A stretch of DNA of 64,000 nt. Source: Alphaproteobacteria bacterium. GTDB taxonomy: Bacteria; Pseudomonadota; Alphaproteobacteria; UBA828. How positions within the stretch are numbered: the first letter of the stretch is position 1; each line of letters starts with the position of its first letter. The translations under genes and the position numbers were made by a program. Positions 1-64,000 of this stretch are shown in pieces. The stretch covers positions 1 through 64,000 of the forward strand of contig CAXXVO010000014.1 in the NCBI GenBank assembly GCA_963422645.2, read 5' to 3'. The notes under the pieces are model-generated. The model did no database searches and was not told where the DNA came from. It saw nothing but the letters and a program-made list of their open reading frames with translations.

Positions 1-890
1 ACGCCCAGTTCGTGCCCGAGAAGCGTCTGGCCGAACTCATGAGCGACATCTTCGCGGTGTCCATCTCCACTGCCACGATCGCCGCCATGGGCCGGCGCAC
101 AGCGCAGCGCTTCGAGGGCTTCCTCGACCATGTCGCCGATCTGATCCGCACGCAGGCGCCGGTCAAGCACCTCGACGAGACCGGCCTGCGTATCGCCGCC
201 CGTACCCGCTGGCTCCATGTGCTGTGCACCCCGTTGCTCACCGTCCTGCGCATCGGCGAGGGACGCGGCGATGTCGAAAAGAACCTGAAAGGCATCCTCG
301 TCCACGACGACTTCGCCCCCTACTTCACCATCAAGGGCGTCCGCCACGGCGCCTGCAACGCACATCACCTGCGCGAACTCCAGGCCCTGATCGACATCGA
401 GAAGGAGGAATGGGCGGCGAGCATGCACCGCCTGCTTCAGCGCGCGCGCAGGGCCGCCCGCTTCGCCCGTGAGAAAGACCGTCAAGTCCCCGCCTCCCTG
501 GTGGCCCGCATCTCAAGGGCATGGGACCGTATCCTCGAAGAAGCCATCGCCTTCCATGAGGCCCAACCGCCGCTCCAGATCGCAAAGCGAGGGCGAAAGA
601 AACGCCGCATCGGCCACAACCTCGCGCGCCGCCTTCAAAAGCATAAGGAGGGCTGCCTGCGCTTCCTCACCGACCTGCGCACGCCGTTCACGAATAACGA
701 GGCGGAGCGTGACATCCGTATGAACAAAGTGCATGAGAAGATCTCAGGCGGCTTCCGCTCCCTGCAAGGCGCCTGCAACTTCGCCGGAATGCGCAGCGTC
801 ATCGTCACCGCTCGAAAGCAAGGCTGGAACATCCTGCAAATCCTGGCGCACCCGGAACCGATGCAGCTGATCCCTATACTGCGCTCCTGA
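1..890 (+). CDS. tnpC: IS66 transposase TnpC, 5'-partial
   Basis: HLDETG, CNAHHLREL and PFTNNEAERDIR motifs; same translation as the C-terminal part of 2447-3985. Confidence 0.93.
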   Translation, partial: AQFVPEKRLAELMSDIFAVSISTATIAAMGRRTAQRFEGFLDHVADLIRTQAPVKHLDETGLRIAARTRWLHVLCTPLLTVLRIGEGRGDVEKNLKGILVHDDFAPYFTIKGVRHGACNAHHLRELQALIDIEKEEWAASMHRLLQRARRAARFAREKDRQVPASLVARISRAWDRILEEAIAFHEAQPPLQIAKRGRKKRRIGHNLARRLQKHKEGCLRFLTDLRTPFTNNEAERDIRMNKVHEKISGGFRSLQGACNFAGMRSVIVTARKQGWNILQILAHPEPMQLIPILRS

Positions 891-1055
891 ACTTCTCCGG
901 CTCATCCTGAGTATCGCTGTCCTCTCATCTTGTTCGCGACGCGGCGTTCATCATCCTCTCGCGCTCAAGAGAGTAGGCACCCCCGCGGCGTGGGGGCGTT
1001 GACGCAAAAGGAACTGGCTTGTTCCATAAGAGAGAGGGGGTACCTGGGCAGTTAC
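1..1055 (+). mobile_element. IS66-family element, right part (runs off window start)
   Basis: Apparently identical to 3096-4150 (offset 3095); ends in GGGGTACCTGGGCAGTTAC (IS66-type GTAA/TTAC terminus). Confidence 0.93.
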
Positions 1056-1057
1056 GT

Positions 1058-1162
1058 GTGATCATCATGGGCCACAGTTATGGCGGCATGATAATTAGCG
1101 GTGTCGCCGACAAGGCGACCGAATGCCTCGCCCAGGCGATCATGAACGCCGGACGGGATTAA
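1058..1162 (+). pseudogene. Alpha/beta-hydrolase fragment next to the IS66 end
   Basis: Reads VIIMGHSYGGMIISGVADK (GxSxG nucleophile elbow), then stops after 34 codons. Confidence 0.6.
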
Positions 1163-1209
1163 GCAGCGGGGTTATACGCCGACGATGGCGTTGCGTCCGT
1201 TGAGGTTGA

Positions 1210-1671
<462 letters not shown>

Positions 1672-1784
1672 TGAGGACGGTGATTATGGCGGCGGCCGCG
1701 GCCTGGTTCTGCCACCGCGATTGGTTCTTGACCTCATAGAGTTGCGGGACTATGGACTGCTCTCTCGCGTGACGGGAGCGGTCC

Positions 1785-2450
1785 ATGGGGTATTTCGGCT
1801 CGAAGGCGACAGCAGGTCTGTGCCAAGCGCTGATTGCGCTGATGCCGCCGCACTCCGTCTACATCGAAAGCCACCTTGGGGGCGGGGCGCTGATGAAGCG
1901 CAAGCCGCCGGCCGTGCGTTCGATCGGCATCGACCGCGATGCGCAGGCGCTCGAGGCCTTCGTCTGCGACTACCCGGTCGATCTGGTTCACGGCTGTGCC
2001 CATGACTTCCTGGCCTCGTTCCCGTTCCTGGGCCCGGAGCTGGTTTACAGCGATCCGCCCTATCTGCACGCGACCCGCCGCTCGGCGCAGCGCTACCGCT
2101 TCGAGTACGAGGAGGCCGGCCACGTCGCGCTTCTCGCGCTGCTCAAGGCTCTGCCCTGCCAGGTCATGATCTCGGGCCATCCGTCGGCGCTCTATGACGA
2201 GGTGCTGGCGGGATGGCGCCGGCTGGCGCTGCAGGTCACGACCCAGGGTCTGGTGCGAACCGAGGTCGTCTGGTTCAACTACGCCCCCGACCGGATGCAT
2301 TGGGCCAGCCACGCAGGCCGGAACTTCACCGACCGCCAGCGCATCAAGCGCAAGGCAGCCAACTGGGGCCGGCGCTACCAGGCCTTGCCGCCGGGCGAAC
2401 GCCTCGCCGTGCTCGCCGCCATGATGGCCGTCGAGGCCGAAGACACGTGA
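1785..2450 (+). CDS. Short D12-class (Dam-like) N6-adenine DNA methyltransferase
   Basis: YFGSK, ESHLGGGA (SAM-binding) and YSDPPY (catalytic) motifs. Confidence 0.85.
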   Translation: MGYFGSKATAGLCQALIALMPPHSVYIESHLGGGALMKRKPPAVRSIGIDRDAQALEAFVCDYPVDLVHGCAHDFLASFPFLGPELVYSDPPYLHATRRSAQRYRFEYEEAGHVALLALLKALPCQVMISGHPSALYDEVLAGWRRLALQVTTQGLVRTEVVWFNYAPDRMHWASHAGRNFTDRQRIKRKAANWGRRYQALPPGERLAVLAAMMAVEAEDT

Positions 2451-3985
2451 CGGTGTCGCACTGGCACGAAGACCTCGCCGCCCGTAACGAGGCCTTCTGC
2501 TGCCTGAAGGAGCTTCTCGAGCCATCATCCCTCGCAACCACTGTCGTCGTTGCCGTCCGGGAATGGGGGCAGGGGCTGCTGCGATCAGCCACCGCGCTCG
2601 CCCGGGAAAATGCCGCACTCGAGCAGGAGAACGCGGCCCTGCGCGAGCGCATCGCCGAACTCGAGCGCAGCGCGGCCCTCAACAGCACCACAAGCAGCAA
2701 GCCCCCCGCCAGCGACGGGCTCAAGAAGAAAAGCGGAGCCCAGAGGCGCACCCAAAGCCAGCGCGGAAAGTCCGGCGGGCCCAGTGGCGGCCAGCCCGGC
2801 CACAAGGGAACCACCCTCGCGCGGAGCGACAGCCCGGACCGTGTCGTCGATCACCACCCCTCCACCTGTTCCGGCTGTGGCGTCGAGCTCTCGGACGCCG
2901 ACCGGCAAGGCGCGCCCGCCTGTCGGCAGGTCTTCGACGTACCCGAGCCGCAGCCTCTCGAGGTCACCGAACACCGCGCCCATCGCTGCCTCTGCGGCGC
3001 ATGCGGCACGCTGACACGAGCCGCCTTCCCGCCGGGCGTCACCGCCCCGGTCCAGTACGGCCCTCGCATCACCGCTTGGGTGAGTTACCTGCTGTACGCC
3101 CAGTTCGTGCCCGAGAAGCGTCTGGCCGAACTCATGAGCGACATCTTCGCGGTGTCCATCTCCACTGCCACGATCGCCGCCATGGGCCGGCGCACAGCGC
3201 AGCGCTTCGAGGGCTTCCTCGACCATGTCGCCGATCTGATCCGCACGCAGGCGCCGGTCAAGCACCTCGACGAGACCGGCCTGCGTATCGCCGCCCGTAC
3301 CCGCTGGCTCCATGTGCTGTGCACCCCGTTGCTCACCGTCCTGCGCATCGGCGAGGGACGCGGCGATGTCGAAAAGAACCTGAAAGGCATCCTCGTCCAC
3401 GACGACTTCGCCCCCTACTTCACCATCAAGGGCGTCCGCCACGGCGCCTGCAACGCACATCACCTGCGCGAACTCCAGGCCCTGATCGACATCGAGAAGG
3501 AGGAATGGGCGGCGAGCATGCACCGCCTGCTTCAGCGCGCGCGCAGGGCCGCCCGCTTCGCCCGTGAGAAAGACCGTCAAGTCCCCGCCTCCCTGGTGGC
3601 CCGCATCTCAAGGGCATGGGACCGTATCCTCGAAGAAGCCATCGCCTTCCATGAGGCCCAACCGCCGCTCCAGATCGCAAAGCGAGGGCGAAAGAAACGC
3701 CGCATCGGCCACAACCTCGCGCGCCGCCTTCAAAAGCATAAGGAGGGCTGCCTGCGCTTCCTCACCGACCTGCGCACGCCGTTCACGAATAACGAGGCGG
3801 AGCGTGACATCCGTATGAACAAAGTGCATGAGAAGATCTCAGGCGGCTTCCGCTCCCTGCAAGGCGCCTGCAACTTCGCCGGAATGCGCAGCGTCATCGT
3901 CACCGCTCGAAAGCAAGGCTGGAACATCCTGCAAATCCTGGCGCACCCGGAACCGATGCAGCTGATCCCTATACTGCGCTCCTGA
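2447..3985 (+). CDS. tnpC: IS66 transposase TnpC
   Basis: GTG start overlaps the methyltransferase stop (GTGA); coiled coil, SSKPPASDG, GGQPGHKG, CxxC zinc finger and DDE core. Confidence 0.92.
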   Translation: MTVSHWHEDLAARNEAFCCLKELLEPSSLATTVVVAVREWGQGLLRSATALARENAALEQENAALRERIAELERSAALNSTTSSKPPASDGLKKKSGAQRRTQSQRGKSGGPSGGQPGHKGTTLARSDSPDRVVDHHPSTCSGCGVELSDADRQGAPACRQVFDVPEPQPLEVTEHRAHRCLCGACGTLTRAAFPPGVTAPVQYGPRITAWVSYLLYAQFVPEKRLAELMSDIFAVSISTATIAAMGRRTAQRFEGFLDHVADLIRTQAPVKHLDETGLRIAARTRWLHVLCTPLLTVLRIGEGRGDVEKNLKGILVHDDFAPYFTIKGVRHGACNAHHLRELQALIDIEKEEWAASMHRLLQRARRAARFAREKDRQVPASLVARISRAWDRILEEAIAFHEAQPPLQIAKRGRKKRRIGHNLARRLQKHKEGCLRFLTDLRTPFTNNEAERDIRMNKVHEKISGGFRSLQGACNFAGMRSVIVTARKQGWNILQILAHPEPMQLIPILRS

Positions 3986-4193
3986 ACTTCTCCGGCTCAT
4001 CCTGAGTATCGCTGTCCTCTCATCTTGTTCGCGACGCGGCGTTCATCATCCTCTCGCGCTCAAGAGAGTAGGCACCCCCGCGGCGTGGGGGCGTTGACGC
4101 AAAAGGAACTGGCTTGTTCCATAAGAGAGAGGGGGTACCTGGGCAGTTACCTTAAAACGCCATGGGATTCGCTTCTCTCTGCGCCAATTATTC

Positions 4194-4206
4194 GTAACTG
4201 CCCAGG
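4194..4206 (-). repeat. Extra IS66 right-end-like motif GTAACTGCCCAGG
   Basis: Same 13-mer as at 4379 and as the complement of 4138-4150. Confidence 0.75.
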
Positions 4207-4480
4207 TTCTTGCTGTGAAAATTCTCTGGGATTCGGCACAACGCTACCCACGCGACGCCCGTGTGCTCCTCTGGGGTCGCCGGGTTTCACAGCTCACGAT
4301 GCCCCTCTTGCGGACTGCGACCGGTAAGCTACCCCGATGTGGCCCGAAGTCCGCCCGCGCGACGGGCACCGATTTTCAGTAACTGCCCAGGTCTGATTCT
4401 GCCGAGCACTCGGACGTGATGGATTGATGGTTCTGACCAGCCAGGGGTCAGGCGGCGCTTTCCCGGAGCAGCGCAGGATT

Positions 4481-6022
4481 TCAGAAGCGCAATACGGGGA
4501 TCAGCTGGATTGGATCGGGGTGCGCCAGGGTTTCGAGGACATTCCAGCGCTGTTTTCGAGCGGTGGCGATGACGGATCGCAGGTTTGCGAAGTCGCGGGC
4601 GCCTTGTATCGAGCGGAAGCCGCCTGAGATTTTCTGGCGCAGCTTGCCCATTCGGAGGTCGCGCTCGGCCTCGTTGTTGGAGAAGGGGGTTCGCGGATCG
4701 GTGAGGAAGCGCAGGCACCCCTCCTTGTACTTCTGGAGTCGGAGGGCGAGGTTGTGACCGATGCGGCGCTTTTGTCGTCCGCGCTTTCCGGTCTGGAGCG
4801 GTGGCATTTCTTCGTGAGAGGCGATGGCACGTTCGAGGATGCGGTCCCAGGCTCGCGAGATGCGGGCCACCAGTGAGGCGGGCACGTCGCGGTCGTTCTT
4901 GTGGGCGAAGCGGGCGGCTCTGTTGGCACGGATGAGGAGCCGGTGCGTGCTCGTTGCCCAGTCTTCCTTCTCGATCTCGATGAGGGCTTGGAGCTCGCGC
5001 AGGTGATGGGCGTTGCAGGCCCCGTGGCGCACGCCCTCGAGAGCGAAGTAGGTGGCGTAGTCGTCATGGATGACGATGCCGTTGAGCTTCTCGTCGATGT
5101 GGCTGCGCCCGGTGGCGACGCGCAGGATGGTGAGCAACGGGGTGCACAGCACATGGAGCCAATGGGTCCGGGCGGCGATGCGGATGCCGGTCTCGTCGAG
5201 GTGTTTGACTGGGGCTGCGGTGCGGATGATCTCCGCGAGGCGATCGAGGAAGCCCTCGAAGCGCCGGGCGGTGCGCCTTCCCATGGCGACGATGGTGGCT
5301 GTTGAGAGCTTGACCGCGAAGCGGTCGCTCATGACCTCGGCGACCCGCTTCTCGGGAATGAACTGAGCGTGCAGCAGGTAGGTCACCCACGCGGTGATGC
5401 GCGGCCCGTATTGGACCGGTGCGCTCACGCCGTTCGGGAAGACGGCTGTCGTCACGGTGCCGCAGGCAGCGCAGAGGCAACGATGGCCGCGATGTTCGGT
5501 GACCTCGAGGGGCTGCGGCTCGGGCACATCGAAGACCTGCCGGCAGACGGGGGCTCCGTGACGGTCAGCGTCCGACAGCGGCGCGCCGCAGCCCTCACAG
5601 GCGGACGGATCATGATCGACGACATGGTCGGGCGTCGCGGTCCGCTCCAGGGTAGTTCCCTTGTGGCCCGGCTGGCCGCCACTGGGCCTGTCGGACTTGC
5701 CGCGCTGGCTCCGGGTGCGCTTCTCCCGGTCACCGCTCTTCTTCTTCAGACCGTCGCTGGCCGGCGGCTTGGAGCTGGTGGTGCTGTCGAGCGCGGCGCT
5801 GCGCTCGAGTTCGGCGATCCGCTCGCGCAAGCGGGCGTTCTCCCGCTCCAGCGCGTCGTTCTCCTTGACCAGGGCCGCGCTCAGGCGCAGCAACCTCTGG
5901 CCCCATTCCCGAATGGCTTTGACGGCGGTCATTGCGAAGGATTGTGGGGTGAAAAGGTCCTGCAGGCACGCGAAGGCCTCGTCGTGGGCAGCGAGGTCCT
6001 CGTGCCAGCGCGACACTGTCAC
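4481..6022 (-). CDS. tnpC: IS66 transposase TnpC (paralogue)
   Basis: Same motifs as 2447-3985; GTGA overlap with the methyltransferase stop. Confidence 0.92.
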   Translation of the reverse strand: MTVSRWHEDLAAHDEAFACLQDLFTPQSFAMTAVKAIREWGQRLLRLSAALVKENDALERENARLRERIAELERSAALDSTTSSKPPASDGLKKKSGDREKRTRSQRGKSDRPSGGQPGHKGTTLERTATPDHVVDHDPSACEGCGAPLSDADRHGAPVCRQVFDVPEPQPLEVTEHRGHRCLCAACGTVTTAVFPNGVSAPVQYGPRITAWVTYLLHAQFIPEKRVAEVMSDRFAVKLSTATIVAMGRRTARRFEGFLDRLAEIIRTAAPVKHLDETGIRIAARTHWLHVLCTPLLTILRVATGRSHIDEKLNGIVIHDDYATYFALEGVRHGACNAHHLRELQALIEIEKEDWATSTHRLLIRANRAARFAHKNDRDVPASLVARISRAWDRILERAIASHEEMPPLQTGKRGRQKRRIGHNLALRLQKYKEGCLRFLTDPRTPFSNNEAERDLRMGKLRQKISGGFRSIQGARDFANLRSVIATARKQRWNVLETLAHPDPIQLIPVLRF

Positions 6023-6687
6023 GAACCCTCGTCGGCCTCGACGGCCATGATCGCGGCCAGCACCGCCAGGCGTTCGCCCGCCGGCATGGCCTCGTAGCGC
6101 CGGCCCCAGTTGGTCGCCTTGCGCTTGATGCACTGGCGCTCGGTGAAGTTCCGGCCGGCGAAGCTCGCCCAGTGCACCCGGTCAGGCGCGAAGTTGAACC
6201 ACACGACCTCGGTCCGCACCTGGGCCTGGGTCGTCACCTGCAGCGCCAGCCGGCGCCAGCCCGCCAGCAGCTCGTCATAGAGCGCAGACGGGTGGCCCGA
6301 GACCATCACCTGGCAGGGCAGACCCTTGAGCAGTTCGAGGAGCGCGACGTGGTCGGCCTCCTCGTACTCGAAGCGGTAGCGCTGCGACGAACGCCGGGTC
6401 GCGTGCAGATAGGGCGGATCGCTGTAGACCAGCTCCGGGCCCAGAAACGGGAACGAGGCCAGGAAGGAATGGGCGCAGCCGTGCACCAACTCCACCGGGT
6501 AGTCGCAGCCAAAGGCCTCAAGCGCCCGCTCGTCGCGGTCGATCCCGATCGAGCGCATGGCCGCAGGCTTGCGCTTCATCAGCGCCCCGCCCCCAAGATG
6601 GCTCTCGATATAGACAGAGTGCCGCGGCATCAGCGCAATCAGCGCCTGGCTCAGACCGGTCGTCGCCTTCGACCCGAAATACCCCAC
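6019..6687 (-). CDS. Short D12-class N6-adenine DNA methyltransferase (paralogue)
   Basis: YFGSK, ESHLGGGA and YSDPPY; aligns along the full length with 1785-2450. Confidence 0.85.
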   Translation of the reverse strand: MGYFGSKATTGLSQALIALMPRHSVYIESHLGGGALMKRKPAAMRSIGIDRDERALEAFGCDYPVELVHGCAHSFLASFPFLGPELVYSDPPYLHATRRSSQRYRFEYEEADHVALLELLKGLPCQVMVSGHPSALYDELLAGWRRLALQVTTQAQVRTEVVWFNFAPDRVHWASFAGRNFTERQCIKRKATNWGRRYEAMPAGERLAVLAAIMAVEADEGS

Positions 6688-6839
6688 CGGCTGCTCCTCT
6701 CATGCGAGAGTGCAACCCATAGGCGAGAGAACCTATACAGTCAAGCGGGGATCAACGACGCGCCGACGGCGAAACGGCACCGACGGCAAGCAACATCAGC
6801 ACGCACTCAGAACTGGCGGCGGGGTACCTGGGTAGTTAC

Positions 6840-6847
6840 CATAGATC
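6840..6847 (+). repeat. 8-bp target-site duplication CATAGATC (right copy)
   Basis: Matches 1635-1642. Confidence 0.92.
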
Positions 6848-8187
6848 ACGTTCTGGACAGGTTCGACCTCAGACGAGACATGCAGCTGGAGACCCGTGTC
6901 ACGAGCGCGGTGTTCGACGATGCCACGAAGCGCTGGATCATCGATACGGACCGCGGTGAACGCCTCTCCGCCAGGTACTGCATTATGGCGACTGGCTGCA
7001 TGTCGACCCCCTACATCCCCGATTACGAGGGCTTGGAGCGCTTCGAAGGCGACTGGTAGCACACCGGCCTCTGGCCGCATGAGGAGATCGACTTCACCGG
7101 CAAGCGCGTCGCCGTGATCGGGACGGGCTCATCGGGTGTCCAGTCGGTACCGGTGATTGCCGCGCAGGCGGCCCACCTCACGGTCTTCCAGCGCACACCG
7201 AACTTCAGTGTTCCGGCGTGGAATGGCCCGCTCGACGACGAGGACGTGCAGTCGTGGAAGTCGCGCTATCCCGAGCTCCGGCGGCGCGCCCGCGGCACGC
7301 GCGTCGGCGATATCTTCGAGATCTCCGAAACATCGGCGCTCGATGTATCGGCGGAGGAGCGCGAGAAGACGTTCGAGCGCCGGTGGCAGGAGGGCGCCTT
7401 CAATTTCCTGCAGTCCTTTGTCGACCTCATCACCAGCAAGACCGCGAACGACTTTGCCGTAGAGTTCGTGCACGACAAGATCCGCCAACGGGTCGACGAC
7501 CCCGAGGTCGCGGACATTCTGTGTCCAACGGATCACCCGCTCGGCACAAAGCGGATGTGCGTCGATACTGACTATTACGAGACCTTCAACCGCGCCAATG
7601 TCAGCCTGGTCGACCTGAAGGCGACGCCTATCGAGGAGATTACGCCGAGCGGCATCAAGGCCGACGGCAAGGAGCACGAGCTCGACGCCATCGTGTTCGC
7701 CACGGGCTTCGACGCCATGACCGGCGCGCTCTTCAACATCGACATTCGGGGCCGGGGCGGCATCGGGCTCAAGCAGAAATGGTCGGATGGCCCGAGGAGC
7801 TATCTCGGGCTCGCGGTCGCGGGCTTCCCCAATCTCTTCACGGTCACGGGCCCCGGCAGCCCCTCGGTGCTCAGCAACATGATGAACTCGCTCGAGCAAC
7901 ACATCGAATGGATCGCCGACTGCATCGCCTACCTGGAGGAGCACGCAATCGACAGCATCGAGGCGAACGCCGAGGCCGAAGACGAGTGGATGCTCCACGT
8001 CAACGAAGCGGCCGACAAGACGCTCTTCTTCCAGTCCAACACCTGGTATGTCGGCGCGAACATCCCGGGCAAGCCGCGCGTAATTTATCCCTATGTCGGC
8101 GGCGTCGGCGCTTACCGCAACATTTGCGATGAAGTCGTGGCCAAGGGCTATGAGGGCTTCACCCTTACTGGGCCTCAGGGCTGTTGA
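6848..8187 (+). pseudogene. Baeyer-Villiger monooxygenase, 3' part, with an in-frame TAG at 7057-7059
   Basis: FEGDW*HTGLWP (FxGxxxHTxxWP fingerprint), VIGTGSSG, QRTP and ATGFD. Confidence 0.92.
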
Positions 8188-8297
8188 TCGCGAAAGGTAT
8201 GCCTATTGTTGGGGCTCCCTGCAGTTGTGGTAGGAATGCGCATTACTGCACAGCCCCGTGCTGGATCGTGTTGTTCGGCACGCTGTGTCGACGACGA

Positions 8298-9593
8298 TTA
8301 GCACACCAATACTGTCAACGGCGGCTGGAATTGTAGCTGACAGAAAGTCAGATAAATCGGCGACGAAATGTCGGATGAATTCCTAGTGTCCTGAACGAGA
8401 AGTTCGTACGAATTGCAGGAACCCCACCACGTCATGCCCGGACTTGTTCCGGCCATCCATGACTCTCCGTCATGCTTGGCTGACGCGGATGACCGGAACA
8501 AGTCCGATGGTGTCAACGCCGGTTGAAGATTCGGCCAAAGGGCGGCGAGGATTCCATCGGCGGACCTGGTCCACTTGAAGGGTCGGGGATTTTCGTTGTG
8601 GGTTTCGATGAAAGCGCGGATGTCGGCCTCGAGCTGGAGGGTAGAGCGGTGCCCCCCGCGTTGCAGCTGCTTGCGTGTCAGCTCGGCGAACCAGCGTTCG
8701 ACTTGGTTGATCCAGGACGCCGACGTCGGCGCGAAGTGGACATTCCAGTGCGCTCGCCGCGCCAGCCAGGCCTTGACCGCTGCGGTTTTGTGAGTGGCGT
8801 AGTTGTCCATGACGATGTGGACGTCCAGCCCCTCGGGGACGCGCCTGTCGATCTCCTTCAGGAAGTCGAGGAACTCCCTGGCCCGGTGGCGGCGATAGCA
8901 CTTGCCTATGACCGAGCCGGTGGCAACGTCGAGGGCGGCGAAGAGCGAGGTGGTGCCGTGACGCTTGTAGTCGTGCGTGCGCCGCTCAGGGATGCCCGGC
9001 AGCATCGGCAGGACCGGCTGGCTGCGGTCGAGCGCCTGGATCTGGCTTTTCTCGTCGACACAGAGCACCAGCGCGCGGTCCGGCGGCGACATGTAGAGGC
9101 CTACGATGTCGCGGACCTTCTCCACGAAGTGCGGATCGGCCGACAGCTTGAACGTCTCCGCCCGGTGCGGCTGCACGCTGAAGGCCGCCCAAATCCGCCG
9201 GACCGTCGTGTGCGACAGTCCGCTCTCCCGGGCCATCGAACGGGTCGACCAGTGGGTCGCGTCGGCCGGCGTCGTCTCCAGCTTCCGATCGATGACCACA
9301 GCCACCTGCTCGTCCGTGAGCGTCCGCGGCCGTCCCGGACGAGGCTCATCCGAAAGTCCGTCGATGCGCTCCTTCAGGAAGCGGCGGCGCCACTTGCCGA
9401 CCGTGTGCTCGTGCACGCCGATCTCGGCTGCCGCCGCCTTGTTTGTCAGCCCGTCTGCACAGCGCAGGATCATGCGGCAGCGATCGGAGAGCGAGCGCGC
9501 GACCCGGTGGCGTCGAGCCTGACGTTCAAGATACGATCGTTCTTCATCGCTCAGAACCAGGACCGCCATCGGCCGGCCACTGCCACGTGCCAT
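8298..9593 (-). CDS. IS630 transposase with an aberrant C-terminus that reads past the element end
   Basis: [21 protein letters not shown] and [10 protein letters not shown] motifs; sequence departs from the usual end after [11 protein letters not shown]. Confidence 0.85.
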
Positions 9594-9664
9594 CGGAAAG
9601 ACCTCCCAAATCCAACGCCGATGGCTGTTATATAATGCTATCTACTTCAGTTCCAGGTGACTAG
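8383..9664 (-). mobile_element. IS630-family element
   Basis: CTAG at both ends; imperfect inverted repeats (CTAGTCACCTGGAACTGAAGT vs CTAGTGTCCTGAACGAGAAGT). Confidence 0.8.
8431..8506. repeat. REP/RIME-like palindromic element
   Basis: Arms CGGACTTGTTCCGGCCATCC (8439-8458) and GGATGACCGGAACAAGTCCG (8487-8506) are complementary at 19 of 20 positions. Confidence 0.75.
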
Positions 9665-10146
9665 TCGTCGGCCTTGTTGTAGTCCCAGGTCAACCAGTCC
9701 TGCGGCGTGATGGTCACGATGGTGCGGCCCTCGGACATCACCGGCTCGGCGTACTTGTCCGCATCCTCCGGGCCCAGCGCCTTCTTGAGGACCGCGACAG
9801 TCACCTCGCGAATCAGCGCATCGTCCTGGGAGAGCGTGGCGTTGCCCCGGCACATGATCGCCCAGGCGCCAGCCGCGAGACCCTGAGCGCTCTCGTCCAC
9901 GCGGGGGTCGCGGTCGATCAGGATCGATACGCGCGGGTCGCGCGCCAGGTTCTTGAGGTGGATTCGGCCGGCGCCGAGGGTGAGCCGGAAGACCTCGCCG
10001 TTCCAGTCGAACCAGATCGGCGTGAGATGGATCATCCCGTCCTCGCGATAGCTCGCGAGGCGCGCCAGTGTTCCTGCCGCCAATCGCTCGTCGATTTCCG
10101 CCTTGGAAAGCGCGTTTTCGGGGGTTGCAGTGGTCTTCGAGCTCAT
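9661..10146 (-). CDS. Pyridoxamine 5'-phosphate oxidase-like (PPOX class) protein
   Basis: LASYREDG..HLTPIWF and NLARDPRVSILID; its stop codon is the IS630 CTAG. Confidence 0.8.
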   Translation of the reverse strand: MSSKTTATPENALSKAEIDERLAAGTLARLASYREDGMIHLTPIWFDWNGEVFRLTLGAGRIHLKNLARDPRVSILIDRDPRVDESAQGLAAGAWAIMCRGNATLSQDDALIREVTVAVLKKALGPEDADKYAEPVMSEGRTIVTITPQDWLTWDYNKADD

Positions 10147-10307
10147 GGTTTCTCCCGCTGTCGCGTGTTGCCGGCGGGCGAGCGCCCGACCGTGAATGGG
10201 CGGCGATGATAGCGGCCGGTCGGAGCAACCGAAAGGCGCCGGGCGCTTGCCGACTGCCCGCCGATCGGCGAGTCTCGCGCCCCGTCGCGCGCGAAAAATG
10301 GAGAGAT

Positions 10308-11432
10308 ATGGACATGGCCTCGCCGCCGGAACGTCCAGCGACGGACTACAGCAGTGCAGGCGTCGATGCCGATGCGGTCGAGGCCGGGCTCGCCGGGCTC
10401 GTGCGGCACGTGCGCGGCACCTGGCCGGCCGGCGAGAGCGGCCTCGGCGCGATCAAGGTCGGGCTCGGCTACTTCGCGAGCGTGCTGGATTTTGGGGGAG
10501 TCGGCGTCGCGGTCTGCACCGACGGCATCGGCACCAAGGCCCTGATCGCGCAGATGATGGGCCGCTACGATAGCGTCGGCATCGACTGTGTGGCGATGAA
10601 CGTCAACGATCTTATCTGCGTCGGCGCGCAGCCGATCACGCTGGTGGATTACATCGCCGTCGAGCGCGCGGAGCCTGCGATGCTCGAAGCCCTTGGCGCA
10701 GGCCTTGCCGAGGGCGCGCGGCGTGCCGGCGTCTCCATCGCGGGCGGCGAGATCGCCGCGATGCGCGACGTGATCAAGGGCGCGGTGCCGGAAGCCGGGT
10801 TCGACCTGGCGGCGACGGCGGTCGGGCGGGTCGCGCTCGACGCGGTCAACACGGGCGCCGCGGTGCAGGCGGGGGACAGCATCGTCGGCATCGCCAGCAG
10901 CGGCATCCACAGCAACGGGCTGACGCTCGCCCGGCGGGTCTTCTTCGAGAACGCGGGGCTCACCGTGGAGGACAGCGTGGAGGGCCTTGGCGAGACCGTG
11001 GGCGAGTCGCTGCTTCGCCCCACCCACATCTATGTCCGCGAGGCGCTGGACCTGCTGGCGAGCGAGGTGCCGGTGCATGCGCTGGCGCACATCACCGGCG
11101 ACGGCTTCCTCAACCTGACCCGGATCGAGGCGCAAGTCGGCATGCGGCTCGATGCGCTGCCCACGCCACCGCCGGTCTTCGCCGTGCTCCAGCGCCTGGG
11201 CGGCATCGAGGACGCGGAGATGTACCGGGTCTTCAACATGGGTATCGGCTTCTGCGTTATCGTGCCGCCCGAGCACGAGGACCGCGCCATCGAGATCCTC
11301 GGCAAAGACGGCAAGGCGTGCCAGCGGATTGGGACTGTGGTGGACGACGCGCAGGAGCGCGTCTGGATCGAGCAGGCAGAGCTGGTCGGCCGCGCCGGCC
11401 AAGGCTTCGTGCGCGAGCGCACCGAGCCGTAG
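10308..11432 (+). CDS. purM: Phosphoribosylformylglycinamidine cyclo-ligase (AIR synthase)
   Basis: YSSAGVD, TDGIGTK, GIDCVAMNVND, GGE, SSGIHSNG, AHITGDG and FNMGIG. Confidence 0.93.
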   Translation: MDMASPPERPATDYSSAGVDADAVEAGLAGLVRHVRGTWPAGESGLGAIKVGLGYFASVLDFGGVGVAVCTDGIGTKALIAQMMGRYDSVGIDCVAMNVNDLICVGAQPITLVDYIAVERAEPAMLEALGAGLAEGARRAGVSIAGGEIAAMRDVIKGAVPEAGFDLAATAVGRVALDAVNTGAAVQAGDSIVGIASSGIHSNGLTLARRVFFENAGLTVEDSVEGLGETVGESLLRPTHIYVREALDLLASEVPVHALAHITGDGFLNLTRIEAQVGMRLDALPTPPPVFAVLQRLGGIEDAEMYRVFNMGIGFCVIVPPEHEDRAIEILGKDGKACQRIGTVVDDAQERVWIEQAELVGRAGQGFVRERTEP

Positions 11433-11560
11433 CCCGGACCACCGTGCGCGGCACGGCTGGCGCCTGTAGTGGGCGCGGTCGACGTTGACCGCCCCGTGTC
11501 GGCTGGTCATAAGGAGGCTGGGCCGGCCTCCGGTCCGAGGCGGCGAGGGAGAAGGGCGCC

Positions 11561-12256
11561 ATGATCGATCTCTATTACTGGCCGACGCCGAACGGGTGGA
11601 AGCTCACCATTCTCTTCGAGGAGCTCGGCATCGCCTACAACGTGATTCCGGTGGACATCAACAAGGGCGAGCAGTTCGAGGCGGACTTCCTCACCATTGC
11701 GCCCAACAACCGGATGCCGGCGGTGGTCGACCCCGACGGCGCGGACGGCAAGCCGCTCTCGCTCTTCGAATCCGGCGCCATCATGCTGCACTACGCCGAC
11801 AAGCACGGCCGCTTCATCCCCGCCGACGAGCCGGGCCGCGCCGAGGTGCTGCAGTGGCTCTTCTTCCAGATGGGCAACGTCGGGCCGATGCTCGGCCAGT
11901 GCCACCACTTCCGCAACTACGCGCCCGAACAGCTCCCCTACGCGGTGGAGCGCTACACCAATGAGACGAGCCGGCTCTACCGCGTGGTGAACAAGCGCCT
12001 GGCGGACCGCGAGTGGGTCGCGGGCGACTATTCCATCGCCGACATGGCGACCTTCCCGTGGATGCGGCTCTGGATGAACCAGGGGCAGGAGATCGAGGAC
12101 TATCCCCACCTCGGCGCCTGGCTGGAGCGCAACAATGGACGCCCCGCCGTGCAGCGTGGCCTCGACGTGATGGCCGATCAGATCCGCAAGAAGCCCGTGT
12201 TCACCGAGGAAGAGCGCTCGATCATGTTCGGCGCCAAGCAGTTCGAAGCCCGCTAG
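11561..12256 (+). CDS. Glutathione S-transferase (YfcG/YghU type)
   Basis: TPNG, PNNRMP, FESGAI and YSIADMA. Confidence 0.92.
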
Positions 12257-12267
12257 GGAGTGAAGCA

Positions 12268-12885
12268 ATGATCGACCTCTACACCTTTGGCACGCCGAAT
12301 GGCGTGAAGGCCTCCATCATGCTCGAGGAGGTCGGGCTCCCCTACCGGGCGCACACGATCAACATCCTGGAGGACGAGCAGTTCGACCCCGCGTTCCTCA
12401 AGATCAGCCCCAACAACAAGATCCCGGCGATCGTCGATTCCGAGGGGCCGGATGGCGAGCCGATCTCGCTCTTCGAATCCGGCGCAATCCTGCTCTATCT
12501 TGCGGACAAGACCGGCCAGCTGATCCCGACGGACGCGCGCGGGCGCTGGCGTGTGATGGAGTGGCTGATGTTCCAGATGGGGGGCGTCGGCCCGATGTTC
12601 GGCCAGGCCAACCATTTCCGCCGTTTCGCCAAGGAGGAGGTGCCCTACGCCATCGAGCGCTACACCACCGAGGCGCACCGGCTCTACGGCGTGATGGACC
12701 GGAGGCTGGCGGAGCACGACTTCCTCGCCGGCGACTACTCCATCGCCGACATCGCTTGCTTCGGCTGGGTCGGGCGCTGGGAGTGGCACGGCATCGACTT
12801 GGCCGATCTCCCGAACCTGCACCGCTGGTTCGAGACCATCGGCGCCCGGCCGGCGGTGCAGCGGGGGCTCAAGGTCCCGCACTAA
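12268..12885 (+). CDS. Glutathione S-transferase (YfcG type), tandem paralogue
   Basis: TPNG, SPNNKIP and FESGAIL; ribosome-binding site GGGAG. Confidence 0.92.
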
Positions 12886-12896
12886 GGGGGCCGGGC

Positions 12897-13391
12897 ATGG
12901 CGGACCCGATCGCACATCCGGCTGTGCGCCGGGTACAGGCGGCGCTCGCCGAAGCGGGGTCGCAGGCGCAGGTGATCGCGCTCGCCAGCACCGCGCGGAG
13001 CGCCGAGGACGCGGCCCAGAGTATCGGCACGCCGCTCGGCAGCATCGTGAAGTCGCTGGTCTTCACGGTCGCAGGCTCGCCGGTGATGGCGCTGGTCGCG
13101 GGCGACCGGCGCTGCGACCCGAAGGCGCTGGGGCGGGCGCTCGGCCGCGAGGGAAAAGTCCGCCGCGCCGATGCCGATGCCGTTCGCGCCGCCACGGGCT
13201 TCTCCATCGGCGGCGTCGCTCCGGTGGCACACGAAACCCCGCTGCCGGTCGCAATCGACGCGAGCCTCGGCCGCTTCCAGACCGTCTACGCCGCCGCCGG
13301 CCACCCGCACTGCGTGTTCGCGACCAGCTTGAGCGAGCTGGAACGCCTCACCGGCGGCACGGTCAGCGCAGACATCGCGCTCGCCCAGTAG
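12897..13391 (+). CDS. YbaK/EbsC aminoacyl-tRNA deacylase family protein
   Basis: IVKSLVF, TGFSIGGVAP and YAAAG. Confidence 0.9.
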   Translation: MADPIAHPAVRRVQAALAEAGSQAQVIALASTARSAEDAAQSIGTPLGSIVKSLVFTVAGSPVMALVAGDRRCDPKALGRALGREGKVRRADADAVRAATGFSIGGVAPVAHETPLPVAIDASLGRFQTVYAAAGHPHCVFATSLSELERLTGGTVSADIALAQ

Positions 13392-13404
13392 AGGACGCGT
13401 CGAG

Positions 13405-14034
13405 TCAACTGTCTGGTGGGCTCCGCATCAGGCGGGCGAGCGCGGCGGCCTCTTGCCCGAAGCCCTCGCTCTCGACGTGCCGTGCAGCCTGCAGACGAAC
13501 GCTGCCCTCCTTGTTCTGATTGAGCTTCCAGGTTCCCTCCACGCTCTCCACCGAGAGCTCGACCGGCATGATGGAGCGCATCAGCGTGCCGAGCTGGTCT
13601 GGCGACACCTTGGCTGGCGTCCACGGGGGCTTGGGCCGCAGCTCGTCCTCGAACCGGGCCGACAACGCGTCCAGGTGGGCGCGGAGCGCCTCATCCGCGC
13701 GGCGTCGGAGCGTGCCCCGGATGTGCACGGCCACGTAGTTCCACGTCGGGACCTGATCCGCCGTCCCGGTGCCGTACCAGTCCGGCGAGACGTAGCTGTC
13801 CGGTCCGCTGACGGCGAGCACGGCCGCCTGCTCCCCCGCACGCAGGCGGCCCGCGATCGGATTCGAACGAACGAGATGGGCATGAATAGCCGCGCCGTCT
13901 TCGACCAGGATGAATGGAATGTGGCTGACGAGCGGGCCCCCGCCGTCGATGGCCAGGACACCGAATCCTCGTTGCGCCGCGAAGCTCAGGTTGCGCTCTC
14001 GGGAGACTCGCCGGAAGGCAGGATTGCTGTGCAC
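13405..14034 (-). CDS. FMN-binding PaiB-family protein
   Basis: SHIPF, YVSPDWY, VPTWNY and KLNQNK. Confidence 0.88.
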   Translation of the reverse strand: MHSNPAFRRVSRERNLSFAAQRGFGVLAIDGGGPLVSHIPFILVEDGAAIHAHLVRSNPIAGRLRAGEQAAVLAVSGPDSYVSPDWYGTGTADQVPTWNYVAVHIRGTLRRRADEALRAHLDALSARFEDELRPKPPWTPAKVSPDQLGTLMRSIMPVELSVESVEGTWKLNQNKEGSVRLQAARHVESEGFGQEAAALARLMRSPPDS

Positions 14035-14108
14035 TGAACCAGAGCCCTTCTTCTTGCCTCAAGGTCGCCAGCACGCGGGATGCGACGCGTTCGAGAGCGT
14101 ATCACCTG

Positions 14109-14921
14109 CTACTCAAGAACCGGCAGCGCCACGAGGTAGTCGAAGAGCGCCTTGGCGATGCGCCGGCGCTCGGGCTCGGGCAGGCGGTCGGAAAGGGGCG
14201 ACATCGTGGTCTCTTCGAGAACCGAGAGCGGCGCCAGCACCAGGCGAATGAACTCGTCCTCCTCGTAGACCTTCGCGACTTCCGCCAGGTTGGCCTCGAA
14301 CTTCTCTCCGCCGTAGCCGTTCACCAGGTGGCAGCTCAGGCAGTGCGTCTTAGCCAGCGCAGCGCCCTCGTGAAAGCGGGCGTCGAGGCCCTCGGGTAGC
14401 AACGCCGCGTCCGAGAGCGTGACCAGGTTCACCTCGGCCACCTGATAGGGCCAGTTGCGCGCGCCCTCCGCCAAGAGGGCCGGGTTCCCGATGTTGTCCC
14501 AGGCCAGGTAATAGGGGCCGAGCGGCACGTCGGTCTGGTTCTGCGCAAGGTTGTCCACCGTGAAGGGAGAGCCATCCCCGCGCGCGAAGACGATGAACGC
14601 GCCCTCGGTCATGAAGCGCTCGACCGCAATGCGGGAGACGTAACCGTCCAGCGCGCGGAACTCGATGGTCTCCGCCTCGCTTTGCCAGTCGGGGCCGAAG
14701 AGACGAAGCATCACGTCGACGGCCGGGTAGCCCACGTAGTCGACCGCGATATGCTCCTCGCCGACGCTCAGGTGCGGCTCGTAGACCGTGACCGTCCCGG
14801 CAGGGGCGCCCATCTGGGCCTCGAGGTCGTCGACGGGCGGCATCTCCGCCGCGTGGAGGGGGGATAGCGCCAACAGCGCCAGCCCGAGCACGGCGCCAGG
14901 CAAGGTGAACCACCGATACAT
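14109..14921 (-). CDS. Exported c-type cytochrome domain protein
   Basis: Signal peptide; ALDGY, GPYYL and WPYQV motifs; C-terminal CLSCH heme motif. Confidence 0.75.
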   Translation of the reverse strand: MYRWFTLPGAVLGLALLALSPLHAAEMPPVDDLEAQMGAPAGTVTVYEPHLSVGEEHIAVDYVGYPAVDVMLRLFGPDWQSEAETIEFRALDGYVSRIAVERFMTEGAFIVFARGDGSPFTVDNLAQNQTDVPLGPYYLAWDNIGNPALLAEGARNWPYQVAEVNLVTLSDAALLPEGLDARFHEGAALAKTHCLSCHLVNGYGGEKFEANLAEVAKVYEEDEFIRLVLAPLSVLEETTMSPLSDRLPEPERRRIAKALFDYLVALPVLE

Positions 14922-15106
14922 CGCTTTCTCTCCCTGTCCAGGAAAGCGCCCGTCCCGGCGCCGGGCGGGCCGGCCCGCATCGTAAGCGCCTCGCGCTCCG
15001 CCGCTCAACCGCCGCGGCGTGTCCTCCGCCCTTCCATCCAGACCGCGATCTGCTATGTCTCCAGGGCGGAACGCGGCATCGCCGCAGTGCGCGGCGGGAG
15101 GAGACG

Positions 15107-16390
15107 ATGGCAGCCAAGGCGGCACCCGAGACACGCCGGAACCGGGCATTCCCGCAGGCGAGCCGGGCCTGGGACGGGCTCAAGGCGGAGATGCTGTCGG
15201 CGCGCGAGACCGACAACCCCTGGTGCCACGAGCGAAGTTTTTCGGCCGCTTACTTCGCGGGCGAGGACGTGCTGCGCTGCGCACACGAGGCCTACGACGC
15301 CTACCGGGACGAGAACGGCCTCTTCGCCGCGAGCGCCTATCCGAGCCTGGCTGCGCTGGAGCGCGCCCTGATCGCGGGCGTGCTCGACCTCCTGCACGCG
15401 CCCGAAGGCGCCGGCGGCTCCACCACCGCCGGCGGCACCGAGAGCATCCTCATGGCCATGAAGGCCGCGCGGGACTGGGCGCGCGAGTACCGCCCGGTCG
15501 CGGGCGAGCCCGAGGTCGTGGTGCCGAAGACGGCCCACGCCGCCTTCGACAAGGGCGCCGCGTGGCTCGGCATGAAGGTCGTGCGCATGTCCCGCAGCGA
15601 GGGCTGGCGTGCGGACGTCGCCGGCATGGCCGATGCCATTACCGAGAACACCGTGATGATTGCGGGCTCGGCGCCACCCTATCCCTACGGCGAGACCGAC
15701 CCCATCGAGGAGATCGCCGCTCTTGCCCAGGCGCACGACCTCTGGATGCATTCCGACGGCTGCATCGGCGGCATGATCCTGCCCTTCATGGCGATGCTGG
15801 GCGAGCCGATCCCGCCCTTCGACTTCGCGGTCCCCGGCGTCACCTCGATGTCGGTGGACATGCACAAGTTCGGCTACGCCCACAAGGGCATCTCGCTCTG
15901 CCTGCTGCGCGACAAGACCCTGGAGCGCCACCACCGCACCACCTTCGACGGCTGGCCCGCCGGCACCTATTCCACGCCCACGATCACCGGCACCCGCTCG
16001 GGCGGCGCCGTCGCCAGCGCCTGGGCGGTGATGACCACGCTGGGGGAAGAGGGTTACCTGCGCATCTACGAGACCCAGCGGCGCATCCGCGAGCGGCTGG
16101 TGGAGGGGATCGGCGCGATCGACGGGCTCGTGGTGCTCGGCCACCCGCATGCGCTCCACGTCACCTTCTACGCCGACGGCTTCGACATCTTCGCGGTGGA
16201 GGAAGGGACGGCGGCACGCCGCTGGCGTTCGATCCGCATGCGCGAGCCCGATTCCATCCTGCTCTGGCTCAACATGAAGCACGCTGACAGCATCGACGAC
16301 TATCTCTCCGACCTTGCCGACGTCACAGCCCAGGTGAGGCGCGGCGGCCTCACCGCGGCCAGGCGCGGCGCCTCCAACTATGCGACCTGA
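15107..16390 (+). CDS. PLP-dependent group II decarboxylase / sphingosine-1-phosphate lyase-like protein
   Basis: GGTESI, AHAAFDK, HSDGCIGG and SVDMHKFGY. Confidence 0.88.
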   Translation: MAAKAAPETRRNRAFPQASRAWDGLKAEMLSARETDNPWCHERSFSAAYFAGEDVLRCAHEAYDAYRDENGLFAASAYPSLAALERALIAGVLDLLHAPEGAGGSTTAGGTESILMAMKAARDWAREYRPVAGEPEVVVPKTAHAAFDKGAAWLGMKVVRMSRSEGWRADVAGMADAITENTVMIAGSAPPYPYGETDPIEEIAALAQAHDLWMHSDGCIGGMILPFMAMLGEPIPPFDFAVPGVTSMSVDMHKFGYAHKGISLCLLRDKTLERHHRTTFDGWPAGTYSTPTITGTRSGGAVASAWAVMTTLGEEGYLRIYETQRRIRERLVEGIGAIDGLVVLGHPHALHVTFYADGFDIFAVEEGTAARRWRSIRMREPDSILLWLNMKHADSIDDYLSDLADVTAQVRRGGLTAARRGASNYAT

Positions 16391-16414
16391 CGCGAGCCGG
16401 GCCCGGAGCCGGCC

Positions 16415-17533
16415 GTGAGCCTCGCCGTCGACAGCGATTTCGACGGCGGCAACATCCGCTGTCTCGCGGCCAGGTCTCCCGGTGCAGTCAGGCTGGAGAT
16501 CGTGCCCGACGCGGGCGGGGCGTTCTTCCAGTGGTTCTACTTCCGGGTGCAGGGCGCGGCGGGCGAGGACTGCGTGCTCAGGATCGAGAACGCGAGCGGC
16601 GCGACGTACAGCGAGGGCTGGAAGGGCTATCGGGCCGTCGCCTCGGAGGATGGCGAGGACTGGCTCCGCGTCGCGACCGAGTACGACGGCAAGATGCTTA
16701 CCATCCGGCACCGCCCCGCCGGTGACGAGGTGCGCTTCGCCTACTTCGCGCCCTACCCGATGGCGCGCCACGACGCGCTCATCGCGGGCGCCGCCCGCTG
16801 GCCCCTGGCCGCTGCGCGCCGGCTCGGCGATACCCTGGACGGCGCGCTGCTCGACCTGCTGGAGATCGGTGCAGCAGAGCCGCGCACCTGCTGGATCATC
16901 GGGCGCCAGCATCCTGGCGAGACCATGGCCGAGTGGTGGATGGAGGGGTTTCTGGAGCGGCTGCTCGACCCCGGCGATGCGCTCGCCCGCGCGCTGCTGG
17001 AGAAGACGCGCTTCCGCGTGGTGCCGAACATGAATCCGGACGGCAGCCGGCGCGGCCATCTCAGGACCAACGCGGCGGGCATCAACCTCAACCGCGCCTG
17101 GTCTGCGCCCAGCTTGGAGGAGAGCCCCGAGGTCTATCTCGTCGGTGCCGAGATGGCGCGCACCGGTGTCGATTTCTGCCTCGACGTGCATGGTGACGAG
17201 GCCTTGCCCTACGCCTTCATCGCCGGGCCCGAGGGCATCCCCTCATACTCCGACGCACTGGCGCGGAAGCAGAGGCGCTTCCAGGACGCGCTCGTGGCGG
17301 CCAACGCCGACTTTCAGACCCGGTACGGCTATTCGCCGACGCCGCCCGGCAGGGCCAATCTCGGCATCTGCGCCAACTACGTGGCGGAGACCTACGGCTG
17401 TCTCGCCATGACCCTGGAGCAGCCCTTCAAGGACGCGGCGAACGCGCCCGATCCCCGCCACGGCTGGTCGCCAGCGCATTGCCACAGGCTCGGCCGGAGT
17501 TGCCTGGAGGCGCTCGCCGCGGTGATCGAATAG
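16415..17533 (+). CDS. M14-type cytosolic carboxypeptidase
   Basis: FDGGN, QWFYF, QHPGE, NPDG, NLNRAW and DVHGDE. Confidence 0.92.
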   Translation: MSLAVDSDFDGGNIRCLAARSPGAVRLEIVPDAGGAFFQWFYFRVQGAAGEDCVLRIENASGATYSEGWKGYRAVASEDGEDWLRVATEYDGKMLTIRHRPAGDEVRFAYFAPYPMARHDALIAGAARWPLAAARRLGDTLDGALLDLLEIGAAEPRTCWIIGRQHPGETMAEWWMEGFLERLLDPGDALARALLEKTRFRVVPNMNPDGSRRGHLRTNAAGINLNRAWSAPSLEESPEVYLVGAEMARTGVDFCLDVHGDEALPYAFIAGPEGIPSYSDALARKQRRFQDALVAANADFQTRYGYSPTPPGRANLGICANYVAETYGCLAMTLEQPFKDAANAPDPRHGWSPAHCHRLGRSCLEALAAVIE

Positions 17534-17542
17534 CCGGGGAAT

Positions 17543-18712
17543 TCACCCGGCGTCGTCGCAGAGCCCTTCTCTCGATTCCGCGAGCACCTGTTCGACCACA
17601 CGGTGCAATGCCTCCGCCTCGCTGTCGCCCTCCAGCCGGCGCAGGCGATAGAGGTCGACCTGGCGGTCCGCGCCGGTGCCATCCTTGATAATGGAAAGCG
17701 CGTGGCGCACCTCGGCCTCGCAGCCGAGCACGCGGGCATCGTCTGTGAGCTGTTCCACCAATGCCGCCGTGTAGTCGTCGATGTCGATCCGCCCGCTGCC
17801 GGAGGCCCTGTCGCCGAAGAAGGCGTGAACGCCGTAGCGCTGGGCAATCCAGCGGTCCTGCGCGATGAACTCGGTGAGCGGCTCGGCCGGAAGCGCGCCG
17901 TCACGGTCTCGCCGCAAGAGCCAGCGGATGAGGGAGGCGTAGAGCGCTGCGATACACACGGCATCCTCCAGGCGCGTGCACACGTCGCAGATGCGCAGCT
18001 CGATGGTCGGAAACGCACTGGCCGGGCGAATGTCCCACCAGAGCTCCCTGGCATCGCCGATGTATTCCAAGCGTCGATATTCGCCGACGAGCTGCTCGTA
18101 TTCGGCCCGGGAGTGCAGCGGGCCGGGCAGGCCCGTGCGCGGCAGGTTGCCCATCATGGTCAGGCGGAAGGACTTGAACCCGGTGTCGTGCCCGCTGTTG
18201 AAGGGCGAGGAGGCGGAGAGCGCATGGAGCAGCGGCAGGTAGCGCCTGAGCGCGGTCATGATGCGGATGCGCGAGTCTTCGTCGCCGAAGCCCGCATGGA
18301 TGTGCATGCCGCTGACCAGGGCGCGGCGCACGGTCTCCTGGTAGGTGGACGCGAAGCGCCTGTAGCGCTCGCCTGGCGTGGGCGCCTGCTCCCGCCATGA
18401 GGCGAAGGGATGGGTGGATGCAGCCATCACCCTTGCGCCGTGCTGCTCCGCCGCCTCGATGACGATCCGCCTGGTGTCGCGCAGTGCCTGGCGCACTTCG
18501 GCCACGGAGCTGCACACCCGCGTATTGGTCTCGATCTGCGAGCGCAGGAACTCGCGCACGACCTTGTGCGGCCCGCCGGTCCGCTCGCAGGCCTCGAAGA
18601 TGCCCTCGTCCGGATCGGCGAGCAGGTCACGGGAGACGGGATCGACGAGGAAGAACTCCTCCTCGACCCCGAGCGTGATCGCGAGGTCGTGCCCGGTAGT
18701 GGCAGCGGTCAT
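17543..18712 (-). CDS. Carboxylate-amine ligase (YbdK/GCS2 family)
   Basis: TLGVEEE, GMHIH, SASSPF, WWDIRP and TIELRICD. Confidence 0.92.
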   Translation of the reverse strand: MTAATTGHDLAITLGVEEEFFLVDPVSRDLLADPDEGIFEACERTGGPHKVVREFLRSQIETNTRVCSSVAEVRQALRDTRRIVIEAAEQHGARVMAASTHPFASWREQAPTPGERYRRFASTYQETVRRALVSGMHIHAGFGDEDSRIRIMTALRRYLPLLHALSASSPFNSGHDTGFKSFRLTMMGNLPRTGLPGPLHSRAEYEQLVGEYRRLEYIGDARELWWDIRPASAFPTIELRICDVCTRLEDAVCIAALYASLIRWLLRRDRDGALPAEPLTEFIAQDRWIAQRYGVHAFFGDRASGSGRIDIDDYTAALVEQLTDDARVLGCEAEVRHALSIIKDGTGADRQVDLYRLRRLEGDSEAEALHRVVEQVLAESREGLCDDAG

Positions 18713-18746
18713 CGTCTACCCTCGGCGTAACGCAGGCCTGACCACA

Positions 18747-19799
18747 CTAAAGCCGGTCGAACTCGTCGTAGTTCATCGAGCTCGTGCGCGCGTGCTCGGC
18801 GTCCGCGCTGCTCAGGCCGATCGTCCAGCCTGCGGTGCGCCTGTCGTACTCGATTCGCTCGGTGAACTTGCGCGCCGATAGTCGTCGGGAGAAGGAGTCG
18901 CAACCCCGGCTGAAGTGGGAGCCGGTCGCAAAGGCGATTTCGTAGGAACCGGTCGGTATGCTCTCGACCAGCGCCGTTTGCCCCGCCGCGACAAAGACCG
19001 AAAGAGCCACATCGTCGGACTCGCCGATCAACTTGATGTATGCGTCGTCCGTCGCTGCGTTATCGACCACGATCCAGCCCCTGCCGTCGAGATCGATGTC
19101 CTGCCTGACCACGTCGTTGTGCTGCGCACTCTCACCCGCATGGTCCTCGCAGTAGTTGAAGCGTGCTTCCACCCCAGGCCCGCTTTCCACGAGATCGCCG
19201 AGAATCCACCCGAACGTGGGCGCTTCGCCCGGCGCGGGCGGCGGCCATTCGACCTCGTGCCACGGCTTCTCGACGCGGCCGGTCTCGATGAGGTCTCCCC
19301 ATTGCGGCGCATGCCCGAGTTCCTCGGCGCTCTCTCCAGGCGCAGCCCTGACCGTGGCGAGTGTGGCCTCGACGTGGACCCGCCGCGCTTCCCGCTCGGC
19401 CCTCGCCTGCTGGACTCGCGATGCGCCCTGCTCCCGAAGCGCCATTTGTTTGTCGGACGTTACTTCCTGCTCGACGGCTGTCCTGTCTCGCTCGTCGTAC
19501 ATCCTGTTGGAGCAGCTCTCGTTGTAAATCGAGGACTGCGAGCTGTAGCCCTCGATCTCCCAGACTCTCCGGGGATCCAACGCATCCCTCTGCCCGTCCA
19601 GTCTCAGGGATTCGAACATGCACCAGCGGAGTTCGGGCCCCGTCAGGCGTTCGTCCTCATCCGGCATGACCTCTTCGGAGGCGGCGGCCGAGACGCACTC
19701 GTCGGCAGCGATCGTGGCCAAGCCCAGCGCAAGCGCACCAACGGTCGCCATCACCCCGAATCGAGCAAGACGTTGACGAGCAGTTCGCATCGTTGTCAT
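18747..19799 (-). CDS. Exported hypothetical protein with an SH3-like central domain
   Basis: Signal peptide; ATVRAAPG...WHEV...FGWI pattern. Confidence 0.6.
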   Translation of the reverse strand: MTTMRTARQRLARFGVMATVGALALGLATIAADECVSAAASEEVMPDEDERLTGPELRWCMFESLRLDGQRDALDPRRVWEIEGYSSQSSIYNESCSNRMYDERDRTAVEQEVTSDKQMALREQGASRVQQARAEREARRVHVEATLATVRAAPGESAEELGHAPQWGDLIETGRVEKPWHEVEWPPPAPGEAPTFGWILGDLVESGPGVEARFNYCEDHAGESAQHNDVVRQDIDLDGRGWIVVDNAATDDAYIKLIGESDDVALSVFVAAGQTALVESIPTGSYEIAFATGSHFSRGCDSFSRRLSARKFTERIEYDRRTAGWTIGLSSADAEHARTSSMNYDEFDRL

Positions 19800-20066
19800 G
19801 GGTTCCGCCCCTTCATTGCGAGGGTGGAGTCCGCGCTTCCGTGCCGGCCGCCGCAGGGAGCGTGACGGCTCCGAATCGCGCGCCTAGCGACCCTATGCTA
19901 AGCGATTCACGGTGCAGCCCGGAAGCCTCACCATAACCGCGGTGTGGCCGCCGGACGCGCGCTGACGCCGGTCGCGGGCGGACTCAGCGCGGGCCGAGTC
20001 TTGCGCGGAGCCGCGCCCGACACAATGGGCTAGTATGGACGGGAACACGACCGCGAAGAGGAAGCG

Positions 20067-21203
20067 TTGCAGCACCACACCGAACTGCGCCTCGCCGCCG
20101 AAGCGCTCGACCGCATCGGCCGCCGCGCCTTGCCTGAGGCCCAATCCGCCATGGCGGTGGACGGCACCCGCTACACCTGCAAGGAAGCGCTTGCGGGAGA
20201 GATCGAGAGGCTCTTCCGGGGCCACCCGCTGCCCGTCGCCTTCGGCTGCGAGGTCGCCGAGCCCGGCGACTTTCTGACGCTCGACATCGCCGGCGTGCCG
20301 GTCATGCTGATCCGCGACGACGAGGGCAGGGTGCGCGGGCTGCTGAACACGTGCCGGCACCGCGGCGCCAGGCTGCTCGACGGCGCCGGCCAAGTGGGCA
20401 AGGCCCTCGTCTGCCCCTACCACAACTGGACCTACGACCGCTGCGGCGTGCTCACGGCACAGCCGGGGGCCGAGCACTTCCCGGATGTCGTCGTCGGCGA
20501 GGAGTCCCTGGTGCGCTTCCCCGCGGAGGAGCGCGACGGCTTCGTCTGGCTGCTGCTGGACCCCGCCGGGACGCTCGATCTCGACGAAGCCCTCGGCGAA
20601 TTCGGGGCCGAGCTTGCGGCCTTCGGGCTCGCGGATTACCGCCACCGCGGCAGTCATGCCTGGACCAAGCGGATGAACTGGAAGCTCGGGGTCGATACCT
20701 TCCTCGAGTACTACCACGTGCCCATCCTGCACCGCGCCTCCATCGGCAAGACGCTCTTCGGCACGGTCTTCCTCTACGAGGCCTACGGCCGGCATTCGCG
20801 CCTGGTGGCGCCCCGCCGCAGCATCCTCGACCAGCGCGACGACGACCCGGCCACGTGGCGCGTGGTGCCGCACGCGACCATCGTCTACCGCCTCTTCCCC
20901 AATGCGGTGTTCGTGAGCCAGGGCCCGCACGTCGAGCTTGCGCGCTTCTTTCCCGACCCCGAGCGGCCCGACACCACGGTGTGCCGCTTCAGCTTCGCCT
21001 CGCCCGCCGGCGACGAGAGGGAGCGCGACTGGGAGGAGATGATGCGGCTCGCGCTCGGTGTGCTGGACAACGAGGACTTTGCCGTGATGGAGGGCGTGCA
21101 GGCGAACCTCGCCGCAGGCATCCAACGCGAAATCGTCTTCGGCCGGAACGAGATCGGCCTGCAGAATTTCCATCAGATACGCGATGCCGCGCTCGCCGGC
21201 TGA
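20067..21203 (+). CDS. Rieske ring-hydroxylating oxygenase alpha subunit
   Basis: CRHRG...CPYHNW, NWK..DTFLEYYHVPILH and ED; start codon uncertain. Confidence 0.9.
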   Translation: MQHHTELRLAAEALDRIGRRALPEAQSAMAVDGTRYTCKEALAGEIERLFRGHPLPVAFGCEVAEPGDFLTLDIAGVPVMLIRDDEGRVRGLLNTCRHRGARLLDGAGQVGKALVCPYHNWTYDRCGVLTAQPGAEHFPDVVVGEESLVRFPAEERDGFVWLLLDPAGTLDLDEALGEFGAELAAFGLADYRHRGSHAWTKRMNWKLGVDTFLEYYHVPILHRASIGKTLFGTVFLYEAYGRHSRLVAPRRSILDQRDDDPATWRVVPHATIVYRLFPNAVFVSQGPHVELARFFPDPERPDTTVCRFSFASPAGDERERDWEEMMRLALGVLDNEDFAVMEGVQANLAAGIQREIVFGRNEIGLQNFHQIRDAALAG

Positions 21204-21226
21204 ACGCGGCGCCGGAGAGCACCAGC

Positions 21227-22135
21227 ATGGCAAAGACCTACCTCTTCACCGTCGGCCCCTCGACCCCGCCGGCAATGACCATCGACCCCGGCGCGGAGAT
21301 CGAGGTCACCGTGGATGGCGCCTTCGACGATATCGAGGACATTGCCGAGGTGCCGACGCCCTTCACCCCGGCCTCGGAGGGGCATCCGCTGGCGCCGGTG
21401 ACCGGGCCGATCGCCCTGCGCGGTGCGCGGCCGGGCGATTCGGTGGCGATCGACCTGCTCTCGATCGAGCCCTTCGGCGAGGGCGCCAACGCGGTGCTCC
21501 GCAATTTCGGCGTTCTCAAGGAGGAATTCGAGGAGCCCGCCATTGTCGCCTGCCCGATCCGCGACGGCTACGCCTGGTTCGGCGACCGGGTGGCGATCCC
21601 GCTTGCGCCTAATCTCGGCACGCTCTCGACCATGCCGCCGGAGGGCTACCGCCCCTCGCACGCCGGTCCATACGGCGGCGACTTCGACCAGCGCGACGTG
21701 GGTGTCGGCGCGCGCGTGCACTTGCCGGTGATGGTCGACGACGCGCTGATCTTCATGGCCGACCCCCACGCTGCGATCAGCGACGGCATCATCAGCGGCA
21801 CCGGTGTCGAGTGCTCGGCGCGGGTGCGGGCGCGGATCGCCCTGAACAAGCAGAGCCCGGTCGAGCGGCCGATCTTCGAGCAGAATGGCACGGTGCAGAT
21901 CGTGGGCTACGGCCCCTCGGTGGAAGCTGCGACCGAGGATGCGTCCGACGCCGCCGTCGGCCTGGTCTCGCGCTGGACCGGACTCTCGCGGCGCGAGGCC
22001 TACATGCTGCTCGGCATCGTGGGCGAGCTCCGCATCGGCACCTCGCCCCGGCCCACCATGGCGGCGCGGCTAATCGTGGACAAGGCGGTGCTCGCGTCCG
22101 CGGGCTGGGACGGCGCCGTGGTGCCGGCGGCCTGA
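21227..22135 (+). CDS. Acetamidase/formamidase family protein
   Basis: TGPI..GARPGD, GGDFD and DPHAAISDG. Confidence 0.85.
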   Translation: MAKTYLFTVGPSTPPAMTIDPGAEIEVTVDGAFDDIEDIAEVPTPFTPASEGHPLAPVTGPIALRGARPGDSVAIDLLSIEPFGEGANAVLRNFGVLKEEFEEPAIVACPIRDGYAWFGDRVAIPLAPNLGTLSTMPPEGYRPSHAGPYGGDFDQRDVGVGARVHLPVMVDDALIFMADPHAAISDGIISGTGVECSARVRARIALNKQSPVERPIFEQNGTVQIVGYGPSVEAATEDASDAAVGLVSRWTGLSRREAYMLLGIVGELRIGTSPRPTMAARLIVDKAVLASAGWDGAVVPAA

Positions 22136-22199
22136 CCACCGAAGTCGCAACGGCGCCAAGCCGCCAGAGGCGGAGTCTTGCGGAAGAGGCAAACCAATT

Positions 22200-22303
22200 T
22201 TTCCGGCCTATTCCGGCCTACTCCGGCTCAAAGTGGCTCAAAGTGGTCCAAAGTGACCCAAGGTGGTCCGAAGCGCGCGGTTCAAGGTGGCTCAAAGTGG
22301 CTC
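22200..22303. repeat. Degenerate 10-bp tandem repeats
   Basis: TTCCGGCCTA x2, CTCCGGCTCA, AAGTGGCTCA, AAGTGGTCCA, AAGTGACCCA, AGGTGGTCCG, ...AGGTGGCTCA AAGTGGCTC. Confidence 0.75.
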
Positions 22304-22445
22304 TGGCGGCGGCCGTTCCGAACTGCGTTTGAGCGCGTCCGTCTTTGACCGACGCGCGACGGGCCGCGACCGCGGCCCGCTCGCTTTCGCGGCGAATGAG
22401 TAATCCCTGCATGGCGTGACAGTGGCGCGCCCACCGCGCTCCGTG

Positions 22446-22496
22446 TGTAGCCGGCCGAAAGTCTTTGCGAATCGCGGCCGGAAGTCTTTGCGAATG
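22446..22496 (+). repeat. Phage end with two tandem putative transposase-binding sites (23-bp period)
   Basis: GGCCGAAAGTCTTTGCGAAT and GGCCGGAAGTCTTTGCGAAT. Confidence 0.85.
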
Positions 22497-22550
22497 GCCT
22501 GGAAAATCGTCTGGTTTTCGGGGCTGAATCGGGCTGGAAAAACCGGCCTG

Positions 22551-22620
22551 TGCATGGGCCGTGAAGGAGCGCTGCGCGGGGGGTTCAGGGCCCGTGCACG
22601 GGCGGTGCGTGAGGGTTTCA
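22551..22620. repeat. 11-bp phased repeats
   Basis: TGCATGGGCCG/TGAAGGAGCGC/TGCGCGGGGGG/TTCAGGGCCCG/TGCACGGGCGG/TGCGTGAGGGT/TTCA. Confidence 0.65.
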
Positions 22621-23502
22621 GGCGCGGTCGGGACCGGGGCGGGCGCCGGGGCGGCACGGGCGTTCGAGTTCGGCCTTCCACCATTCGGGGTCTTCGACGG
22701 CGCGTTCTGCGGCGTCGTATCCGTCGTGACCGGTCCATCTTCCGGGGTCGGCGTCGGCGTACCATCGGCCTGCGCCGCGGTGTCGTTCGAGGGCGTCGTC
22801 GATGCGGGCGATCCCGTCCGCCGGGCGTCCCCGGCAGAAGCGCTCGAAGAAGGCGTTGAGGCGGCATCGGGGGCAGCGTCCGCAGGGCTCTGCCGCGACG
22901 GTGCATCGCCAGGTGAGCGCCTCCAGCCCGGGCGGGAGCAGGGCCTGGAGCATGAAGCGCCCGGCGACGGGTCCGAAGGGGTCGTCCCGCGACGGCGGCC
23001 ACTGCGCGCCGTCCTCCCAGCCGGGGAAGAAGGGGAGTTCCATGGGGACGGCGGTGCGCGCGCGGTAGGCCGGATGCCAGTACATGCGGTGCATGTCGTC
23101 GGCGGTGTCCCACGAGGTGATGCCGAGCATCACCCGGTCGGCGCGGTGGCGCTCGGCCTCGTCGGCGTGGGTTGCGTACCGGTCGAGGCCCCAGGGGCCG
23201 AATGTGGGGTCGCAGACGCCCTCCCACCCTCTCCCGTCCCTGATCGGGTATCCGGCGCCGGCATCGAGGTCGAGGCGCAGGGCGTCGCGCGACACGTGGC
23301 GCACGGGCCGGACGTTCCGGGAGAGCCAGTCTGCGACGGCCTCGCTTGCGGCCTGCTCGCGGGCGATGCGCGCGGGCAGTTCGCGGGCCGGCTCGCGGTA
23401 GTAGGAGAGGACGACCTCGTCTTCGGTCTCGCGCAGGACGAGGAGGGCGAGGGCGGTGCTGTCGATGCCGCCGCCTGCGGGGACGAGGGTGCGTCTTGGC
23501 AT
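22618..23502 (-). CDS. QueC-like PP-loop ATPase
   Basis: N-terminal GGGIDST PP-loop and C-terminal TWRC-x5-PCGRCPRC zinc motif. Confidence 0.72.
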   Translation of the reverse strand: MPRRTLVPAGGGIDSTALALLVLRETEDEVVLSYYREPARELPARIAREQAASEAVADWLSRNVRPVRHVSRDALRLDLDAGAGYPIRDGRGWEGVCDPTFGPWGLDRYATHADEAERHRADRVMLGITSWDTADDMHRMYWHPAYRARTAVPMELPFFPGWEDGAQWPPSRDDPFGPVAGRFMLQALLPPGLEALTWRCTVAAEPCGRCPRCRLNAFFERFCRGRPADGIARIDDALERHRGAGRWYADADPGRWTGHDGYDAAERAVEDPEWWKAELERPCRPGARPGPDRA

Positions 23503-23503
23503 C

Positions 23504-24316
23504 CTAGCCCCACTCGATGACGATATAGCCGGCGGAGACCGGGGAGGGCACGGTGAGCTGGGTGTGTCGGCTGACGCCGCTTGCGCCGGCGGGGGCGGAG
23601 GAGGTTCCGTCTGCGCCGTCTGCGCCGTTGCGTCCGTAGACCGCTCTCTTGCCGCCCTTGCCGCCGCGCGCCGTGCCGCCGAGGACGGCGGTGTTGCTGC
23701 CGTCGCCGCCGTCGGTGCCGGGGCGCGCCGTGCTGGTAAGGAGGGTGGGCGGTCCGTCCGTGCCGTCCACGCCGTTGCTTCCCACGGACCACCAGTAGGA
23801 GCTGCCCGGCGAGACCGCGATCTCGAAGTAGATGAAGCCGCCGCCGCCGCCGTCGCCGCCACGCCAGGTGGTGCGCCTGTCGGGGCCCCTGCCGCCGGAG
23901 GTGATGCGGGTATAGCTGCCGCCGTCGCCGGCGGCGCCGCCCCGCAACTGCACGCGCACGCGGGTCACGCCCGTGGGCGCGACCCAGTACCCGGAGTCGG
24001 GCGTGGTGAAGGTCTTGCGCCCGCGCGGCGTGGGCCGGGGCGCCGGCTCGGGCGCGGGACGCGGCGGCGCCGTGCGCTCGCTGAGGTTGGCCAGCCGCGT
24101 GCGCTCGGCCGCGCTGAACACCTCGCCCCGCATCTGGCGGAAGGGGTGCAGGCCGGAGCCGTCGAGGGTGGCGACGCCGCCCGGATCGCCGAAGGCGTCG
24201 ATCATGGCGTTGATTGTGTCGGCCATGGCCTTTATGGCGACGCGGGCGTGGGCGGGCGAATCGCTGCCCTGGTCGAGGTGGGTGGTGTCGATCTTCCGGG
24301 TGGGCCATGCGGTCAT
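23504..24316 (-). CDS. Gly-rich phage tail fibre-like protein
   Basis: Downstream of J; GGVATLDGSG, FTT..SGYWVAPTGVT.V.V.L.GG glycine-rich domain, and GxxGxxG runs. Confidence 0.75.
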   Translation of the reverse strand: MTAWPTRKIDTTHLDQGSDSPAHARVAIKAMADTINAMIDAFGDPGGVATLDGSGLHPFRQMRGEVFSAAERTRLANLSERTAPPRPAPEPAPRPTPRGRKTFTTPDSGYWVAPTGVTRVRVQLRGGAAGDGGSYTRITSGGRGPDRRTTWRGGDGGGGGFIYFEIAVSPGSSYWWSVGSNGVDGTDGPPTLLTSTARPGTDGGDGSNTAVLGGTARGGKGGKRAVYGRNGADGADGTSSAPAGASGVSRHTQLTVPSPVSAGYIVIEWG

Positions 24317-24337
24317 TGGGTTTCCTTTCGCGCCCAC

Positions 24338-27300
24338 TCAGCTCGCCGGCGCGGCGATATGGGCGCGGGCGAGGCCGAAGCAGAGGTACTTGACGGTGGG
24401 GAGTTGCCCGCGCTCCCAGGTCCAGGTCCACTCGACCTGGACGATGCGTCCTGCAATCCTGTCCCCGGCGGCGTAGCCGGTCCAGGCGGCGGAGGCGAGG
24501 TCGTCTCGGAAGTCGGCGGCGCGCACGCGCACCGTCGGCTGGACGGCGGCGTCGGAGTCCCAGGCGAGCACCGAGACGACGCCGTCCTGGCCGAGGTCTG
24601 CCGGCATGGAGGTGTAGACGGTGGGCTCGGCCGCCCAGGCCGCGCCGGGGAGCGCCCATCCGGTCCAGGCGTCCCAGGTGGTGAGGCCGCGCCAGGCGTA
24701 GTCGGCGGCGCCGGTGGCGGGATCGGCCCAGGAGAAGTCGAGGGCCGCGCCGGCGAGCGTGCCGCGGGTCCATCCCTCGGCGCTGGGGCAGGCCCAGAAC
24801 AGGCTCTCGCCCCGGCGCTGGGCGCCGAGGCGCGCGGTGACGCGGCTCTCGGGGCCGTAGCGCCCGCCGGTGTCGAGGGCGCGGAAGGAGAATACCCAGT
24901 CTCCGGGGGCGGGCTCGACGGCCTCCCACGGGCTGGCGGTGAGCCATCCGTGGTGGATCGCGCGCAGCTCTTCCCACGGCGTGCCCGGATCTGCGGGATA
25001 CGCCGGCGCGGGTCCGTATCTGATGCGGACGCCGAGCAGGTCGGGGTCGGGCGGCTCGGCCCAGCGGAAGCGCCGGGTTCCGTCGCCGAGGCGCTCGACG
25101 TGGGCCTCGCCGACGGCGCCGGGGGGCGTGCGCAGGCCGCGGATCGTATATGCGATGCGGTGCGGGGGTCCGCCGCCGCGGGGCAGGACGACGATCTCGA
25201 TCCAGCCCTCGGGCGGGCTGGTCCAGCGCGCCTCCGTGTCGCCGCCGTCGAGGCTGGCGACGGTGCGCATGGGCCGGCGCTCCCACGACGCGCGGACCTC
25301 GGCGCCGCGCCAGTCGCCGGCGACGGTGAGGGAGAGCGCGATCTCGACGAGGAAGGCGGCGCCGACGCGGATCAGGGTCTCGGTGACGGTGGCGTGCAGG
25401 ACCCGCGGCAGATTGCGCCGTATCTGCGGCAGATCGACCGAGAGGTCGGCGGTGGCGGCAGCGTAGTAGGCGCCGAGCTCGTCGACGGCCTCGAGGCGCA
25501 CCCGGTCCCCGGATCTGGGGCTGACGCCCACGACCTTCACCCTCGCCGGCCCGGCGCCTGCGGGATAGAGGCGCCAGAGCGTGTCGACGGGCTCGCCGAC
25601 GCCTCTCTCCGGCGCGGGCGCTGTCCACACGCGGGCGGTTTCGGCGCCGTCCGCACGCGCGTCGGAGCCGGGCGGGCCGGCATGGGCGCGCACGGTCTCG
25701 AGCGCCCCTTCGGGCCGGCGCAGCATCAGCCAGTCGGTCCCCGCCGCGCCGGCGATCCGCACGGCGCGGTCGAGGGTGCATCCGTCGTCGTGCAGGGCGA
25801 CGAGCCGGCCCGTGCGGCCCCCGTCGAGCAGGCCGTGGCTGAGGTGGACCACGTCGCCGCGCCTGATGGAGAGGCCTTCCGGCCCCGTCTCCCAGGCGAT
25901 CCGCCGCCGGTGGTAGCGCTGGCGCGCGGCCTGGAGGTTGCACTCCAGGGCGGCCTGTTCGCGCGTCGTGACCCCGGCGAGCGTGAGCGTGGCGGTGGAC
26001 GCGGGCGGGTATTCCGCGTCCGGCACGGTGCGGCGCACGGTGTTCCACTGCCAGTCGAGATCGGGGTCGATATAGCGACAGGCGATCTCGTCCGCGCCGC
26101 GGCCTGCGGCCCAGTCCACCTCGAGGGAGCCTGCGACGATGTTCCCGGGGGTTATCATCGCCGTCGCCGGCCTGTCGGCGGCGTCCCACACGACGCCGAG
26201 CCGGCCCGACTGCCAGGAGGGCGCGGCGCGGCCGCAGCGGGCGATCGTCTCGATCACGCGGGCGTGGCCGATTGCGCGGTCCAGCACCAGGTCGCAGCGC
26301 AGCGGCGGGTCGTGGGCCGCGATCCAGTCGTGCCAGGCGCCGAGGCCGGCGAGGTCGATGCGGGCGTCGGGCAGGCCGACCCCGGCCACGACGCGGCCGT
26401 GCACGCGGATGCCGCGCAGGTAGAGCAGCATGAGGGCGGCGGGGTTGGAGGAGTACGCCGCGGGCGCGGCGGACCAGGCGCGCCCGTTCCAGCGGGGCGC
26501 CTTCTGGCGCACCAGCGCGCTCAGCCGGTCGACGGGGCCGGAGAGCTGGCCGGAGGCGCGGATGCTCAGGCCCAGCCGCCGCTGGCCGGTGTAGTCGGTC
26601 GCGTCCCTCTGGTAGCTCCTGAGGGCCGCCCAGGTCAGATCGTCGCCCGAGCGGTCGTCGTCCGCCGGCGGGGAGGTGCGGCGCACGCGGACCTCCCAGC
26701 TGCCGTCGCCCGCGAGATCCCAGGCCGCGCCCCAGCGGAATGGCGCGGTCTCGTCGTGGCCCAGCGTCTCCGCGCCGAGCCGCGTCCAGGCGCCGCCGCC
26801 GGCGCGGCGGGCCTCGACGACGATATCGACCTCGCGCCGCTCGGGCCTGCCCTGCCCGTCGAAACCGTAGAGCGCGCCGGCGATGTCCACGCCGACCCGG
26901 TAGGTGTCGTCGGCGGTGGTGCGCGTCACCCACCCGTCGTCCGCCCCGAGGTCGTCGGCGGCCACCGGCGCGCCGCCGTCCTCGGGCCAGGCGAGCGCGC
27001 CGCCGGCCTCGGTGTCGACGTTGCCGGCGATGCCGTGGACCTCGCCGCCCGGGCGCCAGTCGATCAGGCCGCGGGCGTCGGCCGGCGGCGCGAGCGTCAG
27101 GTGCTCGTAGTCCGTGATCGGGGTGTCGCCGATGCGGAGATCGGCCTCGGCGACCTCGATCGCGCCGAGGCCGAAGTGGAAGATCTGGCGCAGGATGTGG
27201 TCCGGCAGGGCGTCGGCGCCGGAGACGTACTCGGTGTAGGGCCGGGAGCCGAGGTCGGGGAAGATGCGGTGCTCGCCGAGGACCAGCAGGAAGGGCTGGT

Positions 27301-27916
27301 AGGGGCGCTGCGGGTTCCGCCCGCCCGAGATCGAGTAGACCGGGTCGGGCCGGGCGAGGGAGGCCCGGGTGACCTCGGGGATCGCGGGCGGCACGAGCGC
27401 GTTCACCAGCAGGGTGCCGCCCACCATGATCAGGGAGCTTCCGAGCGCGGTGGACTGGGCCGCCGTCAGGCCGAGGCCGAGGGCGTCCGAGATGAAGCCG
27501 CCGACCGCTGGCCCGGCCCAGACCGCGGCGACGACGACGGCGAGGGTGAGGATCGCGCGCAGCGGGTCGCTGTCGTCGCCCGCCGGCACCAGGCGGAGCG
27601 TGACGATATCGCCGAGGCGGAGCGGGGTCGCGGGCCACGCCGCGCGCGGGACGGGGGTCCCGTTCAGCTCGACGGCGACCAGGGCGGGGTCGAGCCCGAG
27701 CCTCCGCGCCTCGTCGGCGGCGAGGCCGGCGATGGTCTCGCCGGGGAGGATCGAGACCCGCCGGGTCTCGCGCCCCTCCGAGGTCAGCGGGTGCGGCCAG
27801 GCGTCGAGGGTCACGCCCGCGTGCGCGCGGTCGCGCGATGCAGGGGCCGTGACCGGGCCGTTCACGGGCGGTGCAAGGGTCGTGCGCGGCCCCTGCACGG
27901 GCGGTGAATCGCTCAT
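24338..27916 (-). CDS. Phage tail tip / host-specificity protein J with an N-terminal lambda-I-like domain
   Basis: VELNG..VPRAAW, PVYSISGGRN, VLGEHRIFPD, SSNPA, YIDPDLDWQ and RRGDVV.LSH; real start at MSDSPP. Confidence 0.88.
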   Translation of the reverse strand: MSDSPPVQGPRTTLAPPVNGPVTAPASRDRAHAGVTLDAWPHPLTSEGRETRRVSILPGETIAGLAADEARRLGLDPALVAVELNGTPVPRAAWPATPLRLGDIVTLRLVPAGDDSDPLRAILTLAVVVAAVWAGPAVGGFISDALGLGLTAAQSTALGSSLIMVGGTLLVNALVPPAIPEVTRASLARPDPVYSISGGRNPQRPYQPFLLVLGEHRIFPDLGSRPYTEYVSGADALPDHILRQIFHFGLGAIEVAEADLRIGDTPITDYEHLTLAPPADARGLIDWRPGGEVHGIAGNVDTEAGGALAWPEDGGAPVAADDLGADDGWVTRTTADDTYRVGVDIAGALYGFDGQGRPERREVDIVVEARRAGGGAWTRLGAETLGHDETAPFRWGAAWDLAGDGSWEVRVRRTSPPADDDRSGDDLTWAALRSYQRDATDYTGQRRLGLSIRASGQLSGPVDRLSALVRQKAPRWNGRAWSAAPAAYSSNPAALMLLYLRGIRVHGRVVAGVGLPDARIDLAGLGAWHDWIAAHDPPLRCDLVLDRAIGHARVIETIARCGRAAPSWQSGRLGVVWDAADRPATAMITPGNIVAGSLEVDWAAGRGADEIACRYIDPDLDWQWNTVRRTVPDAEYPPASTATLTLAGVTTREQAALECNLQAARQRYHRRRIAWETGPEGLSIRRGDVVHLSHGLLDGGRTGRLVALHDDGCTLDRAVRIAGAAGTDWLMLRRPEGALETVRAHAGPPGSDARADGAETARVWTAPAPERGVGEPVDTLWRLYPAGAGPARVKVVGVSPRSGDRVRLEAVDELGAYYAAATADLSVDLPQIRRNLPRVLHATVTETLIRVGAAFLVEIALSLTVAGDWRGAEVRASWERRPMRTVASLDGGDTEARWTSPPEGWIEIVVLPRGGGPPHRIAYTIRGLRTPPGAVGEAHVERLGDGTRRFRWAEPPDPDLLGVRIRYGPAPAYPADPGTPWEELRAIHHGWLTASPWEAVEPAPGDWVFSFRALDTGGRYGPESRVTARLGAQRRGESLFWACPSAEGWTRGTLAGAALDFSWADPATGAADYAWRGLTTWDAWTGWALPGAAWAAEPTVYTSMPADLGQDGVVSVLAWDSDAAVQPTVRVRAADFRDDLASAAWTGYAAGDRIAGRIVQVEWTWTWERGQLPTVKYLCFGLARAHIAAPAS
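27839..27908. repeat. 11-bp phased repeats in the 5' end of J
   Basis: TGCAGGGGCCG/TGACCGGGCCG/TTCACGGGCGG/TGCAAGGGTCG/TGCGCGGCCCC/TGCACGGGCGG/TGAA. Confidence 0.7.
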
Positions 27917-27975
27917 ATCCAGATCGTCCACCGATAGATCCCCGTGGCTTCCAGGCCGCGCGCCTCGGCCCGGCG
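27913..27975 (-). pseudogene. C-terminal stub of an NlpC/P60-type tail assembly protein
   Basis: Reads AEARGLEATGIYRWTIWI*, and its stop overlaps the J start (ATGA). Confidence 0.5.
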
Positions 27976-28330
27976 TCGTCGACGCGCGCTCAGGGCTCGC
28001 CTGCCCCGAGCCTGGTTCTGGGACGGGGCCGGCCGCAACCCCTATCTCGGCATGTTGGCGTTGGCCCGCCATATCGTGGTCACGGAGGACTCGGTTTCCA
28101 TGATCAGCGAGGCCATCTCCACCGGAACGCCGGTCTACGTTGCCAAAATGGCGGGCGGCAGCCGCCGGCTCGCGCGCTTTCACACGTCTCTCGTGGAAGA
28201 CGGCATCGTCCGGCCCTTCGACGGCCGGCTCGCCGAGTGGCACTACGAGCCGATTAACGAGACGCCGCGCATCGCAGCCGAAGTGCGCCGGCGGATGGAG
28301 GCTGCACAGGCCGCCCCGCCGTTCCCCTAG
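27970..28330 (+). pseudogene. ELM1 (mitochondrial fission ELM1-like) family gene, C-terminal fragment
   Basis: WDGAGRNPYLGMLA, VVTEDSVSMISEA..TGTPVY and YEPINET. Confidence 0.8.
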
Positions 28331-28429
28331 ACCCATCGCCGGGCTATGCCTCTCTCGCAGGGTTTGGGAAGGTCTGCTAGGGTTTGACCTGAGTTCATGA
28401 ACTCCGTCAGCGGGAGAGGAGGCACGCCG

Positions 28430-29740
28430 ATGAAGCATGAGAGCCGCAGAGCCAAGGGTGCCGGGCGCACCCGTCGTGAAATCCTGAAAGCCAGTGCTGC
28501 CGGCGTCGCAGGGACGGCCGCGCTCAGCGCGGGCTTCCCCTCGATCGTCCGCGCTGCGGACACGGTGCGGATCGGCTACGTCAGCCCCAAGACGGGGCCG
28601 CTCGCGCCCTTCGCCGTTTCCGACGAGTTCAACGTCTCCACGGTGCTGGAGGCCGTCGGCGGCAAGGTTCAGTCCGGCGGCAAGAGCCTCAATGTCGAGA
28701 TCATCGTCAAGGACAGCCAGTCGAACCCGAACCGCGCGGCCGAGGTGGCGAGCGAGCTGATCCTCTCCGACGAGGTGCACCTTCTCTGCGCCGGCAACAC
28801 GCCGGAGACCACCAACCCGGTCTCCGACCAGGCCGAGATCAACGAGGTCCCCTGCGTTACCACGCTCTGCCCATGGCAGCCCTACTTCTTCGGCCGCGGC
28901 GGCGATCCGGCGACCGGCTTCCAGTGGACCTATCACTACTTCTGGGGGCTGGAGGACGTGATCGCGGTCTTCCTCAACCTCTGGGCCAAGATCGAGACCA
29001 ACAAGGTGGTGGGCGGGCTCTTCCCCAACGACGGCGACGGCAACGCCTGGGGCCATCCCGAGCTCGGGTTCCCGAAACCGCTCGCCGGCGCCGGCTATAC
29101 CCTGATCGATCCGGGCCGTTATCAGAACCTCTCCGACGATTTCTCGGCCCATATTTCCGAGTTCAAGGAAAATGGCGTCGAGATCGTCACCGGCGTCGTG
29201 CTGCCGCCGGACTTCACCACATTCTGGACCCAGTCCGCGCAGCAGGGCTTCAGGCCCAAGGCTGCGACCGTGGGCAAGGCGCTGCTCTTCCCAGAGGCGA
29301 TCGAGGCACTGGGCGATGCCGGGCACAACATGAGCTCCGAGATCTGGTGGAGCCCCTCGCACCCCTTCAAGTCGAGCATCACCGGCCAGACCTGCGGCGA
29401 GCTTGCCGCCGCCTTCACCGCCGCCACCGGCAAGCAGTGGAGCCAGCCCGTGGGCTACGGCCACTCGATCTTCGAGGTCGCCCTCGACGTCGTGAGCCGG
29501 GCCGAGGACGTCAACGATCCCGAGGCGATGCTGGCGTCTATCGTTTCCACCAACGTCTCGACGATTGCGGGGCCGGTCTCGTGGGGCTCGGGCCCGGTGA
29601 AGAACGTCGCCAAGATGCCGCTGGTCGGCGGCCAGTGGCGGCGCACGCCGGATGGCCCCTTCGCCTACGACCTCACCATCACGTCGAACGAGACGGCGCC
29701 CGACATTCCCACCAACGCCGAAATGGAGCTGATCGGCTAG
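28430..29740 (+). CDS. Branched-chain amino acid-type ABC solute-binding protein (Tat signal)
   Basis: TRREILK twin-arginine motif; IGYVSPKTGPLA and KDSQSNP. Confidence 0.9.
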   Translation: MKHESRRAKGAGRTRREILKASAAGVAGTAALSAGFPSIVRAADTVRIGYVSPKTGPLAPFAVSDEFNVSTVLEAVGGKVQSGGKSLNVEIIVKDSQSNPNRAAEVASELILSDEVHLLCAGNTPETTNPVSDQAEINEVPCVTTLCPWQPYFFGRGGDPATGFQWTYHYFWGLEDVIAVFLNLWAKIETNKVVGGLFPNDGDGNAWGHPELGFPKPLAGAGYTLIDPGRYQNLSDDFSAHISEFKENGVEIVTGVVLPPDFTTFWTQSAQQGFRPKAATVGKALLFPEAIEALGDAGHNMSSEIWWSPSHPFKSSITGQTCGELAAAFTAATGKQWSQPVGYGHSIFEVALDVVSRAEDVNDPEAMLASIVSTNVSTIAGPVSWGSGPVKNVAKMPLVGGQWRRTPDGPFAYDLTITSNETAPDIPTNAEMELIG

Positions 29741-29794
29741 GGAACAGGACCTGCGGACGGCGCCCCCGGCGCTGCTCCGCAGGCGCGTGCCGGC

Positions 29795-30520
29795 ATGGCG
29801 GCGCTGATCGCGCTGGAGGGCGTCTCCAAGAGCTTCGGCTCGGTCAGGGCGACCGACCAGTTCAGCATGGAGCTCGAAGAGGGCGAGGCGGTCGGCGTCA
29901 TCGGCCCCAACGGCGCCGGCAAGAGCACGATGTTCAACATCATCACCGGCGCCGTGCGGCCGAACGAGGGGCGTGTCCTCTACGGCGGCCGTGACATCAC
30001 GCGGGCGCCGGCGCACGAGCGCTGCCGCATGGGGATCGGGCGCTCCTACCAGATCCCCCATCCCTTCGCGAACATGTCCGTGTTCGAGAACCTGCTGGTC
30101 GGCGCGGCTTTCGGCGGTAGCCGCTCCGAGGCCGCGTGCTATGACGAGTGCCACGAGATCCTGGGGCGCACCGGCCTCCTGGAGAAGGCGAACGCGCTGG
30201 CCGGCGCGCTCACCCTGCTGGAGCGCAAGCGGCTGGAGATGGCGCGCGCGCTCGCCACCCGACCGCGGGTCCTGCTGCTGGACGAGATCGCGGGCGGGTT
30301 GACCGAGCACGAGTGCCTAGCGCTGATCGACACCATCAAGGCGATCCACCGCACCGGCGTTTCGATCGTCTGGATCGAGCACGTGGTCCACGCGCTGCTC
30401 TCGGTGGTGAGCCGCCTGATCGTCATCAACTTCGGCCAGAAGCTCGCCGAGGGCGACCCGCAACAGGTGATGGCGAGCACCGAGGTGCAGGAGGTCTACA
30501 TGGGGATCAGCGCCGAATGA
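29795..30520 (+). CDS. ABC ATP-binding protein (LivG type)
   Basis: GPNGAGKS and LLLDE. Confidence 0.93.
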   Translation: MAALIALEGVSKSFGSVRATDQFSMELEEGEAVGVIGPNGAGKSTMFNIITGAVRPNEGRVLYGGRDITRAPAHERCRMGIGRSYQIPHPFANMSVFENLLVGAAFGGSRSEAACYDECHEILGRTGLLEKANALAGALTLLERKRLEMARALATRPRVLLLDEIAGGLTEHECLALIDTIKAIHRTGVSIVWIEHVVHALLSVVSRLIVINFGQKLAEGDPQQVMASTEVQEVYMGISAE

Positions 30521-31230
30521 ACGGGGCGCCAGAGACGGTGCTGGCGACCCACGAGCTCACCGCGTCCTATGGGGACTTCCAGGCGCTCTTCGGCATCGAC
30601 GTGCATGTCGCGCGCGGCGAGACCGTCGCCATCATCGGGGCCAACGGGGCGGGGAAGTCGACCTTCCTCAGGAGCGTGGTCGGGCAGCTGCCGTCCGCGC
30701 GGGAGCAGGTCACGTTCGAGGGCGCGCCCATCGGCCATCTGCCGGCCCACGAGATCGTGCGCCGCGGCGTGGCGCTCGTGCCCGAGGGGCGGCTGCTCTT
30801 CCCCTCACTCTCGGTGGAGGAGAACCTGCGTCTCGGCGCCTACGGCAAGCGCCCGGGGCCCTGGCGGATCGAACGCGTCCACGAGCTCTTCCCGGTCCTG
30901 CGGGAGCGCCGCGCGACGCCGGGCACCGCGCTCAGCGGCGGCGAGCAGCAGATGTGCGCCATCGGCCGCGCCCTGATGAGCAACCCGACGCTCCTGCTTT
31001 GCGACGAGCTCAGCCTGGGGCTCGCCCCCGTCATCATCCGGCAGATCTACACCGTGCTCCCGGTGATCGTCGCCGAGGGGACGACCGTCGTCGTGGTCGA
31101 GCAGGACATCAATCAGGCACTCTCCATCGCCGACCGCGTCTATTGCTTTCAGGAGGGCCGCGTCTCGCTCCAGGGCAGGCCGGACGACCTCTCCCGCGAA
31201 GACGTCGCCACGGCCTATTTCGGGGTGTAG
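30517..31230 (+). CDS. ABC ATP-binding protein (LivF type)
   Basis: GANGAGKS, LSGGEQQ and DELSLGLAP. Confidence 0.93.
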   Translation: MNGAPETVLATHELTASYGDFQALFGIDVHVARGETVAIIGANGAGKSTFLRSVVGQLPSAREQVTFEGAPIGHLPAHEIVRRGVALVPEGRLLFPSLSVEENLRLGAYGKRPGPWRIERVHELFPVLRERRATPGTALSGGEQQMCAIGRALMSNPTLLLCDELSLGLAPVIIRQIYTVLPVIVAEGTTVVVVEQDINQALSIADRVYCFQEGRVSLQGRPDDLSREDVATAYFGV

Positions 31231-31272
31231 TGCGAATGCCCCCAGCCCGCGCACAAGCCGCCTGAGCCCGCG

Positions 31273-32142
31273 ATGGGGTGGCTCGACGCCATCATCCAGG
31301 GCGTGCTGCTGGGCGGGCTCTACGCGCTCTTCGCCACCGGGCTCTCGCTGATCTTCGGCGTGATGCGGCTGGTCAACATCGCCCATGGCGATCTGATCGT
31401 GCTCGCCGCCTTCCTCGGCCTCGCCATGTTCAACGGCACCGGCGTGCACCCGCTCATCAGCCTGATCGTCATTGTGCCGGTGATGGCGGTGATCGGCTAC
31501 GCGCTCCAGCGTGGCATCCTCAACCTCACGTTGGGCCGCGACATCCTGCCGCCGCTGCTGGTGACCTTCGGCCTCTCCATCATCATCCAGAACGTCCTCT
31601 TGGAGGTGTTCTCGGCAGATACGCAGCGGCTCAAGGCCGGCGCGCTGGAGACCGCGAGCATCGCCATCGGCGAGCAGATCGCCATCGGCTGGTTTCCGCT
31701 CATCGTCTTCCTGTCGGCGGTCGGCGTGATCGCAAGCCTGCAGCTCGTGCTTTTCCGCACGCGGCTGGGGACTGCCTTCCGCGCGACCTCCGACGACCAC
31801 CAGACCGCGGCGCTGATGGGCATCGACAACCGCCACGTCTTCGCGCTCGCCATGGCGCTTGCGCTCGCGGTGGTCGCGCTCGCGGGCACTTTCATGGCGA
31901 TCCGCACCAACTTCTCGCCCTCCATCGGGCCGGCGCGGCTGCTCTACGCCTTCGAGGCCGTGATCATCGGCGGGCTGGGGAGCCTGTGGGGCACCCTCGC
32001 CGGCGGCGTGATCCTGGGCGTGGCCCAGGCCATCGGCGCCAAGTTCCACCCCGGTGGGCAGATCCTCGCGGGGCATGTCGCGTTCCTGATCGTGCTCGTG
32101 CTCCGGCCCAACGGGCTATTTCCGCGCACGAGGGACCGGTGA
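31273..32142 (+). CDS. ABC permease (LivH type)
   Basis: GLSLIFGVMRLVNIAHG and IIGGLGS. Confidence 0.93.
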   Translation: MGWLDAIIQGVLLGGLYALFATGLSLIFGVMRLVNIAHGDLIVLAAFLGLAMFNGTGVHPLISLIVIVPVMAVIGYALQRGILNLTLGRDILPPLLVTFGLSIIIQNVLLEVFSADTQRLKAGALETASIAIGEQIAIGWFPLIVFLSAVGVIASLQLVLFRTRLGTAFRATSDDHQTAALMGIDNRHVFALAMALALAVVALAGTFMAIRTNFSPSIGPARLLYAFEAVIIGGLGSLWGTLAGGVILGVAQAIGAKFHPGGQILAGHVAFLIVLVLRPNGLFPRTRDR

Positions 32143-33209
32143 GCGAAGGCACGGCCGCTTACAGGGTCGAGCGCGGCACGCGCGCGAGCCGCTACGGCGC
32201 GCTGGTCGCGATACTCGGCCTCGCGGTCCTGATCTCGCTCCCCTTCTGGGGCGGTCGCGCGGACATGCGGACGATCGTCGAGATCGCCTACTACCTCGCC
32301 CTCGCGCAGCTCTGGAATCTGCTCGCGGGCTACGCCGGGCTGGTCTCGGTCGGCCAGCAGGCGTTCCTGGGGCTCGGCGGCTACGCGCTCTTCGTGTTCG
32401 CGATGAACGCGGGTGTTCACCCCATCGCGGCGATCCCGCTTGCGGGCATCGCAGCCGCGCTCTTCGCCGTTCCGACGGCGTTTATCGTGTTCCGCCTGCG
32501 GGGCGCCTATTTCGCCATCGGCACCTGGGTCGTGGCCGAGGTTTACATGCTCTCCTTCGCGCAGGTCTCGGCGCTCGGCGGCGGCTCCGGCATGAGCCTG
32601 CCTGCGGCGGTGGTGAAGGGCATCGCCGCAGGCCGCATGTGGCGGGAAACGACCATCTACTGGACCGGGCTCGCGATTGCCGTCGGGGCCATCGCGCTGG
32701 TCTACCTGCTGCTGCGCTCACGCCACGGCCTCGCGCTGACCGCGATCCGGGATTCGGAGGAGGCGTCCGGCAGCCTCGGCGTCGACAACTTCCGCACCAA
32801 GATCTGGGTCTATATCGTCGCCGCCTTCGGTACCGGCATGGTCGGCGCGCTGGTCTTCCTCACCAAGCTCCGTATCTCGCCGGAGGCCGGCTTCAACGTG
32901 ATCGACTGGACCGCCAACGTCATCTTCATCGTCGTGATCGGCGGGATCGGCACCATCGAGGGGCCGATCATCGGGGTCATCATCTTCTTCGCGCTGCGCG
33001 AGCTGCTCGCGGACTTCGGCAGTTGGTACCTGATCGTGCTGGGTGCCGCTGCGGTGCTGATGATGCTGCGCGCACCGCAGGGTGTCTGGGGCCTGGTCGC
33101 CGAGCGCTTCGATATCCGCTTCTTCCCGGTGCAGCGCCGCCTCGTTTTCGATCCCGCGTCCTTCAGCTTCGTCGCGGACGCCCGGGAGGAGAACGACCGC
33201 AACCCGTGA
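32139..33209 (+). CDS. ABC permease (LivM type)
   Basis: WNLLAGYAGLVSVGQ, RLRGAYFAI and IGGIGT. Confidence 0.92.
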   Translation: MSEGTAAYRVERGTRASRYGALVAILGLAVLISLPFWGGRADMRTIVEIAYYLALAQLWNLLAGYAGLVSVGQQAFLGLGGYALFVFAMNAGVHPIAAIPLAGIAAALFAVPTAFIVFRLRGAYFAIGTWVVAEVYMLSFAQVSALGGGSGMSLPAAVVKGIAAGRMWRETTIYWTGLAIAVGAIALVYLLLRSRHGLALTAIRDSEEASGSLGVDNFRTKIWVYIVAAFGTGMVGALVFLTKLRISPEAGFNVIDWTANVIFIVVIGGIGTIEGPIIGVIIFFALRELLADFGSWYLIVLGAAAVLMMLRAPQGVWGLVAERFDIRFFPVQRRLVFDPASFSFVADAREENDRNP

Positions 33210-33243
33210 TCCTTCGGGCGGGTGTGACTCGGTCTGTCTGCGC

Positions 33244-34059
33244 CTACTTCACTGCGCCGAGGGCGAGGCCGCGGATCATGTGCCGCTGAATCACGAACAC
33301 CACGATCAGCATCGGCACGAGCTGGATCACCACCGCCGCAGAGAGCGGACCCCAGAGCACGTTGTAGAGGTCGATCATCTTGGCGATCTGCACCGGGATC
33401 GTGACGGCCTTGTAGCTCGTGAGATAGAGCGCGAAGAGGAACTCGTTCCACGCGAAGACGAAGGTGAAGACCGCGGTGACCGCGATGCCCGAGGTCGCCA
33501 TCGGCAGCATGATGCGCCAGATGATCGAGAACCAGCCGAGGCCGTCGAGCCGCGCCGCCTCCTCGACCTCGCGCGGCAGGTCGAGCAGGAAGCCGCGCAT
33601 CAGCCACACCGCGAAGGGCAGGCCGTAGGCCACGTAGACGATGATCATGCCGAGGTGGCTGTCGGTGAGCCCGGTCCACTGCGCCATCAGGAAGTAGGGC
33701 AGCGCAATGACCACGCCGGGCATGAAGCGGAGCGAGAGGATCAGCAGCGACATTCCGTCGGCGCCCCGCATCTTCATCCGCGCGAGCGCGTAGGCCGAGA
33801 TCAGCGCCAGGAACAACGTTATGATTGTGGAGACAATGACGATGATCGCGCTGTTGAGGATGGCCTGCGCGAAATCGAAGCGCTCGAACGTCGTGTGGTA
33901 GTGCTCCAGCGTCGGATCGAAGGCGAATCGCGGCTTCGGGGCGTTGATCACGTTGGTCGGCTTGACCGAGGTCATCGCGATCCAATAGAGCGGCGCGAGG
34001 TAGACCGCGACCACGACCACCGCGCCGATATCCAGGAATCTTCTAAGCGGCGTGCGCAT
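33244..34059 (-). CDS. Carbohydrate ABC permease
   Basis: EEAARLDG EAA loop; FAWNEF. Confidence 0.92.
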   Translation of the reverse strand: MRTPLRRFLDIGAVVVVAVYLAPLYWIAMTSVKPTNVINAPKPRFAFDPTLEHYHTTFERFDFAQAILNSAIIVIVSTIITLFLALISAYALARMKMRGADGMSLLILSLRFMPGVVIALPYFLMAQWTGLTDSHLGMIIVYVAYGLPFAVWLMRGFLLDLPREVEEAARLDGLGWFSIIWRIMLPMATSGIAVTAVFTFVFAWNEFLFALYLTSYKAVTIPVQIAKMIDLYNVLWGPLSAAVVIQLVPMLIVVFVIQRHMIRGLALGAVK

Positions 34060-35003
34060 CAGGCGCCCATCTTCTGCCGCGTCGCCTTCTCCTGGCGATG
34101 CAGGACCCGCAGGAAGCTGATCACCACGATGTTGATGGCTATCACCATGAGCACGCCGTAGGCCGCCATGACGCCGAGCCGGCCGGCGTGGAAGATCGAG
34201 TAGATGTTCATGCTGGCGAGCAGCGTGGACGAGCCGGGCCCGCCCCGCGTGATGATGAGGATCACGTCGAAGATGCGGATCTCATCGACCAGCCTCAGCA
34301 GCAGCACCACCGTCACCACGGGCCAGATCAGCGGCAGCACGATGCGGCGCAAATAGGTGAGGCCGCGCACGCGGTCGAGCCGCGCGGCCTCGACCACCTC
34401 GGGGGAGATTCCCTGCATGCCCGCGAGCAGGATGAGCGTGACGAAGGGCGTCCACTGCCAGATGTCGACGATCATCACCGAGAGCAGCGCCGTGTCCGGG
34501 TGGGTGTGCCACAGGCTCTTCTCGAGGCCCACGCCCTGGAGCAGGTAGTTGAGCAGGCCGCCGATGGGCTCGAACATCGCCCGCCAGGAGAGCCCGAGCG
34601 CCACCGGCGTGATGAACACCGGGATGACGATGAGGGTTCTCAGAATGCCGATACCGCGCATCGACGTGTCGAGCAGCATGGCGAGGAAGAGGCCCAGGAT
34701 GAGCTGGACCGGCACCGTGATGGCGCACCAGATGCCGGCGAGCCGGAGCGTCCTCCAGAACGTGTCGTCGTTGAAGAAGAGGAACTCGAAATTGCGCGGG
34801 CCGACCCAGCGTGCCGCCAACGGGTTGAACAGGTTGTCGCTGCGGAACGCCGTGGCCAGCGTCCAGCCAAGGGGATAGACCGCGAGCCCGATCAGGATGA
34901 GGAGAGTCGGAAGGACGAGGAGATACGCGATCCGGTTCTCGCTCAACTGTAGAAAAGGCTGGCGGCGCACCCTGGGGGTGCCCGCCAGCCCTGGTACCGT
35001 CAT
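34059..35003 (-). CDS. Carbohydrate ABC permease
   Basis: WQWTPF, EAARLD and TRGGPG. Confidence 0.92.
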   Translation of the reverse strand: MTVPGLAGTPRVRRQPFLQLSENRIAYLLVLPTLLILIGLAVYPLGWTLATAFRSDNLFNPLAARWVGPRNFEFLFFNDDTFWRTLRLAGIWCAITVPVQLILGLFLAMLLDTSMRGIGILRTLIVIPVFITPVALGLSWRAMFEPIGGLLNYLLQGVGLEKSLWHTHPDTALLSVMIVDIWQWTPFVTLILLAGMQGISPEVVEAARLDRVRGLTYLRRIVLPLIWPVVTVVLLLRLVDEIRIFDVILIITRGGPGSSTLLASMNIYSIFHAGRLGVMAAYGVLMVIAINIVVISFLRVLHRQEKATRQKMGA

Positions 35004-35012
35004 GCAGAACGC

Positions 35013-36434
35013 TTAGTCGTAGTAGCCGTTATCCGCCATGATCTGGCGCTGCGCCGCGTCGATGTCTACGAGCGCCTCTTCCATGCCCTTCTCGCCCGCG
35101 ATCACCGCGGCGACGTCGTTGCCGAGCGTGTCGGCGAGCGTGAAGGTCGGCGGCACCCAGACGAAGCCCGGCGTGCAGATCGGGATCGATTTGGCAAGCG
35201 CATCGAAGTAGGGCTGCTTGTCCGCGTACTTGTTCAGCAGCGAAGTCCGCGCCGGCTGCCCGGCCGCGTTGACGAAGTCCTCGCCAATGCGGGTGTCGAC
35301 ATAATCGCCCGAGCTCATGTGCTTGACCCACTCGAACGCGGCCCGATGGTCGTCGCCGAAGCTATTGACGTAGAAGCCGAAGCCGCCCATCAGTGGTTCC
35401 TGCTTGCTCTCCGGTGTTTCGCCCCCGGGCACGACATCCGAGCGGAAGTGCGCGTGGTGATCCGTGAAGTTCGAATCCTGCAGCACCGAGGTGCCCCACT
35501 CCATCGGCGCGAACACGGCGGAGCCCTTGGCGAGCACCGAGTTCGCCTCCTCGTCTGTCGCGTTCAACGTGATCGGGTGGCGATACTCCATCAGCTTGAG
35601 CAGCATCGAGAACGCCTTATGGCCGATCTCGGTGTTAAACTGCGGCTCCCAGTTCTCGTCGAACCAGACGCCGCCGTAGGAGCGGACCATCTGGTAGAGC
35701 TCCAGGCCGGCGAAGAGGCCGCGGCGCCCGGTCGTGACGAAGCCGTAGATGTCGTTGTCAGGATCGTGCAGGGCCTTGCAGACCTCGATGGTCTCTTCCC
35801 AGGTTGTCGGAACCTGGGTGATGCCCGCCTCGTCGAACTTGTCCTGGCGGTAGTACATCAGCTTCGTGTTGCTATCGAAGGCGATGGACGCGTGGTGGCC
35901 CTCCGGCGTCTGCGGGAAGTTGTAGCCCACGGTAACGTTGGCCGGGACGTCGGCGTGGTAGTCGTCCAGCCAGCCCTGGTCCTCGGCGAGCCACTCGTCG
36001 AGGTTGAGCGGCGTGCCGATGGTGCCGATCGACGACACCACGTTGTGGTCGTTGATGGCGCAGTTGTAGGAGTCCGACTTGGACGCCGCGTAGATCTGCA
36101 TCTTGGTGTAGGCCTCGCCCACCGGCTCCGCGATGATCTTCACGTTGACGTTGGGGAAGCGCTCCTTGAAGGTCCCGACCACGGCTTCGAGCGGCAGGCC
36201 CCAGCGCTGGCCGGCGAAGGTGTAGGCCACCACGTCGCCCTTGAGGCTGTCGTCGGTGTACCAGCCCGGCCCGTTGGTGTCGGACGCGCGCGCCCACTTG
36301 GGCGCGATGCCGACGCCGGCAGCCGCAGCCATGGCTGCCGATAGCTGGAGCATCTGACGGCGCGTCATCTTCGCCCGCATGTCGCGAGCGTGCTCCATTG
36401 ACTGTTTGTAAAGAGTCTCTCTGTCTGTACCCAT
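35013..36434 (-). CDS. Sugar ABC solute-binding protein (Tat signal)
   Basis: TRRQML, YYRQDKF and PTTWEE. Confidence 0.88.
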   Translation of the reverse strand: MGTDRETLYKQSMEHARDMRAKMTRRQMLQLSAAMAAAAGVGIAPKWARASDTNGPGWYTDDSLKGDVVAYTFAGQRWGLPLEAVVGTFKERFPNVNVKIIAEPVGEAYTKMQIYAASKSDSYNCAINDHNVVSSIGTIGTPLNLDEWLAEDQGWLDDYHADVPANVTVGYNFPQTPEGHHASIAFDSNTKLMYYRQDKFDEAGITQVPTTWEETIEVCKALHDPDNDIYGFVTTGRRGLFAGLELYQMVRSYGGVWFDENWEPQFNTEIGHKAFSMLLKLMEYRHPITLNATDEEANSVLAKGSAVFAPMEWGTSVLQDSNFTDHHAHFRSDVVPGGETPESKQEPLMGGFGFYVNSFGDDHRAAFEWVKHMSSGDYVDTRIGEDFVNAAGQPARTSLLNKYADKQPYFDALAKSIPICTPGFVWVPPTFTLADTLGNDVAAVIAGEKGMEEALVDIDAAQRQIMADNGYYD

Positions 36435-36546
36435 GTGAACCTCCCCTGAGTTTTGTATTTTACGGCGATGACTATAGCGCCGCTCCGTGGCGGGTGTATA
36501 CGCTGACGAAGCCCTAGACTCGGCGGCCAAGCAGCGGAGAGCCCCC

Positions 36547-37890
36547 ATGTCCTACTGGATCAGCCAGAGCGTCGATGGTGCGCCCTTGCCCAAGGCGGTT
36601 CGCGCCGAAGGCGTCTACGTCTACGGCGAGGACGGCAAGCGCTACATCGACAGCACCGGCGGGCCGGGGTTGTTCTCGCTCGGCCACGGACATCCCGAGG
36701 TGACGGCGGCGATCAAGGACCAGTTCGATCAGCTGGCCTACGGCTTCAGCATGACCTTCACGACGGACGTGGTGGAGGAGCTCTCCGAGACCATCGTGAC
36801 CGCCGCCGGCGCGGATCATTTCGGCGGCGTCTTCTATTCGTCGAGCGGGTCCGAGGCCAACGAGCACGCGCTTAAGGCCGCGCGGCAATATCACCTGGCG
36901 CGCGGCGAGCCCGAGCGGACCCACTTCATCGGCCGCAGGCTCTCCTGGCACGGGGCGACGCTCGGCGTGCTCGACGTCGGCCATCACGTCTGGCGGCGGA
37001 GCCTCTACGAGAGCGAACTCGGCCGCGCGACCCATGTCTCCGCGCCGATGCTCTACCGCCCGCCCGAGGGCGTGGCATCGGAGGACCTCGCGCAGCACTA
37101 CGCGGACGAGCTCGACGCCGAGATCAGGCGCGTAGGCCCCTCGCGCGTCGCGGCCTTCATCTTCGAGCCAGTCGGCGGCGGCACCGGCGGCATCCTGCCG
37201 CCGCCCGCCGGCTACGCCCAGGCCATGCGCGCGGCCTGCGACCACCACGGCGTGCTCATGATCGCGGACGAGATCTTCTGCGGCGTGGGCCGCACCGGCA
37301 AATGGCGGGCGCTGGAGCACGAGGACGTGCAGCCCGACATCATGACCATCGCCAAGGGGCTCTCCGGCGGCTACATGCCGCTCAGCGCCTGCGTGCTCTC
37401 GCGCCAGGTGCGCGAGGCGATCGACGGTGCCTACGGCAATCTCGAAGCGGCCCGCACCTATTCCGGCCACACCGCCGCCTGCGCGGCAGGGCGTGCCGTG
37501 CTGGGCATCATCGAGCGCGACGGGCTGGTGGAGAAGGTCGCGACCGACGGCATCTACCTCAAGGAGCGGCTGGACCGGGCCTTGGGCCAGAACGACGCGG
37601 TCGGCGATATCCGGGGCTGCGGCCTCATGTGGGGGATCGAGCTGGTCAAAGACCGCGACACCAAAGAGCCGTTCGATCCCGCGCTCCAGGTGTGGAGGCG
37701 CTACCGGGACGCGGCGCTGGAGAACGGCATGCTCAGCTATCAGGGCGGGGCCATCATCGACGGCAAGCGCGGCGATTACGCTCTCGTCGCCCCGGCCTAC
37801 ACGGCGACGCGGGACGAACTCGACGAGATCGTCGACAGGGTCGCCCTCTCGATCCGCCAGGCCGTGCAATCAGCGCGCGACGCTGCGTGA
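36547..37890 (+). CDS. Class III PLP aminotransferase
   Basis: SGSEAN, WHGAT, FIFEPV, IADEIFCGVGRTG and AKGLSGGY. Confidence 0.92.
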   Translation: MSYWISQSVDGAPLPKAVRAEGVYVYGEDGKRYIDSTGGPGLFSLGHGHPEVTAAIKDQFDQLAYGFSMTFTTDVVEELSETIVTAAGADHFGGVFYSSSGSEANEHALKAARQYHLARGEPERTHFIGRRLSWHGATLGVLDVGHHVWRRSLYESELGRATHVSAPMLYRPPEGVASEDLAQHYADELDAEIRRVGPSRVAAFIFEPVGGGTGGILPPPAGYAQAMRAACDHHGVLMIADEIFCGVGRTGKWRALEHEDVQPDIMTIAKGLSGGYMPLSACVLSRQVREAIDGAYGNLEAARTYSGHTAACAAGRAVLGIIERDGLVEKVATDGIYLKERLDRALGQNDAVGDIRGCGLMWGIELVKDRDTKEPFDPALQVWRRYRDAALENGMLSYQGGAIIDGKRGDYALVAPAYTATRDELDEIVDRVALSIRQAVQSARDAA

Positions 37891-37949
37891 TCAGACGAAT
37901 TGACCCGCTGGTTCCCTCGTGCGCGCACCGGTGAGGCGAGGGGGCTTCC

Positions 37950-39122
37950 TCAGGCGACCTGGAACTGCTCGACGGCATCTTCGTTGAGCGAGATGCCGAG
38001 CCCCGGCTCGGTGGGCGCCGGGATGACACCGTCGACGAAGGTGAACTCTTCGACCGTCAAGTCGCTGCGCAACCGCGAGTCCGCGAGCTGCGGGGGCAGG
38101 AACTCGATGAAGGGGCAGTTGCCGGCGACGATGGCAAGATGCAGGGAGGCGGCGATGCCGATGGCGGACTTCCAGCAATGGGGCACGACGATGACGCCGC
38201 GATCGCGCGCCTGCTCGGCAACGCGACGGGCCTCGGTGAGACCGCCGACGCGGCCGACATCGGGCTGGATCACGTCGACCCCGCCGCGGTCCATTGCCTC
38301 CAGGCACTCGAAGCGGGTGTTGAGCCACTCGCCGACGGCGACGCGCATCGGCGAGGCGGCGCAAAGCTTGCCATAGCCCTCCAGGTCGTCGGTGGGCAGC
38401 GGCGTCTCGATGAAATAGATGTCGGCGTCAGCAAACATCTCGATCGCGCGCAGGGCGGCTCTCCAGTCCGGCCAGCAGTAGGCGACATCGACGGCAAGAA
38501 TCATCTCCGGTCCCACGGCCTCGCGACAGGCGTGCACCACGTCGGCAATCGCGCGGTCGTCTTCGATCTGGATCGCATTGTGGGAGTAGGGGCCCTTGAT
38601 GCAGACCTCGAGCTTTGCAGCGCGGAAGCCGAGCTCCTTCGCCCCCTTGGCGCGTGCCACGAGGGACTCCGTGTAGGCGTCGAGGTCGTCGCCCTCGGGC
38701 AGGAGCGAGGCGTAGGGCACGGCATGGGGCTGGCGCTTGCCGCCCAGGACCTCCCAGACCGGCTTGCCCTCGGCCTTGGCGCGCAGATCCCAGAGCGCCA
38801 TGTCGAGGGCGCCGATGGCGCAGATGCCGAGGCCGCGGCGTCCGGTCATGGCAGAACCGGTATAGAGCCGCTCCCAGATGCCCTCGACATCGCGCGGGTC
38901 GGCACCCATCAGCATTTCCTTCAGGCCCAGTCCCATGCAGTGGGTGCCCGGCGCCTCGATGGTCGCCTTGGCAGCCCAGGGATTGGTGTCGGTTTCGCCG
39001 ATGCCGACCAGACCCTCGTCGGTATGGATCTTGACGACCAAGTCGTCCTGGGCCGAGCTGCAAGCCTCGGCGTCAAAATCGGGCACCAGCAGAACCAGGC
39101 ATTCGATATCGGTGATCTTCAT
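37950..39122 (-). CDS. Mandelate racemase / muconate lactonising enzyme family protein
   Basis: DMALWD, KLE, D/E/E metal ligands, QPD and PGLG. Confidence 0.92.
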   Translation of the reverse strand: MKITDIECLVLLVPDFDAEACSSAQDDLVVKIHTDEGLVGIGETDTNPWAAKATIEAPGTHCMGLGLKEMLMGADPRDVEGIWERLYTGSAMTGRRGLGICAIGALDMALWDLRAKAEGKPVWEVLGGKRQPHAVPYASLLPEGDDLDAYTESLVARAKGAKELGFRAAKLEVCIKGPYSHNAIQIEDDRAIADVVHACREAVGPEMILAVDVAYCWPDWRAALRAIEMFADADIYFIETPLPTDDLEGYGKLCAASPMRVAVGEWLNTRFECLEAMDRGGVDVIQPDVGRVGGLTEARRVAEQARDRGVIVVPHCWKSAIGIAASLHLAIVAGNCPFIEFLPPQLADSRLRSDLTVEEFTFVDGVIPAPTEPGLGISLNEDAVEQFQVA

Positions 39123-39365
39123 GGTTGTCTCTTCGTTTCATTGGGATGGGACGCAGATGCCTGACTCTGGAACCGTGTCGACTGCCGTGCCTCTTCGAGC
39201 CGGCGATGGCAGCGCATACGGTTGGCGAGACGGGACAGACCCTTCTTATCGCACACCGCGCCAACCGGCCAAGTCCGCTTGACGCACGGTGCGCGCGGCC
39301 GTTTGGCGCGGCATAGTGGCGAAGCGGCGCCTGCAGTCCGCGATGTGCAACAGGTGAGACGCATC

Positions 39366-40282
39366 ATGGGGACGATGATCGGACTTAAGGGCCTCACCTG
39401 GGACCACCGCCGGGCCATCGATCCGATGATCGCGGCGGCGAAGGCCTTCGCCGAGCAGCGACCTGACGTGGACATCGCCTGGGACGTGCAGCCGCTTTCG
39501 GGCTTCGAGTTCCGGCCGATCGATGACATCGTCCGGGACTACGACCTGCTCGTCTTCGATCATCCTCATGTCGGTCATGCCGCTGAGGCGGGCCTGTTGC
39601 GTCCTCTCGATCACCTGTTGCCGCGCGACACGTTCATCGGCCCGTCGCTTGCGACCTATCGCTGGCAGGAGGCGCTGTGGGCGGTGCCGATCGATGCCGC
39701 CTGCCAGACCGCGTGCTACCGGCCCGATCTGCTGCCCGAGGGACCGCCCGCAACCTGGTCGGAGATGATGGCGATGGCAGGCAGACGCCGGCTCGCCTGC
39801 GGCCTCAAGGGCGTTCACGCCTTCATGTGTTTTCTCACCCTGGCCGCCAATCTGGGCGATCCCTCCAAGCAGGAGAAGGCGGGACCGCTGGTCAGGTGCG
39901 AGACGGCAGCGACGGTGCTCGCCATGCTGCGAGAGCTCGCCGCCGCCTGCCCGCCGGAGGCGCTCGACTGGAACTCCATCGCGCTGCAGGATGCCATGCG
40001 CGCGCGCGACGACCTCGCCTATTGCCCCTTGGTTTATGGCTTCGCGACCTATGCCGAAGCCGACCGCGTGCCGCAGCTGGCCTATGCCGATATCCCGGAT
40101 GCAGGCGGCCTGGGTCCGGTCGGCTCGACCATTGGCGGCGCGGGCCTCGGCGTCTCAGCCGAGACGCGCGAGGCGGATGCCGCCGAAGCCTTTGCCGCCT
40201 TCATGGCCGAGGGTGCAATCCAATGCGGCATCGTCGCGCGCTGTCACGGACAGCCCGCCCACCGTGACGCCTGGGACGACCC
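39366..40282 (+). pseudogene. ABC solute-binding protein, 5' part (interrupted by the mini-Mu)
   Basis: LKGLTWDH, DHPHVG and GSTIGGAGLGVS; breaks at AWDD|P. Confidence 0.88.
40278..40282 (+). repeat. 5-bp target-site duplication GACCC (left copy)
   Basis: Repeated at 45329-45333. Confidence 0.9.
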
Positions 40283-40386
40283 TGTAGCCGGCCAGAAGTC
40301 TTTGCGAATCGCGGCCAGAAGTCTTTGCGAATGGCCTGGAAAACAGGCTGATTTTCGGGGCTGATTCGGGCTGGAAAAACGGCCTC

Positions 40387-40452
40387 TGCATCGGCCATGC
40401 ACGGGCCGTTCAGGGGCGCGGAATTCGGTGTGCACGGCCCCTGCAAGGGTTC
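40387..40452. repeat. 11-bp phased repeats
   Basis: TGCATCGGCCA/TGCACGGGCCG/TTCAGGGGCGC/GGAATTCGGTG/TGCACGGCCCC/TGCAAGGGTTC. Confidence 0.65.
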
Positions 40453-40972
40453 TATTCCGCCTTCTCCTCCGCCTCGGGCGCGGGGGGCTGGGCGGGCCCG
40501 GCTTCGGGCGGGCGCCAGTGTCTGTCGTCGGCTGCGTCGAAGCGCTCGAGCGCGCCCGCGTCCATGGTTTCGATGCGCTTGCGGAGCGCGCGGCAGAGCC
40601 GGCGCAGGCGGTCGCGTTCGGCGTCCTGCTCCTCGGTGGCGGCGCCGCGCAGCCGCCGTCTGGCCTCGTGCTCCCAGCTCCTCGCCCCGTAGGCCTTCCG
40701 GATGCGGCGGGTTGCCTCCCGGTCGACCCCTTGCGCCCTTTCTTGCCGGAGGTCTTCGGCGGCGGCGCGCTCGCCCGCTTCGGCGATCATGGCCCATGCC
40801 GGCTTGGGGCTGGCGTCCGGGTCGGGGCCGTAGTCCGGCAGGCCGGGGATCGGGTTCCAGCCGTAGGCCTTCCATGTCGCCTCGTCGAACATCGTGTCGA
40901 TGCCGCCGGGGAAGGAGCCCGGCAGGAAGCCGTGGGCATGAGCCGGCGGATCGCGTCCTGGATGTCGATCAC
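40452..40972 (-). pseudogene. Putative tail-fibre assembly protein, frameshifted near 40935
   Basis: MIDIQDAIRRLMP continues as HGFLPG...MFDEATW...PKPAW in another frame if one C is restored. Confidence 0.55.
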
Positions 40973-40976
40973 CGTG

Positions 40977-41600
40977 TCATCCTCCGTCGGGCCGGGCGAG
41001 GGACGAGAACCTCTCTCCGTTCGACTGCGCCCACCATCGCACGAGCGAGCGGCGGATGCCGGCGGTGGCGGGTGCGACCCTGTGCCACCAGTCTGCGGGG
41101 AAGAGGACGAGCGATCCCGGCGGCGGGTCGATCCGTACGGGGCGGCGTTTCCGGCCCGGGTCCTGGAAGACCATGTCGCCGCCGGCTGCGGCGCGTTCGA
41201 CGATGAGGCTTGCGGAGACGGTCCGGTCGAGGGTGTCGGGAACTCCCCGCCCTGCGTACTGGTCGACGTGCCAGAGGCAGGCCTGTCCTGCGAAGTAACA
41301 GTTGCAGACGGCGGGCGAGGGCGTGTCCGCGCATGCGTTCAGCACCTCGCGGGCGTAGTTGCGGGCGAGGGCGTCCAGGGCGTCGGTGCAGTCTGCCGGG
41401 AGCATCCCGTCGGGCAGCCATGCCTCGTAGCAGTCGTCCGCGCCGGGGCCCCGGCGCGCGAGCGCGAGCCCGTTGACGGCTCGCTCGACCTCGGCCATTG
41501 CTCGAGGGCCGATGGCTGCGCGGACGACGCGAATGGGGGGGGTGGAACCCTCTCCGGGCTCGACCGGGGTTGATTCGCGGGGGTCTCTCACGCCGGGCAC
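40977..41600 (-). CDS. 2OG-Fe(II) oxygenase (prolyl-4-hydroxylase/PKHD-like)
   Basis: WHVD (HxD), GGD, GSLVLFP, HRVAP and RRSLV.W; start uncertain. Confidence 0.8.
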   Translation of the reverse strand: MPGVRDPRESTPVEPGEGSTPPIRVVRAAIGPRAMAEVERAVNGLALARRGPGADDCYEAWLPDGMLPADCTDALDALARNYAREVLNACADTPSPAVCNCYFAGQACLWHVDQYAGRGVPDTLDRTVSASLIVERAAAGGDMVFQDPGRKRRPVRIDPPPGSLVLFPADWWHRVAPATAGIRRSLVRWWAQSNGERFSSLARPDGG

Positions 41601-41614
41601 CGCCGTCGAATCTC

Positions 41615-43885
<2,271 letters not shown>

Positions 43886-44116
43886 GCCGCCGCGCTCGCC
43901 CAGACCGCAGGCGCCGCGGCGCTGGCCATCGAGCGCGGCCTGCTCTCGGACGCCACCGCGCTCCGCGTCATCGCCGCCGTCGCCGGGCGCCTCGGCGTCG
44001 AGATCGACGCCGACGCCGAACTCGAGGCGGCGCGCGAAGACGCCGCCGGACGGGCCGAAGAAGACGCCTTCCGCGAGCCCCCGCAGGACGAGGACGCCGA
44101 CGACGGCGAGGCGTAG
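43886..44116 (+). pseudogene. Probable portal protein C-terminal fragment
   Basis: AAALAQ..AIERGLLSDATALRVIAAVAGRLGVEID plus an acidic tail, directly upstream of the minor head gene. Confidence 0.55.
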
Positions 44117-44119
44117 CAC

Positions 44120-45058
44120 GTGGCTACCGACCGTCAGCGCGAGCGCAGGCTCAAGGGCGAGCGATCCCGCCGCGCCCGCGCCCTGCCCCGCATCCAGAAG
44201 GACACCGCCGCCGAGGTCGGCCGCATCCTCGGGCGCGCCGAGCGCGACATCCGGGCCACCCTCGCCGGCGCGCCCTCCGATTACCAGGCATGGGCGCTGC
44301 CATCCCTCCAGGCCTCCGTCCGGGACGCCCTCGACAGCCTCGGCGCAGACGCCGGGCAGGCCATGGCCGAGGGCGCAACCCGCGCCTGGGACGCCGGCAT
44401 CGATACCATGGACGCCCCCGTCGACGCCGCCATGCGCCTCGATGCCCCCGACTTCCGCATCGCCGCCGTCCTGCCCGAGGTCGACACCCGCCAGCTCCTC
44501 GCCATGCGATCCTTCCTCACCGACAGGATGAAGGACGTCTCCACGACGCTTGCCGAGCGCGTCAATACCGAACTCGGCCTCGCCATGACCGGCTCGGTCC
44601 CCGTCGGCGAGACCACCGGCCGCGTCGCCGCCATCCTCAAGAGCGGCGGCAGGTCCCGCGCCCTGACAATCGTGCGGACCGAGCTCGGCCGCGCATACTC
44701 CATGGCCGGACAGCAGCGCATGGAGCAGGCCGCCGGGATCCTGCCGGGGCTGAGGAAGCAGTGGCGACGCTCCGGAAAGCTCAGAAGCCGCATCGCCCAC
44801 GACGCCGTCGACGGACAGACCAGGGAAGCCGCCAGGCCCTTCGACGTCGGCGGCGCTTCGCTCATGTACCCCCGCGATCCCGCCGGACCCGCCGCCGAGA
44901 CGATCAACTGCGGATGCCAGTCGCTGCCATGGATGGAAAGCTGGGAGGTCGAGAACCCCGGGCGAAAGCCGTTCTCCGACGAGGAGATCGCACGCGACCC
45001 GCGGCGCGCCGATCTCGAAGGGAAGGAGGCCGGCGCGGGGACAACGCCGGCATCGTAG
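44120..45058 (+). CDS. Phage minor head / head morphogenesis protein (Mu gpF / SPP1 gp7 family)
   Basis: RALTIVRTELGRA, KQW, R..HDAVDGQ, LMYPRDP and ETINCGC. Confidence 0.88.
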   Translation: MATDRQRERRLKGERSRRARALPRIQKDTAAEVGRILGRAERDIRATLAGAPSDYQAWALPSLQASVRDALDSLGADAGQAMAEGATRAWDAGIDTMDAPVDAAMRLDAPDFRIAAVLPEVDTRQLLAMRSFLTDRMKDVSTTLAERVNTELGLAMTGSVPVGETTGRVAAILKSGGRSRALTIVRTELGRAYSMAGQQRMEQAAGILPGLRKQWRRSGKLRSRIAHDAVDGQTREAARPFDVGGASLMYPRDPAGPAAETINCGCQSLPWMESWEVENPGRKPFSDEEIARDPRRADLEGKEAGAGTTPAS

Positions 45059-45203
45059 ACCGGGCGAGGCGAAGCCCCGCGCCGCACCCCGATTTACCGG
45101 CGAATCCGCACCCCCGGAACCGCCCCGATTTACAGGCCTTTCAGCACCCCTGAAACGCCCCGAAAATCACCGTTTCCAGCCAATTCACGGCCCTTTCCGG
45201 GCC

Positions 45204-45328
45204 GGATTCGCAAAGACTTTCGTCCGGCCCGCCAGACCCCGGAAACGCCGCCAACCCCTTGACCGTCCGCCCTCTTCCGCCTTCTTCCCGGCATCTTCCG
45301 GATTCGCAATGACTTTCGTCCCCCTACA
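45204..45328 (-). repeat. Second phage end with two putative transposase-binding sites 96 bp apart
   Basis: GGATTCGCAAAGACTTTCGTCC (45204) and GGATTCGCAATGACTTTCGTCC (45300), ending in CTACA. Confidence 0.88.
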
Positions 45329-45517
45329 GACCCTGAGATCGATGCCCGGTTCGGCGGTTTCTTTACGGCGACGCGGCGCACCATCGAGGCAAGCGCGATC
45401 CGGCCGCGCCATGCCGGCTACATGACGCTCCAGGCTGCGGCCGGACCGCTGATCGAAGGCCACCTGCGCGGCGAAATCCCCGAGGCCACGGTGCTCGCCG
45501 GCCTCGGCATCGCGTGA
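45329..45517 (+). pseudogene. ABC solute-binding protein, 3' part (begins with the right GACCC copy)
   Basis: DPEIDARFGGFFTATRRTIEASAIRPRHAGY...*; continues the 39366 frame. Confidence 0.88.
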
Positions 45518-45525
45518 GAGTGAGT

Positions 45526-46386
45526 TCAGGGGGCCGCCAGCCGATTGTCGCGCGACATCTCCTGGAGCGTGTAGAGCGAGGCCTCCTTGGCAGCGTAGAG
45601 CGGAACCGGGAAGCGCCTGAATGTGAAGCGCGCTTCGTCGGCGCGACGACCTCTGACCAGACGCGTGAACGCCTCGGTTTCGTTGGTCCGGTTGTCTATA
45701 TGCAGGGGAAAACAGTCGGCCGCGCGATAGCCGATGATGAGCGTGCGGCGCGGCCTGCCCGAGCTGTTATGCACCGAAGCATGGGGTGTCATTGCGTGCT
45801 GAAAGATCGCCGTACCCGCTTTGCCCGGAAGGTTCCGGGCGCGCGTCTCGTCAATCGGCTCCGTGATGCGGCCCTGGAACACGCCCTCTGTGGTGTGGTC
45901 CATCAGGTCGGCCCGGTGCAGGCCCGGCAGGACCCTCAGGCAGCCGTTCTCCTCGTCGGCAGCGTCGAGATAGAGCAGGACCGCGAGCGCGTCGTGGTTG
46001 GTGACCGGAAAGTAGGCGACGTCCTGGTGCCAATCGACGACGGAGCCGAGCTCGGCCGGCTTCATGTTGAGCTTGCTGTAGTGAAGCAACAGGTTGGCGC
46101 CGATCAGCTGCTCGACCGCATCGAGCAACTCCGCCGATTCGGCAAAGTCCCGGAACACCGGATAGTACGCGCACGGCTCGTACATGCGCCGGATCCTGTT
46201 TCCGGCGGGATCCTGGTTCGGCTCCATCTCCACCCGTTCGGAGTCGAAGTCGGCGGCCGTCGACGCCGCGGTGAGGCGATCGGCTTCGGCGCGGAATGCG
46301 TCGATCCACTTCGGTGCCAGAAAGTCGGGCACCGTAAGGATGCCGTCCTCGTTGTAGCGACCAACCTGATCGTCGGTGAGTCTCAT
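45526..46386 (-). CDS. Phytanoyl-CoA dioxygenase (PhyH) family protein
   Basis: WHQD, ENGCL.V.PG.H and HAS..N.S..PRR. Confidence 0.92.
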   Translation of the reverse strand: MRLTDDQVGRYNEDGILTVPDFLAPKWIDAFRAEADRLTAASTAADFDSERVEMEPNQDPAGNRIRRMYEPCAYYPVFRDFAESAELLDAVEQLIGANLLLHYSKLNMKPAELGSVVDWHQDVAYFPVTNHDALAVLLYLDAADEENGCLRVLPGLHRADLMDHTTEGVFQGRITEPIDETRARNLPGKAGTAIFQHAMTPHASVHNSSGRPRRTLIIGYRAADCFPLHIDNRTNETEAFTRLVRGRRADEARFTFRRFPVPLYAAKEASLYTLQEMSRDNRLAAP

Positions 46387-46414
46387 GGCTTCGAACCTAC
46401 CTCCCCGGTGCCCC

Positions 46415-47269
46415 TCAGAGCCTGGGATAGCGCACCGGCAGTCCCGGCACGTCCACCCGTGCGGTGTGCACCGACCAGCCGCACAGGCTGGCGATGATCA
46501 GCGTCTTCATGTCCTTGCCCCCGAAGGCGACGTTGGTTGGCGCCACGAGCTCCAGCTGCTCCCAGTCGTCGATGAGAGTGATGAGTTCGCCGCCCGGTGT
46601 CAGCATGTAGATGATGCTGGGCGTGTAAAGCGAGATGTAGAGGTTGCCGTCGATGTCGAGCGCAACACCGTCGGGGACCTGCCGGGGCAGCTCGACCAGC
46701 ACCGTGCGCTCGCCCGCCGAACCGTCGGCCCGGATTTCCACCCTGGAAACGAGCGGCGGCGACGATTCAACCACATAGAGCGCCCGTCCATCCTCCGAGA
46801 GGCACATGCCGTTGGTGAAGCCGTTCGCCGAACGGTCCCAGATCTCCGCATCGCCGCCCGGACGCACGCGCCAGATGAAACCGTTCCTGGCGCGGAAGTC
46901 GCCGGAATCGGAGACGAAGAGATTGCCGTGATCGTCGAACACGGGATAGTTCGGCACCCGCATCGGCTGGTCTGCGTTGCCGCTGGCGTACACCGAGACC
47001 TCGCCACCGGGCGTGATCCTGTGGACTCGCGCGAGGCTCTCGTCGCAGGCATAGACGTTGCCATCGGCATCGTGCGCCATGCCCAGGACAAAGCCGCCCT
47101 CGACCAGGGCCGCCTGCTCGAAACTGCCGTCGTCAAGCCCCATGCGGTAGAGCTGGCCAATCTCGCCGCCCGCGTAGACCATGCCGTCCGGCCCCCAGGA
47201 GACGGCCTCGGGGTGATCCAGGTGATGCCCCAGATTGGTTAAGGTCAGCCTGTTCGTCTCGTCGGCCAC
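46415..47269 (-). CDS. SMP-30/gluconolactonase family protein
   Basis: HPE, PN, TNG, PDG and PTNVAFGG; GTG start after GGAGGAG. Confidence 0.9.
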   Translation of the reverse strand: MADETNRLTLTNLGHHLDHPEAVSWGPDGMVYAGGEIGQLYRMGLDDGSFEQAALVEGGFVLGMAHDADGNVYACDESLARVHRITPGGEVSVYASGNADQPMRVPNYPVFDDHGNLFVSDSGDFRARNGFIWRVRPGGDAEIWDRSANGFTNGMCLSEDGRALYVVESSPPLVSRVEIRADGSAGERTVLVELPRQVPDGVALDIDGNLYISLYTPSIIYMLTPGGELITLIDDWEQLELVAPTNVAFGGKDMKTLIIASLCGWSVHTARVDVPGLPVRYPRL

Positions 47270-47503
47270 GGTCGCTCTCCTCCAGGATCGCCGGCAATGG
47301 CGTGCTGACCGGCGCTTCCCGGCGCCGGTCACTCTTCCGGAACTGTCCGCTCCAGACTACCCTTCCCATCGCTATCTTGGATAGTTACGCTACTCAAGAT
47401 CAAGCGGCGGCATTCCGCAATAACAAGGGAATGTGCGAGGGAGAATGAGGGTCGCCGGCATCGCGACGGGTATGGCGGCCTGGATCACCGCTGGAATGTG
47501 CTA

Positions 47504-48280
47504 ATGGGCTTGCTCGCGGAAAACGTCGCGATCGTCACTGGCGCGGGTCAAGGGCTCGGCAGAGCAGTCTCCCTGGAGTTCAGCGACGAAGGCAGCACGG
47601 TCGCGCTGCTCGAGCGCAATCCCGAAACGCTCCACAAGGTTGCCACGGAGATCCAGGAGAAGGGCGGCGTGTGCGAGCCCTACGAGCTCGACATCACCGA
47701 CTACGACGCCTACCGCTCGGTCGTCGCCGACGTCATCGCGAGGTTCGGCAAGATCGACGCCATCGTGAACAATGCCGCGGTCACGCTGACCTACAGCACG
47801 ATTTTGGAGGACACGCTGGAGGACTGGCGCCGCACTATCGCCATCAACCTGGAGGCGGTCTACATGGGCTCCAAGCTCGTGGCGCCTCACATGGCGGAGC
47901 GGGGCAGCGGGCGCATCATCTCGATCGCTTCGGTTCAGGGTTTCGCCGCCAGCGGCGAGGTCGGACCCTACAACGCGGCCAAGGGCGGCATCATCGCGCT
48001 CACCAAGTCGATGGCGGTGGAGCTCGGCCCCAGCAATATTCTCGTTAATGCCGTGGCGCCGGGGTTCATGCGGACGCCCATGTCGATCATCGACGGCGTC
48101 GACGAGACCGAGGCGCCGGAATTTCTCGAGTGGTATGTGGAAAAGAAGAGGATACCGCTGCAGCGCACCGGCTATCCCGAAGACATGGCGGGCACGGTCG
48201 TCTTCCTCGCATCGAAGTACTGCCGCTACATGACGGGCCAGGTGCTCGTCGTCGATGGCGGCCTGACGAGCACGTTCTAG
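47504..48280 (+). CDS. Short-chain dehydrogenase/reductase
   Basis: TGAGQGLG, NNAA and YNAAK. Confidence 0.93.
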   Translation: MGLLAENVAIVTGAGQGLGRAVSLEFSDEGSTVALLERNPETLHKVATEIQEKGGVCEPYELDITDYDAYRSVVADVIARFGKIDAIVNNAAVTLTYSTILEDTLEDWRRTIAINLEAVYMGSKLVAPHMAERGSGRIISIASVQGFAASGEVGPYNAAKGGIIALTKSMAVELGPSNILVNAVAPGFMRTPMSIIDGVDETEAPEFLEWYVEKKRIPLQRTGYPEDMAGTVVFLASKYCRYMTGQVLVVDGGLTSTF

Positions 48281-48356
48281 TCTCCCTGCCGGGTTACGAC
48301 GCACCGGCAGGGAAGGGTATCTTAGCTACAATGACAAACAGGAAGGACACAGCGAC

Positions 48357-49700
48357 ATGACGAGAGACAAAGGAAGGCATTATCCGATCACTCGCCGCGG
48401 GCTCTTGCAGGGATCGGCCGCGCTCGGCGCCGGGGCAGCGCTTGGCGGTCTCATGCCATCGCTGTCGCGCGCACAGGACGCGTCGCTCACGATGTGGTGG
48501 TGGGGCGAGCAGGAATTGCCCGGACTGAAGGCCTTCGTGGACGATTCGGTCGCCAACTACACAGGGGCGACCGTCAACACCATGCTGCAAGATACTGCAG
48601 TCGTCATCTCGCAGTTCCAGACCGCTGCAGCGGCTGGCGAGGCGCCCGACATGCAGTACTTCTGGAACGGCATCTATCACATGGAGAGCGTCTGGTTCGG
48701 CTATGCCCAGCCGGTCAACGGGCTGGTCAGCGATGACTTGCTCAAGGCCACGAACCCGACGTTGCTCAGCAACTACGACGGCAACGTCTATCGCGTCGGG
48801 TGGTACCCGATTCCGATGGTCTGGTACTACAACAAAGAGCTGTTCAACAAAGCCGGCCTCAATGCCGATTCGCCGCCCTTGACCTGGGACGAGCTCCTCG
48901 ATGCCTGCGACAAGCTGAAGTCGGCCGGTATCGCGCCGATCGGCGGCGGTATCCAGGACGGCTACTGGGGCGAGTGGTATCTGGGTCACGCGCTGCCGCA
49001 GAATCTGGATAGCACCGGAGAGGCGCTCGATCTCTTTATCGGCGATCGCAGCTTCCGCGACCCCAAGTACCACGAGCACTGGACGCGCCTGCAGGAGCTC
49101 CGCGACCTAGGTTTCCTCAACAAGGACATGTCGTCGCTGGAGCTCTATCCCGGCATCGACCTGATCGTGGCGGGCGAGCTGGCCATGGGCGAATCCATCG
49201 GAACGCGCCTGCCGGCCGACAGCACGGCCACCGGCGGCCAGATCGGCTGCATGGTGATGCCGGTCTACGGCACCGGCAAGATGGCGGGCATCCCGATCCT
49301 CGACGTGCAGGGCATCGGCATTTCCACCGACTCCGAGAACCCGCAGGCGGCCGCTGCGTTCCTCGAGTACCTGCACACGCCGGAGCGGCTGCAGGCGTTC
49401 TGGGATGCCACCGGCTGGATCCCGTCGAACACCAACTTCGACGACAGCATCATCGCGGACGAAACGGTGCGCACCATGTGGCAGAACTGGGGCCTCTCCG
49501 CGAACATTCCCTATGTCGCCAACCTAACGCCGGGCCAGTTCTACGAGCAGGCGCTGATCCCGGCGGGCCAGCAGGTCGTCGAAGGCACGTTGACCGGCGA
49601 GGAGGCGGGCGATCTCGCAGCCCGTGTGGTCGAGGAGTGGCGTTCGTTCAATCCGGACCTGGTCGAGAAGTATCAGAAATGGGCGATGGACCTGACATAG
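48357..49700 (+). CDS. Sugar ABC solute-binding protein (Tat signal)
   Basis: TRRGLL, YYNKELF.KAG and TWDEL. Confidence 0.9.
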   Translation: MTRDKGRHYPITRRGLLQGSAALGAGAALGGLMPSLSRAQDASLTMWWWGEQELPGLKAFVDDSVANYTGATVNTMLQDTAVVISQFQTAAAAGEAPDMQYFWNGIYHMESVWFGYAQPVNGLVSDDLLKATNPTLLSNYDGNVYRVGWYPIPMVWYYNKELFNKAGLNADSPPLTWDELLDACDKLKSAGIAPIGGGIQDGYWGEWYLGHALPQNLDSTGEALDLFIGDRSFRDPKYHEHWTRLQELRDLGFLNKDMSSLELYPGIDLIVAGELAMGESIGTRLPADSTATGGQIGCMVMPVYGTGKMAGIPILDVQGIGISTDSENPQAAAAFLEYLHTPERLQAFWDATGWIPSNTNFDDSIIADETVRTMWQNWGLSANIPYVANLTPGQFYEQALIPAGQQVVEGTLTGEEAGDLAARVVEEWRSFNPDLVEKYQKWAMDLT

Positions 49701-49792
49701 GTCCATTGCCAGTCGTGCCGGGGGCGTGCGCTGCGCGCTCCCGGCGCGTTCGCCCTGCCTGAGTACGGTCAGCCGATAGGGGCTACGGCGCT

Positions 49793-50674
49793 TTGCACTC
49801 TTCCCGCAGGCTGACCCCCTTTCTGTTCGTCCTGCCGCTTCTGGCGCTGCTCGCCTTCGTCTTCGGTTATCCGCTTGTCCGCATCTTCGAGTTCAGCTTC
49901 AAGATGGTGCGCGGGATCGACGGTCCGTGGATCGGCGTGCGCAACTACGAGCTCGTGTTGGGCCAGCCGCTCTTCTGGGAGACGGTCACCCACAACCTGA
50001 TGCTTCTGATCGCGATCCCGGTGATGGTGGTCCTGGCGCTCCTCATCTCGATCGTGCTCTATGAGCGCGTGCACGGCTGGAAGATTTACCGTGTCATTCT
50101 CTTCCTGCCTTTCGTCCTGGCGGTCCCCATTATCGCCATCGTGCTCAAGAAGATGTTCCAGTTCTCGGGCCCAGTGAACCAGGTCCTGCACTGGCTCAGC
50201 CTCGACTTCTTGGTGCTCGACTGGATCGGCTCCACCGATGTTGCATTGTGGACCGTGATCCTGGTCATCATCTGGCGCGAGTCCGCGCTCGGCATCATCC
50301 TCTTTCTCGCGCGGCTGCTCAGCCTCGATGAATCCCTGTTGGAGGCGGCCAGGATCGAAGGCGCCAATTGGTGGCAGCGCGTCTGGTACGTGATCCTGCC
50401 CCAGATGAAAGGCGTCATCGAATTCTTCGTCGTCGTCAGCATCATCACCATGCTGGCGGCGGTCTTCGCCTACATCTACATGATCGGCGGCGGGCGCGGC
50501 GGACCGGGCACCTCGACCTGGGTCCTCGAGCTCTACATCTTCAATGCGCTGATTCGCACCAGCCTGCCCGGCATTGCGTCTGCGGTCGCGGTCATGGTGT
50601 TCGTGGTCTCGATTCTGCTCATCTTCCCCCTGTTCGCTGCACGGCGGAGGGCACGTGAAGACGAAATGGATTGA
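49793..50674 (+). CDS. Carbohydrate ABC permease
   Basis: EAARIEGA; transmembrane helices. Confidence 0.9.
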   Translation: MHSSRRLTPFLFVLPLLALLAFVFGYPLVRIFEFSFKMVRGIDGPWIGVRNYELVLGQPLFWETVTHNLMLLIAIPVMVVLALLISIVLYERVHGWKIYRVILFLPFVLAVPIIAIVLKKMFQFSGPVNQVLHWLSLDFLVLDWIGSTDVALWTVILVIIWRESALGIILFLARLLSLDESLLEAARIEGANWWQRVWYVILPQMKGVIEFFVVVSIITMLAAVFAYIYMIGGGRGGPGTSTWVLELYIFNALIRTSLPGIASAVAVMVFVVSILLIFPLFAARRRAREDEMD

Positions 50675-50701
50675 GCGGGAGCGGCAGGCGGGAGCCGGGC
50701 C

Positions 50702-51517
50702 ATGACGCCCGGTCGCGCCCTCCAGCAAGGCATCCTGTTCACCGCCGCGTTCATCGCACTCGTGCCGACGATCTACATGATCTCGACCGCGCTGAAGTCG
50801 CAGGAAGAGTATGTCCTCGACAAGATCGGCTTCCCGGCCGAGCCTGTGCTCGATCACTTCAAGTCCGCACTCATCGACAGCCCCTTCCTGTTGTGGATGG
50901 CGAACAGCGTGACGCTGGTCGTGGGCGCCGTCGGCCTGAGCACGATCGTCTCCTGTCTCGGTGCTTACGCCATCGCGCGGATGCGGTTCGCCGGCAAAGA
51001 CACGCTGTTTGCCGCCAGCACCTCGCTCATGGCGGTGCCGCCGGTGGTCATGATCGTGCCGCTCTTCGTGCTCTACACCCAGCTCGACCTGATCAGCACC
51101 TTCCATGGCGCGATCCTGATCTATGCCGGCCTGATCACGCCGTTTTCCGTCTACCTGCTGACCACCTTCTTCCGCACCTTGCCCAGGGAGCTCTTCGAAT
51201 CCGCGCGCATCGACGGCGCCCGCGATTTCGGCATCCTGTGGCGGATTGTTGTGCCACTGTCGCTGCCGGCGCTGCTGACGCTCGTCGTGGTCAACTCCCT
51301 CTTCGTCTGGAACGATCTGCTGATCGCCATCATCTTCCTGCAGGACGATTCGAGCCGGACCCTGATGGCTGGCCTCAGCGTCTTCCAGGGCCGCTACAAC
51401 AACCAGATTCCGCTCACCATGGCAGGCATGGTGATTGCCAGCGCGCCCATGGTGATGCTCTACATTGCGTTTCAGAGGTACTTCGTCCGCGGCCTCATGG
51501 CCGGCACTCTCAAGTAG
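50702..51517 (+). CDS. Carbohydrate ABC permease
   Basis: ESARIDGA, WND and FQRYFVRG. Confidence 0.92.
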   Translation: MTPGRALQQGILFTAAFIALVPTIYMISTALKSQEEYVLDKIGFPAEPVLDHFKSALIDSPFLLWMANSVTLVVGAVGLSTIVSCLGAYAIARMRFAGKDTLFAASTSLMAVPPVVMIVPLFVLYTQLDLISTFHGAILIYAGLITPFSVYLLTTFFRTLPRELFESARIDGARDFGILWRIVVPLSLPALLTLVVVNSLFVWNDLLIAIIFLQDDSSRTLMAGLSVFQGRYNNQIPLTMAGMVIASAPMVMLYIAFQRYFVRGLMAGTLK

Positions 51518-51528
51518 CGGATGCGCTT

Positions 51529-52542
51529 ATGACCGGAACAGGGCAGGACGACCCGGTGGTGCTCGAAGGCGGCTCGCTCTCGGTCGTCGTCGACCCGCTG
51601 ATCGGCGGCACCATTCTCTCCGTCACCCACAAGGGCTTGGGCGCAGCGGTTCTGGGCCGGGCGCCCTGGGATGCGCTGCGCGTGCCCTACGTCTCGACAA
51701 CGCCGGCGGACGAGCTCGGCTGGCTCACGCACTATGGCGGCGGCTGGCCGCTCCTGTTTCCCAACGGCGGCGCCGGCTGCACCTTCGAGGGCGTGCAGCA
51801 CGGCTTCCATGGCGAGGCGTCGCGCGCCCCCTGGCGGGCCGAGACAGGCGACGGCGCCCTTCGCCTTGTCCGCCGGTTCTTCACCGTGCCGGTGACGATG
51901 GAACGCACGATTGCAATCGAGGACGACGTGCTCGTCGTCGACGAGACCGTCCGCATGGAGGGCGCCCGGCCGGCGCGGGTGCTGTGGAATCACCACCCCA
52001 CCTTCGGGGCGGATCTTCTGGCAGACGACTTCACGATCGAGACGTCGGCCGGCTCCGTCACGGTCGACGATGCCTACGATCCGGCAGCCAATCCGCTGCG
52101 ACCGGGCGCCACCGGGACGTGGCCCACCGTGCCCGGCAAGGCGGGACCCTATGACTTGAGCCGGCCCAAGGCGCCGGCCGCGTCAGTCGCTTACCTGAGC
52201 GACTTCGACCGTCCATGGGTCTCACTGCGTCGGCTCGACGGCATGATCGGCGCCGCACTGTCATGGGACTCCGCTCTCTTTCCATACGCCTGGCTATGGC
52301 TCGAGCTCGCCGGCAACCGCGAGGCGCCCTGGCATGGCCGGGCCCACCTGATCGGCGTCGAGCCCAGCACCTCCTGGCCCGCGACCGGCCTCGCCGACAT
52401 TGACCGGCGCGGTGGGCCGCTGCTGACTCTCGAGCCCGGGGACGTCATCAGCACGACGCTTCGTCTCCACGTGTTTCAGCCGCAAGGCCCGGTCCGGGGC
52501 GTGGACGCCGGGGGCCGGGCCATGTTCGATCGGGACCAGTGA
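51529..52542 (+). CDS. Aldose 1-epimerase-like (galactose mutarotase fold) protein
   Basis: YGGGW..LFPN, FHGE, HHPTFG and GVEP. Confidence 0.8.
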   Translation: MTGTGQDDPVVLEGGSLSVVVDPLIGGTILSVTHKGLGAAVLGRAPWDALRVPYVSTTPADELGWLTHYGGGWPLLFPNGGAGCTFEGVQHGFHGEASRAPWRAETGDGALRLVRRFFTVPVTMERTIAIEDDVLVVDETVRMEGARPARVLWNHHPTFGADLLADDFTIETSAGSVTVDDAYDPAANPLRPGATGTWPTVPGKAGPYDLSRPKAPAASVAYLSDFDRPWVSLRRLDGMIGAALSWDSALFPYAWLWLELAGNREAPWHGRAHLIGVEPSTSWPATGLADIDRRGGPLLTLEPGDVISTTLRLHVFQPQGPVRGVDAGGRAMFDRDQ

Positions 52543-53654
52543 TGAAGATCGCCGACCTTTCCGCCTTCGTGCTCCGGCTGCCGCATGTCACCGATGCCTG
52601 CGACGGCAGTCAGGACACCTGTCTCATTCGCATCACCACGGAATCGGGCCTGATCGGCTGGGGCGAGGTCGATTCCTGTCCGACCGTCGTGAAGGCGGTG
52701 ATCGATGCACCGCTCTCGCACCAGATCTGCAACGGGCTCGGCAACATCCTGAAGGGCCGCGACGCAGACGATATCGAGGGGTGCATGCGCGCGATGTACG
52801 ACGGCGCCAACTATTACGGGCGCGTCGGCGTTGGCGCCCACGCCATGGCCGGGGTCAACATCGCGCTCTGGGACATTGCCGGCAAGGCCGCGGGCAAGCC
52901 GGTCCGCGCGCTTCTGGGGTCCGCCGGCCCGACACGCTTCAGGGCCTATTGTTCGATTCTCTTCGGCGATACGCCGGCCGAGACCCGCGACCTCGCCCGT
53001 CGCCATGCCGACATGGGCTTCACCGCCATCAAGTTCGGCTGGGGGCCGATGGGTCAGGACGAAAAGGCCGATATCGCGCTCGTGCGCGAGGCCCGGCGCG
53101 GGGCCGGCGACGACGTCGACATCCTGATCGATGCAGGTCAGGTGTGGGACTGGCAGACGGCGCTCACGCGCGCCCGCCAGTTCGAGGAGTTCCGTCCCTT
53201 CCTTCTCGAAGAGCCGCTGCAGCCGGAGGACATCGATGGCTACCGCCGGTTGACCGCCGAAAGCCCGATCCCGATCGCGACCGGGGAGGCGGAGTCGGAG
53301 CTGGAGGCCTTCCAGCGCCTGGTCAGCGACGGCGGGCTAGACTGGATCCAGCCCGATCCGGGCCGCTGCGGCATTTCTACGTTCGTCGCCGCCGGCCGCT
53401 ATGCCGGCGAGCACGGGGCCAGGGTCGCCAACCACAGCTTCAAGAGCGGCATCACCATCGCAGCGTCTCTTCATGCACTCGCCGCCGTGCCCAGCGGCGA
53501 GATCTTCGAATACTGCATGTCGGAATCGCCGCTGCGCCACGAGGTCACCAGGGAGTCCTTCGATCTCGTCGACGGCTTCGTCGCCGTGCCCGACGAGCCC
53601 GGTCTCGGCGTCACCATCAACCCGAAGACCCTGGAGACCTACCGCGTCGCCTAG
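52539..53654 (+). CDS. Mandelate racemase / muconate lactonising enzyme family protein
   Basis: ALWDIAGK, KFGW, D/E/E metal ligands, QPD and PGLG. Confidence 0.92.
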   Translation: MMKIADLSAFVLRLPHVTDACDGSQDTCLIRITTESGLIGWGEVDSCPTVVKAVIDAPLSHQICNGLGNILKGRDADDIEGCMRAMYDGANYYGRVGVGAHAMAGVNIALWDIAGKAAGKPVRALLGSAGPTRFRAYCSILFGDTPAETRDLARRHADMGFTAIKFGWGPMGQDEKADIALVREARRGAGDDVDILIDAGQVWDWQTALTRARQFEEFRPFLLEEPLQPEDIDGYRRLTAESPIPIATGEAESELEAFQRLVSDGGLDWIQPDPGRCGISTFVAAGRYAGEHGARVANHSFKSGITIAASLHALAAVPSGEIFEYCMSESPLRHEVTRESFDLVDGFVAVPDEPGLGVTINPKTLETYRVA

Positions 53655-53665
53655 CCGGGGGCGGC

Positions 53666-54787
53666 TCAGGCCGCGACCCGGCACACCGTCTCGTTGCCGC
53701 GCCCGGTGATGACCCGGCGCCAGCCGGCAAGCGCCCGGTCGAGGTCGGGATCGCCGGTATCGACGTGAAGCGTGCCCTCACGCAGCGACGCGATCTTCTC
53801 GGGCGTCGCCGCGACGAGCAGCCGGTCGAGACCCACCGCCCGCACCACGCGCGCGCCGATCTGCTGGTTGCCTCGGCCGAGAAAGTGCCCCTGACCGCCG
53901 ATGGGCGTGACCACGATGGCGCCGGGGCGGCTCTCCGCCAGCGCGCGCAGAATGTCCTCCTGGCTCGCGTCGGCGCCGATCACCGCCCCGTCCCGCACCA
54001 GGTCGACGCCGAGCAGGGTCTTGGGCAGGCTGAGCGTGTCGGCGACCGCGCGCGTGGTGGTGCCGGGACCCAGGATGTAGAGCCGCCCAGCCTCGATCCG
54101 GCCCGCAATTTCGACGGCGATCCCGCGTAGCACCTCGCGGTCGCTGCTGACCCCGCCCGCCTTCACGCTCTGGGTCAGGTCGGGGGCGTAGGGAACCGGC
54201 ATGTAGCCGTAAAGCCTTGCCGAGACGGCGCCGGCGCGGAACGCTTCCTCGTCGATATCCATCACCTCGCGCGGCCGCGCATCGATCTCCTGGGCCAGCG
54301 CCCTGAGCGCGAGGTCCGCGGCGGCGCGGGGGCTGGTGGCGTAGACCGCCGAGTGCATCTTCACGCCTGCCGGCACGCCGATCACCGGCACCCGGTCGCC
54401 CAGGACGGCCGCCATGTCGCGGGCGGTGCCGTCGCCGCCGGCGAAGACGATGAGCCGCGCGCCGGCGGCCGCCATCGCCTCGGCCGCAGCACGCGTGTCC
54501 GCCGCGCCGGTCTCGCCGGCGTCCGGGGCGCCCACGACGGTCGGGCGCAGGCCCGCGTCGCGCGCGATCCGCTCCCCCATCGCGCCAGGGGCCGCGAGGA
54601 GTTCGAGCCCGGGCTGGGCGGCGGCGAGCGCATCCAGCACCACGGCCGCGCGTGCGCCCGCCCGCGGCACAGCGCCCCGGGCGCGCGCCTCGCTCAGAAT
54701 TGCCGCCGTGTCCGTGCCCTTGAGCCCGACGCTGCCGCCCATGCCGGCGATCGGGTTGACGATCAGGCCGAGTGCTGGCCCGGCCAT
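53666..54787 (-). CDS. ATP-NAD kinase family protein
   Basis: VNPIAGMGG.VGLKGTD, GGDGT, PAGVKMHS and GRGNQQ. Confidence 0.88.
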   Translation of the reverse strand: MAGPALGLIVNPIAGMGGSVGLKGTDTAAILSEARARGAVPRAGARAAVVLDALAAAQPGLELLAAPGAMGERIARDAGLRPTVVGAPDAGETGAADTRAAAEAMAAAGARLIVFAGGDGTARDMAAVLGDRVPVIGVPAGVKMHSAVYATSPRAAADLALRALAQEIDARPREVMDIDEEAFRAGAVSARLYGYMPVPYAPDLTQSVKAGGVSSDREVLRGIAVEIAGRIEAGRLYILGPGTTTRAVADTLSLPKTLLGVDLVRDGAVIGADASQEDILRALAESRPGAIVVTPIGGQGHFLGRGNQQIGARVVRAVGLDRLLVAATPEKIASLREGTLHVDTGDPDLDRALAGWRRVITGRGNETVCRVAA

Positions 54788-54797
54788 GGCCCGCCGC

Positions 54798-56396
54798 TCA
54801 GCTGTAGCCGCCGCCGTGGCCGCCCAGGCCGCGCTTGACGTTGGCCCAGTTGCCCCGCTTGCGCCGGTAGGCGCGCGATGTGAAGGCCCAGCAGTCCGGG
54901 TCCTCCGGCACGTCGCCGTCGATCGGCCGGATGGCGGCACTGTGCGGGGCCGCCGTCACATGCTCCGGCGTGGTGCGGGCCTCCTCGGCGATTCGGCGCA
55001 GCGCGCCGAGCACGTGATCCATCTCCGCGATGGTGAGCGATTCGCCCGGCTCCAGGGTGAAGGGCTGCGGCACCAGCATCGGCACATGGCTCTCCATGTA
55101 ATGCTGCACGCCGAAATCGACCATCCGGTTCAACACGTCGTGGCTGGCGACGCCGGTCTCCTCGTAGAGCGGCTCCCAGCTGTAGCGGACCTGCTCCAGC
55201 TTGGGGTACGTGTTCTTGGGCCACGGGATCGTCGTGCCCTCGATCTGCCTGATCTTGTGCAGCATGTAGTTGTTGTTGAGCACCGCGGTCTCGGCGACGG
55301 CGCGCAGGCCTTCGGCGCCCAGGCTGCGGACCCAGGCATAGGCCTTGAGCACCGCGTGCACGTTGCCGATGAAGGCCCGGATCTTCTCGATCCCCTCTCC
55401 CGGATCGTGGTCGAGGCCGTAGCGCTCCCCGTCGTAGGTGACGATGGGGCGCGGCAGGAAGCGCTCCAGATGCTCCTTCACGCCGACCGCGGCGCAGCCC
55501 AGGCCGAGCGCGCCGTGCGGCGCGGAGAAGGTCTTGTGCAGGTTGAACTGGCACATGTCGAAGCCGGTATCGCCCGCGCGTACGATCCCCAGCAGCGGAT
55601 TGCCGTTGGCCTGGTCGTAGGCGCAGAGCCCGCCCGCCTCGTGCACGATGTCCACGAACGCGCGGATGTGCGGGTTGTACTGCCCGGTATCCTCAGGATT
55701 CGTCAGCATCAGGCCGGCGGTGCGCTCCGAGACCGCGGCCTTGAGCGCATCGACCTCGGCGAAACCCAGCTCGCCCGGCATGAGCGTGATGACCTTGAAC
55801 CCTGCCACCGCCGGCGTCGCCGCATCGGCGGGGTGCGAGAAGGCGGTGGTGATGATCTCGTCCCGTTTGCCGCCCTCGCCGCGTGAGGCATGATAGGCGC
55901 GGATCAGGCAGGCGTTGGTGTAGATGCCCTGCGCCCCGCTCGCCGGCTGGAAGGTGAAGGCATCCATGCCGGCGATCTCGCACATCATGCGATTGAAGCG
56001 GTAGAGGATCTCCAGCGTACCCTGCAGCGTCTCCGGGTCCTGCAGGGGGTGGACATCGGCGAAGGCCGGCAGGCGCGCGACATACTCGTGCATCTTGGGG
56101 CTGTATTTCATGGTGCAGGTGCCCATCATGTCGACGGTCACGTCGAAGCCCATGGCCATCTGCGAGAGCCTTAGGAAATGCCGGAGCACGCGATGCTGCG
56201 GCAGTTCCGGCAGCGCCGGCGGCGCCGCACGCCGCACCCCATCGGGCAGCGCAGAAGCGACATCGCCGACGGCCTCGGCGATGGCGTCGTCCACCGTGGG
56301 CGGCAGCAGGCCGCGCCCGCCGTCGCCCGGGATTTCGTCAATCAGAGGCTCGTCCCAGTGCGCGGCGTGGAAGCCGCTCCCCACGCGGTCTGTCAT
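54798..56396 (-). CDS. gcvPB: Glycine dehydrogenase (decarboxylating) subunit 2-like
   Basis: GTCTMKYSP, TNPEDTG and NLHKTFSAPHG. Confidence 0.88.
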   Translation of the reverse strand: MTDRVGSGFHAAHWDEPLIDEIPGDGGRGLLPPTVDDAIAEAVGDVASALPDGVRRAAPPALPELPQHRVLRHFLRLSQMAMGFDVTVDMMGTCTMKYSPKMHEYVARLPAFADVHPLQDPETLQGTLEILYRFNRMMCEIAGMDAFTFQPASGAQGIYTNACLIRAYHASRGEGGKRDEIITTAFSHPADAATPAVAGFKVITLMPGELGFAEVDALKAAVSERTAGLMLTNPEDTGQYNPHIRAFVDIVHEAGGLCAYDQANGNPLLGIVRAGDTGFDMCQFNLHKTFSAPHGALGLGCAAVGVKEHLERFLPRPIVTYDGERYGLDHDPGEGIEKIRAFIGNVHAVLKAYAWVRSLGAEGLRAVAETAVLNNNYMLHKIRQIEGTTIPWPKNTYPKLEQVRYSWEPLYEETGVASHDVLNRMVDFGVQHYMESHVPMLVPQPFTLEPGESLTIAEMDHVLGALRRIAEEARTTPEHVTAAPHSAAIRPIDGDVPEDPDCWAFTSRAYRRKRGNWANVKRGLGGHGGGYS

Positions 56397-57790
56397 CGGA
56401 CCGCCTCCCCGAGCGCGGAGACCAGTCTTTCGATCTCGGCCGCTCCGTGCAGCTCGGTCACGCAATAGAGAGCCGACCGCCCAAGCGCCGGGAATTCGCC
56501 GCTCAGGTCCTTGCCGCCGTGAATCTCCGCCTCAAGCAGCGCCGCGTTGATGGCGGCGACCGTCTTGCCCGTGCCGGAGAAATCGACCACGAACTCCTTG
56601 AAGAACGCCTGCCCCAGGTGCGGCACCGCGACGCCGGGGAGCGCCGCGATCCGCTCCGCCGCATAGCAGGCGCGCTGCATGATGCCGCGGCCGAGCTCGG
56701 CCATGCCCTTCGGCCCCATCAGCGAGAGATAGACCGCAACCCCGATGCCCCAAATCCACTGGGTCGTGCCGGCGTAGTCGGTGGCATCGTGGCGGGTGTC
56801 GTAGGAGGTGCGCTCCATGGTGGACCAGGCGAAGCCAAAGCCGTCCTCTCCCCCCGCCGCCGGCGCAATGCTGAACAGGATCGAGGGGTATTCCGCGACG
56901 AAACGCGCCTCGTCGCGGCTCGCGATGAAGCCGCCGTTGCCGCCACCCGCATACATGTGGATGCCGAGCGGCTGCAGGTCACCCACCACCAGGTCGGCGC
57001 CGTAATCGGCTGGCGCCGCGAGCACGCCGAGGGAGATCGGGTCGACGCCGGCAATCAGCATGGCACCGGCCTCGTGGGCGATGTCGGCGATCGCCTGGGC
57101 CTGGGTCTCGATCAGGCCGAGATAACCCGGACTCTCCATCACCACAGCGGCGGTCTCGGCCGAGACCTTGGCGCGGAGGTCGGCGAGGTCCATCAGCCCG
57201 GTCGCGGGATCGTGGGCGACGGTCTTTATCGTCGCGAAGGGCTTGGTGAAGCCCTGGAGCTGCGAGCGCCGGTCGGCGCTCATGGTCTCCGGCACCAGCA
57301 CGACGCGCCGGCCGGTGATACGGCAGGCCATCGTCGCGGCGCTGCCGGTTGCGGCGCCGGCGTCGTAGGTGGGGGTCGAGACCACCTCCATGCCCACCAG
57401 CTCGCCGATCAGGCTCTGAAACTCGAAGAGCGCCTGGTTCTTGCCGTGGTCAGAGTAGGTGCCGCCGCCGTAGGCCGTGAGAAACTCGCCGCGATGGACG
57501 ATCTCGTCCACGATCGCCGGCACATAGTGCTGGGCGCAGCCGGCGCCGCAGAAGTTGAGCCACGACCCGGTGCAGGGCTGGTTGCGGGCGACGATCTCCT
57601 CGAGGTGCTTCCGCAGGTCCTGCTCGCCCGGCAGCGCCGGAGGCAGGTCGAGCGGCCCCTTCACCCTGAGCGCCTCCGGAATCGCCGCGTAAAGCTCCTC
57701 CACGTCGCCCGCGCCGATGGCATCCAGCAGCTTGCGCCGCGGCTCCGGTGCCGCATTCGGCACGTAGGGATGTGTGAACCCGTCGCCCAT
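56393..57790 (-). CDS. gcvPA: Glycine dehydrogenase (decarboxylating) subunit 1-like
   Basis: HYVPA, RGEFLTAY, FEFQSL, QPLG and CVTE. Confidence 0.88.
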   Translation of the reverse strand: MGDGFTHPYVPNAAPEPRRKLLDAIGAGDVEELYAAIPEALRVKGPLDLPPALPGEQDLRKHLEEIVARNQPCTGSWLNFCGAGCAQHYVPAIVDEIVHRGEFLTAYGGGTYSDHGKNQALFEFQSLIGELVGMEVVSTPTYDAGAATGSAATMACRITGRRVVLVPETMSADRRSQLQGFTKPFATIKTVAHDPATGLMDLADLRAKVSAETAAVVMESPGYLGLIETQAQAIADIAHEAGAMLIAGVDPISLGVLAAPADYGADLVVGDLQPLGIHMYAGGGNGGFIASRDEARFVAEYPSILFSIAPAAGGEDGFGFAWSTMERTSYDTRHDATDYAGTTQWIWGIGVAVYLSLMGPKGMAELGRGIMQRACYAAERIAALPGVAVPHLGQAFFKEFVVDFSGTGKTVAAINAALLEAEIHGGKDLSGEFPALGRSALYCVTELHGAAEIERLVSALGEAVR

Positions 57791-58016
57791 GTCTCGCCTC
57801 CCCTCCTGATCCCGGCCAGTCTATCCCGCCGCCAAAGGCGCTCCAACGGCGCCCGGCCCGCTTTGATTGTCTGGCTACGCCCGTGCAGTGTTCCCCGCCG
57901 AAGCGGATCGGGAGCCCGCCATGGCGATCTCGAACGCGACGCTCGGCGATGTCGCGGCCGGGCTGGTGCCGGATGAGGCCGGGCAAGCCTACGTGAACTG
58001 GTAAGGACCGACGCCG

Positions 58017-59006
58017 ATGCCCACCGCCTCCCGCCCTGTCGGAGTCTTCATCCTCGGCGACGTCGCGCCACGGGATCTCGTCGGGCTCAGCCGGCAGGTG
58101 GAGCGCTGCGGTTTCTCCGACCTCTGGTTCGCCGAGGACTACTTCATGCTCTCGGGCTTCGCGAGTGCAGGCATCGCGCTGCAGGCGACGGATGCGATCG
58201 ACGTCGGCATCGGCGCGGTCTCCAACCGGGTGCGGCATCCCGCCGTCACCGCGATGGAAGCGTCGACGCTGGCCAACGCCTATCCCGGCCGATTCGCCCT
58301 CGGCATCGGCCACGGCGTGCCGGCCTGGGTCGCGCAGATGCACCTCACGCCGAAATCGGTGCTGGGCTCGATAGGCGAGGCGATCGGCGACGTGAAGCGT
58401 CTGCTCGCGGGCGAGAGCCTGACGCAGCAAGGCGCCTACTACGGCTACGACAAGGTCGCGCTGACCCATCCGGCGCCCGACCTCAAGGTGCTGGCCGCCG
58501 TGGTCGGGCCGCGATCGGTCGACCTCTGTGCCGAGATCGCGGACGGCATGGTGGTCTCCGTGCTCGCGGGGCCGCGCTACGTCGCAGCGGTGCGGGAGCG
58601 GATCGCGGCGGTCCGCCATGCGCACGGACTTTCCGATGACTTCGAGATCGTGGTCTACGCGCTCGCCTGCGTGGGCGAGGATCGCATCGCGGCCTACGCC
58701 AAGGTCCGCCCCGTAACCGCCTTCTATCTGGAGGCTATGGGTCTGACGCTGATCACCGGCGTCTACGACGCCAACGAGACCCTGGCCGCGATGATCGAGG
58801 CGGGCGGCGCCGCAGCGATCGAATCCGACATGCCTGACGATTGGCTGGACTGGCTGGTGGTCGCCGGCCGCCCGGACGATTGCCGCGCCGGCATCGAGGC
58901 GCTCTTCGAGGCCGGCGCCACCCGGGTCGTGCTCTGCGTCGTACCCTCGGAAGAGCTGCCGACGCAGCTGGAGATTCTCGGGAGCGAGGTCTTGCCGGGA
59001 CTTTAG
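58017..59006 (+). CDS. LLM-class flavin-dependent oxidoreductase
   Basis: WFAEDY, RHPA, GRFALGIG and EIADG. Confidence 0.9.
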   Translation: MPTASRPVGVFILGDVAPRDLVGLSRQVERCGFSDLWFAEDYFMLSGFASAGIALQATDAIDVGIGAVSNRVRHPAVTAMEASTLANAYPGRFALGIGHGVPAWVAQMHLTPKSVLGSIGEAIGDVKRLLAGESLTQQGAYYGYDKVALTHPAPDLKVLAAVVGPRSVDLCAEIADGMVVSVLAGPRYVAAVRERIAAVRHAHGLSDDFEIVVYALACVGEDRIAAYAKVRPVTAFYLEAMGLTLITGVYDANETLAAMIEAGGAAAIESDMPDDWLDWLVVAGRPDDCRAGIEALFEAGATRVVLCVVPSEELPTQLEILGSEVLPGL

Positions 59007-60187
59007 CCGCTCTCGGCGCCGTCGAGCACCGCGAGCGCTGCCTCGACCCCGGCCCCCACGTCGGCCTTTCCGCCCAGCGACGCGATGGCGCCGCCGAGCG
59101 CGGTCACGGCCACGGTCGCGAAGATCGGCCGCGCCACCGGCCCCATGTGGCCGATCCGCACCAGCTTGCCCAGCAGCGAGCCGCGCCCGGCGGAGAAGAC
59201 CACGCCGTAGAGCCGACGCGCCGCCTGCCGAATCGCTGCGTCCTCCAGCCCCTCCGGCACCCGCACAGTGGTTGCCGTGTCGGCGCAGATGGCTTCGCGT
59301 GCGGGCCAGAGCTTGAGGCCCATGGCGCGAACGCCCGCGCGGCAGGCGCGCGCCGTCAGCGCATGGCGTGCCCACACCGCCTCCGGTCCCTCGTCGAGAT
59401 AGTTCTGGACCGCGGCGTCCAGCGCGTGAACCTCGGAGACGGAGGGCGTGTACGGAAAGAGCACGTCGGCCCGCCAGGCATCCCGCCAGTCCTTGAGACT
59501 CAGCACCGAGTCCGCCGGTGCGGCGGGATTGGCGTCGATCTTCGCCCAGGCGCGCTCGCTGACATGGACGATGGAGAGGCCGGTGCTGCCACCGAGGCAC
59601 TTGTTGGGGCCGGTCACGAAGATGTCGGCGTGGATATCCTCGGGGTGAACGTCCATTCCGCCGAAGGAGGAGACCGCATCCACGATGGTCAGCACGTCGT
59701 GGTCACGGCAGATCGCGCCAATCTCGCGCACCGGGTTGACCGTCCCCGACGGCGTGTCGTGATGGCAGACGGAGAGGATGCGGATATCCGGCCGGGCCTT
59801 CAGCATCTTGGTCACCGCGTCCGGATCGATGGCGTCGTCATAGGGCGCCACGATCTCGACCAGTTCCCGGCAATGGCGCGCCGCCCAGAGCCCGAAGCCC
59901 TTGCCGTATTCGCCGGAGGCAAGATTCAGCACCACGTCATTGGCGCCGATCAGAGCGGCGGCGGCGGCTTCCAGCCCGAGCACGGGCTCGCCCATCAGGA
60001 TCACCGGCGGCAGCGCGGTGCGCAGCGACTCGGCGGTCTTGCGGACGGTCGATTCGTAGAATTGCTGGAAGGAGGGGTCGAAATCGTAGGTGACGGGCCG
60101 CGAAAGCGCCCGCAGGACAACGGGGTACGCGTCGACCGGCCCTGCGCTGAGCGTGATGATCGGAGGATCGTCGTCGAAATTCCGCAT
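59003..60187 (-). CDS. ppaT: Pyridoxamine-pyruvate aminotransferase-like (class V)
   Basis: ITLSAGPV, GEPVLGLEAAA, CHHDTPSG, GPNKCLG and RIGHMGP; closely resembles Mesorhizobium PpaT as recalled. Confidence 0.8.
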   Translation of the reverse strand: MRNFDDDPPIITLSAGPVDAYPVVLRALSRPVTYDFDPSFQQFYESTVRKTAESLRTALPPVILMGEPVLGLEAAAAALIGANDVVLNLASGEYGKGFGLWAARHCRELVEIVAPYDDAIDPDAVTKMLKARPDIRILSVCHHDTPSGTVNPVREIGAICRDHDVLTIVDAVSSFGGMDVHPEDIHADIFVTGPNKCLGGSTGLSIVHVSERAWAKIDANPAAPADSVLSLKDWRDAWRADVLFPYTPSVSEVHALDAAVQNYLDEGPEAVWARHALTARACRAGVRAMGLKLWPAREAICADTATTVRVPEGLEDAAIRQAARRLYGVVFSAGRGSLLGKLVRIGHMGPVARPIFATVAVTALGGAIASLGGKADVGAGVEAALAVLDGAESG

Positions 60188-60432
60188 TTTCGAGGCTGGC
60201 TCAAGGGCTTGGACGAAAAGCCAGAATACATCGCCAGACCGCCTTCCCCAAGGCGGTGCAAGGTGCAATTATAGCGCCCGAGGCTGGCCCATTTCGCGCT
60301 CACGCACCCGTGGCGGCGGCCCATAACAGGTCGATTGACGCGTATGTCCTTTGTAGTACTTTTGTCATGCTGGTCTCGTGAGATTAGGGTCGCGCGACGG
60401 GCTGAACGGTGACTCACCAGAGAGAGGGAGCC

Positions 60433-62346
60433 ATGCCGGAGACGCCGCATCTGGACCGCGTGAAGAGCCCCGGAGATCTACGCAACCTTTCGGTCAAGGA
60501 ACTCAAGAAAGTTGCCGGGGAGCTTCGTGCCGAAACCGTCGACGCCGTCTCGGTCACTGGCGGCCATCTGGGCGCAGGCCTTGGCGTCGTCGAGCTGACG
60601 GTCGCCCTCCACCATGTGTTCGACACCCCCCGCGATCGCCTGATCTGGGATGTGGGTCACCAGTCCTACCCGCACAAGATCATCACCGGGCGGCGCGACC
60701 AGATCCGCACCATCCGCCAGCCGGGCGGGCTCTACGGCTTCACCAAGCGGACCGAGAGCGAGTACGACCCCTTCGGCGCGGCGCATTCGTCCACCTCGAT
60801 TTCCGCCGGCCTCGGTATGGCGGTAGCGAGCAGCCTCAAGGGCGAAGCGCGCAACGTCATCTGCGTCATCGGCGACGGCGCCATGTCGGGCGGCATGGCC
60901 TACGAGGCGATGAACAACGCAGGCTCGATGCCGCCCCGCCTCATCGTCATCCTCAACGACAACGAGATGTCGATCGCGCCGGCGGTGGGCGCGCTCAACG
61001 CGTACCTCTCACGGCTGCTCTCCAGCCACCAGTTCCGCAGCCTGCGCGAGCTCGGCAAGCAGTGGGCGCGCAGGCTGCCCAAGGCGATGGGCGACGCGGC
61101 GATGCGGGCCGAGGAGTACTCCCGCGGCATGGTCACTGGCGGCACCCTCTTCGAGGAGCTGGGCTTCTTCTATATCGGGCCGATCGACGGCCACAATCTC
61201 GACCATCTGGTCCCGGTGCTGCGCAACGTGCGCAAGGACGAGACGCCGGGGCCCGTGCTGCTCCACGTCGTCACCAGCAAGGGCAAGGGCTACGAGCCCG
61301 CCGAGAATGCGCCGGACCGCGGCCACGCGCTCGGCAAGTTCGACGTGGTGACGGGTGAGCAGAAGAAGGGCAAGCCCAAGGCGCCGAGCTACACCAACGT
61401 CTTCGCCCAGAGCCTGATCAAGGAGGCGGACCGCGACGAGAAGATCGTGGCGCTGACCGCCGCCATGCCGTCCGGCACCGGGCTCGACAAGTTCGCCAAG
61501 GCGCATCCCGACCGCTGCTTCGACGTCGGCATTGCCGAGCAGCACTGCGTCACCTTCGCGGCGGGGCTCGCAACGGAGGGATTGAAACCCTTCGCCGCGA
61601 TCTACTCGACCTTTCTCCAGCGTGCCTACGACCAGATTGTGCACGACGTGGCGATTCAGAAGTTGCCGGTCCGCTTCGCCATCGACCGCGCGGGCTTGGT
61701 GGGCGCCGACGGCCCCACCCATGCGGGCAGCTTCGATGTCACCTATCTCTCGACGCTGCCGGGCTTCGTCGTCATGGCCGCGGCGGACGAGGCCGAGCTC
61801 GTCCACATGGTGCACACGGCGGCGAGGATCGACGACCGCCCCAGCGCCTTCCGCTATCCGCGCGGCGAGGGTGTCGGCGTGCCGCTGCCGGAGACGCCCA
61901 AGATGCTGGAGATCGGCAAGGGGCGGATCGTGCGCGAAGGCACGGCGATCGCGATCATCTCCCTCGGCGCCCGCTTGCAGGAAGCGCTGAGCGCGGCAGA
62001 TGAGCTGCAGACGCGGGGGCTTTCGACCACCGTCGCCGATGCCCGCTTCGCCAAGCCGTTGGACGAGGACCTGATCCGCCGGCTCGCGCGGGAGCACGAG
62101 GTGGTGATCACCATCGAGGAAGGCTCGATCGGCGGTTTCGGCGCGCATGTCATGCAGTTCCTGGCCACGACGGGCTACCTCGACGGCGGCCTCAAGATCC
62201 GGCCGATGCTCCTGCCCGACCGTTTCGTCGCCCACGGCACGCCCGCCGGCATGTACGAGGACGCGGGGCTCACCGCGCGCGACATCGTCGACACGGCGCT
62301 CGGCGCGCTGGGCAGCAACTCGGCCACCCTGCCGCAACGCGCCTGA
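60433..62346 (+). CDS. dxs: 1-deoxy-D-xylulose-5-phosphate synthase
   Basis: GGHLG, WDVGHQ, GDGA..LNDN, GIAEQH and [13 protein letters not shown]. Confidence 0.97.
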
Positions 62347-62351
62347 CGCCC

Positions 62352-64000
62352 ATGCAGGTTGCGCGCGCCGGGCCAGACCGGCGGAGTGAAACCATCGTCC
62401 GCCAGCCGTCGGACAGTCAGGACGGCCCCCTTCCCGCCCCCGACATCGAGCAGGTCATCGAGGACGCCGCCGCCGGCCTGCGCGGCCTGCAGCACGACGA
62501 CGGCCACTGGCTGTTCGAGCTCGAGGCCGATGCGACCATCCCGGCGGAGTACGTCCTTCTCAACCACTTCCTCGACGAGATAGACGACGAGACCGAGGCG
62601 CGTCTCGGCGCCTACATCCGCGCCCGTCAGGCCGATCACGGCGGCTGGCCCCTCTTCCCCGGCGGGGTGTTCGACATTAGCTGCACCGTCAAGGCCTACT
62701 ACGCCCTCAAGCTGATCGGAGACGACCCTGACGCGCCGCACATGGTGCGGGCGCGCAAGGCCGTGCTCGCCGCCGGCGGTGCTGCTCGGTGCAACGTATT
62801 CACGCGGATCAGCCTCGCGCTCTTCGGCCAGGTGCCGTGGCGCGCCGCACCGGCGATGCCGGTGGAGATCATGAACCTGCCCAGGTGGTTCCCCTTCCAT
62901 CTGGACAAGGTCTCCTACTGGTCGCGTACCACCATCGTGCCGCTCACGATCCTGCTCGCGCTGAAGCCCCGCGCACGCAACCCGCGGGGCATCGGGATCG
63001 CCGAGCTGTTCACCACCCCGCCGGAACGGGAATGGCACTATTTCCCACGAGAAACCGCGACGCAGTGGTGCTTCCTGACCCTCGACCGCGTGCTCTCGGT
63101 GGGCGAGAGGGCGATACCGGGCGGGGTGCGGCGGCGCGCGATCGACAAGGCGCTCGACTGGTGCATGACGCGCCTCAACGGCGAGGACGGCTTGGGCGCG
63201 ATCTTCCCGCCGATGGCCAACGTGGTCATGGCCTTCGATGCGCTGGGCTATGGACCCGCTCATCCGCCCCGCCGCACGGCTCGTCGGGCGGTCGACCTCC
63301 TGCTGACCGAGCCCGCGAACGGCAGCCAATATTGCCAGCCTTGCGTCTCGCCGGTCTGGGACACTGGCCTCGCCGCGCTGAGCCTCTTGGAATGCGACAG
63401 TGAGGACGACCGTCGTGCAGCGGACGACTCCCTCCCCTGGCTCGCCGACCTCCAGATCCTCGATGTCGCGGGCGACTGGGCTGCGATGCGGCCGGACGCC
63501 CCGCCGGGGGGCTGGGCCTTCCAGTACCGCAACGATTACTACCCCGACGTGGACGACACCGCGGTCGTCGCCATGGCGCTCCACCGCGCCGATCCCGAGG
63601 CGCACCGCGAGGCACTCGAGCGGGCGGCTGACTGGATCGTCGCCATGCAGAACGAGAACGGCGGCTGGGGCGCCTTCGACGCCGAGAACGAGAACTACTC
63701 GCTCAACCACATTCCCTTCGCCGACCACGGCGCCCTGCTCGACCCCGCAACCGCAGACGTCAGCGCGCGCTGCGTGAGCTTCCTCTGTCAGATCGGGTAT
63801 TCCAGGCAGCACGCCGCCGTCGCCAAGGGCCTCGCCTATCTCCGCGCCGAGCAGGAGGAGAACGGCTCCTGGTTCGGCCGCTGGGGCACCAACTACGTCT
63901 ACGGCACCTGGTCGGTGCTCTGCGCCTTGAACGCTGCCGGCGAGGCCCCGGCTTCGCCCGCCATCCGCAAGGCGGTCGCCTGGCTCGAAGCCAAGCAGCG
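62352..64000 (+). CDS. shc: Squalene-hopene cyclase, 3'-partial (absent from the ORF track)
   Basis: DGHWLFELEADATIPAEY, CQPCVSPVWDT, YPDVDDTA and QW repeats. Confidence 0.95.
   Translation, partial: MQVARAGPDRRSETIVRQPSDSQDGPLPAPDIEQVIEDAAAGLRGLQHDDGHWLFELEADATIPAEYVLLNHFLDEIDDETEARLGAYIRARQADHGGWPLFPGGVFDISCTVKAYYALKLIGDDPDAPHMVRARKAVLAAGGAARCNVFTRISLALFGQVPWRAAPAMPVEIMNLPRWFPFHLDKVSYWSRTTIVPLTILLALKPRARNPRGIGIAELFTTPPEREWHYFPRETATQWCFLTLDRVLSVGERAIPGGVRRRAIDKALDWCMTRLNGEDGLGAIFPPMANVVMAFDALGYGPAHPPRRTARRAVDLLLTEPANGSQYCQPCVSPVWDTGLAALSLLECDSEDDRRAADDSLPWLADLQILDVAGDWAAMRPDAPPGGWAFQYRNDYYPDVDDTAVVAMALHRADPEAHREALERAADWIVAMQNENGGWGAFDAENENYSLNHIPFADHGALLDPATADVSARCVSFLCQIGYSRQHAAVAKGLAYLRAEQEENGSWFGRWGTNYVYGTWSVLCALNAAGEAPASPAIRKAVAWLEAKQ

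Follow-up and report, generated by a model that had tools for sequence, protein, structure and literature searches.

A 5-kb Mu-type insertion without a transposase, one of about 43 family copies in an alphaproteobacterial genome

Positions 40283-45328 of the window (the whole 64,000-nucleotide stretch of alphaproteobacterial DNA analysed here) form a 5,046-bp Mu-type insert in which both phage ends are present and the transposase is absent. The insertion is young, and we lean towards the reading that it is a recently inserted copy whose interior was lost in place, as selection acted against the killing functions of the phage. What is of interest is the swarm of copies and not this single one. 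A genome with Mu-like prophages normally has between one and a few of them, all complete; this one genome holds about 43 end-bounded remnants, the present element included, without a transposase, and insertions differ between near-identical strains.

In Mu, the termini read TG...CA, the target is duplicated over 5 bp and each end carries several transposase sites whose spacing differs between the ends. The element has inverted TG...CA termini of this kind, with TGTAG on the left (40283-40287) and CTACA on the right (45324-45328), and its terminal inverted repeat covers 29 nt with 79% complementarity. The 14-mer AAGTCTTTGCGAAT is found at 40296-40309 and 40319-40332, inside 23-bp direct repeats, and its complement occupies 45206-45219 and, with a single mismatch, 45302-45315. 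As putative transposase sites, these would be arranged asymmetrically, 23 bp apart at the L end and 96 bp apart at the R end (116 bp in R2-type ends). The L end (type La; 40283..40451, plus strand), in which TGTAG is followed by the two adjacent candidate sites, resembles the right end of Mu in layout, and the R end (type R1; 45059..45328, plus strand) resembles the Mu left end. The target duplication GACCC was read directly at 40278-40282 and 45329-45333. Termini, site spacing and duplication had all been described in an earlier, sequence-only reading of this DNA, and its picture of a Mu-type unit with two ends, a 5-bp duplication and no transposase is supported.

The insert interrupts a gene for an ABC-type solute-binding protein, whose 5' part lies at 39222..40282 on the plus strand (Pfam matches to SBP_bac_8 at 1.2e-13 and SBP_bac_1 at 5.6e-10) and whose 3' part, together with the right GACCC, occupies 45329..45518 on the same strand. 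When the element and one GACCC were removed in silico, a 414-aa open frame was restored, which aligned without gaps to the orthologue in G005, a genome of the same genus (383/414 residues, or 92%, identical); the earlier claim that the host gene rejoins in frame therefore holds. The site is empty in G005, where the 200 bp spanning it align at 93.5%. It is also empty in run X1, which bears the same organism label: a contig joins 40277 to 45329, with 0 differences over 396 + 512 letters of flanking sequence, and X1 carries in turn an L-end insertion where the present genome has an empty site. These differences indicate recent movement of the family within this species. Where a single run had no contig covering a part of the stretch, that part was left out of the evidence.

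The genome holds 86 termini of the family (12 La, 29 Lb, 24 R1 and 21 R2). The terminus pattern occurs 84 times, against 0 for its reversed control, and 20 of the 26 adjacent convergent end pairs are flanked by identical 5-bp sequences; on these grounds the features of the element are judged non-random. Each of the 20 duplication-bearing pairs consists of one L and one R end, their lengths run from 893 to 22,672 bp, and 19 distinct duplications are represented, so that the 5-bp duplication recurs at dispersed sites, as in Mu. The target flanks fit N-Y-S-R-N, the consensus of Mu, in 11 of the 20 pairs and at 37 of the 86 ends, for a background of 19.5% (P = 4.6e-4 and 5.8e-7, respectively). The end-site arrangement is conserved in the 86 ends and in two further genomes. 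The terminus pattern is absent from the 40 related genomes searched (G001-G040) and gave 0 matches in a scan of IMG/VR, where MuF relatives are just 33% identical. Two sets of apparent elements were rejected: the long end "pairs" of G429 (13.9, 25.5 and 29.5 kb) have host genes between them and were taken as separate solo ends, and the interval between La and R2 ends at 45.8-72.7 kb of C12 is host DNA.

Inside the element, genes of the tail side and of the head side are all that is left, as the sequence-only reading had stated. On the minus strand, the last gene before the L end is the ORF p146 (40452..40892; 0 family matches), followed by a 2OG-Fe(II) oxygenase-like ORF of 207 aa (40977..41600; PF13640 at 3.7e-10, phrog_61 at 1.4e-13) and by a J-like central tail fibre whose N-terminus is deleted and of which the C-terminal ~736 aa are left (41615..43824). 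The copies differ by a 22-bp indel at 40936. Over 595 aa, the fibre fragment is 98.5% identical to residues 806-1400 of its homologue in C8, a 1412-aa open frame that matches phrog_31 ("central tail fiber J") at 1.9e-87 and of which the first ~58 aa match IS21 flanks. The fragment contains a (Thr-Pro)13 repeat, coded by a hexanucleotide array at 41904-41981. On the plus strand, the C-terminal remnant of a Mu-type portal gene (43892..44116) corresponds collinearly to complete portal genes elsewhere in the family, of 476 aa in C6 and 495 aa in C8 (the latter matching Portal_Mu PF06074 at 3.5e-78), and an intact MuF-like head morphogenesis gene of 312 aa (44120..45058) matches phrog_2468 at 3.9e-31 and PF04233 at 1.1e-5, which is under the cut-off; among the matches listed are five open MuF copies that are 96-100% identical. 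With a content limited to p146, the oxygenase, the fibre fragment, the portal remnant and MuF, the element does not qualify as a phage satellite of the PICI-like kind, which would bring its own integrase or regulator and functions to hijack packaging.

Both sets of genes had been described as joined near 43885. A join does exist there, but comparison with the parental copies in C8 and C6 revealed two scars (43825..43891) instead of a single one. The J-like gene fragment stops at 43824 and is followed by a 2-bp filler, GT (43825-43826), and by a 65-bp piece of the portal gene (43827-43891), at the end of which a further deletion of 603 bp is marked by the 7-bp microhomology CGCCGCC (43885-43891). 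The loose ends seen in run X3, at 43824, 43827, 43885 and 43891, are exactly the scar positions.

Pooled, the copies of the family describe a Mu-like phage with GemA (PF06252, 9e-25), a Mor-like gene (phrog_836), gp27 (PF11985, 4.5e-32), TerL, a Mu portal, MuF, protease, capsid, scaffold, a J-like tail fibre and an S24 repressor, and a Mu G-like protein is found in G430; the element itself represents this Mu-type set by MuF and the portal remnant. In the parent phage, the late genes at either end are read outward, with TerS to MuF, the packaging genes, pointing toward the spaced-site end; the sequence-only reading had noticed neither this layout nor the other copies of the family. The genome is swamped with IS elements and all of the copies are devoid of transposition genes: neither a MuA-type transposase nor a MuB-type ATPase was found in any of them, and the element is hence called derived from a Mu-like phage and not an autonomous phage. 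Whole-genome scans with the profiles PF09299, PF02316 and PF02914 gave 0 matches, as did the control searches, and scans of the genome with phrog_310 and PF00665 returned only IS elements and TnpA524, a 524-aa Mu-related transposase. The sole trace of a cognate-type MuA is a frameshifted pseudogene fragment cut by IS21 (C10:193957-194581). The full helper prophage with MuA/B-like genes and the same end motif, for which the sequence-only reading had advised a search, is absent from the assembly, and so is any full-length or autonomous copy. Several candidates were rejected. A 105-aa ORF upstream of TerL reached 20.6 bits against MuB_C, under the cut-off of 25; contig C1, with MuF-like scraps at both ends, is rich in toxin-antitoxin and IS sequences and has no phage or transposition genes; a 760-aa Transposase_29 protein adjoining the R2 ends of C12 is part of a 2.57-kb IS (six ~100%-identical copies and some 200 weaker tblastn matches at 32-36%); and TnpA524 belongs to a separate transposon of 5,192 bp with unrelated ends. 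In this assembly, the element is unable to move alone and would need a helper transposase.

In the mechanism that we propose, a MuA-type DDE transposase would have acted on both ends, each with its two 14-bp sites, and the element was joined into the solute-binding-protein gene with the resulting 5-bp duplication, a route that the anatomy of the insertion shows. The copy was most likely much larger on arrival, and about 25-30 kb, comprising the tail, head, repressor, early/transposition and packaging genes, would then have been lost in place through at least two deletions by illegitimate recombination. The loss was probably favoured by selection, since a Mu-like prophage has killing functions. 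The deletion junction of the element is unique in the genome (5.9 Mb) and the assembly has no helper, which for this copy tips the balance towards decay following insertion. Replicative transposition of a 5-kb form would leave a donor with the same junction, and none was found. Decay in place is further suggested by the two separate scars, by the private junctions of all the other pairs, by the 46 of 86 ends that have lost their partner, and by the degraded state of the MuA trace. On the other side, none of the copies in the assembly is a visible source for a recent full-length insertion, deletions of ~30 kb and 603 bp must fit into the short history of a young insertion, and the copy retains every cis requirement of a mobilisable mini-Mu, the enhancer aside. 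The earlier reading had left the choice between a satellite moved in trans and decay after insertion, and had held that a junction unique to the locus, with a full prophage at the same site in relatives, would mean decay only. The first half of this expectation stands and tilts the choice to decay; the second does not, the site being empty in G005 and X1. Since insertions of the family differ between runs X1 and X3, a sign of recent mobility, we retain mobilisation in trans at a lower probability.

The foremost alternative is that of a natural mini-Mu, in which the 5-kb form existed beforehand and a helper Mu-like phage, whether an ancestral resident or an infecting one, supplied in trans the transposase that moved it into this gene. 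We regard this as possible but less than probable, and attach the same reserve to its corollary, that the element would act as a non-autonomous transposon or satellite. The two ends, the four 14-bp sites and the perfect duplication are all intact, and the identical flanks of the empty site in X1, with the private insertion of X1 itself, point to a very recent movement of the family. Twenty intact pairs without transposase, down to 893 bp, exist in a genome without an autonomous copy. According to a review abstract (PMC3145075), only the L and R ends of mini-Mu are needed in cis, with MuA and MuB supplied in trans. In G429, two loci carry mini-elements (918 and 993 bp) that have both arm breakpoints in common, which hints that mini forms of the family can be copied and so speaks against decay in place, but their middle segments differ. 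The central modules of C8 and C16 are alike (94.7% identity), and in each the repressor is the immediate neighbour of HNH, the transposition genes being absent from the interval, but the C16 copy has no termini and may be a segmental duplication. Against mobilisation also stand the absence of any sibling or donor copy with this junction in 5.9 Mb, the helper gene missing from the assembly and the lack of a non-IS junction common to any of the 20 pairs, in an automatic sharing scan that is noisy owing to IS copies. The only shared junction, common to C9:570968 and C19:136807, joins IS21 to R1 198 bp away from the terminus; C10 has IS21 at this very position but inverted, and C22 has it at 187 bp. 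We take the junction to reflect a hot spot for IS21 or a product of recombination, and do not count it as evidence that the element moved. At the scale of the family, it is conceivable, with similar caution, that a living swarm of transposase-less mini-Mus (remnants of 0.9-23 kb) is mobilised in trans by the MuA/MuB of a helper phage that need not persist, the 5-kb element being one of its recently moved members.

An improbable explanation places the deletion within transposition itself: replication of a larger donor would have been aborted and the template switched, the new copy being short and the donor remaining long, a scheme close to the origin of Ds-type derivatives. It would account for the private junctions and perfect duplications in all 20 pairs, for the short filler and the displaced 65-bp portal piece at the junction, and for a 204-bp inverted filler in the 1,567-bp element C6:102622-104188. 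However, many of the private junctions lie at IS21 or other IS elements and are simply IS boundaries, a resident transposase is still required and none was found, and the literature search, on partial texts, yielded no precedent.

We consider it very improbable that the ends are used by an unrelated resident transposase, either TnpA524 or the IstA of IS21. TnpA524 matches the phage-transposase family phrog_310 at 1e-33 and has at least 14 open copies, and 13 of 22 copies of its transposon and 26 of 69 IS21 copies lie within 10 kb of Mu-type ends, against 22% at random, an enrichment not seen in two other IS families, which are at the random level. However, the ends of the TnpA524 transposon (TGAGCG...GCTCA, with subterminal ATTTGWTG-like repeats) have nothing in common with the 14-bp site, the 183 matches to this site (up to 2 changes) amount, by totals, to about two per terminus, and blastp shows no similarity between TnpA524 and the MuA proteins of relatives. 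The duplications of this transposon are of 4-5 bp. Least credible of all is a Tn7-like or other transposon with captured phage genes. The TGT termini, 5-bp duplication and asymmetric multiple end sites of Tn7-like elements would fit as well, but the annotated copies contain no tnsA/B/C-like genes, the insertions are dispersed without a fixed attachment site and the phage genes carried form a coherent set of the Mu type.

If the copies were moved in trans, they would form a natural phage-derived family of non-autonomous transposons, a virus turned into a genome-wide repeat; in a living swarm, new insertions would still arise between sister strains though no copy encodes its own enzyme, a virus-built bacterial counterpart of Ac/Ds-type systems. 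If decay alone operated, the genome would still be a rare case in which a single transposable phage has eroded independently in 20 copies, and from such a series one could learn how IS insertions and deletions at microhomologies rid a genome of lethal prophage functions. In addition, a Mu-type genome layout with late genes outward at both ends is documented, and annotators can use the 14-bp site together with the TGTAG terminus to mask or map all copies. The literature search, based on partial texts, returned no report of natural mini-Mu swarms.

Among known systems, the alphaproteobacterial Mu-like prophages of G089, G256 and G137 share TerL, a D12 methylase and a Mor-like gene with the family, and their MuF is 41-53% identical; unlike the copies described here, they retain a true MuA (phrog_310, 5e-95 to 2e-153), and G089 and G137 have a conventional gene order in one direction. 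The prophages of G089 and G256 yielded nothing usable when searched for inverted repeats at their ends. By MuF, the closest cultured phage is Microcystis phage Mae-JY22 (PP438414.1; 42.5% identity over 88% of the query), whose record has DUF3486 (gp27-like), Gam and an adenine methylase, with early and late blocks on opposite strands. Unlike the family, it exists as a free phage, with a cyanobacterial host; its guessed early proteins had no tblastn match in this genome or in the loci of relatives. In E. coli CC119, as described in PMC10132054, multi-copy Mu-like prophages vary in position among strains, which is ascribed to transposition, and each genome has 1-3 well-conserved full phages, whereas the roughly 43 copies here are decayed and none is complete. 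With Mu and mini-Mu, the element shares the TG...CA termini, the 5-bp duplication, the asymmetric end sites, tail genes toward the close-spaced end and target flanks enriched for N-Y-S-R-N. Mu carries its repressor, A and B genes at the spaced-site end, where the parent phage has outward-reading packaging genes, and neither transposase nor enhancer was identified here. Mini-Mu is known as a laboratory construct; compared with the engineered form, the present element is a natural deletion, and the likeness is drawn on end layout. Finally, as in Ds-type elements and MITEs, the ends and the duplication are kept, the transposase is lost and many copies of varied internal length are present, but MITEs are near-identical short copies that were amplified, whereas no non-IS junction is common to any two of the 20 pairs, and the parent here is a phage, not a simple transposon.

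The element (window 40283-45328, on contig C15) starts with TGTAG and finishes with CTACA. It contains the 14-mer AAGTCTTTGCGAAT twice at the left end (40296-40309 and 40319-40332, within 23-bp direct repeats) and the complement of AAGTCTTTGCGAAT twice at the right end (45206-45219 and 45302-45315, one change), at a spacing of 96 bp, and is flanked on both sides by GACCC. The termini, paired sites and duplication described in the sequence-only reading are therefore all present. The proposed in-frame rejoining of the host gene was also recovered: in-silico removal of the element and one GACCC restores an open frame of 414 aa for a solute-binding protein (Pfam SBP_bac_8, SBP_bac_1). Its alignment with the orthologue from G005, a genome of the same genus, is gap-free (383/414 identical), and the empty-site DNA matches G005 at 93.5% over 200 bp.

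As had been claimed, only tail-end and head-end genes remain inside. The minus-strand genes, which read toward the left end, are a 146-aa ORF without family match (p146), a 207-aa 2OG-Fe(II) oxygenase (PF13640, 3.7e-10) and a J-like central tail fibre reduced to its C-terminal 736 codons; the plus-strand genes, which read toward the right end, are the final ~75 codons of a Mu-type portal gene and an intact MuF-like gene (312 aa, phrog_2468, 3.9e-31). A single join had been placed near 43885; a 603-bp portal deletion does lie there, at a 7-bp microhomology (43885-43891), but the interior has another scar, where the tail-fibre fragment ends at 43824 and is followed by two filler bases and a 65-bp portal piece (43827-43891). 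The tail-fibre gene also carries a hexanucleotide array, (GGTGTC)n (41904-41981), which encodes a Thr-Pro repeat; 12, 13, 17, 17 and 27 units were counted in its five genomic copies, giving a linker of variable length.

The element belongs to a family. When the 5.9-Mb genome (23 contigs, completeness 99.58%, contamination 8.48%) was searched by BLAST and by pattern, it yielded 86 termini of four types: 12 La and 29 Lb (L ends, close-spaced sites), 24 R1 and 21 R2 (R ends, spaced sites). Where two neighbouring ends converge (26 pairs), the 5-bp flanks are identical in 20; each of these 20 joins an L end to an R end, and together they range from 893 to 22,672 bp and present 19 different duplications. 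The target preference of Mu, N-Y-S-R-N, is fitted by 11 of these 20 pairs and by 37 of the 86 end flanks, against a background of 19.5%. The terminus pattern occurs 84 times in this genome (reversed control, 0) and in none of the 40 related genomes searched, 20 of them from the same genus.

Several other structures were observed. An Lb-type end at window 22446 (flank CCGTG), for which no R partner was found, opens an element (22446-30310, to about 31000) whose J-like ORF of 1990 aa (minus strand, 24338-30310) shares ~44% identity with the La-type J; similarity to other Lb copies stops near 27967, and the ORF continues to 30310. At C12:72306-72755, two facing R2-type ends form a 450-bp palindromic structure without matching duplication. 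In two cases an L end and an R end, both unpaired and located on separate contigs, have the same 5-bp flank (C5:244783/C6:164266, CACAT; C14:63015/C19:154904, ATGGT), possibly through copy-copy recombination rearranging the chromosome, mis-joined contigs or chance. Finally, a more distant phage head/tail cluster lies outside the window on the element's contig (C15:208972-215661; protease 55%, capsid 35% and J 52% identical to the family).

Pooled together, the copies reconstruct a Mu-type parent phage. Its R arm encodes, outward to the R end, GemA (PF06252, 9e-25), HNH, a Mor-like activator, endolysin, gp27 small terminase (PF11985, 4.5e-32), TerL, Mu portal (3.5e-78) and MuF; a central piece on contigs C8 and C16 carries an S24-type repressor and a D12 methylase; the L arm, with its genes pointing to the L end, has protease, scaffold, major capsid, connectors, tail genes, J, oxygenase and p146. 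The Mu right end is matched by the close-spaced-site end, beside the tail genes, whereas the counterpart of the Mu left end is the spaced-site end, which in the parent abuts MuF; we infer an inversion of the block from repressor to MuF compared with Mu. The terminus pattern was also found in two other alphaproteobacterial MAG chromosomes. One, G429, has ~20 diverged termini, no phrog_310 match and two short elements with matching arm breakpoints. The other, G430, has five termini, including a 3,999-bp element (L058, G430:C1:107775-111773, duplication AAGAG) in which a Mu G-like protein and a fusion of MuF with an NAD:arginine ADP-ribosyltransferase domain (891 aa) adjoin the R-type end; this same arrangement argues that the inverted layout is native.

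Three further genomes of the class contain prophages with a MuF at 41-53% identity, together with a genuine MuA (phrog_310, 5e-95 to 2e-153). The suggested check for a helper prophage was run, and none was found in the assembly. Whole-assembly scans with PF09299, PF02316 and PF02914 gave no match and carry little weight, since their controls were equally silent; the working scans with phrog_310 and PF00665 returned only IS3/IS481-type elements, ~69 IS21 and TnpA524, a 524-aa Mu-related DDE transposase. With the relatives' MuA proteins as queries, the sole match was the frameshifted N-terminal remnant of a genuine MuA-type gene (C10:193957-194581), cut by IS21 and lying between it and another IS. 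Over 86 aa this remnant is 44% identical to MuA from the G089 prophage, and it is the only trace of the cognate transposase. TnpA524 was rejected as helper: it is part of an independent 5,192-bp transposon (C8:788924-794115 plus ~15 further full copies, all outside the window, 99.8-100% identical) with its own ends (TGAGCG...GCTCA, duplications of 4-5 bp) and no motif in common with the Mu-type ends. Its other genes, p205, a 702-aa AAA_25 helicase/primase-like protein and a 289-aa DUF3991-Toprim protein, complete a set unusual for a transposon.

The genome is IS-saturated and many Mu-type copies are interrupted by IS. Besides IS21, ~48 copies of a 2.1-kb IS (two at the window start, 1-649 and 1641-3744), ~87 Transposase_29-type IS, IS66, IS1595, IS3/IS481 and a 645-bp element were found, with copies mostly 99.8-100% identical. 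The 5.2-kb transposon (13/22) and IS21 (26/69) lie within 10 kb of Mu-type ends more often than random positions (22%), whereas two other IS families (8/48 and 15/87) are at random level. In four different Mu-type elements an IS21, in either orientation, lies 198 bp (C9:570968, C19:136807, C10:37026) or 187 bp (C22:23276) from the R1 terminus, which suggests an insertion hot spot just interior to the end sites.

Recent movement of the family is indicated by contigs (not reads) of four public runs compared with the window. Contigs of X3 span both host-element junctions. In X1, from another study and year under the same organism label, a contig joins 40277 to 45329, an empty site whose flanks show 0 differences (396 and 512 letters compared), and an L end is joined to a flank uninterrupted in our genome (C16:147297-147326); together these indicate reciprocal private insertions in near-identical strains. 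Allele exchange by recombination is a possible source of this strain difference.

On balance, we lean toward insertion of a larger copy whose interior was then deleted in place. The search for the element's junction elsewhere in the genome returned this single locus, no non-IS junction is common to any two of the 20 pairs, and a 5-kb form that transposed replicatively would have left behind a donor with the same junction; the two separate scars suggest stepwise loss, and the partner has been lost from 46 of the 86 ends, the outcome expected of random decay. A fresh prophage can quickly be stripped of its interior by selection against Mu killing functions; these genes are lost from every copy in the genome. 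Movement of the 5-kb form itself as a trans-mobilised mini-Mu is a less probable course: the element's cis sites are intact, the family was recently mobile although a resident transposase is absent, and the G429 short elements have the same arm breakpoints, but the unique junction without donor copy speaks against it. Deletion during transposition itself seems improbable, and only a small remainder falls to an element that is not Mu-type or whose ends are used by an unrelated transposase.

Taken singly, the 5-kb element is probably ordinary decay; the family is the notable part. No natural swarm of transposase-less Mu remnants bounded by phage ends appeared in the literature searches, and mini-Mu, in the available text of PMC3145075 and PMC8705779, is an engineered tool. 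Mu-like prophages elsewhere, as far as the available text of PMC10132054 describes them, are conserved, number 1-3 per genome and occupy variable positions, whereas the present family comprises 86 termini of transposase-less remnants in one genome.
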